Part shown: piece after piece, positions 1 to 64,000 of the stretch | Layout of the letters: each line of letters begins with the position of its first letter | Numbering within the stretch: position 1 is the first letter of the stretch | IMG/VR virus record: IMGVR_UViG_3300042453_005404 | Coordinates: 186,001-250,000 of that record | DNA length: 64,000 bases | Strand: one strand, 5' to 3' | Translations under genes and position numbers: made by a program | Notes under the pieces: generated by a model | The model's database searches: none | What the model saw: only the letters and a program-made list of their open reading frames with translations | Told to the model about the DNA's origin: nothing

Positions 1-193
1 CTTCAAGATCCATATCATTTAATATCATTTTCTTGGTACTGCGATGCCGTTTAGACAATCCTACAGACTTACGATGCTGCCCCGGTATTGCTTGCAGTAT
101 TATTCTTTTCAAACGAAACCAATCAGTTTCGTTGCCTTGCACGTAAGATGCTACATACTCTACTCGCTCTTTAATGTAATCTGGCAATGGCAT
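1..193 (-). CDS. hypothetical protein, 3'-truncated by the window edge (MPLPDYIKERVEYVASYVQGNETDWFRLKRIIL...)
   Basis: Manual translation: open from ATG at 193 to position 1; ATATTTAT motif on the minus strand at 198-205. Confidence 0.65.
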   Translation of the reverse strand, partial: MPLPDYIKERVEYVASYVQGNETDWFRLKRIILQAIPGQHRKSVGLSKRHRSTKKMILNDMDLE

Positions 194-294
194 ATCGATA
201 AATATAATAGAACGTAACGTTGACATTTTTCATTTTGAACTAGAATACTTAATCTTTGTTATCTTTTTCTAGAAAAGACACTCAAGGTTAAGCA

Positions 295-2319
295 ATGGCT
301 AAAAAAGAAAAGAGCTTCTATCAGCGGCTAACACGATTGTTTCGCAGCGGTCCTGCGATTCGTAGAAAAGTTCGTGGTCAAGACTACAAAAACTTCTATG
401 ACAACCAAGTAGTTCAAAACAATCTTGGCTACTACGGTGCTGCTGGATTCAAGCGTGAAGCATCTCCGTTTTCTGTAATGGGAGCCTATGGCATCCTTGA
501 TCGTATGTCCAGATATGCAGAGTTTGCCGAAATGGAAAATACGGCAGATATAGCTACAGCATTAAACGTTTATGCTGATGAATCTTGTGCTTCAGATGAA
601 AACGGTAGAACGTTTCACATCTATAGCGATGTTCCACAAATCCAACGTGCATTAGAAGAACTCTTTTATGACGTAGTGAATATTGAGTTTAATGCTCGTC
701 GTATGGTTCGTAACCTTGTTAAAAACGGTGACTACTTCATGTATGTTGAAGTTGTTCCTGATTATGGTGTTATCAACGTAGAACCTCTTCCAGTAAACGA
801 AGTTGAACGTGAAGAAGGTTTTGATAAGCATGACCCTTACGCTGTTAGATTTAGACTTATAACAAGAGGCGGCAAGTATCTTGAAAACTGGCAGATGCTA
901 CACTTCCGTATTCTTGGTAACGATCTATTCCTTCCATATGGTACAAGCTTCCTAGAGTCAGCCAGAAGACCTTGGAGACAGTTAACCATGATGGAAGACT
1001 CCATGTTGGTATATCGTCTTGTAAGATCTCCAGAACGCAGAGTGTTTTACGTAGACGTAAGTGCCGTTCATCCAAATGATATTCCAAGTTATATGGAAGC
1101 TGTTAAAGAATCCATGCGTGGAGCAAGCGTTATCGAGCAACAAACGGGACGCCAAGACTTCCGTTATAATCCTCTTGCTATCGATGAAGACTACTTCCTG
1201 CCAACCAGACCAAACAATCAAACCAAGATTGAATCATTGGCTGGTGGACAAAACGCAACAGCTATCGAAGATGTTGAATATATTCACAAGAAGCTTATTG
1301 CAGCACTCATGGTACCAAAAGCTTATCTGACTTATGATGAAGCTATTAGTTCCAAAGCAACTCTTGCGCAAGAAGACATTCGTTTTTCCAGAACAGTTGG
1401 TCAGTTGCAAAAGATTTTGATTGCAGAGCTTAACAAGCTTGCAATGATTCATCTTTATGCGCTCGGTTTTTCTGGAGATGATTTGTTGAACTTTGATATC
1501 AAGTTTTCAAATCCATCAACTGTTGCCGTGCAGCAAAAGCTTGCTCTTATTTCAAGCAAACTTGAGATTGCAGCAAAAGCTTTGGAGTTAGGCAAAGAAA
1601 CCGGTTTGTTAAGCTTCAACTACATTCAACGAGAAATTCTTGGCTTGCGCCCAGAACAAATAAACATAATCAAACAAGAAGCTCGTCAAGATCAAGTTAC
1701 AATGGCCGAGCTTAAGAAAATCGCAGAGAATCCTCCGTTTGATAAAAGCATCGATTCAAACGTTGATATATTCGACAAAAGCAACTATGAAGTTCCTACT
1801 TCACCATATGCCCCAGACAAAAAAGAACTTCGCAAAGTTGAGATTCAAAATCAAGAAGAAGAGCAAGAGTATCAAGCCAAGCGAGCAAAAGAGCGTGAAG
1901 AAAAATCTGGAAATAACAGTGGTGCTCCTATTAGATTCAGTCCAACACCAAATCTTGATAAAAGCTTTAGAAAGTCTAGAAGAAGCAAAGCGTTTACAGG
2001 TGATCGAGCTCTTGTGATGCCAGACTTTAAAAAGATGTTGGATATCACCAACAATCGTTATGCAAAAGATCCATACGACATGGCATCAATACGTAAGTTT
2101 ATGTTAGAAGAATCTGAGATGGAGAAAGACTTGTTTGATAGAACTCACGGTTTACCGTTTGGCTTGACAAAAGAAATGCAAGCTTCGCTTAGAAAACTAA
2201 ATGAAACTTTGAATGCACATAAAACTGTACAATCAGTAGAACTAGTTAACGAAAAAACAAATTCGATCAATACCAATGATGAACTATTCCTTATAGAAAA
2301 AGAGTTGAAATCGGAATAA
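295..2319 (+). CDS. gp20: portal protein, T4 gp20-like, with long C-terminal extension
   Basis: Motifs DIATALNVYADES, MEDSMLVYRLVRSPERRVFYVDV, EDYFLP, IESLAGGQN, EDVEYIHKKL, LAQEDIRFSRTV; first gene of the head cluster. Confidence 0.93.
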   Translation: MAKKEKSFYQRLTRLFRSGPAIRRKVRGQDYKNFYDNQVVQNNLGYYGAAGFKREASPFSVMGAYGILDRMSRYAEFAEMENTADIATALNVYADESCASDENGRTFHIYSDVPQIQRALEELFYDVVNIEFNARRMVRNLVKNGDYFMYVEVVPDYGVINVEPLPVNEVEREEGFDKHDPYAVRFRLITRGGKYLENWQMLHFRILGNDLFLPYGTSFLESARRPWRQLTMMEDSMLVYRLVRSPERRVFYVDVSAVHPNDIPSYMEAVKESMRGASVIEQQTGRQDFRYNPLAIDEDYFLPTRPNNQTKIESLAGGQNATAIEDVEYIHKKLIAALMVPKAYLTYDEAISSKATLAQEDIRFSRTVGQLQKILIAELNKLAMIHLYALGFSGDDLLNFDIKFSNPSTVAVQQKLALISSKLEIAAKALELGKETGLLSFNYIQREILGLRPEQINIIKQEARQDQVTMAELKKIAENPPFDKSIDSNVDIFDKSNYEVPTSPYAPDKKELRKVEIQNQEEEQEYQAKRAKEREEKSGNNSGAPIRFSPTPNLDKSFRKSRRSKAFTGDRALVMPDFKKMLDITNNRYAKDPYDMASIRKFMLEESEMEKDLFDRTHGLPFGLTKEMQASLRKLNETLNAHKTVQSVELVNEKTNSINTNDELFLIEKELKSE

Positions 2320-2385
2320 ACATTCTACTTATCAAACAGCTAGCCGCAAGCAGCTATCTAATATATCTGTAAGCAAGGTAAAAAA

Positions 2386-3258
2386 ATGCAAAAGCTAAAA
2401 CACAACAAAAAACGAAACACTGGATTGCTGTACGAGTTCTTTACACGTTACATTGGAAAAGCTATTTTAGAAAACAAAGACAACGATATCGGTAAAGCAA
2501 AAACGTTGTTAAAGAAACACTTCAACAAAGGAACAGACACTTACAAAGAACTAAAGCTTTTTAAAGCTTTATCTGAAAGTACCGTTTCTAGTCGTGAACA
2601 AGCATTGCATCTAATCAACAGAATTCGTGAAACAGTTAAACTGCAAAGTCAAGCTCGTTTGGATTTAGAAAAAACAAGCTTGATTCATGAAGTTAATGCA
2701 AACCTAAACGCAGATCTTTTTTTCGAAGAAACAATCCCAGATTATAAAAAACTTGCAACCATTCAAGTGTTGTTAAACACTTGGAGAGATGAAACTCTTA
2801 AAGAATCTGTAAGCGAAACAATTCAACTTGAAGAACGTCTTGTTGAGTTTATGCTGGAGAAACGAAACACAGCCGAACAAGCTACAGAAGCCGCTAGCAT
2901 GACAACCGAAGATGTTGATCGTCTTGTTGTTAATATAATGACAGAAAAAGTTAATAACCGTTATAACAGTCTTAATACAGAACAAAAAGATATCATTCGT
3001 TTGTTTGTGTTTAGCAAAGATAATGAAACATCAAAAAAACAACTTTCTGAGAGTTTAGAAAAACTTAAGCGTCGTTTTCTTGGAACTGTTGCCGCTCACT
3101 CTCATGAGTTTTCGACCGACACAGTTCTAATGAACAAACTCAATGAAATCCGCACTACACTACAAAAAGATTATGACGACACTTCAGTTATTACTGAAGA
3201 ACTTGTAACCTTCTATCTTGGCTTATCAAAACTAGAAGGAGAGGTTAAGGCAAAATGA
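2386..3258 (+). CDS. conserved hypothetical head-cluster protein
   Basis: 290-aa ORF between portal and protease, 4-nt overlap with the protease start; N-terminus KLKHNKKRNTGLLYE resembles proteins I recall at this position in large T4-like phages. Confidence 0.75.
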   Translation: MQKLKHNKKRNTGLLYEFFTRYIGKAILENKDNDIGKAKTLLKKHFNKGTDTYKELKLFKALSESTVSSREQALHLINRIRETVKLQSQARLDLEKTSLIHEVNANLNADLFFEETIPDYKKLATIQVLLNTWRDETLKESVSETIQLEERLVEFMLEKRNTAEQATEAASMTTEDVDRLVVNIMTEKVNNRYNSLNTEQKDIIRLFVFSKDNETSKKQLSESLEKLKRRFLGTVAAHSHEFSTDTVLMNKLNEIRTTLQKDYDDTSVITEELVTFYLGLSKLEGEVKAK

Positions 3259-3866
3259 ACGACAAAAAGTTTCTTCTCAAAGAGTTTACCGCCTTTGAGT
3301 ACAACGATTTAGATCTAGATAAAAGAGAAGAAGGAAAGCCACTTGTTCTTAATGGCATTCTTCAAAAAGCTAACACATTAAACCAAAACGGTCGTGTGTA
3401 TCCTCGTCATATCCTTGAACGTGAAATCCGTAACTACGAAAAACTTATTCGTGAAAACCGTGCATTCGGTGAACTAGACCATGCTAATGAACCAATCGTC
3501 AACATGAAAAACATTTCTCACGTTATTCGTGAGATTTGGATGGAAGGTGACGTAGTGTATGGTAAGGTAGAAATACTTGATACACCATGCGGTAAGATTA
3601 TCGAATCAATCATCAAGGCAAAGTGCAAGCCCGGTATCTCCAGCAGAGCTCTTGGTTCTCTTCAAAGAGAAAACAATGTAAACGTTGTTCAAGATGACTT
3701 GCAGATTATTTGCTGGGACTTTGTGAGCGAGCCATCAACTCCCAATGCTTTTATGACATTATCAGAAGCAAAGATCATCGACGGTGAAACTGCTAGAAAA
3801 GCCTTTAAAAAGAGCGATTTTGTTGAAAGAGCAGCCAACGAAATCCTATCCCTCAAAACAAAATAA
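3255..3866 (+). CDS. gp21: prohead core protease, T4 gp21-like
   Basis: GILQKANTLNQNGRVYP, GELDH (catalytic His), GISSRALGS (catalytic Ser), WDFVSEPSTPNAF. Confidence 0.93.
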   Translation: MNDKKFLLKEFTAFEYNDLDLDKREEGKPLVLNGILQKANTLNQNGRVYPRHILEREIRNYEKLIRENRAFGELDHANEPIVNMKNISHVIREIWMEGDVVYGKVEILDTPCGKIIESIIKAKCKPGISSRALGSLQRENNVNVVQDDLQIICWDFVSEPSTPNAFMTLSEAKIIDGETARKAFKKSDFVERAANEILSLKTK

Positions 3867-3947
3867 CAACCATACCTGATACTTATTTCTAACCATACCA
3901 AGACCATACCGAAATATATTCTTGGTGGGTTAGAAAGAGAACGTTCT

Positions 3948-4316
3948 ATGTTGTTTTTTTATCAAGGTTATTCATCTTAGATGAATAAGCCAGACGTAAA
4001 AGAAAATCTACGGCAACAGCTTACGGGTAAGACGAGCGTTGAAAGGTACGGAGAAGCAAAAGCTGCGGAAGTGAAAAGAAAGCAAAGTTTATCTCGTAAG
4101 GGAAAATATACAGGCCAAGAAAGTTCAAGGTACAAAATTTTGAAAGATATACAGTTATGTTCTCCAGACGGAATGATTTATACTAATATTGAAGGAATCA
4201 AAGAATTTGCCGAGAAGCATGGTTTATCAAAAAATCATCTTTCTGAACTTTTATCTGGAAAAAGAAAAACACACCATGGATGGCACCTAGTTAATACAAA
4301 AGGTGATAATTTATGA
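3948..4316 (+). pseudogene. internally deleted GIY-YIG-family homing endonuclease: 10-codon N-terminus, TAG, then the DNA-binding part (ORF 3981..4316)
   Basis: MLFFYQGYSS* (3948-3980) resembles MEYKYEGHSL at the start of 15417; C-terminal SPDG...FAEKHGL...LLSGK...HGW module aligns without gaps to that of 15417; no catalytic motif present. Confidence 0.65.
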
Positions 4317-4426
4317 TGGCAGAAGCTAAACAATACGTTGCAAACATTGTTAAGACTGTGTTTACCAAAAGCGATCTTGTTGATCGTGCTGCAAACGAAA
4401 TATTAGCTCTTCGCAAAAAATCTTGA
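4313..4426 (+). pseudogene. orphan second copy of the protease C-terminus (37 aa, MMAEAKQYVANIVKTVFTKSDLVDRAANEILALRKKS)
   Basis: Aligns to protease 3753-3866 (MTLSEAKIIDGETARKAFKKSDFVERAANEILSLKTK); shared EAK, KSD, RAANEIL. Confidence 0.8.
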
Positions 4427-4465
4427 AACAATTTATCGCTAGTAAACAATAAGAAGTAACATACC

Positions 4466-4990
4466 ATGAAAATCCAAAAAACAGAGTTTAAAACGATTGT
4501 TAAAGAGTGCCTTAAGGAACTTGTTGCCGAGGGCGCATTAGATCATATGGTTAGTGGAATGCTTGCTGAACGCTCAAACGTTTTACAACAACAAGCTGTT
4601 ATGCAAGATCCAAGAATCAAAATGGCTGCAAATGGCAATCCAGTAATGCAACAAATATTTGCCGATACAGCTGTTACTTCGCTTCCAATGCAACAACAAG
4701 GTATTATGCCAAATGGAATGACTCTTCCCGCTGGAGTTAATCTTGCTATGCTTGGAGAAAATCTATCTTCGCCTTCTTCTTTTGGTTATGTTCCACAAGC
4801 ACGTAATCCATTACCTCCAAGAGATCCAAATGCTGTTGCTGCACTTCAACAAATGGCTCAACCACAGCAAACCCCTGCATCTACATGGGCTCGTTTAGCT
4901 TTTAACTCACCCATTTCAAACCGTCCCGGTGGACCAAGAGGCACCGGAGAAAATCATCTTCCCGGTTCTAAAAAAGGTACTTTCGAATAA
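4466..4990 (+). CDS. hypothetical protein, probable internal head protein
   Basis: ORF track; N-terminus KTEFKTIVKECLKE plus MLAE and MLGE sites; head-cluster location. Confidence 0.7.
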   Translation: MKIQKTEFKTIVKECLKELVAEGALDHMVSGMLAERSNVLQQQAVMQDPRIKMAANGNPVMQQIFADTAVTSLPMQQQGIMPNGMTLPAGVNLAMLGENLSSPSSFGYVPQARNPLPPRDPNAVAALQQMAQPQQTPASTWARLAFNSPISNRPGGPRGTGENHLPGSKKGTFE

Positions 4991-5054
4991 CGTTGTTTAT
5001 TTTTGGTTGTGATCTATAGTTATTCTTGTAGAAACAACTACAGGAGAATAGGTC

Positions 5055-5675
5055 ATGGCAACAAGAGTTAACTACGAATCAACAGAAGCACCCCCGGTAA
5101 TGGAAACAATTGCTGCGGGAAGTCTTGGAAAAAGAAATGAAGCTGGCCTCGCAGCGGCTTTTGATGGCCCTAGTGAGGGTACCAGACATGGTGCTCCTAG
5201 AAATACCAATGACAATCGACTTCAACTTATAAGTATTGCAAGAGAAAAAATGGCAGAATATGATGGTGGAAACCAAATGTTCCCACAATATAGGAGAAAC
5301 TTTGTTCCAGCACCTGATGGCCCCGAATACGTAGCAGTAAGAGACAAAAACACTGTTTCTGTTGGTGTTGGTACAGGTCTTGGTTCAGCATACTCCCCAA
5401 CCATTGCTTCTCCCGGCGCACAAAACGGAATCAATCCAACCACCCTAGCAAGTATTTCTAGCTCTATCAATGGTGCAGTTATCGATGTACTCGATAACCC
5501 AAGCATTGCAGTTCACCAAAACGTTGGTGATGCAATTACTGGCAGAACTGGTGAAAGGGTCGGAGAAACTGGTCAAGTTCGCAGATTTAGGCTTGCTGTT
5601 GGATCTGGTGGTGCAGCCCCTACTAATAATTCCATAGCTACCTCGGTTGGGCAGTTTCCTCGTCCATTAACATGA
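5055..5675 (+). CDS. hypothetical protein
   Basis: ORF track; AGGAG RBS; ATAGTTAT motif at 5016. Confidence 0.75.
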   Translation: MATRVNYESTEAPPVMETIAAGSLGKRNEAGLAAAFDGPSEGTRHGAPRNTNDNRLQLISIAREKMAEYDGGNQMFPQYRRNFVPAPDGPEYVAVRDKNTVSVGVGTGLGSAYSPTIASPGAQNGINPTTLASISSSINGAVIDVLDNPSIAVHQNVGDAITGRTGERVGETGQVRRFRLAVGSGGAAPTNNSIATSVGQFPRPLT

Positions 5676-5731
5676 TATTTAGTAAAACAAGCATATATAA
5701 GATTAAGTGAGTTTTTTAGGAGTTTAAACAC

Positions 5732-7990
5732 ATGTCAACACCCTTGTACCAAGAAGCCTTGATTGAAGCAAAAAAGCTTCGTGATGCAGCAGCAGCCGAA
5801 GCAAAAAATGCAGTTCTAGAAGCTGTGTCTCCATTGATCAAACAAATGATCGATAAAGAAATTTCTGGAATCATCTTGGAAGAAGGGGAACCACCTCCCG
5901 CACCAGAAGCTTCAGCCGATGTACCTCCACCTTCTCCACCAGCGCCTTCACCAGATGCAGGCTCAACAGGTCCAATCGGTGCTGCGCCTGCTGCCGGTGC
6001 GGAGGCCAAACCAACAATGCCGGGAATGACACCAGCAGTTGCTGCTGCTGCTCCTCCAATCAAATCTCCCGGCAGTGAAGTTATTGGCAAAATCGGTGTT
6101 GGACCAAATGGAGAACAACAACTCGTTGTCGATGTTGATTCTCTTTTTGAAAAAGAACCATTGCCAGCAACAACAGCAACAACAGCCATAACCCCCCCAG
6201 CAGAGGCAACACCCTCTACAGAAACAGCAGGATCAGAAGCTATGCCTCCAAATCCATCTTCACCAGAAGGTGAACAAACACCACAATCTCTTGAAGAAAT
6301 TTATCGTGCTGTACGTCGTTTCCTAAGTGAAGCAGATGCTCCTGCTCCTCCTGCTCCTCCTGCTGCTCCAGCAGCTCCTCCTGCTGCTCCTCCTGCTGTT
6401 CCTGATCCTGCTGCTCCTCCTGCTGTTCCTCCTGCTGTTCCTCCTGCTGTTCCTCCTGCTGCTCCTCCTGCTGCTCCTGATCCTGCTGCTCCTCCTGCTG
6501 TTCCTCCTGCTGTTCCTCCTGCTGTTCCTCCTGCTGCTCTTGATCCACTCAATCAAGCTGCGGGAGCAGCTCCAGTTCCACCACCAGTTCCACCACCGGG
6601 AGCAGCTCCAGTTCCAGATGCAAGTGCTCCACCTCCACCTGTAACTCCTGCTCCAGCAGCAGCGGGTGCTCCTGCTCCACCAATGCAAACTGAATACAAA
6701 ATCTTTAAACAAAACCTTGAACGTGCAGAAGGTTTGGTTAAAGCATTGCGTAGCAAGCAAGAAAATGGAAACATGTTGTTTTTGAAAGAAGCTTATGAAA
6801 AGCAACTTTTTTCACTTTATAACAACTTGCTTGGTTTAAAGGCAAAAAATGCAATATCCCCTAGACTATTTTCTTTCAATGAAGACAGATTGGGATTGCT
6901 ATATGAAAATCTGAACGTAATCACTAGTTATAAGCAAAATCCATTAACAAAGGGTAATATCATGGCAAAGAATAATTCATTGAAAGATTTAGTTAAATCA
7001 CTTTTTGAAGGTGCCGAAGGTTTTGAAGTAAAGGCACCAAATAAAATTGATCCCGCTGGAGATTCAACAGGTATCGACGACGAGCACCCTAAAAGTCATT
7101 CTGGTAATCCAAAAGGTATCAGAGTAGAAGCTGAAGATGCTCCATTCAGAACTAAGGAAAAGAAAGATTGGCCCGGTAAGCCATCACCAGAATCTCTTCT
7201 AGAACAACTAGAAGAAGAAATCGGTGAGCTTATGGCCGAAATGGAAAGGGATGGAACGAGCGACGATAGCAATCCATCAGACGAAGTTGTTCTTGAGCTT
7301 TCAGACAATGAAGTAATGTCTGAAGCTCGTAAGGCTCGCTCTCGTCTTAAGGCTCTTCGTGAACAAGCAGAAGACAGCCTTTCACTCACCATCGATCTAA
7401 AGGGTGTATCTGGTAAAGAAGTAGAAAATGTCAACGTATCGATTGATGGTGAAGAACTTGACGTTGATATGGAAGGCGGCGAGGAAGGTGAATTTGAAAT
7501 CGGCATGGAAGACGTTGAAGAGCCAGAAGACGACGTTAAAGAGCCAGAAGAATCAGAGGAAGACGACGTTGAAGAGCCAGAAGAAGAATCAGATTCGGAA
7601 GAAGAATCAGATTCGGAAGAAGAACTTCAAGAATCTCGTAGAATTGTTCGCAGAGCTATTAATGAAACCAAAACTCTTCGTGGACAGCTTCACGAGACAC
7701 AACTATTAACAGCTCGTTCATTGTATGTAAATAAGCTTTTCGTGAGGGACGAATTGACCGGGACACAAAAACGCAAAATCGTTGAGTATCTCGACAGTGC
7801 CAACACATTGGGAGAAGCAAAGGAAATCTACAATCGTATTGTACGTGTACTGGATGCTGGAAAGAAAAATGGGGAACTGATGAACGAATCAGCAGACCGT
7901 CCAGCACGAATGCTAGTAGAATCTGTAGAGCCAAGCTTCGACACTGCCCGCTGGCAAATTCTTGCTGGTGTGCGGAGAAACACAAAGTAG
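5732..7990 (+). CDS. prohead scaffold/core protein with Pro/Ala-rich and acidic regions
   Basis: Directly upstream of the major capsid gene; N-term YQEALIEAKKLRDAA, C-term LTARSLYVNKLF...ARWQILAGV; many LxE/MxE candidate protease sites. Confidence 0.75.
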   Translation: MSTPLYQEALIEAKKLRDAAAAEAKNAVLEAVSPLIKQMIDKEISGIILEEGEPPPAPEASADVPPPSPPAPSPDAGSTGPIGAAPAAGAEAKPTMPGMTPAVAAAAPPIKSPGSEVIGKIGVGPNGEQQLVVDVDSLFEKEPLPATTATTAITPPAEATPSTETAGSEAMPPNPSSPEGEQTPQSLEEIYRAVRRFLSEADAPAPPAPPAAPAAPPAAPPAVPDPAAPPAVPPAVPPAVPPAAPPAAPDPAAPPAVPPAVPPAVPPAALDPLNQAAGAAPVPPPVPPPGAAPVPDASAPPPPVTPAPAAAGAPAPPMQTEYKIFKQNLERAEGLVKALRSKQENGNMLFLKEAYEKQLFSLYNNLLGLKAKNAISPRLFSFNEDRLGLLYENLNVITSYKQNPLTKGNIMAKNNSLKDLVKSLFEGAEGFEVKAPNKIDPAGDSTGIDDEHPKSHSGNPKGIRVEAEDAPFRTKEKKDWPGKPSPESLLEQLEEEIGELMAEMERDGTSDDSNPSDEVVLELSDNEVMSEARKARSRLKALREQAEDSLSLTIDLKGVSGKEVENVNVSIDGEELDVDMEGGEEGEFEIGMEDVEEPEDDVKEPEESEEDDVEEPEEESDSEEESDSEEELQESRRIVRRAINETKTLRGQLHETQLLTARSLYVNKLFVRDELTGTQKRKIVEYLDSANTLGEAKEIYNRIVRVLDAGKKNGELMNESADRPARMLVESVEPSFDTARWQILAGVRRNTK
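6340..6540 (+). repeat. Pro/Ala coding repeat (CCTCCTGCTG(C/T)T units) with an exact 63-bp duplication at 6401-6463 and 6476-6538
   Basis: Read directly; 75-nt period. Confidence 0.9.
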
Positions 7991-8052
7991 CACATAGTTA
8001 GAGATAAGATACCATATTAGGTACTAGAAAACAACGAATAAGGAGATTTTAA

Positions 8053-10005
8053 ATGTCAAAGTTTACATATGCACAACTAATGGAAGGTGTTCAACGCACC
8101 GTAGCAACAGCCGCTGACGACCGTATGGTTAGTAAGTGGTCCCGCACCGGTCTTCTTGAAGGTCTTTCAACCGCAGGCAAGCAAAAAATGGCTCGCCTTC
8201 TCGAAAACCAAGCAGTAGAAGTTCTCAAGGGTGGTTCGTCAATGCTTAATGAAAACCTTTCACTTTCAACCGGTGGTGCATCACTTGCATCATCTGGTCA
8301 AGTGGCAGGTTTCACAAACGTAGCATTCCCAATCGTTCGCCGTGTATTCGCTGGCCTCGTTGCCAACGAAATCGTATCGGTACAACCAATGTCGCTCCCA
8401 AGCGGCCTCTTGTTCTACCTTGATTACACCTACGGTTCATATGTTGGTGGTGATGCAGGCACATCTGGCAACCAATACGCAGTTGGTTCAGACCCCGGTG
8501 CAGCAACTTACGCCCGTGGCCAATCAATATACACCAACCCATCCGGTTCAGTAATCCGCACAAGCGGTTCACTCGCCGCTGGTGGTCAATATAACCTCAT
8601 TGGCTCAGGCTACTCAAAGGTTCACGTACAAGGCCAACTCCCAACAGGAGTGATTGCTCTCGGTCAATGGAACGATGGATCAACATGGGTAACTCAATCG
8701 GCAGTTACATCCGGCGCAGCTTTCGTTGGTTACAACGCACGCTTTGTGGATTATGATCCAACACTTTCAACAGACGTTGAAGCAGCACAACTTGATTATA
8801 CCTTCATGGTAGTAACAGCTTCTGCTCTTACAACAGCAATCAATGGTGCAGATCTCACCTCGGTCGAACAAATCGCAGTAACCGGTCTTGGTACTGCAAC
8901 CGCAACCTTTACGGCACCTCCACAAAAATACCAACAAGGTGAAGCAGTTCTTAACTTCCGTCGCTTTACCAAGCGTGGAAACTGGACCTCTGCTGGTGCG
9001 AGCTCAACCTTTACACCAGATCCATTCAACGGCTCACACCTTCTCTTTGTGCTGGGCCTTGCGAACGCACAATCTGTTGCCGCAGTATCTCTTGGTAACG
9101 TAGCAACGCAAATAACAGCTTCGTCTCCAATCGCTGATCAACTTTCAGTAAATGCAGACGGTTCAGCTCTCACCATTCCAAGCTTCGAATCTAACTTCGC
9201 TGTAGATGCATCACCACGCATCCCAGACGTAGATATCAAGATCGATTCAGTGGCAGTGACAGCAACAACCCGTAAGCTCCGTGCTCGCTGGTCACCAGAA
9301 ATGGCTCAAGACCTCACAGCATTCTACTCAATCGACGTAGAAGCAGAGCTCACAAACATTCTCTCCGAGATGATCACCCTCGATATCGACCGTGAAATTC
9401 TCAACGACCTACTCACACAAGCTCAAGCAGCTAACTACTTCTGGAGCCGTGCCCCCGGTCGCTTCGTCAACAAGTACACTGGTACCGAAGTTGCTCGTAC
9501 AAACACCGTTTATCCCGGTCCACAGTTCACAGGCACCGTCCGTGAATGGTACGAAACACTTATCGAAACCATCACAGACGCAGCAAACGTCATCCACAAG
9601 AAGACCCTTCGTGGCTCTGGCAACTTCATCGTGTGCTCACCAGAAGTGGGTACAATCCTTGAAGCAACAGTTGCTTACCGTGCCAACTACAAAATCGACG
9701 GTGACGGCCAAGTTCGTGACAACATGAGCATCGGCGCAGAAGCAGTCGGTACCGTAAACGGTCGCTACTCAGTGTTCGTTGACCCATACTTCCCAGTAAA
9801 CAAGATCCTTCTTGGTCTTAAGGGTTCAACCTTCCTTGAAAGCGGTTATATCTACGCTCCATACGTGCCACTAATCCTCACCCCCGTTATCTACGGCCAA
9901 GAGGACTTCACCCCACGTAAGGGCATCATGACCCGTTACGGCAAGAAGATGGTTCGTGCGGACTTCTATGCAACCGTAACCTGTCTCGATATGAGCATCA
10001 TCTGA
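8053..10005 (+). CDS. gp23: major capsid protein, T4 gp23-like, with a large insertion
   Basis: FPIVRRVF, SVQPMSLPSGLLFYLD, TRKLRARWSPEMAQDL, EITLDIDREI, YAPYVPL, GIMTRYG. Confidence 0.95.
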   Translation: MSKFTYAQLMEGVQRTVATAADDRMVSKWSRTGLLEGLSTAGKQKMARLLENQAVEVLKGGSSMLNENLSLSTGGASLASSGQVAGFTNVAFPIVRRVFAGLVANEIVSVQPMSLPSGLLFYLDYTYGSYVGGDAGTSGNQYAVGSDPGAATYARGQSIYTNPSGSVIRTSGSLAAGGQYNLIGSGYSKVHVQGQLPTGVIALGQWNDGSTWVTQSAVTSGAAFVGYNARFVDYDPTLSTDVEAAQLDYTFMVVTASALTTAINGADLTSVEQIAVTGLGTATATFTAPPQKYQQGEAVLNFRRFTKRGNWTSAGASSTFTPDPFNGSHLLFVLGLANAQSVAAVSLGNVATQITASSPIADQLSVNADGSALTIPSFESNFAVDASPRIPDVDIKIDSVAVTATTRKLRARWSPEMAQDLTAFYSIDVEAELTNILSEMITLDIDREILNDLLTQAQAANYFWSRAPGRFVNKYTGTEVARTNTVYPGPQFTGTVREWYETLIETITDAANVIHKKTLRGSGNFIVCSPEVGTILEATVAYRANYKIDGDGQVRDNMSIGAEAVGTVNGRYSVFVDPYFPVNKILLGLKGSTFLESGYIYAPYVPLILTPVIYGQEDFTPRKGIMTRYGKKMVRADFYATVTCLDMSII

Positions 10006-10031
10006 TTTGCCCTAGAAAACTAGGATAATAA

Positions 10032-10063
10032 AGAAGGAGCGGGTTTTTTAACCCGCTCCTTCT
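10032..10063. terminator. 14-bp stem hairpin between the capsid gene and the convergent ORF; probable bidirectional terminator
   Basis: AGAAGGAGCGGGTT-tttt-AACCCGCTCCTTCT. Confidence 0.85.
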
Positions 10064-10088
10064 GCATTTTAGAGATCAGAAAATTTTT

Positions 10089-10409
10089 TTAAGGGCTGAT
10101 TTTTTTCTTTTGAGTTGGAGGCCGTGCTGACTCTGCAACAACTACTGGTGCAGTTTCTGTTTGCGAAACTGCCGGGGCAGCTTGTTCCGTTTTAAAATTT
10201 TCTAAAGCAACCGCAAGTTCCTTTACAGAAGCTTGTAGGTTTTGTGCTTGTAAGACTTGTATTTGTTTTTGCAAATCAAGTACAACTTCTTCTAGGGTCT
10301 TGATTTTGCCTTCTATTGATTCCAAAGACTCTGTTGTGAGATCCCCAATAATTTTGATATGTTGTTTACCACCTGAGCCTGCGTATGTACCTTCTAGTGT
10401 TGCTTTCAT
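10089..10409 (-). CDS. hypothetical coiled-coil protein
   Basis: ORF track; AAAGGA RBS. Confidence 0.65.
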   Translation of the reverse strand: MKATLEGTYAGSGGKQHIKIIGDLTTESLESIEGKIKTLEEVVLDLQKQIQVLQAQNLQASVKELAVALENFKTEQAAPAVSQTETAPVVVAESARPPTQKKKISP

Positions 10410-10487
10410 TTAATAAAATCCTTTCTTCTTGCTATCTTATATATAAGAAAACAAATTGTTCATATTTAACATTTAGAGAGAAATATA

Positions 10488-13112
10488 ATGATAAATTTCT
10501 TAAAAGAAGGCGGAAATGTTTTCAAGGATAAGAAAACAGGTAAAGAACTTACGCAAAGAATTAATCAACAAGATGTGCTACCAACAGTTCAATGGTTAGA
10601 ACAGCAAACAGGTTTAAATCTTGTTGATAACATGCTTGGAACAACGGGCAAGAAAGCCACCAGTGGAGACTTAGATCTTGGTGTTGATGAAAATCAAATC
10701 TCTAAAGATGAACTCGTTACAAAACTTCTTATAATTAAAGGTATTGGTAAAGATGATGTTAAGAAAGGTGGAAATAATGTCCACTTAAAAACACCTATTG
10801 CTGGAGATCCTTCTAATGGATTCGTTCAAACAGACTTTATGTTTGGAGATCCAGAATGGATGAAGTTCTCTATGCAGGGTGGAGGGCACAACTCACCTTA
10901 TCGTGGAACACACAAACATATTCTTCTTGCAAGTATTGCCAAGGCAACAAAATCAAAAGAACATCCAGAAGGTATGAAATGGTCATATCTAAATGGTCTT
11001 ATGGATAGAGCAACAGATAAAACTATTTCAAAAGATCCAGATACTATAGCAGAGATACTTCTTGGTTCCGGTCATTCTGGTCTAGATCTTTCTAACGTTG
11101 AAACAATTGTTAATGCGATTAAGGATCGCCCAGAGTTTGATGAACTTGTTGCGGAAGCAAATGAAACTTTTGCAAAAGATAAGTCACATCCTGTTCCTCC
11201 TGTAACAAGAATGTTGCAAGAAGGTTTGGAAAATCGTATACAGCATCCAGAAGACATGATTTACTGGGAAGGTTCAAGAGGGGCACAGAAGGCTATAAAC
11301 GGCTTATTAGAGCTCGCAGAGAATGCAACCAGTACAACTACTGTTAAATGGGATGGATCGCCTGCAATCGTTTTTGGTATTGATAAAGACGATAAATTTA
11401 TTTTAACTGACAAAGGTGGTTTTACAGTTAAGAGTTACAAGGGCAGAGCAGAATCTCAAGAAGAACTTGAAAGTATGATTAAAGCCCGTGGAGAAAAAGC
11501 GGGTAAAGATTATTCTGAATTTGCTTCTAGTTTGTCTGGTATATTTGAGCCTTTTAAAACAGCTTTAAAACAAATAGACAAAGAATCAGGACAAGGAGTA
11601 TTTTTTAAAGGCGATCTTCTTTACATGAGAAAGCCAACCTTGGTTGATGGTCAATTTGAATTCAAACCAAACGTTGTAACATATAGAGTTCCTGCCGAAT
11701 CAGAATTAGGTAAAAAGATTGCAAATAGTACAATAGGAGTTGTGCTACATGGAATTATAAAGGAAGAAGCAGATGGTAGCACAACAGAAGAATCTTTGGA
11801 AGATATAACAAGTTATTTCCATGGGGATTTATCTTCTGGTGGATTGTCTGCTGGACCTGTATTGATTTTTGCCCCAGTTTTTGTAAACGATGTTCCAAAG
11901 TTCGAATTGGAAATGGTAAAAAAAGCAGAGGATTTGCAAGAAAAGATTGAAAGTTCTTCAGCAAGCATTGATTCTGTTTTGGACGATTCAGAACTAACCG
12001 CAAAAAAAATGAAAGATTTGCCTGATGTCTTATATTCGTATACAAACTCAAAAGCAGATAATTTTTCAACTGTTTCTTCTAACGATTTTAAGTCTTTTAT
12101 AGAAAACAATCAAAAACTTTCCAAGTCAAAAATAACCAGCATTCTTGCTTACATCGAAAGCAAGCAAAATGGTTTCAGAATTCTTTTTCAAATTGTTAAA
12201 GAAATAGAACAACTCAAAAATGAGCTTGTGTCACAGTTTGACAGGCAAAGCACAGCCGTAAAAGCTTTTATCGGATCAACTCCCGGCGGCGAAGGTTATG
12301 TTGTCAAAGGATCATCTGGGCTTATTAAATTGGTTAATCGGGGTGGATTTACTGCCGCTAACCGTGCTTTGATACGTGAAGAAAAAACAGACAGGTTAAA
12401 AGCTATGAAAAAAATTGGATATTATCCCGGTTCATTTAAACCTTTTCATCGTGGACATTATGAAAGTATTTTAGATGCTAAAAACAAGGTTGATGAACTA
12501 AATGTGATTGCATCAGCTAGCGACAGAGTTCGTCCCGGTGAATTTCCTCTAAGTGGTCAAGTTTCAAAAGATTATCTGGAAAAATATATCAAACCAGCAC
12601 TTAAAGAAGAAGGTATAAATCTTATCATTTCTACCGGCTCTCCAGTTACAGATGTTTTTGAATTGATTGAAGAGCAATCTACTCAAGATATTTTTGTTTA
12701 CTTGTTTGCTGGTCCAGATGATTTAGATAGATTTAGGCCAGACTCCATAAAAAGAACTTTCCCAAAACTATCTAAAAAGCAAAGAATAAAGGTTGAACCA
12801 ACCAAAGTTATTATGGGTGGAGATGGAGAAGAGCGTATTTCTGGAACAGCTACAAGACAAGCATTAGAAGACAATGATCTTAGCGGTTTCAAGGCAATGC
12901 TTCCAAACATTCCTTCTGTTCAGAAAGATGCAAAAAAGATTATGAATGCTTTTAAGACAGCAGGCAAAAAAATTGCCGAAGAAGAAGCAGAAAAAGCAGC
13001 AGCAAAAGCAGCAGCAAAAAAAACCAAAAGCAAAACTATAAAAAAAGAATCTGTATTGTTTGAATTTATTGTGTTGCTATTAAAAGAGCAAATAATTTTG
13101 AACAAAAAATGA
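10488..13112 (+). CDS. multidomain nucleotidyltransferase: Pol-beta-like NTase + ligase-like KxDG domain + HIGH-motif adenylyl/cytidylyltransferase
   Basis: LGTTGKKATSGDLDLGVD; TTVKWDGSPAIVFG; YYPGSFKPFHRGH and ISGTATR. Confidence 0.7.
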   Translation: MINFLKEGGNVFKDKKTGKELTQRINQQDVLPTVQWLEQQTGLNLVDNMLGTTGKKATSGDLDLGVDENQISKDELVTKLLIIKGIGKDDVKKGGNNVHLKTPIAGDPSNGFVQTDFMFGDPEWMKFSMQGGGHNSPYRGTHKHILLASIAKATKSKEHPEGMKWSYLNGLMDRATDKTISKDPDTIAEILLGSGHSGLDLSNVETIVNAIKDRPEFDELVAEANETFAKDKSHPVPPVTRMLQEGLENRIQHPEDMIYWEGSRGAQKAINGLLELAENATSTTTVKWDGSPAIVFGIDKDDKFILTDKGGFTVKSYKGRAESQEELESMIKARGEKAGKDYSEFASSLSGIFEPFKTALKQIDKESGQGVFFKGDLLYMRKPTLVDGQFEFKPNVVTYRVPAESELGKKIANSTIGVVLHGIIKEEADGSTTEESLEDITSYFHGDLSSGGLSAGPVLIFAPVFVNDVPKFELEMVKKAEDLQEKIESSSASIDSVLDDSELTAKKMKDLPDVLYSYTNSKADNFSTVSSNDFKSFIENNQKLSKSKITSILAYIESKQNGFRILFQIVKEIEQLKNELVSQFDRQSTAVKAFIGSTPGGEGYVVKGSSGLIKLVNRGGFTAANRALIREEKTDRLKAMKKIGYYPGSFKPFHRGHYESILDAKNKVDELNVIASASDRVRPGEFPLSGQVSKDYLEKYIKPALKEEGINLIISTGSPVTDVFELIEEQSTQDIFVYLFAGPDDLDRFRPDSIKRTFPKLSKKQRIKVEPTKVIMGGDGEERISGTATRQALEDNDLSGFKAMLPNIPSVQKDAKKIMNAFKTAGKKIAEEEAEKAAAKAAAKKTKSKTIKKESVLFEFIVLLLKEQIILNKK

Positions 13113-13170
13113 AAGTTTCTAAATCACGTATTACTTATATGCATGGCTGGATGCCAAAGGAGAATTTAAA

Positions 13171-13374
13171 ATGAAAGTTACTGTAGGACAACTCAAGACA
13201 TTGATTCGGGAAGCAGCAGCAGAAGCTATGGAAGAAATGGGTGATCGCCATGATCCTTCTTTGGAAGAAGACGTTATGGAAGAAGACACACTTCATGAAG
13301 CAGTTACCCGTGCATTCCGTGCTGGTTATCAACGTGGAGTCAAAGCTGCAACAGCCCGTTACCGCCGCCGCTGA
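13171..13374 (+). CDS. small probable internal head protein
   Basis: MKVTVGQLKTLIREAA with further AME, SLE, VME, LHE sites; GGAG RBS; TTACTTAT motif at 13131. Confidence 0.7.
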   Translation: MKVTVGQLKTLIREAAAEAMEEMGDRHDPSLEEDVMEEDTLHEAVTRAFRAGYQRGVKAATARYRRR

Positions 13375-13390
13375 ACAACAATCAATAATA

Positions 13391-13425
13391 AAAGACTTGC
13401 ATGATGTAACAATCTGCAAGTCTTT
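13391..13425. terminator. hairpin between convergent genes
   Basis: AAAGACTTGCA...TGCAAGTCTTT followed by a T-rich tract. Confidence 0.7.
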
Positions 13426-13432
13426 TTCTTTT

Positions 13433-14080
13433 TCAGTGTGCTTTAATCAAACGTGAACTGATTTTTAGATGTTTCCCAAATTTTCTGTTCAAATCTGGGT
13501 CAAATTTTAAACTTTTTACAGCCTCAACATTTAGACGACTGTCATCAAAAAACTCAATGTGTGGAATGTTTTCAGACAACATGGCTTGTTTGATCCATTC
13601 ACTTTTTAGTTCTGGTTTTGATCCAGACAAAGTTATAACAGGAATATCAATACCAAGCGATTTAAGAAACGCTTTAATGTTTTCGTTTGCGTCATGGCCT
13701 CTTGCTGTAAGAATAACAGCAGGAAAAGATGATTCTTTTCTTAGCTTGCTCACAACTTTACGTAAGATTTCAAAAGTAAAATCAATGATTTTTGGATCTC
13801 TTACTTCGGCAAACTCTCGATAATCATATTTGTATTCTTTTTCTGGATGTTTTTCAAACACAGCATATTCAGCTGGAGTGATTGCATATTCTTCGCCTAG
13901 TTGTTCTCCAGTTTCTTTATCGTATTCACTTACCCAAACTTTTGAGTTCGTTTTGGCTAGAGTATCGTCAAAGTCAAACACACGTAGCGTTTTTAAACCA
14001 GTACGTCCAGACACAACACCTAAATTTTCTAACTCCTCTAAGATCAATATTTTAATAGCGTTATATACTTCACGTTTCAT
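13433..14080 (-). CDS. HAD-superfamily phosphatase
   Basis: DxDxT motif VFDFDDTLAKT, ILTARG, K, FFDDS. Confidence 0.8.
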   Translation of the reverse strand: MKREVYNAIKILILEELENLGVVSGRTGLKTLRVFDFDDTLAKTNSKVWVSEYDKETGEQLGEEYAITPAEYAVFEKHPEKEYKYDYREFAEVRDPKIIDFTFEILRKVVSKLRKESSFPAVILTARGHDANENIKAFLKSLGIDIPVITLSGSKPELKSEWIKQAMLSENIPHIEFFDDSRLNVEAVKSLKFDPDLNRKFGKHLKISSRLIKAH

Positions 14081-14091
14081 ATCAAGCCCTG

Positions 14092-14107
14092 TACTTATAC
14101 ATAAGTA
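14092..14107. promoter_or_regulatory. palindromic pair of late-promoter-like motifs between divergent genes
   Basis: TACTTAT-AC-ATAAGTA between the ATG at 14080 (-) and the ATG at 14109 (+). Confidence 0.55.
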
Positions 14108-14108
14108 T

Positions 14109-15365
14109 ATGAGTACATTTAATACAACTCTAAAACCTACGTCATTTGGTTTTTACGACAAGTACCAACTGTTCCAGCAAGATGCTGATAATATGGTTAC
14201 GTTCGTTCTTAGGTTTCTTGGAGAAGACGTTTTATCTGTTGAACTAACCAAGCGTCAAATCTGGGATAACTTCGAACAAGCTACCCGTGAGTTCAATGGT
14301 AAAATGATTGAATACCAAAACGTATCCAATCTTTCAAATCTTCTTGGTTCTCCAACAGGTAGTATCGATGTTAATGGCAACCCTTCCATTAACGTTACCG
14401 ACATGTACGTTCAGCCAAACTTAGAATATTTGTTAACTCTTGCTGCTCCATATGCAGGTGTTGTAGGCTACGCCCAAGATGAGCAAACGTATCTTGGTTA
14501 TATTACCATGGTTAACACCAAACAAGAATACGATTTATATACCGATCTTGTTGATAAAAATGGTACACCGGTATGGAATCTACAACCAAGTGGTTCTGTT
14601 GGAAGTATGCAAGTTGTTGAAGTATTTCATAATGCACCTGTTCAATATGTCTTCAACTCAAACCTTGCAAGTAACTTCGTAGCAACAGGTCTTCCTGTAG
14701 AGTCGTACATCCCAGACACACGCTTTTATGTTCTTCCATTGTTTGAAGACGTGTTGAGAGCAGGAATGTTAGAAGCCGCACAAAGAGTTCGCAGATCACA
14801 TTACAGCTACAAGATTTCTGGACGTAGCATTAGAATATATCCAACACCAAACAGTCTTGTTCCCGGTTACAACAACCGTGTTTGGATTCGTGTTAGATTT
14901 ACCAGACAACCTTTTCCAACACTTGCTAATAGTATTGTTAACAGTGGTTCTGCTTATTCACCAGTTGGCTCTGGTTCTGCTGGATCATATGAGCAAGATA
15001 AGATTTACGGCGTCAACGGTCCATTTACAGCGCCGTTTGGGCCATTGAACTATAACAGTTTAAATATGTGGTGCAGAAACTGGATTGCGCAAATGACTTT
15101 AGCTCTTTGCACCATCCAGCTTGGACGTATTCGTAGTAAGTTCAAGAGTATGCCTATTCCCGGCGCTGATCTTACTCTCAACGGCGATGATCTTATCTCT
15201 CAAGGTAAAGAAGACAAAGAAAAACTTATGACAACGCTCAAAGAAACTTTGGATAACTTGACTTACGACAAAATCGCTGAACGTGAAGCAGCAAAAGCAG
15301 AAAATGCTGTAAAACAACTAGCATTTATACCTATGCCACCAAAATATGCGATTGGTATATTTTAG
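14109..15365 (+). CDS. neck/head-completion protein, T4 gp13-like (true start 14109, not 13830)
   Basis: FLGEDVLSVELTKRQIWDNF N-terminal motif; LTLNGDDLISQG; the upstream in-frame extension overlaps the HAD gene antisense. Confidence 0.7.
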   Translation: MSTFNTTLKPTSFGFYDKYQLFQQDADNMVTFVLRFLGEDVLSVELTKRQIWDNFEQATREFNGKMIEYQNVSNLSNLLGSPTGSIDVNGNPSINVTDMYVQPNLEYLLTLAAPYAGVVGYAQDEQTYLGYITMVNTKQEYDLYTDLVDKNGTPVWNLQPSGSVGSMQVVEVFHNAPVQYVFNSNLASNFVATGLPVESYIPDTRFYVLPLFEDVLRAGMLEAAQRVRRSHYSYKISGRSIRIYPTPNSLVPGYNNRVWIRVRFTRQPFPTLANSIVNSGSAYSPVGSGSAGSYEQDKIYGVNGPFTAPFGPLNYNSLNMWCRNWIAQMTLALCTIQLGRIRSKFKSMPIPGADLTLNGDDLISQGKEDKEKLMTTLKETLDNLTYDKIAEREAAKAENAVKQLAFIPMPPKYAIGIF

Positions 15366-15379
15366 CCTGTAAAACCTGC

Positions 15380-15407
15380 CCTCTCCCCTATATACTAGTA
15401 GGAGAGG
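15380..15407 (+). promoter_or_regulatory. hairpin sequestering the RBS of the GIY-YIG gene, with a promoter-like loop
   Basis: CCTCTCC(cc)TA-tatactag-TAGGAGAGG, ATG at 15417. Confidence 0.6.
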
Positions 15408-15416
15408 TAACGTTTT

Positions 15417-16382
15417 ATGGAATACAAATACGAAGGTCATTCACTTAAATCCGGTATCTACAAAATCACAAACAAACTAAACGGAAGAATCTATATTGGT
15501 TCTGCTAAACGTTTCAAGGAACGGTGGCAATCTCACGTTTACTCTCTGAGAAATCAAAAACACAACAATAGTTTTCTTCAAGCGGATTTTAACAAATGCG
15601 GAGAAGAAGCATTTGTGTTCGAAGTATTGGAAGTTACAGAAGGCAAAACTAAAGAAGAACGTTTGTTGATTGAAGAAGTTTATATCGGGCAATATTACGA
15701 CAAAGGTAACAGCTGCTATAATCTGTGTAGCCGAGCGATATCTAGAGAAAACACAAAAAGCAAAAACCCAGAAGAAACAAAACGCAAGATATCGGCTGCC
15801 ACAAAAAAGATGTGGCAAGACCCAGAAAAAGCGGCTAGTATACGCAGCTCTATGAAAAGTGCGCTATCAGATCCAGAGACAGCCAAGCGTCATCAAGAGG
15901 GTCGCATTCGTTCGTGGGAAAACAATCAAGAACGTCGTGCCGCTGCTTCGCAACGTATGTCAGAACGTATGACAAACAATACGGAAGAAACAGAGAAAGT
16001 TGTAGAGATTCTAAAAGCATCACAACCTAAAGGCAGAGACACTTTTAGGAAACGAATGAAAGAAGATACAGAGCTTCGACAAACTTATGTTGATATTGCA
16101 AAAAAGAAAGCTGAAAATCTAAACGAGAGATACAAGAATGATGCTGAGTATAAAGCGATGATGGATAGAAAATCTATAGAGAACATCAAAGCGTATAACG
16201 AAAAACAAGCACAAAGCATACCAGTCAAAGCTCCTTTGGTATCACCAGATGGAATAGTTTATTCAGATGTTCGCAGTTTGAATGCATTTGCCAAAGAACA
16301 TGGTTTAGATTCAAGTTCTCTTTACAAGCTTTATTCTGGCAAGCTGAACGAAGTAAAAGGTTGGAAGCTATTTATAGAATAG
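15417..16382 (+). mobile_element. free-standing GIY-YIG homing endonuclease
   Basis: SGIYKITNKLNGRIYIGSAKRFKERW, FEVLE, E, YNL; helical linker; C-terminal NUMOD1/HTH-like module. Confidence 0.9.
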
Positions 16383-16418
16383 TGTAAAATGCCCCCTCTT
16401 CACTACACAGGATAAATC

Positions 16419-17138
16419 ATGGCAAGACTATTCATTGGTTTAAGAGAAGTTCAGTTCATCAACGATTTGACGAAGGAGTTCATAAAAGATGTTGCTGGGC
16501 AAGTGATTCACTATTTTCCTGTGTCGGCCATTAAAAGCTCTGTGCATAAGATTTACAACGAGTCGCTGCAAAAGATTTTTGAGAATCCTATTTCTATTCC
16601 TGCTCTTGTAGGAATGCCAGAGTATTCAAGCAAAACAACAAACTTTGGTCCAGACATTGAAGCCAAGATTGAAGTACTTGTACAGTTCAAAGATTTGCAA
16701 GACAAAAAGATTGTTGTAAGCGAAGGTGATTTCTTTTCGTATGACGATATGTTTTATGAAGTGCTTACCGTTGTCAACGTTGGCAAAAATATTTTTGGTT
16801 TAGCTGAATATAACACAGCATGGAAGATTACAGCACGTTCTGCAAGACTTAATCAAATGGATGTACCCAACCTTCCCGATCCTAGACTTGCTCCAGAAGA
16901 TATTCAAGTTACGTTTCAGCAGCAACGTGGTTTGCCATTAATGAATGATGGAAAAGAAACTGGAGACGTTCGTGAAATGAGAGAACGTCTCGGACAAGAT
17001 ATGGCTCCTATTGCTCTTGGAACAGGCCAACGTTCTGTTGAACCAAACGTAGGCGAAGAAGGTAACTTTATTGAAGGAGAAACTCCAAGCTTTAACAACG
17101 ATCCGCTGCCTCCCAAAAAAGGAATATATGATGAATGA
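16419..17138 (+). CDS. head-closure/neck protein, T4 gp14-like
   Basis: EFIKDVAGQVIHYFP, IYNES, EGDFF pattern; synteny between gp13-like and gp15-like genes. Confidence 0.6.
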   Translation: MARLFIGLREVQFINDLTKEFIKDVAGQVIHYFPVSAIKSSVHKIYNESLQKIFENPISIPALVGMPEYSSKTTNFGPDIEAKIEVLVQFKDLQDKKIVVSEGDFFSYDDMFYEVLTVVNVGKNIFGLAEYNTAWKITARSARLNQMDVPNLPDPRLAPEDIQVTFQQQRGLPLMNDGKETGDVREMRERLGQDMAPIALGTGQRSVEPNVGEEGNFIEGETPSFNNDPLPPKKGIYDE

Positions 17139-17157
17139 TGTTGTCTAGTTATATTGC

Positions 17158-18366
17158 ATGACAACACGTTACAACATTCCATATCAAGAAGGTAAAGCTC
17201 AGTTAGATACTGGCTATGATCTTCAAAACAACGATCCTTCAACATTTTACATACCTTCATGTGGCATTGAAGACGTTGATGCAGCTATGCACGCTTTGTT
17301 CGACAAAGATATACCGTTTAAAACGTATCAAGCAAACACAACCTATGAAAAAGAAATCAACTTAAAAAAACCATTTGTTGTGTTGGCAACAGGTGAAAGA
17401 TTTGCTCTTGCAAAGCGTTTAAAGCCTTTTAGAGATCGAGCGGGTGTATTACTACTTCCAGCTATATCAATCCGCAGAACAACTATTGAACAAGCTTCTG
17501 GTGACACATTTGTTGGAGAGCTTACAATCAAACGTAGATTAGATGCATCTGATAAAGATTACCAATCACTTATCAATCGCTTGCTTTTAAAAAACGTTCC
17601 CAATCCTCCTGATACAACAAGAGGCAATAAAGGTGAAAACCAAAATGATCCTTCTATTCGTGAAGGAATGCTTTTAGACAACAAAACAAATCGTTTAAGA
17701 GCCGATCACATCTATGAGATTATCGCAATACCTTTTCCACAGTTTTTTACGGTGACTTATGAGATTGTGTTTTGGACCAACTACACGCAACATATGAACT
17801 ATTTGCTGGAAACAATGCTTGCAAGTCAGATTGTTCCCGGCAAAGGTTTTTATCTTAAAAGCGACAAAGGTTATTGGTTTTCTGCAACAGTTGACAGCGG
17901 TCTTACTGCTCAAGATAACTTTGACGATATTACCGATCAAGAAAGATTAATCAAGTACAGCTTTAACGTAACCGTTAGAGGTTATTTGTTGGCTCCGTCT
18001 GGCCCCGGACAAAAAGTTCCATTTAAACGTTATCTTTCGAACGTCAACATATCTTTTGAAACATATATCGCAGATGGAAATGTGTTAGAACAACCAGCTA
18101 TCAATCAATATAATGAAACCAAAAATGATTTCACAAAAGAAAATCCTTATGTGTTAACTGATATTGAGCAAGACCCAACAACCAAGCAAAAACCAACCGA
18201 ACAAGAAAAGCTGATATTTGAACGAGTATATCGTGATCCAACAAATCAAAACGTTAAGCAAACAAAGTACGTGAAACAAATGTCTAACAATCAAAAACAA
18301 GGCGAAACAGTTTATACAGCTTCTGACCAACAAGCTTTGTTTGATTTCTTTGTTGATAACGAGTGA
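17158..18366 (+). CDS. tail terminator/sheath stabiliser, T4 gp15-like
   Basis: IEDVDAAM, LLLPAISIRR, TVTYEIVFWTNY; immediately upstream of the sheath genes. Confidence 0.55.
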   Translation: MTTRYNIPYQEGKAQLDTGYDLQNNDPSTFYIPSCGIEDVDAAMHALFDKDIPFKTYQANTTYEKEINLKKPFVVLATGERFALAKRLKPFRDRAGVLLLPAISIRRTTIEQASGDTFVGELTIKRRLDASDKDYQSLINRLLLKNVPNPPDTTRGNKGENQNDPSIREGMLLDNKTNRLRADHIYEIIAIPFPQFFTVTYEIVFWTNYTQHMNYLLETMLASQIVPGKGFYLKSDKGYWFSATVDSGLTAQDNFDDITDQERLIKYSFNVTVRGYLLAPSGPGQKVPFKRYLSNVNISFETYIADGNVLEQPAINQYNETKNDFTKENPYVLTDIEQDPTTKQKPTEQEKLIFERVYRDPTNQNVKQTKYVKQMSNNQKQGETVYTASDQQALFDFFVDNE

Positions 18367-18445
18367 AACGGTGTCCTCGCAGGTAAACAGGTTTTCGGTA
18401 TCTATTTATGCCGTAGAACTTTAACCATAAAGTGAGGACAACATT

Positions 18446-21400
18446 ATGCCAGAAACAGTTTTAAAAGCCCCAAATTACTTTGATCGTGAGTTTGACTTAA
18501 CTGAACGAACGATTCCTGTGGGTGGAACTCCTGCAACCGTTATTGGTGGAGCAGAAAGAGGCCCAGCATTCGTACCAGTAACACTTGGTAGCTACACAGA
18601 TTTTGTTAATAAGTTTGGTGATGTAAATCCAAAATTTGTTGGCTCATATGGAGCCAAAGCATTTTTGGATGCAAAAGGAAGTGAACTTGCATCTGTCAAC
18701 TATATACGTATTCTTGGATGTGGTGCAAACAATACCTCGGTAGATATATCAACAACAGAAGCAGAAGGCACTGTTACAAATGCTGGTATGCAAGTTGTTG
18801 GAAACGGTACCGTGTTCGCTTCTGGGGCTCTTCAAGGACGTGTACAGTTTCTTGTTGGCAAACACGCAGTACAAACAAACGAAGTGTTTGGTATGCCAGA
18901 CTTTACCAACAACTCCAGCTATAACGTAAGTGGTTTCGGTGTAGACAATGACACCGTAAATCTTGTTCGTGCAGTTTTGTTCACAACCCCGGATTCACGC
19001 TTTCTTGTGTTGAGTGGTGCAGTTGATGCTGGTGGTGTATTCAACCCAACAGCTTATTTGTCTGCATTAGGCACCAATGAAGCGGCTCAAGTTGGTACCG
19101 AAGGACCAATGTCAGGTTTGTTTAAACTAGTTTTATCATGCTCTGCTGGTTCAAGCTTTGCTTCTGATGATGGTGTGGCTGGCCTTAAGATCTTTTCAGC
19201 TTCGCTCGATCCAACTTCAACACAATATGTTGGCAAGCTTTTAAACACAAACCCAGAAGATTTTGCATCAAAAAAACACTTGCTGTATTTGGATTACGCA
19301 GTTGATGCCGAGGTAGCCGCATTGTCGGCAAGTAACTCGGTTGCAACAGTTGCAGTGTTGTCGGGTTCCAGTAACACAAACAGTTTCGGCCACACATTTG
19401 GTAGAGCATTTGGTTTTTTCAACACACGTTTTAAAACACCAAAAACTTCATACTTTATCTCGCAACCATTTGGTGGAATTGAATATGATTTGTTTTATGT
19501 TGAAAGTCGTGACGATGGTGCGTTTGCCAACAGCAAATACAAAATCAGCATATCAAATATTCAAGCTTCAACAAATCCATCAACCAAATATGGATCGTTC
19601 ACTTTGTCTGTGAGAGCATTCAATGACACAGACGCAGAACCTCAAATCCTTGAACAGTTCAACAATCTTTCTCTTGATCCAGCCAGTGCCAATTACGTGG
19701 CAAGAGCAATTGGTGACAAGCGTACTCAATTCAACTTCGATGCAGTCGATTCAGATGATCGTGGAGTTGTCGTTCTTGGCAAATATGGCAACCGCAGCAG
19801 ATTTATTCGTGTTGTTCCAAGCTCACAACTTGAGAACGAGGAAGTACCAGAACTAGCTCTTCCATTCGGTTTCCGTGGTCATCAAATGCTTCTTACGAAC
19901 GTAGCACTGACTGACCAAACTGGTTCAGTGCCACTGAACCAAACCCGTATTTCTGGTGTTTCTGGAAGCCTTGCAGGTGGAGGTTGTGATTTGTCTGGGT
20001 CGATTGTTCCACCGGTTCCATATCGCTTTACAATCACCCGCAACCCACTTGCAAACACAGGAACAACATTTGGGGCTCCCGGCACACAAACAGTCCTAGA
20101 TGGTCGTCTTTACTGGGGTGTTAAGTTCGAACGCAATAACAACAATGTGCTAAACACGAACGTAAATGCAGAAATCAATCCAATTGTTGCGAACTTTTCC
20201 AAGTTCGCAGGCATCGAAAAACAAGAAGTATTGACTACTGGGTCTGCAAGCGATCTTTTGAACGATAATAAGTTCTCACTTGCGAGAGTTGCATTGAACG
20301 TAACTACGATGACGGCTGTGGCTTCAACAGACGTGCCAACATTGATGAAGTCTGCTGCATATCTTCGCAATGCAGAAATCGACCCAACCACGTATGCTGC
20401 AACAAACTTTAGCAACCGTTTGACCTTTGCATCGCTACTAAACAGTGGCAGTGCTGTGCAATATAACAACTTCTCAAATTATGCTAAGTTCACAACCTTT
20501 ATGCAAGGTGGATGGGATGGAGTTAACATCTTTGACAAGCAAGCAGCTAGATTCACCGATCAATCAACTTCTACCGAATCAGGAGCGGGTGGTGTATATG
20601 GTCTTGCAAATGCAAGCTATGTTTCTCCCGGTGCCCCAACAGCAACAAACTATACTGGTGTAGACTCTGCAAACCAAAACGTTGTTGCATATCGCACAGC
20701 ACTAGACATTGCAACCAACTCAAGCATTGCCAACAACAATATTCTTGCAACACCGGGACAACGTGATCCGCTTGTAACCAACTATGCTCTAGAGAAAAAC
20801 ACAAGCTACGGTTTGAGCTTTTATCTTCTAGACATTCAACCATATGACAAAGATAGCGTTCGTATCTTTGATGGTGAAGCAGGCCGATATGTGTCTATTG
20901 GCAAAACAACAAATTTGTTTTTAAATCGTGCTTTGGATAACAATGCCGCTGCTGCTTATTTCCCAAACATTGTTGTTGATGACACTGTTAACACTCGCCG
21001 TGTAACTCTCCCAGCTTCTATTGCAGCAATCTCTGCACTAAGCTACAACGACCGTGTTAAGTTCCCATGGTTTGCTCCAGCAGGATTTGATCGTGGTTCT
21101 CTAAACTTTGTTCTTCAAACATCTATCAGAGTTAACCAAACAGATCGTAACACACTTTATGATGCAAACATTAACCCAATTGTGAAGTTTCCCGGTGCAA
21201 ACTATGTGTTCTTCTCACAAAACACTCTACAACAAGCTGAAAGTGCTTTGGAAAGCATTAACGTTAAACGTATGATACTGGAAGTCAAACGTCAGATTGT
21301 TGCTATCGGCAATCGTTTGATCTTTGAACAAAACACTCCAGCACTACGCACACGTTTTGTTAGCGAAGCATCTTTGGTTCTTGCAACAGTCAAACTTCAA

Positions 21401-21562
21401 CAAGGCATCGAACAGTTCGCAGTTATCTGTGATGAACGGAACAACAGCGCAGAAGACGTTAACAGCAACCGTATGAATGCACAAATCAGAGTGCTTCCAA
21501 CAAGAGCAATCGAATACGTTGTAATGGATTTCGTTGTGTTGCCATCGGGAGTTGCATTGTAG
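18446..21562 (+). CDS. gp18: tail sheath protein 1
   Basis: GGAERGPAFVPV, FGDV, PWFAPAGFDRG, LYDANINPIVKFP, INVKRMILEV, PTRAIEYV. Confidence 0.92.
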   Translation: MPETVLKAPNYFDREFDLTERTIPVGGTPATVIGGAERGPAFVPVTLGSYTDFVNKFGDVNPKFVGSYGAKAFLDAKGSELASVNYIRILGCGANNTSVDISTTEAEGTVTNAGMQVVGNGTVFASGALQGRVQFLVGKHAVQTNEVFGMPDFTNNSSYNVSGFGVDNDTVNLVRAVLFTTPDSRFLVLSGAVDAGGVFNPTAYLSALGTNEAAQVGTEGPMSGLFKLVLSCSAGSSFASDDGVAGLKIFSASLDPTSTQYVGKLLNTNPEDFASKKHLLYLDYAVDAEVAALSASNSVATVAVLSGSSNTNSFGHTFGRAFGFFNTRFKTPKTSYFISQPFGGIEYDLFYVESRDDGAFANSKYKISISNIQASTNPSTKYGSFTLSVRAFNDTDAEPQILEQFNNLSLDPASANYVARAIGDKRTQFNFDAVDSDDRGVVVLGKYGNRSRFIRVVPSSQLENEEVPELALPFGFRGHQMLLTNVALTDQTGSVPLNQTRISGVSGSLAGGGCDLSGSIVPPVPYRFTITRNPLANTGTTFGAPGTQTVLDGRLYWGVKFERNNNNVLNTNVNAEINPIVANFSKFAGIEKQEVLTTGSASDLLNDNKFSLARVALNVTTMTAVASTDVPTLMKSAAYLRNAEIDPTTYAATNFSNRLTFASLLNSGSAVQYNNFSNYAKFTTFMQGGWDGVNIFDKQAARFTDQSTSTESGAGGVYGLANASYVSPGAPTATNYTGVDSANQNVVAYRTALDIATNSSIANNNILATPGQRDPLVTNYALEKNTSYGLSFYLLDIQPYDKDSVRIFDGEAGRYVSIGKTTNLFLNRALDNNAAAAYFPNIVVDDTVNTRRVTLPASIAAISALSYNDRVKFPWFAPAGFDRGSLNFVLQTSIRVNQTDRNTLYDANINPIVKFPGANYVFFSQNTLQQAESALESINVKRMILEVKRQIVAIGNRLIFEQNTPALRTRFVSEASLVLATVKLQQGIEQFAVICDERNNSAEDVNSNRMNAQIRVLPTRAIEYVVMDFVVLPSGVAL

Positions 21563-21600
21563 TTTGTAAAACCTGTTATATTGCAGTTAATCATGAAAGA

Positions 21601-21634
21601 AAAAACTGCTGCTGAAAGGCAGCAGTTTTTTTTT
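21601..21634 (+). terminator. intrinsic terminator between the two sheath genes
   Basis: AAAAACTGCTGC-t-GAAA-g-GCAGCAGTTTTTTTTT. Confidence 0.85.
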
Positions 21635-21677
21635 ATTCTTCTATTTATCGTTAACGTTTGATATACGGAGATAAAAC

Positions 21678-24600
21678 ATGGCATTATTAAGCCCCGGCGT
21701 ACTAGCAAGAGAATTTGACATCAGTCAGCCAAGAACAACAACACCTTCTGGTGTTCCTGCTTTGGTTATTTCTACAACAACCAAAGGCCCAGCGTTTGTT
21801 CCAACCATGGTTACAACATTGTCACAATACGTATCAGTGTTTGGAGGAGTGAATGCTAACACACCATTAGGCTATCTTTCTGCAAGAGAATGGTTTGGGA
21901 ACACAGGCGTTCCTCTTATGCAGCTTAGAGTGCTTGGAGCTGGCCAAGGCTTGGCACGTAACGCAAATGGTACTGTGACTGACGCAGGCTTTATTGTTGG
22001 TGCTCAACAGCCAAGCGGATCTGGCGGGGCTCTGGGAGATAACGTGTTTGCAAACGCTACAGGTGTAACCGGGTCTGTATATATGCTTGGTTGCTTTATG
22101 AGCGAATCATTAGATTCAACATATCTTTCTGATGCAGGATTGCAAAACGATACAACGGCGGTACCAATCATTCGTGGTGTGTTGTTTGCTCCATCTGGTG
22201 TTGTTCTTCGTTTGTCTTCCGCAGCGCAGCCATCAAATGCACCCGCTTCAAACTTTGTTGCGACTGAAACTAGCTTTTCTGGTGGATTCACTGGGTCTGT
22301 TTCTTTAAGCGCCGGTCAACAAAACTTTGTAATGATTCTTAACGGCCATAAAGGAACAGATCTACGCTATCCAAATGCAATCACTGCCAGCTTTGACCCA
22401 CAAGCCGTCAACTATTTTCCAAGTGTATTCAATACCGATCCTCTTAAAACTCAAGAAGCTGGCCACTTGTTATATGCAAGCTTTGATGTTTATTCTGCAA
22501 TAGCAGTACCAACTGGTTCTGGTATAATCGAAGCAGCTAGCGGATCAGCTTTTGGAACCTTGCAAAATATTGCATTTATTGTTCCTTCTTCTGGTTCTGC
22601 TGCAACACACACATCGAATGTAGGTTCTAGCATTACACCAAACTTTGAAGGATTTGAAGATCGTTACGGTCACGCTTTTTCTCCTTGGGTGATATCGCAA
22701 GGATTTGGTGGAGTTCCACAAAATCTTTTCCGTTTTCATCATCTTTCGGCTGGTGAATCAGGAAACGGCGATGTAAAGATATCAATCACGAATATTCAAC
22801 CGGGAACGGCAACAAGTCCATATGGTGTGTTTACAGTGCTTGTCAAATCGATGACCGGATTGGATGGAGATGGAGCCTTGGAAACGTTTACCAATTGCTC
22901 GCTTGATCCAAGTTCACCAAACTATATCGCTCGTAAGATTGGTACCATTAACACGTTTTTTAACTTTGATACCGATGTTGCTTCACAAAAAGTAACAACA
23001 GATGGATCATATCCAAACAAATCAAATTATGTTCGTGTTGAAGTTGCTGATGCTGTTGATGCTGGTGAAATCGATCCTTCGGCTATGCCGTTTGGTTTCC
23101 GAGGCCCTCAACACCTTGTCACGCAAGGTTCGAGCTCTCTTTACAACATTAAACAAGGAGACTTGACAAATCCAGCTTTCCCATACTTCTCAAATCTTGC
23201 TGGTGGTTCTGGAGGCGGTGTGCCTCTATACAAAGCATCTCAACCACCAGTTCCAATGCGCCTAAACCTTAAGAAGCTTGCTGCTTCTTCTGGTGTTGAT
23301 ACAGGACTTTATTGGGGCGTGCAGTTCGAAAACGTAACAAGTCTTTCTGATCCAAACGGCAGCAATATATTCAATCCAAGCTTGCTTGGATATAGCAGAT
23401 ACTTTCCAAATCTTGTAGGATCAACAAACGTACAACCAGCGGTATTTGACAACAACGGTTCTGCTACAACTACCGCAAATGGAATCGTTGATTCCGATCT
23501 CTTTAACAATAACCTTTTCTCTCTAGAAAAGGTTAAGATTGTTACAGGTTCGGGTGATCGTCCAAACACCACCACCGCTGCTCTTCTAAGCTGGAGTTAC
23601 GTTCGTGCGGGTGGTATTGCCGCAGATGAAGCTACAAAAACAAGAGCGTTGTCTGTAAATGATCTTGTGGAAAACGCAGCGGTACAAACACTTGCCAAAT
23701 TTAGCTTTTATCTTGAACGTGGTTTTGACGGCGTAAGAATCTTTAACCCAGACACACGTTATCTTAAGAACGCTGCGGTGGCTCAAGAAATCACACAAAC
23801 AACTCGTGGTTTAACAAATGGTCCAACGGTTAGAAGCTATTTGAAGAGCATTGACATTATCTCAGATGTAAACGATGTTAACATTCAACTTCTTACAATA
23901 CCCGGCATACGTGATCGTTATGTCACCGACACAGCAATCGCCGCTGTAGAAAATGATCGATTTGATTGTTTCTATATCATGGACCCAGAACAATACGATG
24001 TAAACGGAACGTCAATCACAGGTTCATATGAAACTGTAAACGTTTCACAAACAGCAGCAGCGTTTGTTGCCCGTGGAGTTAACTCAAGTTTCGTTGCAAC
24101 TTACTTCCCAGATGTAAACATTGTTGGACCAACTGGTACAGTTTATGAAAAGGTACCACCATCTGTTGCAGTTCTTGGTGCGTTTGCTAAGAACGATACA
24201 GTTGGTCAACCATTCAATGCACCAGCAGGCTTTACAAGAGGCACGCTAACTAACGTAACAGATTTTGCTGTATCACTCAACCAAGCCAACTCTGATATCC
24301 TTTACGTGGCAAGATTGAATCTTCTTCTTTCCAAATCAGGCGTTGGTCCAGTTGTTTGGGGTCAAAAAACTCTACTCAACAAAGACAGCTTGCTTAACAG
24401 AGTTAACGTAAGAAGACTTTTGATCGCAATTCGTCGTGATGTGCGTGCGGTTGCAACACGCTTCTTGTTCGAACCAGCACAGTCTTCAACGCTTGCAGCA
24501 TTTAATGCAGCAGTTCAACCAATCATGGCACGTTACCAATCTGCTGGTGGTGTAGAAAAATACAAAGTTGTTATTGACACAACAACTACAACACAAGCCG

Positions 24601-24710
24601 ATTTGGACAACAAAACTCTGCGTGGAAAGATTTTCCTAATCCCAACCACATCTCTAGAGTTCTTCACAATCGACTTCTTTGTTACAAATCGTGACAGCTT
24701 CGTTGGTTAA
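21678..24710 (+). CDS. gp18: tail sheath protein 2
   Basis: LLSPGVLAREFD, TTKGPAFVPT, APAGFTRG, VVWGQKTL, RVNVRRLL, PTTSLEFF. Confidence 0.92.
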   Translation: MALLSPGVLAREFDISQPRTTTPSGVPALVISTTTKGPAFVPTMVTTLSQYVSVFGGVNANTPLGYLSAREWFGNTGVPLMQLRVLGAGQGLARNANGTVTDAGFIVGAQQPSGSGGALGDNVFANATGVTGSVYMLGCFMSESLDSTYLSDAGLQNDTTAVPIIRGVLFAPSGVVLRLSSAAQPSNAPASNFVATETSFSGGFTGSVSLSAGQQNFVMILNGHKGTDLRYPNAITASFDPQAVNYFPSVFNTDPLKTQEAGHLLYASFDVYSAIAVPTGSGIIEAASGSAFGTLQNIAFIVPSSGSAATHTSNVGSSITPNFEGFEDRYGHAFSPWVISQGFGGVPQNLFRFHHLSAGESGNGDVKISITNIQPGTATSPYGVFTVLVKSMTGLDGDGALETFTNCSLDPSSPNYIARKIGTINTFFNFDTDVASQKVTTDGSYPNKSNYVRVEVADAVDAGEIDPSAMPFGFRGPQHLVTQGSSSLYNIKQGDLTNPAFPYFSNLAGGSGGGVPLYKASQPPVPMRLNLKKLAASSGVDTGLYWGVQFENVTSLSDPNGSNIFNPSLLGYSRYFPNLVGSTNVQPAVFDNNGSATTTANGIVDSDLFNNNLFSLEKVKIVTGSGDRPNTTTAALLSWSYVRAGGIAADEATKTRALSVNDLVENAAVQTLAKFSFYLERGFDGVRIFNPDTRYLKNAAVAQEITQTTRGLTNGPTVRSYLKSIDIISDVNDVNIQLLTIPGIRDRYVTDTAIAAVENDRFDCFYIMDPEQYDVNGTSITGSYETVNVSQTAAAFVARGVNSSFVATYFPDVNIVGPTGTVYEKVPPSVAVLGAFAKNDTVGQPFNAPAGFTRGTLTNVTDFAVSLNQANSDILYVARLNLLLSKSGVGPVVWGQKTLLNKDSLLNRVNVRRLLIAIRRDVRAVATRFLFEPAQSSTLAAFNAAVQPIMARYQSAGGVEKYKVVIDTTTTTQADLDNKTLRGKIFLIPTTSLEFFTIDFFVTNRDSFVG

Positions 24711-24761
24711 AACGTAGTAAATAATACTAGTTAATAGATAGAAAAATAGGAGTTAACTAAA

Positions 24762-25253
24762 ATGGCACAAACACTATCAGTAACAGAAATGCTTCCAGCT
24801 AAGTTTACACCAATGATGAAACGTCAGTTTGTCTTCGCTATTGAAGGCATTGACGCATTCTTGGTGAAAACAGCAGCAAGACCAGAAATCACCACCGAAG
24901 AAGTACCAATCAACTGGATCAACAGCACACGTTATGTTGCCGGTAAAACAACCTTTGGTACGCTTGCTGTAACCCTTCACGATCCAATCGCTCCTTCCGG
25001 TGCTCAACAAGTCATGGAATGGGTACGCCTTTGCTTTGAATCTGTGTCAGGCCGTGCAGGCTACCCAGACTTCTACAAACGTGACATTCAACTCAAGATG
25101 CTGGACCCAGTGGGTACAGTTATCCAACTTTGGGATATCAAAGGAGCCTTCTGCACAACAGCAGGCTTTGGTGATCTTTCATACGACTCCACCTCAGATA
25201 TGGCCGAAATCTCGCTAACAATCCGCTTCGACAACTGCGTAATGCAATACTGA
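24762..25253 (+). CDS. gp19: tail tube protein, T4 gp19-like
   Basis: RYVAGKTTFGTLAVTLHDPIAPSGAQQVMEWVR, YKRDIQLKMLDPVG, WDIKGAF, ISLTIRFD. Confidence 0.93.
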   Translation: MAQTLSVTEMLPAKFTPMMKRQFVFAIEGIDAFLVKTAARPEITTEEVPINWINSTRYVAGKTTFGTLAVTLHDPIAPSGAQQVMEWVRLCFESVSGRAGYPDFYKRDIQLKMLDPVGTVIQLWDIKGAFCTTAGFGDLSYDSTSDMAEISLTIRFDNCVMQY

Positions 25254-25297
25254 TATCAATCAGTTTATATTCTAAAAAATATATGTCATAATAAGGT

Positions 25298-25648
25298 ATG
25301 ACAAACACTGATTTGGTTATTTCCAACTATTTTTCTTGGAAGACATTTTCAACTCTAGAAGTTCTTCGCTATAAATTTCAAACATTTTTGCTTGAAATAC
25401 TTTGCAGATATATTGACTGTCATTGTTGGAGTATAGAGTATTCTAATTGGGAACTTTCGGAAATTAAAACAATCGAAAGCTTTAAAAAACACAACGTCAG
25501 AATGTTAAAATGCGATTTTTGTATGATCAAAAAAACATATACCGAAGTTGAAGACTCTTTAACAGCAAGTGAAATCAGTATTTACAATCATCAAGTTAAA
25601 AAAAGTTTTAAAAACCACCAACTTGAATACTTATCGAAAGAGGTTTAG
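25298..25648 (+). CDS. hypothetical protein
   Basis: ORF track only; AAGG RBS. Confidence 0.5.
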   Translation: MTNTDLVISNYFSWKTFSTLEVLRYKFQTFLLEILCRYIDCHCWSIEYSNWELSEIKTIESFKKHNVRMLKCDFCMIKKTYTEVEDSLTASEISIYNHQVKKSFKNHQLEYLSKEV

Positions 25649-25649
25649 T

Positions 25650-26747
25650 ATGAATTATTCCAAATACGTTAATCAGCGAAAGCAAAATGAGCTAAATAAG
25701 ATAAAAGTTATTTTGCAAAGAGCAAAAAAAGACTCGTTGTTTATAACTGAAAGCTCAGATTTGAGAAAAATTAAGAAGAAAATTCTACCGAAAGTAAATC
25801 AATCTATCAAAAGATACTATGCTCTCTCTCTCATGGAAAGAGAATTCAAAACTCTTCGTTCTCTGAAAGAAGGTTTAAATTATCTTGGAGACGAAGAAAA
25901 AAAAGCTTTGACAATTGTGGACGCTTTAGAAAAATTGCAAAAAGTAACTAAAGGTACAGAGATTGGCAACTTCATCAAAAATTATTTTGCGGACTTGATT
26001 TCTAGTTTTGATAAGCTGAGAAATGTGGAAGACTTTTCTGCTAAACCAGTCGATAGCAAATTTGCACGCAATCGTGGTGGAACTGCTGGTTATGGAGGTG
26101 GTATGTCCCTTGGTACCGCTGGGATAATGAGAGAAGTTTTCGGCTCGCCTCCTTCCGCTAGCCGCCGCACCGCACGGCTGCCAATACCTCAAGGTGGCAC
26201 TAATCGAGGTGTAGGGCCTACTCCGGCACCTGCACAAAACAAACCCATGTTTAAGGCAACCCCCGAAGACCTTGAGTACGAACGTCAGCAAAATATATCT
26301 CAAGATTTAGACCGTGCAATGCAAACATTTGAAAAAAAGCTTCCAATAGCTGAAAAATTTATATCTAAAATTTATGAATTATTCACAGACGAAGCAAAGG
26401 TTAAAACACTGTCAGCAAAAGCAGGATTTTTTAAGAGTCTCGTTCAAAACAAGAAAAGTATATTAACAAACACATTTGGAGAATTTGCCAAACTTGATCC
26501 AGAAAATCTTAATTTAGGTATTCTTGTTAATGAATTCGAAGAGAATCCAAATCTTGCACTTAATATTCGACGAACAGTAAGTTCGATGGAACAATTGATT
26601 GGAGACATACAATCTATTAAAAATATCACAACGCAAAAGATTGTACCGGGAATTAGAGACTATATAAAAAACTTGTGGTCTGCACCAACAACCCAAGATG
26701 TTAACCTATCTGGTGGTGGCATGATGACTAGACCAGCAAATAGATAA
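25650..26747 (+). CDS. hypothetical protein (start probably 25650)
   Basis: GAGG RBS and ATACTTAT motif at 25627; ITE, LME, LKE, MRE candidate cleavage sites. Confidence 0.7.
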   Translation: MNYSKYVNQRKQNELNKIKVILQRAKKDSLFITESSDLRKIKKKILPKVNQSIKRYYALSLMEREFKTLRSLKEGLNYLGDEEKKALTIVDALEKLQKVTKGTEIGNFIKNYFADLISSFDKLRNVEDFSAKPVDSKFARNRGGTAGYGGGMSLGTAGIMREVFGSPPSASRRTARLPIPQGGTNRGVGPTPAPAQNKPMFKATPEDLEYERQQNISQDLDRAMQTFEKKLPIAEKFISKIYELFTDEAKVKTLSAKAGFFKSLVQNKKSILTNTFGEFAKLDPENLNLGILVNEFEENPNLALNIRRTVSSMEQLIGDIQSIKNITTQKIVPGIRDYIKNLWSAPTTQDVNLSGGGMMTRPANR

Positions 26748-26801
26748 ATATTTTTATTTTCTTTCAAAAATAATGTATACTGAGTATGAAAGGAACTCAA
26801 T

Positions 26802-27659
26802 ATGCGTACTTTGAAAGTTTTTTATTCTCCTAGTCAATCGGTAATCAACAACAATTCTTTTTCTCCTTCGGCAGAAAAGCCAGAACACGTTGTAAATCAA
26901 TTCCTAAAGTCTGGCCGTGTGGATGTTATTTCTGAATGGAATCCTCTAAGTCGAACCGACATTTCCATTGCTCATAATCCTCAGTTTGTTGACGACATTC
27001 TAAATCTACGTCGTCCGAATGGATTTGGAAACAAACTGGCTTCTGTGGCAGCTAGCCTGCCTTATACAGCAGGAAGCTTTTTTCATGCGGCAAAGTATGC
27101 AGTAGAAAATAACACAGTCGCAATGAGCCCTACAAGCGGTTTTCATCATAGTTGTTATAATGCTTGTGGTGGATTCTGTACGTTTAATGGTCTTATGATT
27201 GCAGCTTTACTTCTTTGGAGAGATCACGGTGTCAACAAAGTTGGCATCATTGATTTTGATGCTCACTATGGAAATGGAACTGCGGACATTATTGACGAAA
27301 TTGAAGGTGCTAATGATCTTGTTGAGCATCTTACTTTTGGTGCCTTTGCCCACCCCCACAATGATTTCGATATTTGGCTAAACAGGTTGGAAACTGAGTT
27401 GATTGAACAATTCAACGAATGCGAGATTCTTTTCTATCAAGCTGGTGCTGATCCTCACATTGAAGATCCGCTTGGTGGCTATCTTACCACCAAGCAAATG
27501 AAGCGCCGTGACGAAATCGTTTTCAAGGTTGCCAAGAAGCTTAACAAGCCTATTGTGTGGAACCTAGCGGGCGGTTATCAGACTCCTCTTCAAAAGGTTT
27601 TGGATATTCACAACAACACCCTGCAAGCTTGTTTGGAATACTACGTCGATGCAACGTAA
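26802..27659 (+). CDS. histone-deacetylase-family (Zn-dependent amidohydrolase) protein
   Basis: SGFHHS, GGFCTFNGL, IIDFDAHYGNGT, YQAGADPH, LAGGY. Confidence 0.92.
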   Translation: MRTLKVFYSPSQSVINNNSFSPSAEKPEHVVNQFLKSGRVDVISEWNPLSRTDISIAHNPQFVDDILNLRRPNGFGNKLASVAASLPYTAGSFFHAAKYAVENNTVAMSPTSGFHHSCYNACGGFCTFNGLMIAALLLWRDHGVNKVGIIDFDAHYGNGTADIIDEIEGANDLVEHLTFGAFAHPHNDFDIWLNRLETELIEQFNECEILFYQAGADPHIEDPLGGYLTTKQMKRRDEIVFKVAKKLNKPIVWNLAGGYQTPLQKVLDIHNNTLQACLEYYVDAT

Positions 27660-27969
27660 GAAGCGTACTGGGGAAACCTTGAAAAAGGTTTCTTGTGAAA
27701 TTTGCTCGTTCAACAATCCTGCCGCTCTTCATATTCATCACATAATCCCACGCTGCGATGTTAGGTGTACCAACAACCTAACTAACTTGGCAGTATTGTG
27801 CCCGACATGCCATAACCTTGTACATACGGGAGATATCACCATTGTTGGTGTTTATAGCAGCACAAAAGGCCGACAATTAATGTTCTTTCGTAAAGGTCAA
27901 GAGCCTCCAATGGAGCGTAAGTTTTGGAAAATATTGCCCGAGGATAATCCACACGTTTTACGCAAGTAG
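27649..27969 (+). CDS. HNH endonuclease
   Basis: CEIC...LHIHHIIP...NLAVLCPTCHNLVH. Confidence 0.88.
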   Translation: MQRKKRTGETLKKVSCEICSFNNPAALHIHHIIPRCDVRCTNNLTNLAVLCPTCHNLVHTGDITIVGVYSSTKGRQLMFFRKGQEPPMERKFWKILPEDNPHVLRK

Positions 27970-27973
27970 CTAC

Positions 27974-28002
27974 TACTTATGAGCAAAGGTGTAAACGCAT
28001 GA
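27974..28002 (+). repeat. 29-bp 5' leader repeated at 37627-37655 (one mismatch)
   Basis: TACTTATGAGCAAAGGTGTAA(A/G)CGCATGA, each copy ending at a start codon. Confidence 0.9.
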
Positions 28003-28307
28003 ACAACAAAACACGCAAGCAACTAAAAGCAGCAATCAAAGAAGCTCTAGATGTTGATTCAATTCTTCTCTCTGGTGGAGAAGGTGGTTTGTCAGAGTAC
28101 AACAAAAAGGTAGAAAAGTTTCTTAATGAAACTTTTGCTTCTGCCGATGAACTGGCAGAAGAAGGTGAAACACTTCTTCGTGAAAACTATTTTCACAACA
28201 CAGCGGCAACAGAACGTCGCAGAGTTATTCTAAGTCTTGTGGGTTATTTGAGAGAAACACGCAACGGAATCGGAAACATTCTACGTTTGCGTTACTTGAT
28301 CGGTTAG
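27999..28307 (+). CDS. hypothetical protein, probable internal head protein
   Basis: RKQLKAAIKEALD N-terminus; FLNE and LLRE sites. Confidence 0.7.
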   Translation: MNNKTRKQLKAAIKEALDVDSILLSGGEGGLSEYNKKVEKFLNETFASADELAEEGETLLRENYFHNTAATERRRVILSLVGYLRETRNGIGNILRLRYLIG

Positions 28308-28663
28308 TTCAAATCTGAACGTTCAACTTTTTCGTTTTGCTTCTTCGAGAAAAAAGAAACAAACTTGTCGAGCTTTTTTGCAGTTTCTTGTAGATCTTCA
28401 ACAAGAATACTGATGGTACGCTCCACTTCTGCCATATATCCAGCAGAAACAACTCTGGCAACAATATAAAGCATTGTAAGCCACGTAAAGGCGTGCATGA
28501 AACCTATTTGTGGTATCTTGTTTGGAAACAACGATGCTAAACCTAAGTTCCATGCCATTTTAAACACAAGACTTGCACTTCCAAACACTAGTATACCAAA
28601 CAAAAACCTTGCTGTTGTTTTTGTGTCTTTTTGCTTTTCTTCTTCAGTTTTTTCTTGTGACAT
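28304..28663 (-). CDS. membrane protein (2 TM)
   Basis: Two hydrophobic segments; GGAG RBS. Confidence 0.7.
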   Translation of the reverse strand: MSQEKTEEEKQKDTKTTARFLFGILVFGSASLVFKMAWNLGLASLFPNKIPQIGFMHAFTWLTMLYIVARVVSAGYMAEVERTISILVEDLQETAKKLDKFVSFFSKKQNEKVERSDLN

Positions 28664-28824
28664 GTTAAACTCCTGTTACATCATAACAACACAAGAATCG
28701 AATATATAACCTTGTGTTAACAAAAGAGTTGTGTATGATACCGGTATACATGAATATTCTCGTTTTGATCATATCCGTTTTGTTGTTTGTGTTAACTTTG
28801 TTTTTAAAGCAAGACAAATAGTTA

Positions 28825-30135
28825 TTGGTTATGGACAACGATGATTTAGATTTTCTTCTTGAAGGCGAAAACGCCCCAACCAACCCAGAACTTTGGTCAA
28901 GAGCCAAATCTCTTGCTCGCAGCAAGTTTGATAAGTACCCGTGTGTGAGCATGGATTCTTTAGCATTATCTAAAGAAGGCTGGAAATCATACGGCGAATT
29001 AAAGCTGGGAGATATGATCTGTACGTACAACATATCAACTGGTTTTTTGGAATGGAAGCCGATTGTCAATCTTCATTATTTTGAAGATGCTCCAACAGTT
29101 AGAGTTTGTACTCCGCAAACGAATTTTAATTTTGTTTGCACACCAAACCATAAATGGATTTTAAAAAAGAATTGGAAAGAAGGAAAACGGTCAAGAAAAG
29201 CTTATTGGAAGCAAGATTGCTTAATCGAAACAAAAGATATCAATCAACATATGGAGATTGTAACCAGCGCAAGGTTAAATCCATTGTTAAACCAAACCAA
29301 TCTGGAACTTATTTCGTTTTCAAAAAATGAAAACTCTTGGGTTGAAAGAGTAATCAATATGTCTTCTGCACAAAGAGAAGCATTTTTTGCTGCGGCTATT
29401 GTGTATGATGGTTGCGAAAAGAAACTAAAAGGAAAGCACAAAAACCGAGAAATGCGTTTTGGTTTTTCACAAAAAAACAAAGATCATGGCGAAGCTTTGG
29501 AAATATGTGCGGTTTTACTAGGCTACAGAGTTTCATATAGAGTAAAATCACACAATAAAACGATGACAGATTGGACACTATCAAACAGAAACATTCAATC
29601 AACACAAAACCTAGATGTATTCGTTGAATCCAATCAATCTGTATGGTGTCCAGAAACAGAAAATCATACATGGGTTATGAAGCAAAATGGAATGGTTACA
29701 ATAACAGGTAACTCGGCCTACGCTAATGGCTGGGCTGCTAAGTGGTATAAAAAACATGGCGGCGGGTGGAGAAAGAAAAAGAAAAAAACCAACGAAGCAA
29801 CAGAAATCCTTGAAGCTCTTAAAGAAATCATCATGGAAGATTTGAATCAGTGGTTTTCTAAGGAAAGAAAAGGAAACTGGGTACGTCTTGATACTTCTGG
29901 AAACATTGCTGGAGAATGCGGCACAAGTAAAAACAAAAAGAATCCAGATCGTTGCCTTCCAGCCGCAAAAGCTCGTAGTTTAACACGGGCAGAGCGTGCT
30001 GCTACAGCGAGAAAAAAGAAGAGTAAATCTCATGGTGGACGCAAGCAATTTGTACCAAACACCAAAAAAGCCAAGGTTAAGACAGAAGAAGAAAGCTATT
30101 TAGAAGAAGATACTGATGACACCCTTTATGAATGA
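28825..30135 (+). CDS. basic hypothetical protein interrupted by an intein
   Basis: Exteins join as NPELWSRAKSLARSKFDKYP|SAYANGWAAKWYKKHGGGW; second domain LNQWF...ECG...RCLPAAKA. Confidence 0.8.
   Translation: MVMDNDDLDFLLEGENAPTNPELWSRAKSLARSKFDKYPCVSMDSLALSKEGWKSYGELKLGDMICTYNISTGFLEWKPIVNLHYFEDAPTVRVCTPQTNFNFVCTPNHKWILKKNWKEGKRSRKAYWKQDCLIETKDINQHMEIVTSARLNPLLNQTNLELISFSKNENSWVERVINMSSAQREAFFAAAIVYDGCEKKLKGKHKNREMRFGFSQKNKDHGEALEICAVLLGYRVSYRVKSHNKTMTDWTLSNRNIQSTQNLDVFVESNQSVWCPETENHTWVMKQNGMVTITGNSAYANGWAAKWYKKHGGGWRKKKKKTNEATEILEALKEIIMEDLNQWFSKERKGNWVRLDTSGNIAGECGTSKNKKNPDRCLPAAKARSLTRAERAATARKKKSKSHGGRKQFVPNTKKAKVKTEEESYLEEDTDDTLYE
28942..29712 (+). mobile_element. intein (257 aa) with a degenerate LAGLIDADG-like region
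   Basis: Block A CVSMDSLALSKEGWK, block B FVCTPNHKW, block F VWCPETENHTWV, end TGN followed by Ser+1; AFFAAAIVYDG. Confidence 0.88.
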
Positions 30136-30195
30136 GGGGAATCATCAATCGACTAGTTTAGTCGATAAGAATATCTAAACCGGAGAAAAGTTACA

Positions 30196-30495
30196 ATGAG
30201 ATATGCATATCCACTTCAAAGTGAGTTTCACGAACCAACACAAACACAAACTTCTAATGGTTCTTCCAAAGGAAGAAACATGTATATGAAACGTTATCCA
30301 AACTTCTTTAAACGAGAAGATGTACGTCGTGATTTTGTTGCCGTACAACAAGAACTACGTACAGCACTTCCGTTGGCTAAAGTAATCAAAGAAGATATTG
30401 ACACTTCTTTTGCCCATGTACAGTTTGATGTAGCTACAGCAGACGAAGTGCTGCTAGAACGTCTTCTTGGAAAGCGTGGATTTGTAAAAGTCTAA
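30196..30495 (+). CDS. hypothetical protein
   Basis: ORF track; GGAG RBS. Confidence 0.65.
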   Translation: MRYAYPLQSEFHEPTQTQTSNGSSKGRNMYMKRYPNFFKREDVRRDFVAVQQELRTALPLAKVIKEDIDTSFAHVQFDVATADEVLLERLLGKRGFVKV

Positions 30496-30542
30496 CCTTT
30501 TTCAATCCTCCATTCATAATATAACCTCGGAGGAGTAGTTCA

Positions 30543-31355
30543 ATGTCCAATAACAGATCTGATGATGGTAGTCAAGCATGGTTCGATGCACAACTTCGTA
30601 TGCGTGCTCAACACCGTCACAACAACAATCGTTCACAAAATCCACTTGATCGTCGTGTAACTGTTCAAGATCCAGCAGCAAAGCAAGCAGAAATTAACGA
30701 TCCATATATTCGTGAGCTTATTGCCAAGCGTGCTCAACAACCTCACTACAGTCCTATACCTTTAGACAAAGAAGTAAAAACCAGCGTTGATTTTGAAGCG
30801 ATTGCTCGTCAACAACAAGCATTGCAACAAACAAGTGGCATCAATCCTCTTGGTGATGCAGACCTAGATATGATATTCAATAAAGGTAGACAAGCTGTAA
30901 CACATCCTCTTCCCGGTCAACATAACCAACAACAATATCAACAACCACAACAAGTTGTTCTTCGGGAAGGTTACCCAGTATACCGTGCAATCCAACAAAC
31001 TTTTGGTAACACGTTTATTCTTGCAAGAGAAGTTGGAGTGGTAAATCAACAACTAGCCAATCAATCTTTTCTTTTAAAAGGTTTGATTCAAGTTTATGTT
31101 ATTCCTCAACATCAACAACAAGTAAACATACAAGAAATTCAACGCAACCCACATCTACTCTCACCATTAGTAGAAGTTCATGCCCCACCAATGGCATCGC
31201 TTGGTCCTTTGCTTGTGCCGAGAGAAGCCGTTGTTGCTCCCGGCCAATATAGCGGTGGCCGACAAATGATCACAGACGCCCGCCAACACCATGCTTCTCA
31301 ACAACCACAGCACTATTATCCAAATCATAATGGTCGAGGAATTTTGAAGGGCTAA
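30543..31355 (+). CDS. Gln-rich hypothetical protein
   Basis: ORF track; GGAGGAG RBS. Confidence 0.7.
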   Translation: MSNNRSDDGSQAWFDAQLRMRAQHRHNNNRSQNPLDRRVTVQDPAAKQAEINDPYIRELIAKRAQQPHYSPIPLDKEVKTSVDFEAIARQQQALQQTSGINPLGDADLDMIFNKGRQAVTHPLPGQHNQQQYQQPQQVVLREGYPVYRAIQQTFGNTFILAREVGVVNQQLANQSFLLKGLIQVYVIPQHQQQVNIQEIQRNPHLLSPLVEVHAPPMASLGPLLVPREAVVAPGQYSGGRQMITDARQHHASQQPQHYYPNHNGRGILKG

Positions 31356-31356
31356 A

Positions 31357-32007
31357 ATGGAGCCAGAAGTTCTAACAATCAAACCTAACGAAACAACAAG
31401 CTTGCCTTTGTCTGAAGCTTACCAAAACAGTTTGGCTAATCTTATGGATGTAGAAGACAAAGATAGTCTGGTGTTTCATTGTCGTGTTATTATTCAAGAT
31501 GAAAATGAGTTTGGTATCGTGCTTCCAGCAGAGTTAGAAGAAACAAAAGCAATCAACTTTTCTTTACCAGAACAACTCTGTATTTTCAATCCAAACAAAT
31601 CGTATATCATTAAAGCCGAAATGGTTTTCGAAGATCAACTGCTGACACCATTCTTAAGTCAATGCCAAATCGATTTAAATGACTTAACAGAGCCCGAAGA
31701 TGATGTGGATGAAGAAGAGGACGAAAAACAATCACAAGCCTCAGAAGAGCCGTTAGAAGACGATCTGGACGATGTATTAAACGTTATTGCTCCAATGCCC
31801 ATCACCGAACAAAAAAAGACGAAGTTGGAAGACATTGCAAAAACTTTAGACGGTGAGTTTGTCAAACAAGTATTGTTTAAACCACCACAAAAGCAAGAAG
31901 CTCCAGCACCCGTTAAGGTACCAGAGCTTCCTGTTGTTGAGCTTACGCCCGAAAAGCTAGCCTTGAAGCAACGAGTAAAATCGTTGCTCAAGGATATGTT
32001 GGATTAA
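31357..32007 (+). CDS. acidic hypothetical protein
   Basis: ORF track; translationally adjacent to the previous gene. Confidence 0.7.
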   Translation: MEPEVLTIKPNETTSLPLSEAYQNSLANLMDVEDKDSLVFHCRVIIQDENEFGIVLPAELEETKAINFSLPEQLCIFNPNKSYIIKAEMVFEDQLLTPFLSQCQIDLNDLTEPEDDVDEEEDEKQSQASEEPLEDDLDDVLNVIAPMPITEQKKTKLEDIAKTLDGEFVKQVLFKPPQKQEAPAPVKVPELPVVELTPEKLALKQRVKSLLKDMLD

Positions 32008-32685
32008 TCATCCATTTGCAACCTCGATAACCTGCGCATCACGAACCTCGCCGCCGTGAACGATTGAGTCAAACTCGAAAACTCGATCAGGATTGTCGAT
32101 ATCAACAAGGTGCATCTGAAGGTTGTTATCGGCATACGTAAACGACGCAACCTTCCACTCACCATTAAGTGTACTGGTACGATTGCTGGAAACAAGCTTG
32201 AAGTTGGTTGCAGGGTTTTCAGTGAGAATATCACCGAGAGCCTTGGCAACACGCTGCCCCTGCGCAGCATCGCTGCTAACACGGGCACGCTTGTTGCTTG
32301 CACGCTGCCGAGCCGTTACAGGAGCAGCAGTCTGACCATCAGTCCCAGTGTTACGAGGCCGACGAACACCAGACTTGCGGGAAGTCTCAATCGGATCTTC
32401 CATGCCAAAGGTCTTGCCGTCCACAACAATCGTGTTGATGTACTCCGATGTACCAGTGCCAAGAGCCTTTTCCTTGCCGTCAATCTCCAGCGCACCGAAC
32501 GCATCATCAGGGTTGCCCACAGGAGCAATCTCAATCACACGGGAGCCGCCTCGTCCACGACCAACCTTGCTTGCGAGTACAGTGTAATCGCCGGAAAGAT
32601 CCGTGAAAGGCTCGTTGAAGTTAATGGTAACAGTGCTGTTGATGGTGAGAGTCTCAAGAACCGAGTGAAGAATGTGCTTATCCAT
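32008..32685 (-). CDS. hypothetical early protein
   Basis: ORF track; AGGTAGG RBS; GC-richer codon usage. Confidence 0.75.
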   Translation of the reverse strand: MDKHILHSVLETLTINSTVTINFNEPFTDLSGDYTVLASKVGRGRGGSRVIEIAPVGNPDDAFGALEIDGKEKALGTGTSEYINTIVVDGKTFGMEDPIETSRKSGVRRPRNTGTDGQTAAPVTARQRASNKRARVSSDAAQGQRVAKALGDILTENPATNFKLVSSNRTSTLNGEWKVASFTYADNNLQMHLVDIDNPDRVFEFDSIVHGGEVRDAQVIEVANG

Positions 32686-32754
32686 GTTGTACCTACCTTT
32701 TACCTTTTGAACCGTTGTTGTTGAAAAACGTTGTTGTTTGTTAGAGGTTGACTG

Positions 32755-33018
32755 TTAAAGAACCGAACGGTAAGTTCGCTTCTGGCCCATCTTGACGTTG
32801 ATATCTGTGACTTCCTTAGCCGTTACCCACACCTTTGTTCCATGCACCTTGTAAAATGCCTCACCAAACGGAGAGAGCATTGCCTTGCCTACCTTGATTG
32901 GTACACCCGCAAGAAACTTATCACCAAACACACTGCACTGATAATCGTGCTTGAAGGTTACAGTGCCTAGATCCTTGTCAGGATCATGCGCAATCTTGTA
33001 TCGAATCACCCTTGCCAT
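32755..33018 (-). CDS. hypothetical early protein, probably leaderless
   Basis: ATG 6 nt downstream of the -10 box. Confidence 0.7.
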   Translation of the reverse strand: MARVIRYKIAHDPDKDLGTVTFKHDYQCSVFGDKFLAGVPIKVGKAMLSPFGEAFYKVHGTKVWVTAKEVTDINVKMGQKRTYRSVL

Positions 33019-33024
33019 ATTATT

Positions 33025-33053
33025 AGAGTACCATCCTTGTTCTTTTTTCTAAA
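33025..33053 (-). promoter_or_regulatory. sigma70-type early promoter
   Basis: TTTAGA-N14-TGG-TACTCT with an A-rich upstream tract. Confidence 0.7.
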
Positions 33054-33165
33054 GATTATTTTCAGATTAACTGCTACGTACCTCAAGAACCAAGAGAAGC
33101 ACACACCATCCAAGAACCATTACCGTGATTGCGTCCAGCACTGTTTTTCCTTACCTTCTGATATC

Positions 33166-33194
33166 AGTATACCAGTTTAAGGAGATATTCTAAA
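33166..33194 (-). promoter_or_regulatory. sigma70-type early promoter
   Basis: TTTAGA-N14-TGG-TATACT with an A-rich upstream tract. Confidence 0.7.
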
Positions 33195-33227
33195 GGTTAT
33201 TCTTTTTTTATTCAAAACGCTGGAAAT

Positions 33228-33449
33228 TTAGGGGTTTTCGAGATGGAAGCTTTCAACTTTTTCTTCTGTGAAGATTTCACTGACAACATCGAGAAGCTGA
33301 TATGAGCTCATGCCTTGATTGGTATGATCGACGTAATGTAGCAAATCAGCGATTAAGTCTCGGATGTGGGAGATATCACTGCCAGTACCGCCGTTTAGTT
33401 CACGGTATACGGCAAGAACCGGTTCAACTCGATTAACGAGATTATTCAC
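33228..33449 (-). CDS. hypothetical protein
   Basis: ORF track; 4-nt overlap with the upstream gene. Confidence 0.65.
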   Translation of the reverse strand: MNNLVNRVEPVLAVYRELNGGTGSDISHIRDLIADLLHYVDHTNQGMSSYQLLDVVSEIFTEEKVESFHLENP

Positions 33450-33856
33450 AGGTAAATAGATTCCTCCAGATAACGTGACACCACGCCAGCCGAATGACTG
33501 TAATAACCGTTATGTTGATTGTAAGCAACAAACTGCAACGTTCCACGATTGGTATTGATATTCACAAACATGATATCACCACCGTCCAGATCGAGCTTAC
33601 CTTCTTTCGTTACACACCAGAATTGTTCAACCTGAGAAACCTTGAGAGCGGTATTCACACGCTCTACGGACAATACTTCTGCACCAATGAAATCGTTGAA
33701 ATCATCCTCAGACATGAAGTAACCGGGATGCTCACAACAATCCTGTTCCATGCCAATCCAAAGCTTGATTACCTCACCGTCGTTTAGACGGACAAGAAAA
33801 CCACCTTCGCTGTTTTCTTCATCATTGAGTTCTTCAATGCAAACAATCGTAGCCAT
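33446..33856 (-). CDS. hypothetical protein (MEQDCCE motif; start probably 33856)
   Basis: AAGGA RBS before MATIVCIEE. Confidence 0.7.
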   Translation of the reverse strand: MATIVCIEELNDEENSEGGFLVRLNDGEVIKLWIGMEQDCCEHPGYFMSEDDFNDFIGAEVLSVERVNTALKVSQVEQFWCVTKEGKLDLDGGDIMFVNINTNRGTLQFVAYNQHNGYYSHSAGVVSRYLEESIYL

Positions 33857-33879
33857 TGTGTTTTCCTTTGCTTTTTGAT

Positions 33880-34095
33880 TTACGTGATATTTGCGTATTT
33901 GGTACAAAGCACAAGCACATCATTATATGACTTTGCGCTAAACGCTTTGTAGCTAAACTCTTTGGCTTCTGCAACAAAACCTTGTCGATTCATTTCAGCT
34001 ACCATTCTAGCAATAATAGCAAATACGTTGCCGTCATGTCCAGTAAGTTGAACTGTTGGCTTTTTCATGTTTAGATCCAGCCATTTATCCATCAT
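33880..34095 (-). CDS. small hypothetical early protein
   Basis: VQLTGHDGNVFAII motif typical of small phage early proteins; AGGGA RBS. Confidence 0.65.
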   Translation of the reverse strand: MMDKWLDLNMKKPTVQLTGHDGNVFAIIARMVAEMNRQGFVAEAKEFSYKAFSAKSYNDVLVLCTKYANIT

Positions 34096-34120
34096 GATTT
34101 GTCCCTGTCTTTCTAGGAAC

Positions 34121-34149
34121 AGAATACCAAACAATACGGAATATCTAAA
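34121..34149 (-). promoter_or_regulatory. sigma70-type early promoter
   Basis: AAAATACC-TTTAGA-N14-TGG-TATTCT; 18 bp identical to 62643-62660 in reverse complement. Confidence 0.75.
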
Positions 34150-34159
34150 GGTATTTTTG

Positions 34160-35131
34160 CTAGATATCTAGGTTTTTTAGATCAGCTTCGTACATCATCA
34201 CGGCCAAGTCTTTGAAATTGACTTTTGGTTGCCATCCAAAAGCTTTTCTGGCTTTGTATGCGTTACCGAGAAGCAAAGGAACTTCATGCGGCCTAAACAG
34301 TCTTGAATCGATTTCTAGATGCTTGGAAACGTTTAAACCAGCGTGTTCGAACACAACTTCCAAAAACTCTTTAACGGTATGTGTTTCACCTGTGGCAACA
34401 ACAAAATCATCTGGTGTTTTATGTTGCAGCATCATCCACATAGCTGCAACATAATCTCCAGCAAAACCCCAATCACGTTTAGCATCAAGGTTTCCTAGTT
34501 TGATTTTATCTTGTTTACCTAGTTTAATGTTTGCCGCAGCAAGAGTTATTTTACGAGTGACAAACGTTTCACCACGAAGAGGTGATTCATGGTTGAACAA
34601 AATACCGCAAGAGATTGGTAGTTGATAAGCTTCACGATAGTTTCTGCAAAGAGTATGAGCATACAGTTTTGCGCAAGCATATGGTGAAGCTGGCGTCATG
34701 CGGGTGTGTTCGTTTTGTGGAACTTCTACGTTGTCTCCGTACATTTCTGATGATGAAGCTTGATAGAATCTAGCTGTTGGACAAATATGCCTATAAGCTT
34801 CAAGCAGCTTAAGAGTGCCACTGCCAACAACATCTAATGTTTCTTCTGGGACTTCAAAAGAAACACGAACATGACTTTGTGCTGCAAGATTATAGATTTC
34901 GTTGGGCTGATGTGTTGCAAGCAGTCTATACAAAGAACTGCTATCCATCATGTTTCCATAAACAAGCTTAAAGTTGGGATGTTTGAAAATATCTTCACCG
35001 TCAATACGCAAAGTATTGATTAGTGATGTGCGACGTTTCATTCCGATAACAGAGTAACCTTTAGCTAAAAGGAGCCTTGCTAGATATGCACCGTCTTGAC
35101 CGGTGATTCCTGTAATGAATGCTTTTTTCAT
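34160..35131 (-). CDS. gmd: GDP-mannose 4,6-dehydratase
   Basis: AFITGITGQDGAYL, YNLAAQSHVRVSFE, YQASSSEMYG, SPYACAK, GILFNHESPLRG, RDWGFAGDYV. Confidence 0.96.
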   Translation of the reverse strand: MKKAFITGITGQDGAYLARLLLAKGYSVIGMKRRTSLINTLRIDGEDIFKHPNFKLVYGNMMDSSSLYRLLATHQPNEIYNLAAQSHVRVSFEVPEETLDVVGSGTLKLLEAYRHICPTARFYQASSSEMYGDNVEVPQNEHTRMTPASPYACAKLYAHTLCRNYREAYQLPISCGILFNHESPLRGETFVTRKITLAAANIKLGKQDKIKLGNLDAKRDWGFAGDYVAAMWMMLQHKTPDDFVVATGETHTVKEFLEVVFEHAGLNVSKHLEIDSRLFRPHEVPLLLGNAYKARKAFGWQPKVNFKDLAVMMYEADLKNLDI

Positions 35132-35391
35132 GTAAACTCGATTGTGTTGGGATCAGTAGCTTCGATGATAACTTGATGCTTAACAATATCAAATCTTAGA
35201 GTTAAAGGAACGTGCCAAGCAGGATGCGTTTCCCTTCGTTTGGCTTCATTAACAGCATTATCAAATGCGATCTTAATGAAGTGTTGAGTAAATGGTGTTA
35301 ATGGTTGATGCAAAAACTTTTCATTTAGAATATTGTGATAGTGATCGATGATTTTATACCAATAGTTTCGTTGCACTTCAACCTTGCTCAT
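35128..35391 (-). CDS. hypothetical protein
   Basis: ORF track; 4-nt overlaps on both sides. Confidence 0.65.
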   Translation of the reverse strand: MSKVEVQRNYWYKIIDHYHNILNEKFLHQPLTPFTQHFIKIAFDNAVNEAKRRETHPAWHVPLTLRFDIVKHQVIIEATDPNTIEFT

Positions 35392-36494
35392 AGAATAATC
35401 ATATCCTCTCTTTCTGGAGAAGTAGAAATATGAGAAACTTTCACCTTGAGATTTTTTGCAATCATGTCAATATAGTTCAAAGCATTTTCTGGCAGTTTGC
35501 TTTTATCACGCATATGTTTTGTTGCAGCTTTCCATCCAGCGGCTTTATAAAGTACGGAAGGCGCAACGTAAGCTGGGATTACGTCAAAGCTATCCAGTAC
35601 ATCTAGCTTGGTGACAACCACTTCATCAACACCGTTAATGTTACATGCATAGCGTAGATCAACAAGATCAATCCAACCACAACGACGTTTCCTTCCTGTG
35701 GTTGTTCCATATTCTTCACCAATCTCCCTAAGTCTATCTCCAAGCTCGTTAGTTTGTTCAGTTGGAAATGGTCCCGCACCAACTCTTGTTGTGTACGCTT
35801 TTGCTACGCCAATAACCTTACGAATAGCTTTGTGTGTTAATCCTGTTCCTGTAAGAGCTCCACCAATAGTACAGTTGGAGCTTGTTACGTAAGGATATGT
35901 TCCGTGGTCAATATCCAACATTGTGCCTTGTGCGCCCTCCAGAAGAATATTAGCACCGCTTGCATGAGCATTACGCAGCAATGCGTGTGTGTCACAAACA
36001 AATGGCCTAATAAGGCTTGTAATGTCTTTGCTAAATACATCATCAAGACTACCTTTTTCTAGATCTTCCATACGCATACCTGTACGGTGCATTTTAGATG
36101 CGTAGGTTGGACCGATACCCCTTCCAGTAGTTCCCACAATGTATCCTGTTGCACGATCTTCTGCAACAGTTGTAGGAGTGATAACATGAGCAGCATGAGA
36201 AATAAACAAACGACCTTTTAGTGATGTTGGTCCACCATGTTCTTCGATTTCTTTTGCAATTTGCAATGGATCAATAACACAACCATTTGCAATAACGTTG
36301 TTAACGTGTGGATGAAGAACACCAGAAGGAAGAGCATGAACAGCAGTACGATGACCATTCACAACAAGTGTATGTCCAGCATTGTTTCCTCCATGAAAAC
36401 GTACAACATAATCATAGTGATTGGCAAGATAATCAACAACTTTACCTTTACCTTCATCCCCGTAGGATAGCCCAAGGACCACATCAGCAGGCAT
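35388..36494 (-). CDS. purA: adenylosuccinate synthetase (compact, 368 aa)
   Basis: YGDEGKGK, GGNNAGHT, GTTGRGIGPTY, LEGAQG, GTYPYVTSS, YTTRVGAGPFPTE, GTTTGRKRRCGW. Confidence 0.95.
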   Translation of the reverse strand: MPADVVLGLSYGDEGKGKVVDYLANHYDYVVRFHGGNNAGHTLVVNGHRTAVHALPSGVLHPHVNNVIANGCVIDPLQIAKEIEEHGGPTSLKGRLFISHAAHVITPTTVAEDRATGYIVGTTGRGIGPTYASKMHRTGMRMEDLEKGSLDDVFSKDITSLIRPFVCDTHALLRNAHASGANILLEGAQGTMLDIDHGTYPYVTSSNCTIGGALTGTGLTHKAIRKVIGVAKAYTTRVGAGPFPTEQTNELGDRLREIGEEYGTTTGRKRRCGWIDLVDLRYACNINGVDEVVVTKLDVLDSFDVIPAYVAPSVLYKAAGWKAATKHMRDKSKLPENALNYIDMIAKNLKVKVSHISTSPEREDMIIL

Positions 36495-36614
36495 ATAACG
36501 TTCCTTTTTTAACCTTTCTATATTATCTTAACAATCGATAACCAAAACATAAAAGGATTATAGGTTAGTGGAACACAACCAAGAGAAGGGAGGGGAGGGA
36601 TGTATTTACTGATT

Positions 36615-37391
36615 ATGATCAAATTGTTAAATATATTGTTTGAGGTTGACAGTTGGGATGATTATGATATCGATATCAGAACGGGTAAGCTTATTCCAAA
36701 AGCTTCTGCTCCAGTAAAACCGAAACAAGAACCAGACGAACCCGAAGGTGGTGTGCTTGGCAAATATGTTTTTGGAGATATTAGAAAAAATCTTGGGCAA
36801 AACATTGAGCAAGAAGCCGACACTCAGTTAGAAAAAGATATCTATAACGCACTTGTTTTCTATACATCGTTCAACACCAAAACGAACTTAAATCGAGTTG
36901 CCTTGAAAATGAAAGAGATAAGCGATTCTGGAAAGTATCGTGAGTATTTTTCTGTTCCTTCTGCAACGGCGTGGCGGGTTTTGATTGACATATCGAAGTC
37001 AAATCTTGAGAATATTCTTGGTAAGGAAACTAACAAAGATCTTGGTGTAGAAAGCAGTGGGATTATAGCTCCAAGAAGCGATTCAAGTTTCACTGGTTGG
37101 ACACTTGATCCTAAAGCTACGATTAAAATTTATAGTCAAGCAAGATTCGAATCTGTTTCCAAAGAAAGTTCTGATGGTTATATAGTTCTCGCAAAGTGCG
37201 AGACAACCTCGAACGATTTCTTTTTCAACGTTGACGCTGCGATGAAATATATTTCTGTAGGTGGTTCACCTTATGATTATCAAAAAGAAGTGTTAGCTTA
37301 TGGGACTGTTAATGCATCCGGCGTTGCTTACATGAAAAAGAAAGATATAAAACACAATCCAGTTCAAGAGCTACTAAAGCTACTTATGTGA
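36615..37391 (+). CDS. putative ADP-ribosyltransferase-fold protein
   Basis: Ordered AWR, FTGWTLDP and YQKEVL segments resembling the R-S-E ART motifs; N-terminal LLNILFE tag. Confidence 0.5.
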   Translation: MIKLLNILFEVDSWDDYDIDIRTGKLIPKASAPVKPKQEPDEPEGGVLGKYVFGDIRKNLGQNIEQEADTQLEKDIYNALVFYTSFNTKTNLNRVALKMKEISDSGKYREYFSVPSATAWRVLIDISKSNLENILGKETNKDLGVESSGIIAPRSDSSFTGWTLDPKATIKIYSQARFESVSKESSDGYIVLAKCETTSNDFFFNVDAAMKYISVGGSPYDYQKEVLAYGTVNASGVAYMKKKDIKHNPVQELLKLLM

Positions 37392-37392
37392 C

Positions 37393-37569
37393 ATGACCAA
37401 ACTATATAATATACTTTTCGAAACAGGTCCATCTGCTCAAAGTGCTATTCCAACTCTGGGAGATGATCCAAGAAGAGTTTCTAGAACAGGCGTTGCTGCA
37501 CAAGATGCTGGGTTTTTAGACATAGTTGACACAATGGGCTTGGACATGGACAGTCCAGAAGATGATTAG
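37393..37569 (+). CDS. small acidic protein (58 aa, MTKLYNILFETGPSAQS...)
   Basis: Manual translation; CTACTTAT motif 5 nt upstream; same ILFE tag as the preceding gene. Confidence 0.6.
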   Translation: MTKLYNILFETGPSAQSAIPTLGDDPRRVSRTGVAAQDAGFLDIVDTMGLDMDSPEDD

Positions 37570-37651
37570 GATTTTACGTTTCCAGAAGAAGATCAAATGA
37601 GAACCAAGATAACCCGGTAAGTTCTATACTTATGAGCAAAGGTGTAAGCGC

Positions 37652-38497
37652 ATGACCACAAAAATGTTAGACAAAGAACGTTTGCAAAAAGTTATTCAAG
37701 AAGCTGTTGGTAATGTACTCAGCAATAGCGGAGTCTTGGAAAAACCTGTTATAAAGCAGGTTGTTGATGCTGGTAAAAAGCTTTTGAAAGAAGCTGTGAT
37801 TATCATGCCACGATCTTTTGTGATGAAAGGTGAAGTTCAATCACCAACCACAAAAGAAAATCATGAAAAGCTTTACAAGAGTTATGTTGACAGTTTCAAC
37901 AAGATATCCAGCAAGCTTGACACTGTACCAAAAACAGACGCTGACAACAATAACGACTCAGAGTTTCGCAGATTAAAGCAAGATGAAGTTCACAACATGA
38001 ATGGTGTAAAGCTTCATGAGTTATACTTCACAAACTCTGGAGACGTGAATAGCGAGATACGTGCTGACTCTGTACCCTTTATGCGTCTTGGCCGTGATTG
38101 GGGTACATTCGATCAATGGCAGCTAGATTTCAGAGCTTGCGGTATGTCTGCAAGAGAAGGTTGGGTTATTTGTTACTTTGATCCATTCAAGCAACAATAT
38201 TTTAACTGCTTTATTGAAGGTCACACAATCAATCTTCCTTTGATGTGTATTCCAGTGCTTGTGATAGACACATGGCATCATGCATGGTTTTATGATTATC
38301 CCGGCGAAAAGATGGATTATCTCAACAAGTCAATGCGTGAGATTAATTGGAACGTTGTGGAGATGAGAATGCTTGCAGCAGAAATGGCAAAATTGAATCA
38401 GTTGTATGCAATTCAACCGGTTATTTCTAATGAGAAAGAACGTGGAGTAACTCTTCCAGAAGTAATGCCACCTGTAGAAGTTCTAGGGAGCCGCTAA
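37652..38497 (+). CDS. Fe/Mn superoxide-dismutase-like protein with an N-terminal extension
   Basis: ENHEKLY, KLHELYF, WGTFDQW, EGWV, PVLVIDTWHHAWFYDY (canonical DxWEHAYY), INWNVV. Confidence 0.8.
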   Translation: MTTKMLDKERLQKVIQEAVGNVLSNSGVLEKPVIKQVVDAGKKLLKEAVIIMPRSFVMKGEVQSPTTKENHEKLYKSYVDSFNKISSKLDTVPKTDADNNNDSEFRRLKQDEVHNMNGVKLHELYFTNSGDVNSEIRADSVPFMRLGRDWGTFDQWQLDFRACGMSAREGWVICYFDPFKQQYFNCFIEGHTINLPLMCIPVLVIDTWHHAWFYDYPGEKMDYLNKSMREINWNVVEMRMLAAEMAKLNQLYAIQPVISNEKERGVTLPEVMPPVEVLGSR

Positions 38498-39216
38498 TGC
38501 TATATCATAAACGTCAAAGGCTTAATGAGTTTCGTATTCTTCGTGAGCAAGAGGAAGAAAGCAAGGGACCACCATACATTCCCCCAGAGGAACGTATGCT
38601 GGGATTAACAGATGCTTCAGATTCCATGATAGAAAAAAATGCATCAGTCGATCAAAAGATTGATAGCTATCTCATGCAATATGAAAAAGAAGCTGTGCCT
38701 TTAGACCAAGACGACAAAGACAAAATCAGCCCAGAAGTAAGACAGCGAGCAGCAGAACAACCTGTTCCTTTGTCTGAACGCAAAGATCGTTGGTTTTATA
38801 AATATTTGTTTGAACAAGAGGCTCCCCCGGCTGCTCCATCAGACACAGGTGGAGCCGATGAGGATACGACGGGTGCAAGTGAGGGAGGGGATACACCAGA
38901 ACCGGGAGCAGAAGCACCTGTGGCACCCGTACCGAATATTCGACTTAACAAGTTTGCTCAAGGCGTTGCACGCTTGGCAAACAACTATCAAACATTGATT
39001 GATCCAAAATCAATCATTTTAAACCGTGCAATGTATTATATAGCTAAGAACTATTCCCCACGGCTAGCAAAAGAGTTTATGAGTATTCTTGAACGTGAAT
39101 TTAATCTCACACCAAAAACACAGTCTCAAAGAGACATGCAATATCCTCCAGCTCCAAGACAAGCAAATGCAGGTCCAGATAGTGGTGGCGGAGTGCCATC
39201 TGGGGGAGGTGATTGA
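38497..39216 (+). CDS. hypothetical protein with LNE/LRE/LFE sites
   Basis: ORF track; TAATG overlap. Confidence 0.7.
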   Translation: MLYHKRQRLNEFRILREQEEESKGPPYIPPEERMLGLTDASDSMIEKNASVDQKIDSYLMQYEKEAVPLDQDDKDKISPEVRQRAAEQPVPLSERKDRWFYKYLFEQEAPPAAPSDTGGADEDTTGASEGGDTPEPGAEAPVAPVPNIRLNKFAQGVARLANNYQTLIDPKSIILNRAMYYIAKNYSPRLAKEFMSILEREFNLTPKTQSQRDMQYPPAPRQANAGPDSGGGVPSGGGD

Positions 39217-39219
39217 CGT

Positions 39220-39510
39220 TTGCTATCAGAATTTGAAGAACGCACAAGAATCGGTCTTTGGCTGGCTTTGCCGAAAGCATCTTTGATTGCCTGCCGTAAA
39301 ATGTTATTTGAAAACGGAGTTTCTCTACAAGAACTGTTTTCACAAATTATTGTAATGATGGAAAATAAAGATCCAAGAATTAAAAGTATTCTTGAGTCGG
39401 CCAAGGTAGATAAGTTTGCGAACAAAAAAAAGCAGTTGGTTTTTACAAATTCAAAAGCTGTATACGCTGCATTGGGACAGGTAGATCCACTCAAAAACAA
39501 AAAGGAATAG
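39220..39510 (+). CDS. hypothetical protein
   Basis: ORF track; GGAGGTG RBS, TTG start. Confidence 0.6.
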   Translation: MLSEFEERTRIGLWLALPKASLIACRKMLFENGVSLQELFSQIIVMMENKDPRIKSILESAKVDKFANKKKQLVFTNSKAVYAALGQVDPLKNKKE

Positions 39511-39514
39511 CAAA

Positions 39515-39850
39515 ATGCCAAAAAGAAAAAAAGCAATTGAGACTAATTCTGAAGAGTCGAATATTATAGCCAGTTCTGAGGTTAACGTAAACGAGTTGTT
39601 TGTAAAATTGAAAGAATTCGAAAACAAAGCTTTGATAGATAAGTTAAAGATTTTAGAGCGCAAACTAGATTTGCTACAAAAAGCTTACGTGCTAGATCGA
39701 ACAATGCTAAAAGAAATCAAACAACACGTAAGCTACCTAAGCCTTGCACATGAAGAACTTTTAAATAATCTTTACAGTGAAGCTCCTTATCATAACGAGG
39801 ATACCCAAGTATCCAACACAACAGAAAAAAGTGAAAAAAAATGGAACTAG
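39515..39850 (+). CDS. hypothetical coiled-coil protein
   Basis: ORF track. Confidence 0.65.
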   Translation: MPKRKKAIETNSEESNIIASSEVNVNELFVKLKEFENKALIDKLKILERKLDLLQKAYVLDRTMLKEIKQHVSYLSLAHEELLNNLYSEAPYHNEDTQVSNTTEKSEKKWN

Positions 39851-40290
39851 CAATAAAACTTAAAACGTATTTTGCAAAATTGTGGTATTACGTAAAGCTT
39901 TATTGGAAAGAAATTGGCTTTGCTGTTGCATTTATATACTTGTTGTTTTTTGTCAAGCAAAAAACAAACTTGATTGAAGAGTTGCTTCAAGAAAGAGAAA
40001 AAGCACACAAAGAGCATAAAGAAAATATTGACAAGCTTAACCAACAAATACAAAACGAAATAGCAACACGAAGAAAAATTGAATCAGACTTTCGAATATT
40101 GATTGATCGTATAAACAAACAACACGCTGATGAAATCAAAAGAATTGCTTTGGTGCGAGAAGAAGAAATAAAAGAACTCATTCGGCGGCATCATAACAAT
40201 CCAACAATAATGGCACAAACAATAAACGATTTGTTTGGTATACCAGTTATGACTGTTGCACCTGATAGACAAACATGGGAACCTCAATAA
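39841..40290 (+). CDS. N-terminal TM + coiled-coil protein, i-spanin-like
   Basis: IGFAVAFIYLLFFV followed by a long charged heptad region; lies in the lysis cluster. Confidence 0.5.
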   Translation: MELAIKLKTYFAKLWYYVKLYWKEIGFAVAFIYLLFFVKQKTNLIEELLQEREKAHKEHKENIDKLNQQIQNEIATRRKIESDFRILIDRINKQHADEIKRIALVREEEIKELIRRHHNNPTIMAQTINDLFGIPVMTVAPDRQTWEPQ

Positions 40291-40883
40291 TGAAAACCAA
40301 GTTAATATCTGGCTTACTTGTTGCTTTAATAGCTTGCAAAAAACCTGCAATCAACATACGCTCACAGCCAACTGTTTCAGAGCTAACAAACATTAACATG
40401 TCTGTGTATAACGTTCAACGCTCGCCCGAACCAACTGCGTTGTCTGTTAGATCTATTCTTGGTAATGAAACAGCAAGAAACATGGGAGCACAATCAATCT
40501 ACATCTATAATGCAAACACACCCAACCCAGTTAGACCTTATGTTCTAGGGCCATGGAACGGATTGTGTATCAACGAATCGTCTGTTAATCACATTGCTGC
40601 TTCATTTACTCAAGTTGTTCGAAGCGTACAAAATGATGAATTCTTGAGACTGCAAACTCTTAGCGGTCATGCTCAACGAGATATTGCATTGCTGCAATCT
40701 GATTTTCGTTCAGTTAGAAATGGTTATATCGCACAAATAAACGAGCGTGATATATCGCTGAGAGAATCTCAGCGAACTATCGATACCTTAAGACGTAACA
40801 ACGTATGGACAAGTGTTGGAGTAGGAGTTGGTGGGATTCTTTTAGGACTTGGTATTTCTGGTATCTTCCTACTTACAAGATAG
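40290..40883 (+). CDS. lipoprotein with a C-terminal TM, spanin-like (start 40290)
   Basis: MKTKLISGLLVALIAC lipobox; C-terminal VGVGVGGILLGLGISGIFLL. Confidence 0.55.
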   Translation: MKTKLISGLLVALIACKKPAINIRSQPTVSELTNINMSVYNVQRSPEPTALSVRSILGNETARNMGAQSIYIYNANTPNPVRPYVLGPWNGLCINESSVNHIAASFTQVVRSVQNDEFLRLQTLSGHAQRDIALLQSDFRSVRNGYIAQINERDISLRESQRTIDTLRRNNVWTSVGVGVGGILLGLGISGIFLLTR

Positions 40884-40895
40884 GAGAATACATAT

Positions 40896-41126
40896 ATGTC
40901 TTTGTTATTAAAAAACAGCGATGGCAAACCTAGTTTAAGCTACACCATGGTATATACTTCTTTTGTTGTGTCTTTGATTTGGTTTGCATTGTCGGTATTC
41001 AAGATTCCTCATGTTAAAGATTTCGACGTTACCACGGTAACTGGGTTCTTAACTCCACTCATGGCTCTGTACTTTGGTCGTCGTTGGAATGAAAAAACCA
41101 ACTCAAGCGAAGAGCCAACATCGTAA
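40896..41126 (+). CDS. small 2-TM protein, holin-like
   Basis: Two hydrophobic helices, basic C-terminus GRRW; between the spanin-like genes and the endolysin. Confidence 0.55.
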   Translation: MSLLLKNSDGKPSLSYTMVYTSFVVSLIWFALSVFKIPHVKDFDVTTVTGFLTPLMALYFGRRWNEKTNSSEEPTS

Positions 41127-41205
41127 ACTATCTAAAAACAAAGGGGTTTTGAAAAATCGAAACCTATTTATATTCAGATGCGTTAATATTTGCATCTGAA
41201 AGGAA

Positions 41206-41505
41206 TTGATCATGCTAACAGGTAAAGAGTATCTGGATAGTATTCAAAGTGCTATTCAAGAAGAAATCGATACCGAGTTACAACGTTTGCAATATTTTCT
41301 CAAAGCTAATGCTCGTATTCACAACACACGATTTCCATTTTTGTTTCCTGTGAGAAGCTGTCGTTTGGAAGTAATCGAAGCGTTGGCCAATCATCTTACG
41401 GAATCTGGCTGGAATGTAGAAAAAGGTAAAGAATACTTGCAGATTATGCCTGTTTCAACAAAAACGCCTACCGCTCCTGCGCCTCCAATGTTTCCTCGCA
41501 AGTAA
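41206..41505 (+). CDS. hypothetical protein
   Basis: ORF track; AAGGA RBS; CTATTTAT at 41164. Confidence 0.65.
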   Translation: MIMLTGKEYLDSIQSAIQEEIDTELQRLQYFLKANARIHNTRFPFLFPVRSCRLEVIEALANHLTESGWNVEKGKEYLQIMPVSTKTPTAPAPPMFPRK

Positions 41506-41541
41506 ATCAAATCAGCTTCTTACTTATAAGTCGGAGGTTTT

Positions 41542-41709
41542 ATGAACAAGTTTTTAAAAGATACTGAAGGTCTTTCAACAGTTGAATATGTGATCATTCT
41601 TATGTTGATTGCCGTTGTTGGCATTGTGGCTTGGAGAACGTTTGGTAACACTGTTGTAAGCAAAGTAAATGCTGGCAACAGTCAAATAAGCGGTCTTGGT
41701 GGAACCTAA
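41542..41709 (+). CDS. flp: Flp/Fap (type IVc, Tad) prepilin, 55 aa, absent from the ORF track
   Basis: MNKFLKDTEG|LSTVEYVIILMLIAVVGIVAWRTFGNTVVSKVNAGNSQISGLGGT; Gly cleavage site, E+5, Y+6, hydrophobic helix; GGAGG RBS. Confidence 0.85.
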   Translation: MNKFLKDTEGLSTVEYVIILMLIAVVGIVAWRTFGNTVVSKVNAGNSQISGLGGT

Positions 41710-41774
41710 TCATTTTTTTCTCAGGCAATGTATATTTATTCACAAACCTAAAGAAAAGGTAGGAGGATTTAAAT

Positions 41775-42242
41775 ATGTCAGTTTCAACAACAATCGACTC
41801 AACACTAGGCGTAGTTTCAACAGTAGATCCAGCTGGCGCTTCGAGCCCCGGTGCAGTAAATATTAACACCGGAGGAACAGTAACTGTTGCTGGTTTGCAA
41901 GCCCCAGTTATTTCTCTTACAACAGCAGCAACACTTTCAGCAGCACAAGCTGGTGTATTCACCTTTGGTACAGGTGGTGCTCCCGTAACATATGTGATGC
42001 CACTTGCTTCAAGCTGCCCCGGCGCAGTATTTACATTCCGTTCAGTAACAGCACAAGCCAATGCCCTTACTTGCTCACAAGAAGCGGCTGGTACAAAAGC
42101 TTTCACTGACGGAACATCAGCAGGTCAAGGCTCAAAAGTTGCTGTTGCTAACGTTATTGGAAGCTCTGTGTCACTTCTTTCCGATGGTAAGAACTTCCTA
42201 GTAATCGGCAACAGCGGTTCCCTAACTTTCTCCGGTACCTGA
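41775..42242 (+). CDS. probable virion structural/decoration protein
   Basis: Ala/Gly/Thr-rich beta-type sequence; AGGAGG RBS; ATATTTAT at 41732. Confidence 0.6.
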   Translation: MSVSTTIDSTLGVVSTVDPAGASSPGAVNINTGGTVTVAGLQAPVISLTTAATLSAAQAGVFTFGTGGAPVTYVMPLASSCPGAVFTFRSVTAQANALTCSQEAAGTKAFTDGTSAGQGSKVAVANVIGSSVSLLSDGKNFLVIGNSGSLTFSGT

Positions 42243-42270
42243 TTCTTAGCGTTTAGCTAAATCAAAACAA

Positions 42271-42300
42271 AGCCTCCTGCTAGTTATCTAGCAGGAGGTT
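42271..42300 (+). promoter_or_regulatory. hairpin sequestering the endolysin RBS, with the late motif across the loop
   Basis: CCTCCTGCTAG-TTAT-CTAGCAGGAGG (11-bp perfect stem); CTAGTTAT at 42280; ATG at 42306. Confidence 0.8.
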
Positions 42301-42305
42301 TTCTT

Positions 42306-43121
42306 ATGTCTATAATCCTAAATGAAGTTAAACTTGAAATACCAAATGTTAAAACAACAAGTTGGTTAGATGAAGAAGCAGCAGCTAAAAAGATCAAGCA
42401 AGTAACTGATAAAACAGTAAGATCGACGTGGATACGCTCGATTGTGTGTCACACTGTACATGGCAAGCTTGGCAGTCTTTTGCCGGGAGTAGGTCCAGAA
42501 GGTGATGCGGCAGAAAGATATGCACAATATCAAACCAACACAAAACGTAGCGTTAGCTGGGATTTTACTTGTGATTTGGATGGAAGTTGGATAATCCAAA
42601 ACGATCCATTGAAATTTTATACATGGCAAGCATCAAGTGTTAACGGTTACACATGCGGTTTTGAATTAGTTCAGTTAAACAATGGAGATTTATACGAGGG
42701 ACAGATAGCCAAGGCTGTCGAGTTTATTGATTTTCTAACAGCCAAACTTGGCATACAACGTCAAATCCCATGGGATATGAAAAACAACTGTCCTCCAAAG
42801 GGTATCGTTAGTCGTATTGCTGGATCTAATAATGGCAGAGACGTTATTGGTGTTTATTGTCACTATCATCAAACTACAAATCGTGGGCAAGGTGATCCCG
42901 GTCCATATCTTCAACAAGCTTTAAAGGCCGCTGGATATGAGACTTATGCATTTGATGGAGATGACGATAAAGCGGTCTGGAAGGTCCGTCAGAAGGCTTT
43001 AGGTTTTGCTGATAAAGATTGTGATGGAGTTCCCGGTCCTGCCACTGTAAGGGCTTTAAAAGCGTCTGGCAAGGCACATGGTATTTGGGTTAAACGTCCT
43101 ATCGATGATTTAATCAAGTGA
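42306..43121 (+). CDS. endolysin, N-acetylmuramoyl-L-alanine amidase with a C-terminal peptidoglycan-binding motif
   Basis: SIVCHTVHG, SVSWDFTCDLDG, NGYTCGFELV, YCHYH...GDPG, DGVPGPATVRAL. Confidence 0.82.
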   Translation: MSIILNEVKLEIPNVKTTSWLDEEAAAKKIKQVTDKTVRSTWIRSIVCHTVHGKLGSLLPGVGPEGDAAERYAQYQTNTKRSVSWDFTCDLDGSWIIQNDPLKFYTWQASSVNGYTCGFELVQLNNGDLYEGQIAKAVEFIDFLTAKLGIQRQIPWDMKNNCPPKGIVSRIAGSNNGRDVIGVYCHYHQTTNRGQGDPGPYLQQALKAAGYETYAFDGDDDKAVWKVRQKALGFADKDCDGVPGPATVRALKASGKAHGIWVKRPIDDLIK

Positions 43122-44178
43122 TTGGTTCGTAGCCACCTTGAGCGAGCCAACCAAGATCAAGGTTATCTGGAGTATATACTTCGGTACCATCTTCCAAAGG
43201 TTCATCTGATGGTACCATGCTAACGATTGTTACGTCGTTTGAGTTTGTAGGTTCAGCGTTTTCTTTTTGAAGATACGCTCGTCTTGCTGGGGAAGCTTCC
43301 ATATATGCATCACTTAGTCTTCTAGCTCCAGCCGGAGTATCCAAAGTGTACGGCGAATAATCTTTTGGTATTGGAGTGGTTACGATTAATCTTCCTTGAC
43401 AGCGTATACGAAGATAAAGATAAGTTCCGCTTCCTCCGGGTGTTGATCTCATCTCAATGATGAACTTGTTTTTCGAAGCAAGGCTAGACAACCTTGGAAC
43501 TCCTATTGCAGCTAAGTTAGCTGGGTCATGGCCAAGAATATACAACCCACGGTGATCGTTTTCTTTACCACCTATTTGTGCATAATACGTAGCTTTTTGA
43601 CTATAAAGAGTTGTCATGAACTTTGAGTGAGCTTGCACGTTATAGTTAAACAACAAACCATTTGCTTGTGCAGCAGCCCATGCAAGACGAGTGCATTGTA
43701 ATCCTTCACCAGCAAGGTTGTAAGCTTCACCTTCTTTGGTTTCTAAAAACGTTTTTCCGTTAATTTCATGTCGCCCAGCTTTAAAGTTTTTTAAAAACCT
43801 ACGCAATCTTTTAAGGGCACCACCAGTGCCCAAAGCTTGTTCAAGTACTTCTTTCATTTCATCATGCACTTTAATCATGGCTTGACTTGTTCCCAAATCA
43901 GAAAGAAAACGTATATCTCTTGGATTGCTTATATCCCAACTGCTGCCACCAAGTTGAGCTTTAAAATCTTTTTTGATTTCGAGTTTAAATGGGCCGACTG
44001 TATTGCCTTTGTTATCTTGTAGTGTAAAGGTTGCGTCCTCACTATAACGGTTTGAGCCAGCTCCTGTAGCCGTTCGCAATGTCATACCGGCTGCAAAAAG
44101 AGAATTGTTAACCAGTGCTTCATATCCAAAACCTTCTGTTTCAAATTCTTCAAAAAGTAGCTCTTCTAGAAATATCAT
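43114..44178 (-). CDS. putative PD-(D/E)XK nuclease
   Basis: GYEALV...SEDATF...KLEIKKDFKAQLG; N-terminal IFLEELLFE tag. Confidence 0.55.
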   Translation of the reverse strand: MIFLEELLFEEFETEGFGYEALVNNSLFAAGMTLRTATGAGSNRYSEDATFTLQDNKGNTVGPFKLEIKKDFKAQLGGSSWDISNPRDIRFLSDLGTSQAMIKVHDEMKEVLEQALGTGGALKRLRRFLKNFKAGRHEINGKTFLETKEGEAYNLAGEGLQCTRLAWAAAQANGLLFNYNVQAHSKFMTTLYSQKATYYAQIGGKENDHRGLYILGHDPANLAAIGVPRLSSLASKNKFIIEMRSTPGGSGTYLYLRIRCQGRLIVTTPIPKDYSPYTLDTPAGARRLSDAYMEASPARRAYLQKENAEPTNSNDVTIVSMVPSDEPLEDGTEVYTPDNLDLGWLAQGGYEPIT

Positions 44179-44250
44179 GAGTGATTAAGCTCCATTGACA
44201 AAATACTATACATTATACATAGTAACTTGTAATCAACAGGAGTTGCGTAT

Positions 44251-44487
44251 ATGAAAATATGGCCAAGCATTGAAAAAAGTTATCACAAAAGAAAAGATGG
44301 ATACTACCAAGAAGTTGTAAGTCATTTTGTACACTTTAAAGATCAGAACGGCAACACACAAACAAAGCTAGACAAGCAAACGCTTGGAGGTGTGTACACC
44401 GAAAACTATACACACAATTCATTTAGTGGTGTAGTTATGATTAATGAAAACGGACAAGAAAAACGTCTTGTTGCGGTAGAAAAATAA
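44251..44487 (+). CDS. hypothetical protein
   Basis: ORF track; AGGAG RBS. Confidence 0.65.
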   Translation: MKIWPSIEKSYHKRKDGYYQEVVSHFVHFKDQNGNTQTKLDKQTLGGVYTENYTHNSFSGVVMINENGQEKRLVAVEK

Positions 44488-44489
44488 GC

Positions 44490-44819
44490 TTAACCTAAAA
44501 GCAGTTTTTTCGAAGAACTTTGTTCGGTACCAACAACGATTTTGCTATCTTCAATTGTGTCTTTGCATTCACCAACAACTTTGGTGATTTTTAGCATCGA
44601 ATCACGATTTTCAAGTTCTAAAGCTAGCAGATAAATCAAATACAGTTTCATACGCTGTGATATGCCGTACTCGTTGATTGTTTTGACGATGCCACGACAT
44701 TCCATGCGTTTTTCTTTCGAAAGCTTGGTTTCGATATAGTTTGGAACTACGTAAACCTCACCTTCTTTTGTTGCATTCTCGTCTGTAAGCATACCGTCAA
44801 AGTTGCCTTTGATGCTCAT
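44490..44819 (-). CDS. hypothetical protein
   Basis: ORF track; GGAGG RBS; operon with its neighbours. Confidence 0.7.
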   Translation of the reverse strand: MSIKGNFDGMLTDENATKEGEVYVVPNYIETKLSKEKRMECRGIVKTINEYGISQRMKLYLIYLLALELENRDSMLKITKVVGECKDTIEDSKIVVGTEQSSSKKLLLG

Positions 44820-45274
44820 ATATCCTCCGTTGAAAAGCTTTCAATTCTCCAAAGTGTTTTGCCAGCCATGAGCAAATATTTACCTTGAAGATCTTCGCCA
44901 TAGCTTTCTTTGTGTAAAACAACCGGTCGATCCCATTTTTCATTTTCGTAGTTGAATTTAATTTGTTGCCATGTAGCTGTATCCAAATCATATCTTGACA
45001 ATAATCCAACTAGTTTTTCTGGCAAGCTAGCTTTGATTTCTTCTATATCAGGAACTAACGGACTATCTTCTTTTTTGATTCGTTGTGACGTGTTAACTTC
45101 TATTACTTTGTGAATTGCTCCACAATTATTACACTTGGCATATGAAGGTTTGATACTACCATCTGGATTGATAACAGAAAATGTTACAAACTTATGAAAA
45201 ACTGGTGGTTCTATATCTTCATATTGACGAAGAATGCAATTGCAAGTTACGAGGTGTTTAATCGACTCAAACAT
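44816..45274 (-). CDS. hypothetical Zn-binding protein
   Basis: CNC and CNNC motifs. Confidence 0.65.
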   Translation of the reverse strand: MFESIKHLVTCNCILRQYEDIEPPVFHKFVTFSVINPDGSIKPSYAKCNNCGAIHKVIEVNTSQRIKKEDSPLVPDIEEIKASLPEKLVGLLSRYDLDTATWQQIKFNYENEKWDRPVVLHKESYGEDLQGKYLLMAGKTLWRIESFSTEDI

Positions 45275-45316
45275 ACCGATAGCAAATTGTTAAAAGCAGC
45301 AGCATTACGGTTGCAA

Positions 45317-45631
45317 TTATACCGACGTTACGGCTGCTGCTTTTTTCTTTTTTGGGTCAATAACTGAGCTTGTTGTTAGTTCGTCACCAACATAATCATC
45401 TAGATTACGTTTGATGTTGCTATGAAATTTGTCAATGTTTTTTAGCTCATGCTCGCTAATAACGATTTGAACTGTTTTAAGAATGTGAGTAAGTACTTCT
45501 GGGTCAACAGGTAGATTATTTCTGCGTGCATAAAGTTGCACCCCATCATATACACCTTCAGAAATCGATTTGATCAAACGATGAACTTCACGTTCGATTG
45601 CGGTATCAAGTTGTTGTCGTTGTGTACTCAT
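45317..45631 (-). CDS. hypothetical protein
   Basis: ORF track; GGAG RBS. Confidence 0.65.
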   Translation of the reverse strand: MSTQRQQLDTAIEREVHRLIKSISEGVYDGVQLYARRNNLPVDPEVLTHILKTVQIVISEHELKNIDKFHSNIKRNLDDYVGDELTTSSVIDPKKKKAAAVTSV

Positions 45632-45679
45632 ATTGTCTCCGTTGGTATATTGTTTTTCATTATCTTCAACAATGTATTA

Positions 45680-46165
45680 TCATTTGCTATGTTTATTTGC
45701 GATGCCGGAAGCTACAAAGCTCCATGGCTTCAATTCAGCTTCGAAGCCGGATGCGGCAACATAACCTTTTAACTGATCAGAAAACATTGAAGTTAACTCT
45801 CCAGCATTAGCTGGAGATGCATCTAAATGCACAACCGGGGATATACCTGTTTTTTCTTGTATCTCGGTTGCCATTTCAATGGCCAAGCTTGTTTCATGAA
45901 ACATGCGAGCTTTAACTCTTACAGGATACGTTCCCTTAAACTCTTTACGATGTTGTTCAGAGTTGTGGTAGTAGTAAAATCCTCCTCTACCTTTTCGATA
46001 CAAACAAACAACAGTAATAAATCGGTACGCAACACCATGCAAGTGTGAATCAACACCTACGATTAGTTCGCATTCTCCTTCCAGTTTGTTTTTTGAAGAT
46101 TTAACCCAGTTGTAAAACTCATCATCATTTGCAACGTTTCCGTCAGCATCTTTCCATGTTCTCAT
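45680..46165 (-). CDS. YkuK-like RNase H-fold protein
   Basis: LIVGVDSH, FITVVCLYRKGRGG, RMFHETSLAI, VHLDAS, KPWSFVASGIANKH. Confidence 0.78.
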   Translation of the reverse strand: MRTWKDADGNVANDDEFYNWVKSSKNKLEGECELIVGVDSHLHGVAYRFITVVCLYRKGRGGFYYYHNSEQHRKEFKGTYPVRVKARMFHETSLAIEMATEIQEKTGISPVVHLDASPANAGELTSMFSDQLKGYVAASGFEAELKPWSFVASGIANKHSK

Positions 46166-46887
46166 CTCAGTTTTCTCCAGCGATTTGGGTGTTCTTTGGT
46201 TTTAACAAGAAAGTTTGATACAATATATTGGCACAGATATGTGCGACACATATCGGGTCTTACTTCATAAATCTGACACTTGTACGTTGTTGGATTCATA
46301 AACTTGCAAATATACCTTGGACCAATAACTTGAAACCTTAAAAACGGATATGCTTTTCGATCTTTGAATACTTGGTTGTTTGGTGCATCTTTGAATAGCG
46401 TATCACCGATCACAACACCTTCTTCATAATCAACAACAATATCTTGTCTAGAAAAGTTTAATCCCTTTTTTCGAAACCATTTAATGATATCTTTGATCCA
46501 ATCTTCATCAACAGGCCCAAGAACATGTTCCAAGTCATACGGATCTAAATGACAACATCCACCTTTTAAGCCCGGTACACCGCAACAGTTACCAAGGCAC
46601 GTAGCCATAGCAACTTCATCAGTAAAATGCTTGCGTTGATCTACTGGTTTAGTTTGCCATTCTTGTGCTTGGTTAATGTTTAACACAGGCAAATAATACT
46701 TGTCACGATAATCTTTTTCGTTGTTTGGATCTTGTTCTTTTTCTTTGAGAGTTTTTTCTCTGTTAGGGGTTTTGGCTAGTTCAGCTTTTTCTTCTATTTG
46801 ACGTTGTTTGTCAAACTCAACAAGCTCTTCAAATGATATAGACTTTTTCTGCTTTATTTGCACGGCTGTTATCAGTATACTACACAT
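46162..46887 (-). CDS. YkgJ-like cysteine-cluster protein (GTG start at 46863 possible)
   Basis: CLGNCC...GCC and CKFM...CQIYEVRPDMCRTYLC. Confidence 0.78.
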   Translation of the reverse strand: MCSILITAVQIKQKKSISFEELVEFDKQRQIEEKAELAKTPNREKTLKEKEQDPNNEKDYRDKYYLPVLNINQAQEWQTKPVDQRKHFTDEVAMATCLGNCCGVPGLKGGCCHLDPYDLEHVLGPVDEDWIKDIIKWFRKKGLNFSRQDIVVDYEEGVVIGDTLFKDAPNNQVFKDRKAYPFLRFQVIGPRYICKFMNPTTYKCQIYEVRPDMCRTYLCQYIVSNFLVKTKEHPNRWRKLR

Positions 46888-46948
46888 TTAATATTTTCAA
46901 ATGGTTTTGTTTAAAAGTTGCTACTTATACCTAAACTCTGGAGTTAAC

Positions 46949-47545
46949 ATGTCTACATTCAAACAAGCTTTTATCGAACATGAATCTGACCGTCTTATGG
47001 AGGCAAGGGTAAGTCTTTTGCAAAAAGGCGTATATCCTTTTGATATTTTTCTCAAGGAAAGTTCTGAAGCAGTCCATGCAGCAGAAAAAATTGAACAATT
47101 GGAAGAAGTTGCCTGTGCTTTCAAAACACAAGTTCCAACCTTGTATATGCTTGTGCAGCAAAACTCAACAATTCTTTTGGAAGGTCGATCAAAACCAGCA
47201 GCAATCAAAGCAGCAATGATTAACTATACTTTTGTTTGTGAGTCGTTAAACAAGTGTGTTAACGAAGCTACAAAGCTTTTGATAAACAAAATACCAGAAA
47301 ACAAGTCTTTATATTCAAAATACAACAAAGATGCAATTCAACTTTTAGAATTTTGCATTAAGAAATCACAAGCTTATAAACTTGTAGAAGGCAATGTTGA
47401 TCCCGTAGTTAAAACTCTTTCAACAGAACTAGCAAAACTGTCGCTTAAAGACTTGCAAACTCTTTGTGAAAGCGTTCCTGCAATGCGTTTATATGTTTCA
47501 AATGAAACGTATAACCAACTAACGCAAACTGTTTTAGGCAGTTGA
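46949..47545 (+). CDS. hypothetical protein (start probably 46949)
   Basis: CTACTTAT at 46921, GGAG RBS; FIE, LME, LKE sites. Confidence 0.65.
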   Translation: MSTFKQAFIEHESDRLMEARVSLLQKGVYPFDIFLKESSEAVHAAEKIEQLEEVACAFKTQVPTLYMLVQQNSTILLEGRSKPAAIKAAMINYTFVCESLNKCVNEATKLLINKIPENKSLYSKYNKDAIQLLEFCIKKSQAYKLVEGNVDPVVKTLSTELAKLSLKDLQTLCESVPAMRLYVSNETYNQLTQTVLGS

Positions 47546-48904
47546 AATTATCGCACCAGATGCAGTAAAATAGCTTCCTGCCAAATTAGCTCCATACACC
47601 GCCGCTAAATATAAACCAATACTTGATACAGGTTTGTTGCTTTTAACCATATGGTTGTGAGCATTTTGCCAGCCCTTCGCTATGCCGCTTAAATCGATTT
47701 CTAATGGCTTGCAAAAGCCGTAGGTGTAGGCAGTCCTACAAGCTCTGATTGCGTTGTCTACAGAGGCTTTAAATCGATTTGCAAAGCTCTTGGGAATATT
47801 GATCTTAACAATGTGAGCAAGCAAGTTTTGAATACGTTTGGTTGTTAAATCGGCCAAGTCTGTAATGTTTGCGTCTTCTGTTTGCTCTTTTCGCCGTGTG
47901 TTAAGATAGTTTAAGTGTGCAACAACATTTCCTCTTGTTTTGTTGTTGTGAATTGTAAGTACTTTGTCGGTAAGAGATACTTTGTCCACAACTGGAAGAT
48001 TGTCGTAATTGACGTAAGTTAAAATCTCACCTTTGAGCGTAGACACAACATCACATCCAGATACCACGGCAATGTCGTTCAACATGTTCAATGCGTCCAG
48101 CGATTGCTCTAAACGTATAGGCATGATATCAAATCCGCCTCTGCTGTTGTTTGCATAAATGGTTGCAATAACTTCTTCAGAAAATCCTTGCGCAATAAAC
48201 ACTAACGGAATCTTTGTTTCGAAACTCTTCGACAACAACTTGTCAAGCTCTGAAACTTTTTCAACCATGCCATCAACAAGCAACATCTTTACATCATTTC
48301 TCAACCATGTACCAAACTGAGGAATAAAGACTTTGAATGGAAACACCTTGAAGTTATAACCGAACTGTAGCTCTACAAGAGTATTAGGTTGATCGTGCTC
48401 ATCTAATACGATATTACCTTCGATGCCAGCCAACTTAACTGCTTCTTTAACAGCTGTGGCCATATACGTATCGTCAGTAACTTGATCAATGATATCGGAA
48501 ACTTGCTTTGAATTAGCTGGATAACAACAACGTAATATTCTTTGAAGATACTTGGCTGCTTCTTCTTGGTTGTGTTCCACAACTTCTTTATGAGTTACGT
48601 TTTCACTTTTGATGTGTTGATATGCATGAGAGATAAACGAACGTAGAAATAAATTGCTGGTGTTATGGCATTTAAGTTCCAGCTGAAAACATGTTTGGAT
48701 TAACTCTTGGTACAGCATACGTTCCCAAGAGTTTTCTGGAGTTAGTAGTTTCGCAATAAGTTGATAAGAATCTTTTTGAAGATACGTTTGGTTTTGCGTA
48801 GAAATTGCCAAGTCAATTTTATCCAAGTTGGATTGCAGTTTTTCTAGGCACGAAACAAGGTTTTTTTGCGTAGTATTTTTGTCAACAAAAGTATTGCAGT
48901 TCAT
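47534..48904 (-). CDS. divergent GroEL-like chaperonin lacking a recognisable ATP-binding motif
   Basis: AVKEAVKLAGIEGNIVLDE, PLVFIAQGFSEEVIATIYAN, DIAVVSGCDVVS, VDKVSLTDKVLTI, AIRACRTA resemble GroEL intermediate/apical segments; no GDGTTT. Confidence 0.75.
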   Translation of the reverse strand: MNCNTFVDKNTTQKNLVSCLEKLQSNLDKIDLAISTQNQTYLQKDSYQLIAKLLTPENSWERMLYQELIQTCFQLELKCHNTSNLFLRSFISHAYQHIKSENVTHKEVVEHNQEEAAKYLQRILRCCYPANSKQVSDIIDQVTDDTYMATAVKEAVKLAGIEGNIVLDEHDQPNTLVELQFGYNFKVFPFKVFIPQFGTWLRNDVKMLLVDGMVEKVSELDKLLSKSFETKIPLVFIAQGFSEEVIATIYANNSRGGFDIMPIRLEQSLDALNMLNDIAVVSGCDVVSTLKGEILTYVNYDNLPVVDKVSLTDKVLTIHNNKTRGNVVAHLNYLNTRRKEQTEDANITDLADLTTKRIQNLLAHIVKINIPKSFANRFKASVDNAIRACRTAYTYGFCKPLEIDLSGIAKGWQNAHNHMVKSNKPVSSIGLYLAAVYGANLAGSYFTASGAIISTA

Positions 48905-48951
48905 CAATTTTCCTTTTTTTATAAGACTATTTATATCGAAGAGGTGACACA

Positions 48952-49407
48952 ATGGCTACAAACTCTGACAGAGAACTTTTAGAAATACTAGTCAAAAAAA
49001 TAAATGACAGCTCTGCTCTCAACGGAGGGTTTGACAAGCTATGTGTCATGATCGAGCACATCCAAGATGAGCAAGCAAAAAGTGGTAAAAAGCTTGATCG
49101 AGTATCAGATGCTTTATACGATCCAAATGTAGGTTTGTTTTCTCGGGTTCAAGCGATTGAAAGCAAGCTTGATAATAACATAAAAGACTTGGGTAAAAAG
49201 TGCGACGAACTTCCAACTGTAAAGGAAGAGGTTCAAGACCTAAAAAAATTCCAAGCGGCGATAGAAAGTATCGCCGGAAAACAACTTGAAGAACTAACAG
49301 CCCTTGTTAATCTACGCAAACGTCTTGCTAATATCTACTGGGCACTTGCATTATCGATTCTTGGCTTTGTTGGCAATCTGTTGTTTCAGCTAGCTAAACG
49401 TAACTGA
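48952..49407 (+). CDS. coiled-coil protein with a C-terminal TM
   Basis: ORF track; IYWALALSILGFVGNLLF; GAGGTG RBS; CTATTTAT at 48927. Confidence 0.7.
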   Translation: MATNSDRELLEILVKKINDSSALNGGFDKLCVMIEHIQDEQAKSGKKLDRVSDALYDPNVGLFSRVQAIESKLDNNIKDLGKKCDELPTVKEEVQDLKKFQAAIESIAGKQLEELTALVNLRKRLANIYWALALSILGFVGNLLFQLAKRN

Positions 49408-49479
49408 TTCGGGCTGGCAGCTATACAACCGTCATTTCTGCATTCACTCTATGTATAAACCCTTTCAAGGAGAAATACT

Positions 49480-49704
49480 ATGAGTGAATCACGTTTGGTA
49501 CTAGATGTATGGTCAGAGTTTAAAGTGCTTGTTGAACAAGTTGAAGAAGACGTTCACAAGAACGCAACAAAGGGCAATCTCTCTGCTGGTGTTCGTGTTC
49601 GTAAGGGAGTGCGCAAGCTTCGCACTCTTGGTGCAGAACTAATCAAGGCAACTCTTGCTGGAGACGAAGCACGCAAGGCAGAAAAGCCCGCAAAAACAGA
49701 ATGA
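49480..49704 (+). CDS. bacterial histone-H1-like small DNA-binding protein
   Basis: KGNLSAGVRVRKGVRKLR resembles the KGNKAAGxRARK core of bacterial proteins annotated as histone H1 (recalled, not searched). Confidence 0.6.
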   Translation: MSESRLVLDVWSEFKVLVEQVEEDVHKNATKGNLSAGVRVRKGVRKLRTLGAELIKATLAGDEARKAEKPAKTE

Positions 49705-49734
49705 TTATTCTTTCTCGTTCAAAACAGCGATAAT

Positions 49735-49763
49735 AAAAAGGGCAGCAATAAGCTGCCCTTTTT
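49735..49763 (+). terminator. intrinsic terminator
   Basis: AAAAAGGGCAGC-aataa-GCTGCCCTTTTT. Confidence 0.85.
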
Positions 49764-49789
49764 TGTTTATAAACTACTTAGGACTAAGC

Positions 49790-52420
49790 ATGAAAAAAAC
49801 ATACATTCTCGACACAAACGTACTGCTCTCTGATTCGAATAGTTTGTTTGGATTCGAAGAACATGACCTTGTTCTTCCTCTGATCGTTCTTGAAGAACTT
49901 GATCGTCACAAAGATCGTCAAGATGAAGTAGGACGTAATGCCCGTGAGGTGGTGCGCAAACTCGCAGATCTTACCAAAGTAAACAAAGACTTTAAAACAG
50001 GCATCCCACTTGGAAAGAATCTAGGAACTCTAAAGATACTCTCCATCGAAGATATCTTCCCAGATCACGTTCCGCATAAACTTCCAATGGAAATGGAAAC
50101 CAAAAAGAGCGGCGATAATACCATCGCTCAGTTTTGTGTAAACTACATCGAAAAACACACAGAAGCACAAGTTGTTCTTGTTACCCGTGACACAATCCTT
50201 CGCCTAAAAGCTCAAGCTCTTGGTATCGCTTGCGAAGATTACCGCAAGTTCAATGTTGCCACATCAGTTAACTCTCTTTACTCTGGTGTAAGAACCATTG
50301 AACGTGAAGATGTAGTAGTTGCTGACTTCTACAAAAATGACGAACAGTTTTTCCTACCAGCAGACATTCAAGAAGAACTTTACCCAAACCAGTTTGTTGT
50401 ACTGAAAAATGGTCAACAATCTGCAATGGCAAGATTCTATGCCAAAGATGAACCGGTTATTCCTATCGGAGAAATCAAAAGCAAACTTCAACCAAGAAAC
50501 AAAGAACAAGAGTTTGCCCGTGAGCTACTTTTCGACGAAAATGTTAAACTTGTAACTCTTGCTGGTAAATCGGGGTGTGGGAAAGCTCAACCTTTAAATG
50601 CAAAAATATTGACTCCACACGGATGGACAACAATGGGAAAAATCCAAAAAGGAGACTATGTTGTTGGTAAAAACGGTAAACCCACAAAAGTAACTGGCGT
50701 GTTTCCTCAAGGTGTAAAACCAATATACGAGGTGGTTTTTTCTGATGGTTCAAGCACACAATGCTGCGACGATCACTTGTGGTTTACACAAACTGTTTCA
50801 AACCGCACAGCAAAAAATGTTGGAACAGTTAAATCCCTAAAAGAGATACGAAATGATCTCAAACTAAAAGATGGTCGCAATAAGCATTACATTCCAATGG
50901 TTGAATCTGTAGAATTTGAATCAAAAGAAGTTCCACTCGATCCTTATTTGCTCGGATTGTTGATCGGAGATGGAGGGTTTAGTAATCATACAGTTACCTT
51001 TACAAGTTCCGATGAACAACTTGTCAACGAAATGACTGCCAGACTACCAGAAACCTGCACTGTTTCCAAAAAAACACATAGAACATATGACTATTTGATT
51101 CACGACAAACGAAACTTGCTCGAAAAATACAATGATTCCAAACGATACGTTTTACGTTCTCCGTCAGGAGAAAAAGTTATGCTGGGATCTACGGTGTTGT
51201 TTTGTCAAAAACACAACATATCCCCTAGCGGATTAGCAAAGCTTTTAAATGGCACATTCAAACAAATAAAAGGCTGGACCGTTATAACTGGTTTAAAAAC
51301 CAAAACCGAACTAAAAAACAAAGTAGTTCTTGGTTTGGAAAGCTTGGGATTGCAAGGACATAAATCCTACGATAAATTTATCCCAGATGTTTACAAGTAT
51401 AACAACTCCAAAATACGTTTGGAAGTTTTGCAAGGGTTAATGGACACAGATGGCACTGTTTCAAAAAATGGATATGGAGTCAGCTTTTCCAGCAGCTCAG
51501 AAACTCTAGCCAAAGACGTACAAGAACTTGTTTGGTCTTTTGGTGGCAAAGCAGTCATCTCAGAAAAACAAACATCGTACACTTATAAAGGTGTTAAAAA
51601 GCAAGGCCGCCCATCATTCGTAGTGCAAATCTCAGTGCCACCAAACGTTCAACTGTTTAAACTAAACAGAAAAATTGAACGGCAAAAAGTACGTTCAAAA
51701 TATATTCCAACAAGATCTATCGAATCTATAAACCCAATAAACTTGCAAGAAGCTCAGTGTATATCTGTGGAAGACCAAGAGCATCTGTATGTCACAGATG
51801 ATTATATCGTAACACACAACACTCTTCTTGCTATCGATGCTGGGTTGGAACAAGTGCTTAATGCTCGCCGTTATCGCTCACTTGTTATTTGTCGTCCAGT
51901 AATGCCAGTAGGAAAAGATATTGGATTCCTTCCCGGCGATTTAAACGAAAAACTAGAGCCTTGGTTGGCACCTATCAAAGATAACCTACGCTTTCTTTTA
52001 GGAGCCTCAGAACCACCCAAAGAATCGTCGGGAGGCTCACGTAAAAAGAAGATCGCAGAACCAACAGCAAAGTTCGATGAACAAGTTCTGCAAAGCTATT
52101 TCGATGAAGGTATCATTGAAGTTCAAGCAATGACCTTTATTCGTGGTCGTTCTATTGCCAATGCTTACATCATTGTTGATGAAGCACAAAACACTAACCT
52201 TCATGAAATTAAGACCATTCTTACCCGTGTTGGTGAAAACACCAAGATCGTTCTTACTGGAGATCTTGAGCAAATTGATAGCACATACGTTGACTCAGTG
52301 AGCAACGGTCTTTCTATTGCCATTGAAAGATTTAAGAGCCAAAAGATCTCTGGACACGTAACCTTCCTTAAAGGGGAAAGATCGTTACTCGCTACCATCG
52401 CTTCTGAGATTTTGATCTAG
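49790..52420 (+). CDS. phoH: PIN-PhoH (PhoH2/YlaK-type) ATPase with an intein in the P-loop (start 49790)
   Basis: YILDTNVLL PIN motif; LAGKSGCGK|TLLA Walker A after splicing; IGFLPG, FIRGRS, IIVDEAQN, TRVGENTKIVLTGD. Confidence 0.92.
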   Translation: MKKTYILDTNVLLSDSNSLFGFEEHDLVLPLIVLEELDRHKDRQDEVGRNAREVVRKLADLTKVNKDFKTGIPLGKNLGTLKILSIEDIFPDHVPHKLPMEMETKKSGDNTIAQFCVNYIEKHTEAQVVLVTRDTILRLKAQALGIACEDYRKFNVATSVNSLYSGVRTIEREDVVVADFYKNDEQFFLPADIQEELYPNQFVVLKNGQQSAMARFYAKDEPVIPIGEIKSKLQPRNKEQEFARELLFDENVKLVTLAGKSGCGKAQPLNAKILTPHGWTTMGKIQKGDYVVGKNGKPTKVTGVFPQGVKPIYEVVFSDGSSTQCCDDHLWFTQTVSNRTAKNVGTVKSLKEIRNDLKLKDGRNKHYIPMVESVEFESKEVPLDPYLLGLLIGDGGFSNHTVTFTSSDEQLVNEMTARLPETCTVSKKTHRTYDYLIHDKRNLLEKYNDSKRYVLRSPSGEKVMLGSTVLFCQKHNISPSGLAKLLNGTFKQIKGWTVITGLKTKTELKNKVVLGLESLGLQGHKSYDKFIPDVYKYNNSKIRLEVLQGLMDTDGTVSKNGYGVSFSSSSETLAKDVQELVWSFGGKAVISEKQTSYTYKGVKKQGRPSFVVQISVPPNVQLFKLNRKIERQKVRSKYIPTRSIESINPINLQEAQCISVEDQEHLYVTDDYIVTHNTLLAIDAGLEQVLNARRYRSLVICRPVMPVGKDIGFLPGDLNEKLEPWLAPIKDNLRFLLGASEPPKESSGGSRKKKIAEPTAKFDEQVLQSYFDEGIIEVQAMTFIRGRSIANAYIIVDEAQNTNLHEIKTILTRVGENTKIVLTGDLEQIDSTYVDSVSNGLSIAIERFKSQKISGHVTFLKGERSLLATIASEILI
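50585..51820 (+). mobile_element. Ala-1 class-3-type intein (412 aa) with LAGLIDADG endonuclease and an extra HTH-like insert
   Basis: Starts AQPLNAKILTPHGW; DHLW (Trp), AQCISV (Cys), VTHN (Thr) then Thr+1; LGLLIGDG and LQGLMDTDG. Confidence 0.9.
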
Positions 52421-52466
52421 AAAATAGCGTTTTTCGAACTATATATTTCTTAGAGAGGTACTGTTT

Positions 52467-52553
52467 ATGGAATATAGGTTTGAAGGAAACGCTAATAAAA
52501 GTGGTGGTCCCCCTCTTCTACAAACAACACGCTCTTCACTAAACCCAGCTTGA
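52467..52553 (+). pseudogene. 28-codon remnant of the GIY-YIG family
   Basis: MEYRFEGNANKSG vs MEYKYEGHSLKSG (15417); leader CTATATA...GAGAGGTA..GTTT(T)ATGGAATA conserved at DNA level. Confidence 0.7.
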
Positions 52554-52575
52554 TCTATACTTAACTGTATAGATC

Positions 52576-53286
52576 ATGGCTGGTTTTAACCCTAACAGAA
52601 AAAAGAAAACTTATTCACTTAATCGTTCGCAGCCATCAAAGGTTATTGCAACGATTGTTGATGGAAAAGTTGAATACTTTGACGAAACGCTGGTCACGGT
52701 TGATAACCCATACTATCAACTTCAAACAGCAACAAGTCAGGGTTTACCTCCACCTCCTCCACCTCCCCCCCCAGCCGAATACGATGAAGATGTTATAGAG
52801 TTCGATTGGACAGATACCGAGGTAGCAACCTTTAACATAACGTTTTCACAAAATCCTTATCTTACACTGGAAATACTTCCAGCAGAAGGATTTGAGAACA
52901 TAGCATTTTTTGCTAACAACTTATCAACAACAGGATTTATTGCACACGTTTCTGCTCCGTTTAGTGGACAGATTGTTTATCGTGCTATTGTGTCTCCAGT
53001 ATTCCCTGTTGTTATTGAACGTGTTGTTGTTAGTAGTTCATTTTACTACACAGCTTCTGCTGGAAAGATACCAGAAAGTTCGAACTCAGAGTTTGTTGCA
53101 ACATACAATCAACTGTTTCCAGCAACATATCCAACAAACTTATTCTTTACACCAATAGATGATAACAACAATGGAGATGCTGGTGTTGCGATTGTTGCAA
53201 CTGGTTCGTTTGGTTTAACAAGTACAGAAGTAACCTATTCTGCACCAGTATATAACTCTATACACTATCTTGCAGTGAAACCTTGA
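52576..53286 (+). CDS. probable structural protein
   Basis: ORF track; poly-Pro linker; ATACTTAA motif at 52556. Confidence 0.65.
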   Translation: MAGFNPNRKKKTYSLNRSQPSKVIATIVDGKVEYFDETLVTVDNPYYQLQTATSQGLPPPPPPPPPAEYDEDVIEFDWTDTEVATFNITFSQNPYLTLEILPAEGFENIAFFANNLSTTGFIAHVSAPFSGQIVYRAIVSPVFPVVIERVVVSSSFYYTASAGKIPESSNSEFVATYNQLFPATYPTNLFFTPIDDNNNGDAGVAIVATGSFGLTSTEVTYSAPVYNSIHYLAVKP

Positions 53287-53305
53287 GAGTTGGAGAGATG
53301 TAATA

Positions 53306-54994
53306 ATGGCATACGATTTTAGAGCAAATCAAGTACGATTAAACCGAATCATCTCTTCTGGTTCTATCCCAATCTTAATTTATCCATCTAGTAGCGCAGC
53401 AGATTTTGCTGGCAACCTTGATCCCAGCTTTTCTACAACTTCTATTGGATCAGACGTATTTTTTTATGTTTCTGGAAGTTCAACCGCAAAAACAGTTTTT
53501 GGTGGAGACGTATTATCCTCTGGTTCACTAAGCTCTCTTAAAGGAATAACTGGTTCTATACAGTTCACAAACGCTGCTAGCACACCTTTCATTCTCGGCG
53601 GCTCAGATATAACTGTTAATTACAACTCTTTTGGACAGTGGGAAATATCTGGATCAGAATCCAACTTCTTTACATCTCCAAACAACAACGTTGTACAAAC
53701 AACCGGTTCGCTGCTTGCTGTTGGGTTGTCTTCTTCGAATGGAGCACAAATAACAGGCAGTTTGCAAGTTCTTGGTGGAATAACAGGTTCTCTTAGCGGT
53801 ACTATTGCTGGCAATCCTTTTATTGTTGGTGGCGCAAACATCATAGCCAACTACAACTCTCTTGGTCAATGGGAGATTACAGGATCTGGTGGTGGCTCAA
53901 ACGTTTGGACCGAGCTTAATGCTACCACAATATACACAACCAGTTCTATTCGTGTTGCACAAGTATCAGCTTCGCTTGGAGCTATTATTACTGGTAGCGT
54001 TGTTCAAGGAGTAGGTTGCACGGCAGTCAATAACTCACACGCCGAAGGTTATCAGTCAGATGTTTCGGCAGGAAACTACGGTCACGCAGAGGGCTATCAG
54101 ACAGATGTAGGGGGCGAAGCTGCACACGCTGAAGGTAACAGTACAACTGCTGCTGGTGATTATTCACACGCAGAAGGTATTAATACCGATGCCAATGGCA
54201 ACTATGCTCACAGTGAAGGCAACGGAACAACGGCTGCGGGTGAAGGCTCACATGCTGAAGGCAGAGACACTCAAGCAAACGGAGATTATTCTCATGCTGC
54301 TGGATATCAAACCATTGCAGCTGGTGATTATTCTTTTGCTGGTGGTAACAACACAGAAGCTTTTGCGAACTATCAAACAGCTATTGGTAAGTTCAACATA
54401 ACAAGCAACTCAGATTCTTTATTCGTTGTTGGTGACGGCTTAAACACTGGCAATCGTCATGACGTTTTAAGAGTTAACAGTGGTTCAGTTCAAGTGACAG
54501 GTTCATTGTTTGTTACACAAACAATGTCCGCAAGTATTGTAAGTGCTTCATATGTTCGTGCTAATGGAATAAATATCACTCCAGTTGTTGCTCAACTCAC
54601 AATAGGTGGTGATAACACAAACCGTGCCAGTGGATCTATTTCTGGATTGTTCGAATCTGGTTCTCTTATGGTTCCGGGTACCATTGGCAAGTTCGACGTA
54701 GAAGTTCTTGCAATGGATTATAACTTTGAAACAGGAGCAAGTTGGAAATATACCGTTACCGCTCTTTGGCCTTATTCTGGAAACTTTTCTTTTCTTGCTT
54801 CTACGGAAATAGCAGTCGAATATGGGCCAACAGCAGGTTCGTATAACCCAACAAACGATTGGGATGTAAACTTCAACAGTCTTGGACAAATAGAGCTTAC
54901 AGGATCTGCTCCAGCATTTCCTAGTGGTGGAACAAGTTTTTATGTACAAGTAACCAAGAAAATGATTGGTGGCTACGGAACGATTATTGCGTAA
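53306..54994 (+). CDS. fibre/adhesin-like virion protein with YadA-head-type 14-aa repeats
   Basis: About 8 xSHAEGxxTxAxG repeats (~54030-54370); modules shared with 55073 and 58697. Confidence 0.7.
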   Translation: MAYDFRANQVRLNRIISSGSIPILIYPSSSAADFAGNLDPSFSTTSIGSDVFFYVSGSSTAKTVFGGDVLSSGSLSSLKGITGSIQFTNAASTPFILGGSDITVNYNSFGQWEISGSESNFFTSPNNNVVQTTGSLLAVGLSSSNGAQITGSLQVLGGITGSLSGTIAGNPFIVGGANIIANYNSLGQWEITGSGGGSNVWTELNATTIYTTSSIRVAQVSASLGAIITGSVVQGVGCTAVNNSHAEGYQSDVSAGNYGHAEGYQTDVGGEAAHAEGNSTTAAGDYSHAEGINTDANGNYAHSEGNGTTAAGEGSHAEGRDTQANGDYSHAAGYQTIAAGDYSFAGGNNTEAFANYQTAIGKFNITSNSDSLFVVGDGLNTGNRHDVLRVNSGSVQVTGSLFVTQTMSASIVSASYVRANGINITPVVAQLTIGGDNTNRASGSISGLFESGSLMVPGTIGKFDVEVLAMDYNFETGASWKYTVTALWPYSGNFSFLASTEIAVEYGPTAGSYNPTNDWDVNFNSLGQIELTGSAPAFPSGGTSFYVQVTKKMIGGYGTIIA

Positions 54995-55072
54995 ATAAAG
55001 ATAAGTTTATTCTTCTATTTATAGTGTGTCCATGAATTTGTTAAGTGGACCACAAAGAGGAGTAAGAACATC

Positions 55073-56551
55073 ATGGCTATTAAACGTAAAACTCATTTGA
55101 ATCTAAGTGGTTCCCACCATACCTTAGATTCAGACAATGCTTTTGTTGGTGGAACGTTATACATCACAGGAACTCTTTCTGCTTCTGCTGGTATCACCGG
55201 TTCTATTCATTACGTTGATGCAGTTGGATCAGTTCCATTTCTTGTTAATGGAACAAACATTACCACAAACTACAACTCATTAGGTCAATGGGAAATCACC
55301 GGGTCGGGTGGTGGTGGATCTGTTACAGGATCAAACACACAAGTTCAATTTAACGATGATGGTGCATTTGGTGCAAGCTCGCTTCTAACTTTTAACACAG
55401 CAAGCGTTGGAAATGTTGGAGTTGGAACTCTAACTTATCTCACTGGTGCTGTAGGTTATCTTTCTGGTTCAAACATCGACAACCAAGCCTACACACTTGT
55501 AATGTCTGGTGTGGCCGACGTAGAGCTCGCCACTCCGGGTTTCTTTGATCCCGCTCTCGTTGTTAAAACTCCTGTTTTGATGACTCAAAGCTTGATGCTT
55601 TTTGATGGAATACACGATCCGTTTAATTTAGGAGTAGATACGAGCCTTCCCGGTGGTGGAATCGCACTTGCGAATGGCTCTAGATTTACACTTCATTCTG
55701 GCTCATGGACACCTTTGCCATCTGACTCTGGAGGTAAAGATCCAGTTGTAACTGTTGAAGTTGACACAAACGGTTCTGGTTCAGTACAAGTCGTGGGGTC
55801 ACTACTAGTACAAAGCGCAAGCTTAGACCAATATAATGTTTTCAGCGTAGTACCCTCGACCACTGCTAACCAACTACGCATGACACATGTCGGAGAAGCA
55901 AGCTTTATTTCCGGCGCAGTCAACTTGTCGCACAATGCTTCGATCCTATTTAGATCAGGCAGCAGCAATGACCACGGATTCGAAGTTAGCCCTTCTAATG
56001 CATCTGGTGGTGCTAGATTAAGAGTTAACAGCGGTAGTATTGAGTTTAACTCAAGTAGCCAAGATGCACAAGTTGGAAATACTTCGTTCCTTATTCGAGC
56101 TTCTACAGATGCACATAAAGCAGATGTTATCTTCGATAAAGGTTTAGACGATGTTTCATTTGTAGGTATCAACGTTCGTCCGCTATATGTCACAATGTCT
56201 ACAACAACTGCAACAGGAACTGAACTAAGCGGCAGTTTGTTGGCAAGTTTACTTAAAGAAGGATCTGTTGGTAAACTTGATTTCAACGTTGTTGCAGCAG
56301 CATCAGCAACAGACGATTATGCAAGCTGGACATTCTCAACCACCGTAAGAAGAAATCAAGCTGGCACAACTTTGGTTCTTGCCGCAACAGAACTAGATTC
56401 GATTACTGAAGGTACAAATGCTTCAGCTTGGGACGTTAACGTTAACAGCGATGGCACTATTCAATGCACTGGTTCTGCCGGAACAGTTAACTGGTATGCT
56501 CAAGTAACCAAGAAAATGATTCTTTCTGGATCTGGCATGATTGTTTACTAG
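55073..56551 (+). CDS. fibre-like virion protein, paralogue module of 53306
   Basis: NYNSLGQWEITGSGGG; C-terminal WDVNVNSDG...YAQVTKKMI domain. Confidence 0.65.
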   Translation: MAIKRKTHLNLSGSHHTLDSDNAFVGGTLYITGTLSASAGITGSIHYVDAVGSVPFLVNGTNITTNYNSLGQWEITGSGGGGSVTGSNTQVQFNDDGAFGASSLLTFNTASVGNVGVGTLTYLTGAVGYLSGSNIDNQAYTLVMSGVADVELATPGFFDPALVVKTPVLMTQSLMLFDGIHDPFNLGVDTSLPGGGIALANGSRFTLHSGSWTPLPSDSGGKDPVVTVEVDTNGSGSVQVVGSLLVQSASLDQYNVFSVVPSTTANQLRMTHVGEASFISGAVNLSHNASILFRSGSSNDHGFEVSPSNASGGARLRVNSGSIEFNSSSQDAQVGNTSFLIRASTDAHKADVIFDKGLDDVSFVGINVRPLYVTMSTTTATGTELSGSLLASLLKEGSVGKLDFNVVAAASATDDYASWTFSTTVRRNQAGTTLVLAATELDSITEGTNASAWDVNVNSDGTIQCTGSAGTVNWYAQVTKKMILSGSGMIVY

Positions 56552-56560
56552 AACCATTTT

Positions 56561-56604
56561 ATTAGCCCCTCTGTTATACTTAAGGTAGAAACAGAGGGGC
56601 TAAT
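56561..56604 (+). promoter_or_regulatory. 15-bp perfect hairpin covering the RBS and start of 56603, with the late motif in the loop
   Basis: ATTAGCCCCTCTGTT-atacttaaggtaga-AACAGAGGGGCTAAT(G). Confidence 0.8.
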
Positions 56605-58672
56605 GGCAACAGAACGTAAACCTTTATATATCACCATTCCAAGCGTACATCAGTTTGAGCTTCCAACAACAGCAAGTGCTGGTGGTGTAGATCTTAATAC
56701 AGGCAGAAACCTTTACTACAACACCAGTTCACTTGCATGGGTTCCTCAAGAAACTTTTTCTGGTAGTAGCGCAACTCTTGGAGATATTACAGGCTCTAAT
56801 CTTCGTCTAACTGGTAATCCCGGCACTATAGTAAACGAAGTTGGACCACTCACAATTAGTAGCTCTGTGGGCATCACAACAACTGGTTCTATCATCTTTT
56901 CTGGTTCACGTTCAGACAGTGGAACAGAACAAAGCTCTGTTCTTGTTGATGGTGATATATTTGTTTCTGGTGGCATCGGAACAAACGATTATATCCAGCT
57001 AAAGCCCGTTAGCCTTCTTCGTATTCCTACAAATACAACATCTTCTTACATTTATACGTCTGGAAGTACGAACGACCTTTATTTTACTCAATACAGTGGT
57101 TCGTTTACCAACACAACACGTTTGCGTTGGTTGGAAGGAGCTTTGACAACAGGTCTTTTAAATGGTGGACTTCTTACAACAACAAATGGAACAACAACAT
57201 TCAATATAAGTGCTGGAGATGGTATCGTAGTACAGTTTAATGCTTCTACTACGTCTGATCCATATCCAACCGTAAGAAAAGTTGCATGGCCGTTATCTAG
57301 CAGCATACCATTGTATTACAGCGGTTCAGCACAAATCACATATGTTGGAATTGATATCAATGGTCAAGTAGTTCAGCGCACATCACCTTTTGCTGGAACA
57401 GATTATCAAGATTATATTTCTATTGGCAGGGTTTTGCATCAAGCAAATGCAGTTACTAATGGTACGATTACTTCTCCAGTTGTAGCTTATGGTCAAAATA
57501 CGTGGACAGGAGATTTCCAACGTGCATTTGGTCCTTTAAAGATTTCGGGTCATACACTTGCTGCTTCTGGTTCTGGAACAACGCTAGCCATAACAAAGAG
57601 TGCAGGTGACTCTTTTGTAGAGGGGAAAAACTATGATAGCGATCCAGACAGCCCAAACCTTGTTCTTGGTTCTATTGAAGGTGCTCAGTTAACTTCTAAG
57701 ATATTTCGTATATACAGCAATACTTCTGGCACTCCAACAATCTTAACCAACGGTGGTTCTGGTTTTACAGATATTGATCCCGGTAATTATAATCCCGGTA
57801 ACTTAGGGGTAACAAGTTCTGTTGGTTCTGGTAAATTTACGATTCAAAGAGTTTATTGGTTTCCAAATTCTGTAACCAAAGCTTTTTTTGTTTATTATGG
57901 AACAACAGAATATGCAACTATAGACGTAGCGCAGTCTAGCATTCCAACAGATTTCTTTGTTGAAGGCCAAAATACTGCTGGTGCAGCTATTCTTGTTGCA
58001 TATTTGATTGTTGCTTATAACGCAACAAACTTAAACAACACTGCACAAGCTCGTATTGTTCAAGCTGGATTATTTCGAAACAATGGTATCGGCGGCGGGG
58101 GTGGAGGAGCAACAACTCCCGGTGGTAATGACACATATGTTCAGTTCAACAATAGCGGAACATTTGGTGGTGATGCAGACTTTACTTTTAGCACGGCCAC
58201 AAATACTCTTGCTGTAAGCAACATACAAGTTTCTGGGATTGTTGGGGCGAGCGGAAGTATGACGTTAGGGGATGCGCCATCTGATTTGATTGCTGTTTCT
58301 GGTAACTTAGTATTTGGTGAATATGGAGAACGTATAACCTTGGCTACTGGGATTGTTGGGGGAACAACCAACTTTGATTTTTCTGGGGCAACAATATTCT
58401 ATGTTTCGGGAGCAACAAGTGATGGAACTTGGAACATCACGAACGTTCCAACTACAGATAAGATTGCTAGCAAAATCAAATTTGTGATCGATCAAGCCAG
58501 CACACCTTATAGTGCTTCTGCATATCAAATCAACAGTTCTCCTGTTGCGGTAAAATGGCTAAATACAACAATTCCAACAGGCACAGCAAACCATACTGAT
58601 GTTATTCAGCTAGATGCATATCGTAGTGGTTCCGGTTGGAATATATTAGGTTCTTTAACAACTTTTAGTTAA
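56603..58672 (+). CDS. fibre/baseplate-like virion protein
   Basis: Gly/Ser/Thr-rich; GNDTYVQFNNSGTFGG motif also in 55073 (GSNTQVQFNDDGAFG); C-terminal VKWLNTTIPTGTANHTDVI. Confidence 0.65.
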   Translation: MATERKPLYITIPSVHQFELPTTASAGGVDLNTGRNLYYNTSSLAWVPQETFSGSSATLGDITGSNLRLTGNPGTIVNEVGPLTISSSVGITTTGSIIFSGSRSDSGTEQSSVLVDGDIFVSGGIGTNDYIQLKPVSLLRIPTNTTSSYIYTSGSTNDLYFTQYSGSFTNTTRLRWLEGALTTGLLNGGLLTTTNGTTTFNISAGDGIVVQFNASTTSDPYPTVRKVAWPLSSSIPLYYSGSAQITYVGIDINGQVVQRTSPFAGTDYQDYISIGRVLHQANAVTNGTITSPVVAYGQNTWTGDFQRAFGPLKISGHTLAASGSGTTLAITKSAGDSFVEGKNYDSDPDSPNLVLGSIEGAQLTSKIFRIYSNTSGTPTILTNGGSGFTDIDPGNYNPGNLGVTSSVGSGKFTIQRVYWFPNSVTKAFFVYYGTTEYATIDVAQSSIPTDFFVEGQNTAGAAILVAYLIVAYNATNLNNTAQARIVQAGLFRNNGIGGGGGGATTPGGNDTYVQFNNSGTFGGDADFTFSTATNTLAVSNIQVSGIVGASGSMTLGDAPSDLIAVSGNLVFGEYGERITLATGIVGGTTNFDFSGATIFYVSGATSDGTWNITNVPTTDKIASKIKFVIDQASTPYSASAYQINSSPVAVKWLNTTIPTGTANHTDVIQLDAYRSGSGWNILGSLTTFS

Positions 58673-58696
58673 CTATATATCTTGTAAAGGTAACAC

Positions 58697-60142
58697 ATGG
58701 CAAACTCTATTGATTTTCGTGCAGATCAAGTTCAAACAAGCAAAATCATTGTCACTGGTAGCACACCACAAAAAACGCTTTTGATTTACGGTATCGATGC
58801 TCAATATACACCATTAAATCAAGGCAACATCGATCCAGCTAAGTTTGACACAACAGTTGTTGGCACAGATGTATTTTTGTTTGTTTCTGGTGGTATTGGT
58901 GCCCGAGGAGGAACAGATCCTTGGATAACTGCTATTGGTGGTGACCTTCATATATCTGGCAACTTGACAGTTGACGGAACTAGTCCCGGTGGATCAGGTG
59001 GCAACAACTTCTTTTTTTCAAACACTTTGGATGTTATAGAAACTTCTGGGTCAATTAAGCTTTCTGGTTCTTTGCCTTTGCAAACGACATATTTGTCGGC
59101 TTCTGTTGGAGTTGAAATAACAGGATCATTTGTGCAAGGTACAGCTACAACAGCTTCTGGTGATTATTCTCACGCACAAGGAAACGGCACTACTGCTTCT
59201 GGCACTAACGCTCATGCAGAAGGAGATGGTTCTACTGCATCTGGCCCTAATTCTCACGCCGAAGGCTATCAAACAACTGCTTCTGCTGATCAAACTCACG
59301 CCGAGGGTTATCAAACAACTGCTTCTTCTCCAAATTCTCATGCAGAAGGAGCTGGCACTACTGCTTCTGGTAAAAAAGCACACGCAGAAGGCGAAGGATC
59401 AGTAGCTTCTGGTGATGTAAGCCATGCAGAAGGATATTACTCAACTGCGTCTGGTTATTCTTCTCATGCTGAAGGTTCTGGATCTATAGCTGCTGGGGAT
59501 TATTCTCATGCAAAAGGATATGGTTCTGAAGCATTTGGAACCGGTTCGCTTGCTGTTGGTTTATATACTGTAGCTTCTGGTGCTGTTGATGGGGCATCTC
59601 CACCAACAACAACGCAAGCTGCTTTTGGGAAATATAACTTAAGAGATAATGTTGATTCTTTGTTTGTTGTTGGTGACGGTTTAGATGATTTAAATCGTCA
59701 CGATGTATTGCGAGTTAACTCTGGATCAGTTCAAATAACTGGTAGCTTGTTTGTTAACGGAACACAAATAACCAGTTCGATCCAAAAAATCAATATCGCT
59801 GGATATAACAGAACAAACTATACATCTCCAACCGTAATCGGTCTGGCTTACTTTGATCCAAGCGAATACACAACGTTTCCCAACATAGCTTTCACAGCAG
59901 TTGGTATGAACATGGCTGGTGTTTCTGGTGGGTTAGATCTATACAATCAAAACACTTCAACCCTTGTTGCACAACTAACATGGAGCGGAAATGGCAGTAT
60001 AACCACAGGAAGCTTTCAAACAATAACGTTTTCAAAACCAGCTTCTGCAACAAGCTATGAGCTTCATTTCAGTCAAAGTGGTGGAGCAAATGGTGGTACT
60101 GATTATTCCACAGTTGGTTTCGTTAATTTTGTTTTGTCTTGA
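58697..60142 (+). CDS. fibre/adhesin-like virion protein with YadA-head-type repeats
   Basis: About 10 xSHAEGxxTxASG repeats (59162-59581); N-terminus DFRADQV paralogous to 53306. Confidence 0.7.
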   Translation: MANSIDFRADQVQTSKIIVTGSTPQKTLLIYGIDAQYTPLNQGNIDPAKFDTTVVGTDVFLFVSGGIGARGGTDPWITAIGGDLHISGNLTVDGTSPGGSGGNNFFFSNTLDVIETSGSIKLSGSLPLQTTYLSASVGVEITGSFVQGTATTASGDYSHAQGNGTTASGTNAHAEGDGSTASGPNSHAEGYQTTASADQTHAEGYQTTASSPNSHAEGAGTTASGKKAHAEGEGSVASGDVSHAEGYYSTASGYSSHAEGSGSIAAGDYSHAKGYGSEAFGTGSLAVGLYTVASGAVDGASPPTTTQAAFGKYNLRDNVDSLFVVGDGLDDLNRHDVLRVNSGSVQITGSLFVNGTQITSSIQKINIAGYNRTNYTSPTVIGLAYFDPSEYTTFPNIAFTAVGMNMAGVSGGLDLYNQNTSTLVAQLTWSGNGSITTGSFQTITFSKPASATSYELHFSQSGGANGGTDYSTVGFVNFVLS

Positions 60143-60179
60143 TCGAACTAGTTAAATACAACCGGTAAAAGGTAACAAA

Positions 60180-61166
60180 ATGGCATACACAGTAGACGCA
60201 TATGCATATCAAATAGTTAGCGGCAGCGAAGCAATGTTTAATCTTAAACAAGCTTTGTCTACTAGCGGTTGGAAAATCTCTGGTTCATCAGATGCAACAA
60301 GTTATGATGCTGATGGAGACATACTAACAAATGGAGCAATGCTTGAAGCAACAGATGCTTGGTTCACAGTAGTTGCGCCCGACGATACCCGACAATGGTC
60401 ATTCCAAAGAGGTTCAGCAAACACAACTTGGACAATCAAACGTAGCAAAGCAGGAATGTCTGGAGCGGTAAATGCTACAACACCTCCTGCTGATGGTAAT
60501 GCTGCAACCTTGGTTAACAACGAAGTTTTTTTCACAACTAACATTGGCAACTGGCTTGTGTCAGTTGTTTCAAGTTCTGTTAACGTTAGTTCTTCATTCT
60601 ATGCTTTCAATGTTCCTCTTGGTGGAGGAAACGTTTACTCGATAATCTATGATGAACCAATGCTTTCTGGTAGCTATAACCCACTAGATCAAGATCCACA
60701 TATTTCATATGCAAACTATTATAGCACAGGATATGCAATTGGTGGAGGAAAGAACTTCGATAGCCAATCAAGCTTGGCATCTTTAGGTGAAGATGGTCGC
60801 CACGTTAAGCGTGTTAGACACAATATGTCTTCTCCAGTAAATCAACCTAGTTTTGCAAACTTTCACAGCGAGCCAATATCAGCCTTCAGTAGTGTGACAT
60901 GGGCTCCCCCCTCAGACAACGGAAACAATACTTTAAATTTAAGTCCATATGATAGCAAGGAAGCAACAATATTGGTACCTTATGGCCGAAGCGCCTATGG
61001 TCCACCTACATATTCCGGCTTTTGGGGATATGGAACACACGTTCGTTACGGTACAACGTTGAAATCTACCCGATCAAATGGTCAAACCATGGATGCAACT
61101 TCTAGATATTACATTTTTGCTGCTGGTTGGTGGTTTCCTTGGGATTCATCAACTCCAGCCATATGA
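60180..61166 (+). CDS. probable structural protein
   Basis: ORF track; CTAGTTAA at 60148; AAAGG RBS. Confidence 0.65.
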   Translation: MAYTVDAYAYQIVSGSEAMFNLKQALSTSGWKISGSSDATSYDADGDILTNGAMLEATDAWFTVVAPDDTRQWSFQRGSANTTWTIKRSKAGMSGAVNATTPPADGNAATLVNNEVFFTTNIGNWLVSVVSSSVNVSSSFYAFNVPLGGGNVYSIIYDEPMLSGSYNPLDQDPHISYANYYSTGYAIGGGKNFDSQSSLASLGEDGRHVKRVRHNMSSPVNQPSFANFHSEPISAFSSVTWAPPSDNGNNTLNLSPYDSKEATILVPYGRSAYGPPTYSGFWGYGTHVRYGTTLKSTRSNGQTMDATSRYYIFAAGWWFPWDSSTPAI

Positions 61167-61174
61167 GATGAAAC

Positions 61175-61399
61175 ATGGCTATAGCTTCTGGATCAGTAAT
61201 AATACCTGTATTTGATTTAGCTGTAGGATCTTCTAAAAGAAACTCCTCTGGCAGAACATTTACATTCGAACAAGCAGCGGGTGGAGCTGCTGTTACAACT
61301 TATTTCTATAGAGTTCTTGCAACAGGCGTAAGAGGTACCACAACTAGCTTAGGTAGTGTTCCTGCCGGTGCTGTAATCGAAGGTACGTCCACAACTTAA
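61175..61399 (+). CDS. small probable structural protein
   Basis: ORF track. Confidence 0.6.
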   Translation: MAIASGSVIIPVFDLAVGSSKRNSSGRTFTFEQAAGGAAVTTYFYRVLATGVRGTTTSLGSVPAGAVIEGTSTT

Positions 61400-61410
61400 T
61401 CCAAAGTATT

Positions 61411-62631
61411 TTGTTGATGAATATCGTGGACTATACTAACTCCATGCATCAGCAAAACTTGCAAACCATCTCAGATATCATTCTAAAAAATGAGTTGTAT
61501 ATTCTTCCTCTTTATTCAATCAGAGAAGGAATGTGTTCTTGTGGCAAAGCAGATTGTTCTGCTCCCGGCAAGCATCCTTTGTTCCGTTACAACTGGAAAG
61601 TTATTGCTTCAAACAAAGCAGAAAAAGTATTGGATTGGTTTGAGTCATACAACAAAATGAACTTTGGCCTTGCTACAGGAAGACTGTCAAAAGCAACCAA
61701 CAAATATCTTGTTGTTATTGATGTTGATGCAGCAGAACATCCTTTTATCAAAACACTTCCAAATACCTTTTCTTATCGTACAGGAAGTGGTGGTTGGCAT
61801 TTCTGGTTTTGGAGTAAATACCCTATCAAAAACTCTGTATCTCTTCTTGCAGATAAAGTAGATGTAAGAGGAACAGATGGCTATGTGGTTATCCCTCCCA
61901 GCAAACACAAAAAGGGAACTTATAACACCATTAACAACGTAAATATCGCAGATCTACCGCAACCTATTGTTTCTCTCCTACTTGCTAAACCTCAACCAAA
62001 GGTTGCAACAAAGAAGACGAAAACAAAATCAGCCACGCTAACTATCCAGTATAATCTTTGGGTTACACAGTCTGTTCCAACCATTAGAAACATGATGCAA
62101 ACAACTCTTGTTCCAGAAGGTGTAAGAAACGTTGTAATGCATCGCTTGCTATCTTCTGATCGTGCCAAAGGTTGTCTTAAACCTGATTTAGAAATCAACG
62201 CTAGAACCTATCTTAAACGATTTGAAAAACCACAAACGTTTAGAAACGAACTAACTGCTATCATTAACTCGGTAATGACTTATCCAGCTTACAACAACAA
62301 TCATGACAAAATCAATGAGCAATATGTTGCTTGGCTAAAGAAAAACTGTAAAGGTAAAATCCCACCAAAGGATTTGCTCAACACACTAACCAACCTCGAC
62401 AACGAGTTCTTTGGCTTATTAACGGCTTTACCAAGATCAACCAAGGGTTGCTCGCTGGAACAAATCCTTGACGCTAGAAAGGCGTATATGAGCTCTAAAG
62501 GGCATACAGATTTTGTGTCGAACTACAAACCTCAGTTGCTTGCCAAGAAACTTATAAGTCTTGGCTTCACTCGCACACGAACAGCAAAACGTAACATTTG
62601 GAACGTGTTTTTACCGCAGAAAACAAGCTAA
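61411..62631 (+). CDS. bifunctional primase-polymerase (prim-pol) domain protein
   Basis: CSCGKADCSAPGKHP, NFGLATG, LVVIDVD, RTGSGGWHFWF, VDVRGTDGYVVIPPSKH. Confidence 0.85.
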   Translation: MLMNIVDYTNSMHQQNLQTISDIILKNELYILPLYSIREGMCSCGKADCSAPGKHPLFRYNWKVIASNKAEKVLDWFESYNKMNFGLATGRLSKATNKYLVVIDVDAAEHPFIKTLPNTFSYRTGSGGWHFWFWSKYPIKNSVSLLADKVDVRGTDGYVVIPPSKHKKGTYNTINNVNIADLPQPIVSLLLAKPQPKVATKKTKTKSATLTIQYNLWVTQSVPTIRNMMQTTLVPEGVRNVVMHRLLSSDRAKGCLKPDLEINARTYLKRFEKPQTFRNELTAIINSVMTYPAYNNNHDKINEQYVAWLKKNCKGKIPPKDLLNTLTNLDNEFFGLLTALPRSTKGCSLEQILDARKAYMSSKGHTDFVSNYKPQLLAKKLISLGFTRTRTAKRNIWNVFLPQKTS

Positions 62632-62650
62632 AAATAAAAAAGAAAATACC

Positions 62651-62679
62651 TTTAGATATTAGTGGGCGTATGCTATTCT
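62651..62679 (+). promoter_or_regulatory. sigma70-type early promoter, probably leaderless
   Basis: TTTAGA-N14-TGC-TATTCT, ATG 6 nt later at 62686; A-rich upstream tract. Confidence 0.75.
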
Positions 62680-62685
62680 AATAGC

Positions 62686-63798
62686 ATGAAGACGAAGAAC
62701 ACCAAGTCCACTCCGGTCAACTCCAACAAGCTCACGAAGCTTATCGCTTCTCTGGGCGGGATTACCCGTTCGTGCAACGATGTGCGTCATTGCAGCCGTT
62801 GCAATCTTCCTCTCACCGATCCTGCTTCGTGGGAGCGGGGTATTGGCCCGGTTTGCGCAAAGAAGGATACTCATCTTTTCGCAAAGACCATTCCTGCGAA
62901 CTTCTCGCTTGCAACCATTCACGCTATGGGCGTCAAGCGTGATATGCTTCCTGCCAGCCTTCAACCTGTTTGGACGGCTCTTTATGATTTCCTCTTTGAG
63001 AAGAGTGAAGCGGCTATGAATGCCAATGCCAACGCTGGTACGTTCACCTTTCATTTCTCTGGAGAGGATTGCAGGCAGATTGCCAAGGTGATCGACTTCA
63101 TGTTGTCGTTTTCGATGGATCGTGACAACAAGAATCATCTGATTCAGATTGTTAAGAACCTTGGTTTCATCGGTCTGGCCGGTGTGCTTGCTGGTCAGAG
63201 CTCTACTGGTGAAGCCGAGCTCAAGTTTGTTGATGGCAAGCTGTTTCTCACGGGTTCTAGCAATCGTGCGGGTTTCGATGTGATGCGCAAGATTCCCGGT
63301 ATCGTGATTCCTCGCAAGCGTGGTGGTGGAGCATATGAGGCTCCTGCTGCGCAGTATGAGAAGTTTATCGCTGCCACGATGGAGTTTTGGCCTTGCTTTG
63401 ATGGCAAGGTTGACGAGATTGTTGAGCAGTGCAAGACTTGGATTGCTGCCAATCCTGTTGCGGTCGCTGCCCAGAAGAAGCTTACGGGTAAGCCTGTTGC
63501 CAACATCGTGAATCGTACTACTGATTTTACGATTGGTTTTGCTTGGGATAAGACGGTTACTCGTCGGCTTGTTGACGAGATTAAGAGCATTCCTGCCAAG
63601 GAGCGTTCTTACGATGCCGTTAGCAAGCTGTGGGCAATCAGCAACATTCACAAGGATAAGATTGTGAAGCTTTTTGGCGAACATTACGATATCGTTGAGG
63701 CTGTTGGTGGGCAGACTCCTGCTCCTGCCAAGAGCAGCACGTATAAGCCCCGCTATGGTGGACGGGGTTATGGTTTCAACTACTACTACAATCGGTGA
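62686..63798 (+). CDS. early protein with a DUF6011-like Zn finger
   Basis: CSRCNLPLTDPASWERGIGPVC; start adjusted to the ATG after the promoter. Confidence 0.75.
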   Translation: MKTKNTKSTPVNSNKLTKLIASLGGITRSCNDVRHCSRCNLPLTDPASWERGIGPVCAKKDTHLFAKTIPANFSLATIHAMGVKRDMLPASLQPVWTALYDFLFEKSEAAMNANANAGTFTFHFSGEDCRQIAKVIDFMLSFSMDRDNKNHLIQIVKNLGFIGLAGVLAGQSSTGEAELKFVDGKLFLTGSSNRAGFDVMRKIPGIVIPRKRGGGAYEAPAAQYEKFIAATMEFWPCFDGKVDEIVEQCKTWIAANPVAVAAQKKLTGKPVANIVNRTTDFTIGFAWDKTVTRRLVDEIKSIPAKERSYDAVSKLWAISNIHKDKIVKLFGEHYDIVEAVGGQTPAPAKSSTYKPRYGGRGYGFNYYYNR

Positions 63799-63810
63799 AA
63801 GGTAATATAT

Positions 63811-63903
63811 ATGTTGCAAGATATAGCAATCGTTGGAATGATTCCGTTTGGGATTGTGTTGGGTGTTCTAATGCATTTTTTTGATAAGGGGATTCAAGAA
63901 TGA
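63811..63903 (+). CDS. 30-aa membrane peptide (MLQDIAIVGMIPFGIVLGVLMHFFDKGIQE)
   Basis: Manual translation; AAAGGT RBS; ATGA overlap with the next ORF. Confidence 0.5.
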   Translation: MLQDIAIVGMIPFGIVLGVLMHFFDKGIQE

Positions 63904-64000
63904 ATGAACTACAAACCGTATTGAACAACTTAGAAAATCGGGCTCGTTATGCAGTGTTGACTAGCAGTATATTTGGTGCTGTTGTTTTTTTTCTTAGCTC
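63900..64000 (+). CDS. membrane protein, truncated by the window end (MNELQTVLNNLENRARYAVLTSSIFGAVVFFLA...)
   Basis: Manual translation; AAGGGG RBS. Confidence 0.5.
   Translation, partial: MNELQTVLNNLENRARYAVLTSSIFGAVVFFLS

What the first reader, a model, noticed from the sequence alone, without database searches (positions are those of the whole stretch)
52439..52553. Third, nearly erased member of the same GIY-YIG family behind phoH: three decay stages in one window
Seen: CTATATATTTCTTAGAGAGGTACTGTTTATGGAATATAGGTTTGAAGG (52439) closely parallels CTATATACTAGTAGGAGAGGTAACGTTTTATGGAATACAAATACGAAGG (15388), giving MEYRFEGNANKSG vs MEYKYEGHSLKSG. The ORF then stops after 28 codons. It contains CCCCCTCTT (52509) and CTCTTCACTA (52532), both also found right of the intact copy (16392, 16396). 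The 3948 element starts MLFFYQGYSS* and keeps only the DNA-binding end. Its LQTTRSSL weakly echoes the PhoH tail LKGERSLL. Inference: intact (15417), catalytic-domain-deleted (3948) and scar (52467) copies, all directly after conserved genes.
Basis: partly seen in the sequence, partly recalled or inferred. Interest (0 to 1): 0.68.

Follow-up and report, generated by a model that had tools for sequence, protein, structure and literature searches.

The report
Homing endonuclease gene remnant behind phoH
The short stretch behind this phage's phoH gene is what is left (control region, first 13 codons and tail-end motif) of a selfish GIY-YIG homing-endonuclease gene whose body was deleted; related phages carry the intact gene, the same remnant, or nothing at this spot, so it is a clear but ordinary snapshot of how such genes are gained, decay and are lost.

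Summary
Window 52439-52521 keeps, in the right order and orientation, the 3' half of the family leader (CTATATA box, Shine-Dalgarno, ATG), 13 codons of the N-terminus, and the C-rich motif that follows family stop codons. The nuclease and DNA-binding body is gone.

- **Statistics:** a covariance model built only from 16 intact leaders hits this spot at 41.9 bits (E 8.5e-8). It is the only significant non-self hit in the 260-kb genome. The model gave no false hit in 522 kb of related DNA.
- **Relatives at the phoH-to-next-gene junction:** four states occur. These are empty, an intact endonuclease 47-79 nt after the phoH stop, the same remnant, and the remnant plus a newly inserted intact endonuclease.
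- **The 3948 element:** it is likewise a catalytic-domain-deleted copy. Relatives have an intact endonuclease or an empty site between gp21 and gp22.
- **Caveats:** the three elements belong to three subfamilies and are not copies of one element. The supposed echo of the PhoH tail is chance.

This is a T4-like "homing cycle", a known kind. The hairpin-plus-promoter leader and the flanking repeats are inferred regulatory features, not shown ones.

The parts
52421..52438 (+). Spacer right after the phoH stop; decayed 5' arm of the former leader hairpin
   Evidence: The CM aligns it to the 5' arm. The fold is no longer stable: -6.3 kcal/mol, z +0.25, against z -4.1 to -8.8 for intact leaders.
52439..52466 (+). 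Leader remnant: CTATATA box (loop / promoter-like), Shine-Dalgarno AGAGAGG (52452-52458), spacer to ATG
   Evidence: Identical in L005, L189 and L190.
52467..52505 (+). First 13 codons of a MEYRFEGN-type GIY-YIG endonuclease (ends just before the GIY motif)
   Evidence: N-terminus identical over 8 residues to P0084/P0085. 39 of 51 nt identical to intact L185/L186 genes.
52506..52521 (+). Deletion junction plus remnant of the C-rich motif that follows family stop codons
   Evidence: CCCCCTCT occurs only here and at 16392 in 260 kb. The same motif sits after the stops of L072, L073, L076, L083 and others.
52522..52575 (+). Local spacer with the promoter-like ATACTTA box (52557-52563) of the next gene
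   Evidence: 93% identical over 45 nt to the L023 spacer. The ATACTTA class is 17-fold enriched upstream of genes.
52467..52553 (+). 28-codon ORF, read as a by-product of the deletion
   Evidence: No Pfam hit. Only 10 codons in L005, and no ATG in L023.
49790..52420 (+). PIN-PhoH gene (true start MKKTY) carrying an intein at 50585-51820
   Evidence: Pfam PIN_4, PhoH, LAGLIDADG_3 and Hom_end. Boundaries from the intein-less L004 PhoH.
15366..15416 (+). Leader of the intact endonuclease: hairpin burying SD and ATG, TATACT/CTATATA box in the loop
   Evidence: -19.7 kcal/mol, z -4.1. Conserved in 16 family leaders.
15417..16382 (+). Intact 321-aa GIY-YIG homing endonuclease
   Evidence: Pfam GIY-YIG 2.7e-9. 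PHROG homing endonuclease 1e-27. 413 homologues.
16383..16408 (+). 3' repeat of the leader's 5' motif, directly after the endonuclease stop
3886..3980 (+). Leader hairpin and 10-codon stub (MLFFYQGYSS, then a stop) of a second, MLFDYQG-type endonuclease
   Evidence: Fold -21.8 kcal/mol, z -4.6. Stub matches P0063/P0066/P0071/P0086 N-termini.
3981..4316 (+). 111-aa ORF: only the C-terminal DNA-binding part of that endonuclease
   Evidence: Pfam NUMOD-like, below cut-off. Aligns to the last ~100 aa of full-length members. 64% identical to the C-terminus of the intact gp21-gp22 endonuclease in L114.
4313..4426 (+). Displaced original 3' end of gp21 (37 codons), left behind the truncated endonuclease
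   Evidence: Nearly identical to the gp21 3' end plus spacer of the empty-site relatives L106/L113.

Best explanation
Window 52439-52521 is a pseudogene scar. A free-standing GIY-YIG homing-endonuclease cassette of the MEYRFEGN subfamily once sat directly behind phoH. The cassette ran: leader with an SD-burying hairpin and a promoter-like box in its loop, then the ORF, then a C-rich 3' repeat.

An internal deletion then removed everything from codon 14 to the 3' repeat. It left the leader's 3' half, 13 codons and the 3' motif. The 5' arm of the hairpin has since mutated away. The 28-codon ORF is a by-product.

The scar is one state of a gain-decay-loss-reinvasion cycle at this junction. The window also holds an intact family member (15417) and a catalytic-domain-deleted one (3948) at two other junctions.

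Shown: homology of both cassette ends, the allelic states in relatives, and loss of the hairpin. Inferred: the order of events, the deletion mechanism (possibly short homology between codons 10-13 and the 3' repeat), promoter activity of the loop box, and translational control by the hairpin.
For: - **Leader and codons:** CM hit at 41.9 bits, E 8.5e-8, the sole significant non-self hit in the genome. No false positives in 522 kb of relatives, where every hit is an endonuclease 5' end or the L005 scar.
- **Pattern specificity:** the leader-plus-start pattern is specific to the family across 2.9 million viral contigs.
- **N-terminus:** identical to P0084/P0085, with 39 of 51 nt identical to intact L185/L186.
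- **3' motif:** unique in the genome to the two places downstream of family leaders.
- **Allelic series at phoH:** intact (L004, L104, L105, and the distant L021), intact plus scar (L005), scar (window, L189, L190), solo 5' motif (L023), empty (L006, L020, L024, L026).
- **Peptide not conserved:** the scar ORF is 28 codons here, 10 in L005, and absent in L023.
- **Hairpin:** lost in the scar and strong in intact leaders.
- **Position:** the scar ATG is 46 nt after the phoH stop. The family median is 51 nt over 30 sites.
Against: - No intact gene with exactly this leader has been found behind phoH, so the ancestor is inferred from paralogues.
- The junction cannot be resolved to the nucleotide.
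- The C-rich 3' motif is short, and related motifs occur before a few other genes.
- The leader remnant is more conserved between the window and L005 (1/48 mismatches) than the 51 nt upstream (11/51, p 0.004, post hoc). That could mean retained function rather than pure decay.
Confidence: 0.9

Rival explanations
1. Abortive or partial homing. Only the ends of a cassette were ever copied in, through template switching during break repair, so a complete endonuclease never sat at this locus in this lineage.
For: Junction duplications in L005 (41 nt of the phoH end) and at gp21 (displaced 3' end at 4313-4426) show that insertions here involve untidy, partly illegitimate repair.
Against: Both cassette ends are present in the right order. 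Intact genes sit at the same junction in several relatives. An internal deletion is the simpler route, and it is the documented one for T4 I-TevIII (PMC2790892).
Confidence: 0.07
2. Exapted element. The remnant is kept because its promoter-like box, Shine-Dalgarno and short ORF now regulate the downstream gene, or because it serves as a binding or landing site for family endonucleases.
For: 1/48 against 11/51 mismatches between the window and L005. In L005 an intact endonuclease inserted just upstream of the scar. Promoters embedded in endonuclease genes are known to favour their retention in T4 (PMC2988022).
Against: The downstream gene has its own ATACTTA box, which empty-site relatives also have. 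L023 and L006 do without the remnant. The window and L189 differ only inside scar codons 3-4. The promoter scan is inconclusive.
Confidence: 0.12
3. Chance resemblance, or a generic ribosome-binding or promoter pattern followed by a real small gene.
For: blastn-short sees only an 11-nt exact match. The 28-aa ORF has a good Shine-Dalgarno.
Against: CM E 8.5e-8 and no false hits in 0.78 Mb overall. The pattern is family-specific in the viral collection. No Pfam hit for the peptide. ORF length is not conserved.
Confidence: 0.01

Closest known systems
Free-standing GIY-YIG (Seg) homing endonucleases of T4-like phages
   Same: An N-terminal GIY-YIG domain plus a C-terminal NUMOD/helix-turn-helix DNA-binding end. 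Intergenic, co-oriented, and directly behind conserved genes. Present or absent between close relatives. Flanking sequence is co-converted (PMC2988022, PMC2330249).
   Different: A separate sequence family, typed by the MEYKYEGHSLKSGIYK N-terminus, in a distant T4-like clade whose gp21 is only 46-49% identical to any isolate. No cleavage site is known. The item at 52439 is only a remnant.
Defunct I-TevIII of T4 (internal deletion; intact in RB3)
   Same: An endonuclease inactivated by an internal deletion that persists in the genome, with an intact allele in a relative. It can be carried along by a neighbouring active endonuclease (PMC2790892).
   Different: I-TevIII is an intron-encoded HNH enzyme that keeps most of its ORF. 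Here only 13 codons remain. The 3948 element is the closer parallel.
RBS-sequestering hairpin with an internal late promoter (I-TevI/II/III, segB, Aeh1 mobE)
   Same: Intact family leaders fold into a hairpin that buries the Shine-Dalgarno and ATG. A promoter-like box sits in the loop, so only transcripts started inside the loop would be translatable (PMC2988022).
   Different: Not tested experimentally. There is no covariation support beyond shuffles. Whether the box is of early (TATACT) or late type is open. The hairpin has decayed in the scar.
PeSL cassettes (promoter-early stem-loops) of T4-type phages
   Same: A short repeated promoter-like motif flanks the mobile ORF on both sides. It recurs at several intergenic sites (6 in this genome). 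Recombination between repeats would excise or insert the ORF (PMC2839356, PMC4122927).
   Different: PeSLs are strong sigma-70 promoters plus terminator stem-loops in hyperplastic regions. Here no terminator is predicted, and the stem-loop buries an RBS inside the structural-gene block.

Membership tests
Remnant of the MEY..EG-type GIY-YIG homing-endonuclease cassette | Family leader (promoter-like box, SD, spacing to ATG) | tested here: met
   CM from 16 intact leaders: 41.9 bits, E 8.5e-8.
Remnant of the MEY..EG-type GIY-YIG homing-endonuclease cassette | Family N-terminal codons | tested here: met
   MEYRFEGN is identical to P0084/P0085. 39/51 nt identical to L185/L186.
Remnant of the MEY..EG-type GIY-YIG homing-endonuclease cassette | C-rich motif that follows family stop codons | tested here: met
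   Unique 8-mer shared with 16392. The same motif follows many family genes.
Remnant of the MEY..EG-type GIY-YIG homing-endonuclease cassette | Position about 50 nt after the stop of a co-oriented conserved gene | tested here: met
   46 nt here. Median 51 nt over 30 sites behind at least 8 different genes.
Remnant of the MEY..EG-type GIY-YIG homing-endonuclease cassette | Intact homologue at the same locus in relatives, and empty alleles | tested here: met
   Intact in L004, L005, L104 and L105; empty in L006, L020, L024 and L026.
Functional GIY-YIG homing endonuclease (Pfam PF01541) | GIY...YIG catalytic domain with Arg/Glu/Asn | tested here: not met
   The ORF ends its homology at codon 13, just before the GIY motif, and has no Pfam hit. 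The 15417 gene does meet this feature (2.7e-9).
Functional GIY-YIG homing endonuclease (Pfam PF01541) | Site-specific cleavage of endonuclease-less alleles and biased inheritance | not testable with these tools
   Needs enzyme assays or phage crosses.
T4-type hairpin/late-promoter translational control | Stable hairpin burying the SD | tested here: not met
   Scar leader z +0.25. Intact leaders z -4.1 to -8.8. No covariation in the family alignment.
T4-type hairpin/late-promoter translational control | Transcription start inside the loop | not testable with these tools
   Only motif enrichment is available. The sigma-70 scans are inconclusive.
PeSL | Repeated promoter motif flanking the mobile ORF | tested here: met
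   Direct repeats at 15366-15395 and 16383-16408, and in most family loci.
PeSL | Terminator stem-loop | tested here: not met
   No terminator-like site was found.

The most novel reading that the evidence does not exclude
The 48-nt leader remnant is not inert. It may be maintained either as a promoter and translation signal for the downstream structural gene, or as a docking site that guides re-invasion by family endonucleases. In L005 an intact endonuclease landed about 59 nt upstream and duplicated 41 nt of the phoH end. Scars would then act as landing pads that speed up the homing cycle.
Probability: 0.1. Interest if true: 0.55.

Novelty: new member of a known kind. Interest (0 to 1): 0.33.

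Why it matters
It gives a clean, multi-allele picture of the homing-endonuclease life cycle at one junction, in an uncultured, distant T4-like phage clade: empty, intact, truncated, scar, and scar plus reinvasion. It also shows a single endonuclease family colonising at least eight junctions just behind conserved genes.

For annotation, it shows that the 28-codon ORF and the 111-aa ORF are remnants, not new genes. The displaced gene ends (gp21 here, phoH in L005) mark where insertions broke the upstream gene. They are therefore testable predictions of the cleavage sites.

It does not reveal a new kind of system.

Tried and rejected
- **megablast and tblastn against isolate phages:** no nucleotide match and only distant protein matches, so there is no annotated near relative.
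- **blastn-short:** too insensitive; it saw only an 11-nt word between the scar and the endonuclease.
- **RNAalifold and hand-drawn 16-pair hairpin:** 74.7% of cells are paired, against 43-59% for slid controls. Covariation equals the shuffles, so structure conservation is not demonstrated.
- **Sigma-70 and terminator scans:** at background level.
- **PhoH-tail echo in the scar ORF:** chance.
- **CM on the 3948 leader:** not detected at E up to 10. Its homology rests on the stub peptide, a local alignment and relatives.
- **Weak CM hit at L100:13359-13448 (E 0.009):** no ATG and no family codons; judged to be chance.
- **15-nt exact match at genome 84731-84745 (minus strand):** this is the plus-strand 5' motif before another gene, not a fourth scar.
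- **Not used, because not needed:** the large representative search, structure prediction, read mapping and complex prediction.

Full report
**Context.** The window is bases 186001-250000 of a 260,466-bp IMG/VR viral contig. It covers the structural block of a distant T4-like myovirus. That block holds the portal, the gp21 prohead protease (Pfam Peptidase_S77), the scaffold and the major head protein. No isolate phage matches at the nucleotide level. The nearest gp21 proteins are 46-49% identical and come from Flavobacterium and Microcystis phages.

**Observation.** The ORF 52467-52553 has 28 codons. The resemblance to the start of the intact GIY-YIG gene at 15417 is not a generic ribosome-binding pattern, on four counts:
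- A Smith-Waterman scan of both strands of the whole genome, using the leader plus 13 codons, ranks the scar first after self. Its score is 21, against 16 for the best unrelated window.
- A covariance model built from 16 intact leaders of relatives, without the scar, hits 52411-52505 at 41.9 bits, E 8.5e-8. The next hit scores 22.7 bits.
- The same model, run over 522 kb of related loci, hits only endonuclease 5' ends and one homologous scar. Those loci include about 45 gp21 loci and about 20 phoH loci that lack endonucleases.
- A degenerate leader-plus-start pattern scanned over 2.9 million viral contigs gave nine family gene starts and that same scar.

**Relatives at the phoH junction.** I used the downstream gene and the PhoH C-terminus as handles and found an allelic series:

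| State | Loci | Detail |
|---|---|---|
| Empty | L006/L022, L020, L024/L025, L026 | 28-71 nt between phoH and the next gene |
| Intact endonuclease | L004/L018 | 317-aa family gene starts 47 nt after the phoH stop; L019 is the same arrangement without it |
| Intact endonuclease, other subfamilies | L104, L105 (MLFDYQG type); L021 (distant member) | all directly behind phoH |
| Intact plus scar | L005/L017 | 278-aa endonuclease whose last 9 codons are a second copy of the PhoH tail; a 41-nt duplication with 1 mismatch; then the same scar, here open for only 10 codons |
| Scar only | window; L189, L190 | the two metagenome contigs carry the window's 28-codon scar with two substitutions, behind an intein-less phoH |
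| Solo 5' motif | L023 | 5' motif of the leader, no SD and no ATG, then 45 nt that are 93% identical to the scar's 3' part |

**Anatomy of the family cassette.** In 30 distinct sites the endonuclease ATG lies a median 51 nt after the stop of a co-oriented upstream ORF. At least eight different upstream genes are involved.

The leader is highly conserved. It folds into a hairpin that buries the Shine-Dalgarno and the ATG. The fold is -19.7 kcal/mol (z -4.1) in the window and -27.6 kcal/mol (z -8.8) in L072. The MLFDYQG subfamily has a hairpin of different sequence that also buries the SD.

The loop holds CTATATAC/TATACT. TATACT is the -10 box of clear TTGAC-N17-TATACT promoters elsewhere in this genome. 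CTATATA and CTAnTTA boxes are 10-18-fold enriched upstream of genes. This mirrors the T4 arrangement for I-TevI/II/III, segB and Aeh1 mobE (PMC2988022). Here it is inferred only: covariation does not exceed shuffles, and the promoter scans are at background.

Nearly every family stop codon is followed by a second copy of the leader's 5' motif, so the ORF is flanked by direct repeats. This resembles PeSL cassettes (PMC2839356, PMC4122927).

**Anatomy of the scar.**
- 52421-52438 is the mutated 5' arm. The hairpin is gone (z +0.25).
- 52439-52466 is the loop box, the SD and the spacer.
- 52467-52505 is codons 1-13. MEYRFEGN is identical to intact P0084/P0085, with the same AGY serine codon. A 51-nt ungapped alignment to L185/L186 has 39 identities.
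- Homology stops exactly before the GIY motif.
- 52509-52521 is the C-rich 3' motif. Its 8-mer core occurs only here and right after the intact gene's stop in the whole genome.
- The rest is local spacer, with the next gene's own ATACTTA box.

Both cassette ends therefore survive in the right order, and the body of about 0.9 kb is missing. I conclude that the body was lost by an internal deletion. Codons 10-13 resemble the 5'/3' motif, so short-homology recombination is a plausible route, but the junction cannot be resolved.

**The other two elements.** The gene at 15417-16382 is intact (Pfam GIY-YIG 2.7e-9; 413 homologues).

The 3948 element has four features:
- It keeps a strong leader hairpin (z -4.6).
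- It has a 10-codon stub that matches the MLFDYQG N-terminus, with a 1-nt insertion and a stop.
- Its 111-aa ORF aligns only to the last ~100 residues of full-length members.
- Between gp21 and gp22, eight closer relatives have 40-70 nt of spacer. L114/L115 have an intact endonuclease there whose C-terminus is 64% identical to the 111-aa ORF.

Behind the 111-aa ORF, 4313-4426 is the displaced original 3' end of gp21. It is nearly identical to the gp21 end of the empty-site relatives. The working gp21 end resembles that of the endonuclease-bearing L114.

Together with the phoH duplication in L005, this suggests that insertions enter through breaks in the last 10-35 codons of the upstream gene and bring a replacement gene end with them. 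This is inference.

**Rivals.**
- Chance, or a real small gene, is excluded by the statistics and by the non-conserved ORF length.
- Partial (abortive) homing cannot be fully excluded. It is less simple than an internal deletion, which is documented for T4 I-TevIII (PMC2790892).
- Retained function is possible but weakly supported. The remnant is more conserved between the window and L005 than the 51 nt upstream (1/48 against 11/51 mismatches, p 0.004, post hoc). Against this, the window and L189 differ only inside scar codons 3-4, and relatives do without the remnant.
- The PhoH-tail echo is chance.

**Verdict.** The thing is a decayed free-standing GIY-YIG homing-endonuclease gene. That makes it a new member of a known kind, of modest interest as a well-resolved homing-cycle series.

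Noticed in passing
window 50585-51820 (inside phoH 49790-52420): A 412-aa intein with a LAGLIDADG homing endonuclease is inserted in the PhoH P-loop (GKSGCGK | intein | TLLA). It begins with Ala and ends THN|T, and it has the Trp/Cys/Thr pattern expected of class-3 inteins (from my own knowledge). It is absent from L004, L006, L189 and L190 and present in L005.
   Followed up: partly
window 4313-4426; L005 3826-3866: The displaced original 3' end of the upstream gene lies behind the endonuclease: 37 codons of gp21 here, and a 41-nt repeat of the phoH end in L005. These may mark the break points of insertion.
   Followed up: partly
G000:C1 23533, 35858, 70855, 84732, 201371, 202385 (last two = window 15371, 16385): The motif AAAAC-N4-CCTCT (the leader's 5' arm) recurs on the plus strand in six intergenic places just upstream of genes. 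It may be a PeSL-like regulatory repeat, or solo remnants of other cassettes.
   Followed up: partly
window 16368-16374: A CTATTTA box of the class enriched upstream of structural genes lies inside the last codons of the intact endonuclease, about 45 nt before the next gene's ATG. It could be an embedded promoter that would disfavour clean loss of the endonuclease, as described for T4 segG and mobE.
   Followed up: no
G000:C1 about 110-128 kb (e.g. 110799, 111466, 122965, 126267): Clear TTGA(C)-N17-TATACT promoters lie with their -10 box only about 12 nt before the ATG. This suggests very short or absent 5' leaders for a set of small early-type genes.
   Followed up: no
window 52740-52775 (gene 52576-53286): A run of nine prolines is encoded partly by a C8 homopolymer. 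This is a possible slippage-prone tract in the gene downstream of the scar.
   Followed up: no
L004 3619-3957; L019: Some relatives carry an extra 112-aa ORF of unknown function between phoH and the downstream gene, so this junction is a general hot spot for insertions.
   Followed up: no
L100:13359-13448 (G000:C1 151959-152048): A weak covariance-model hit (22.7 bits, E 0.009) with no ATG and no family codons. Probably chance.
   Followed up: no
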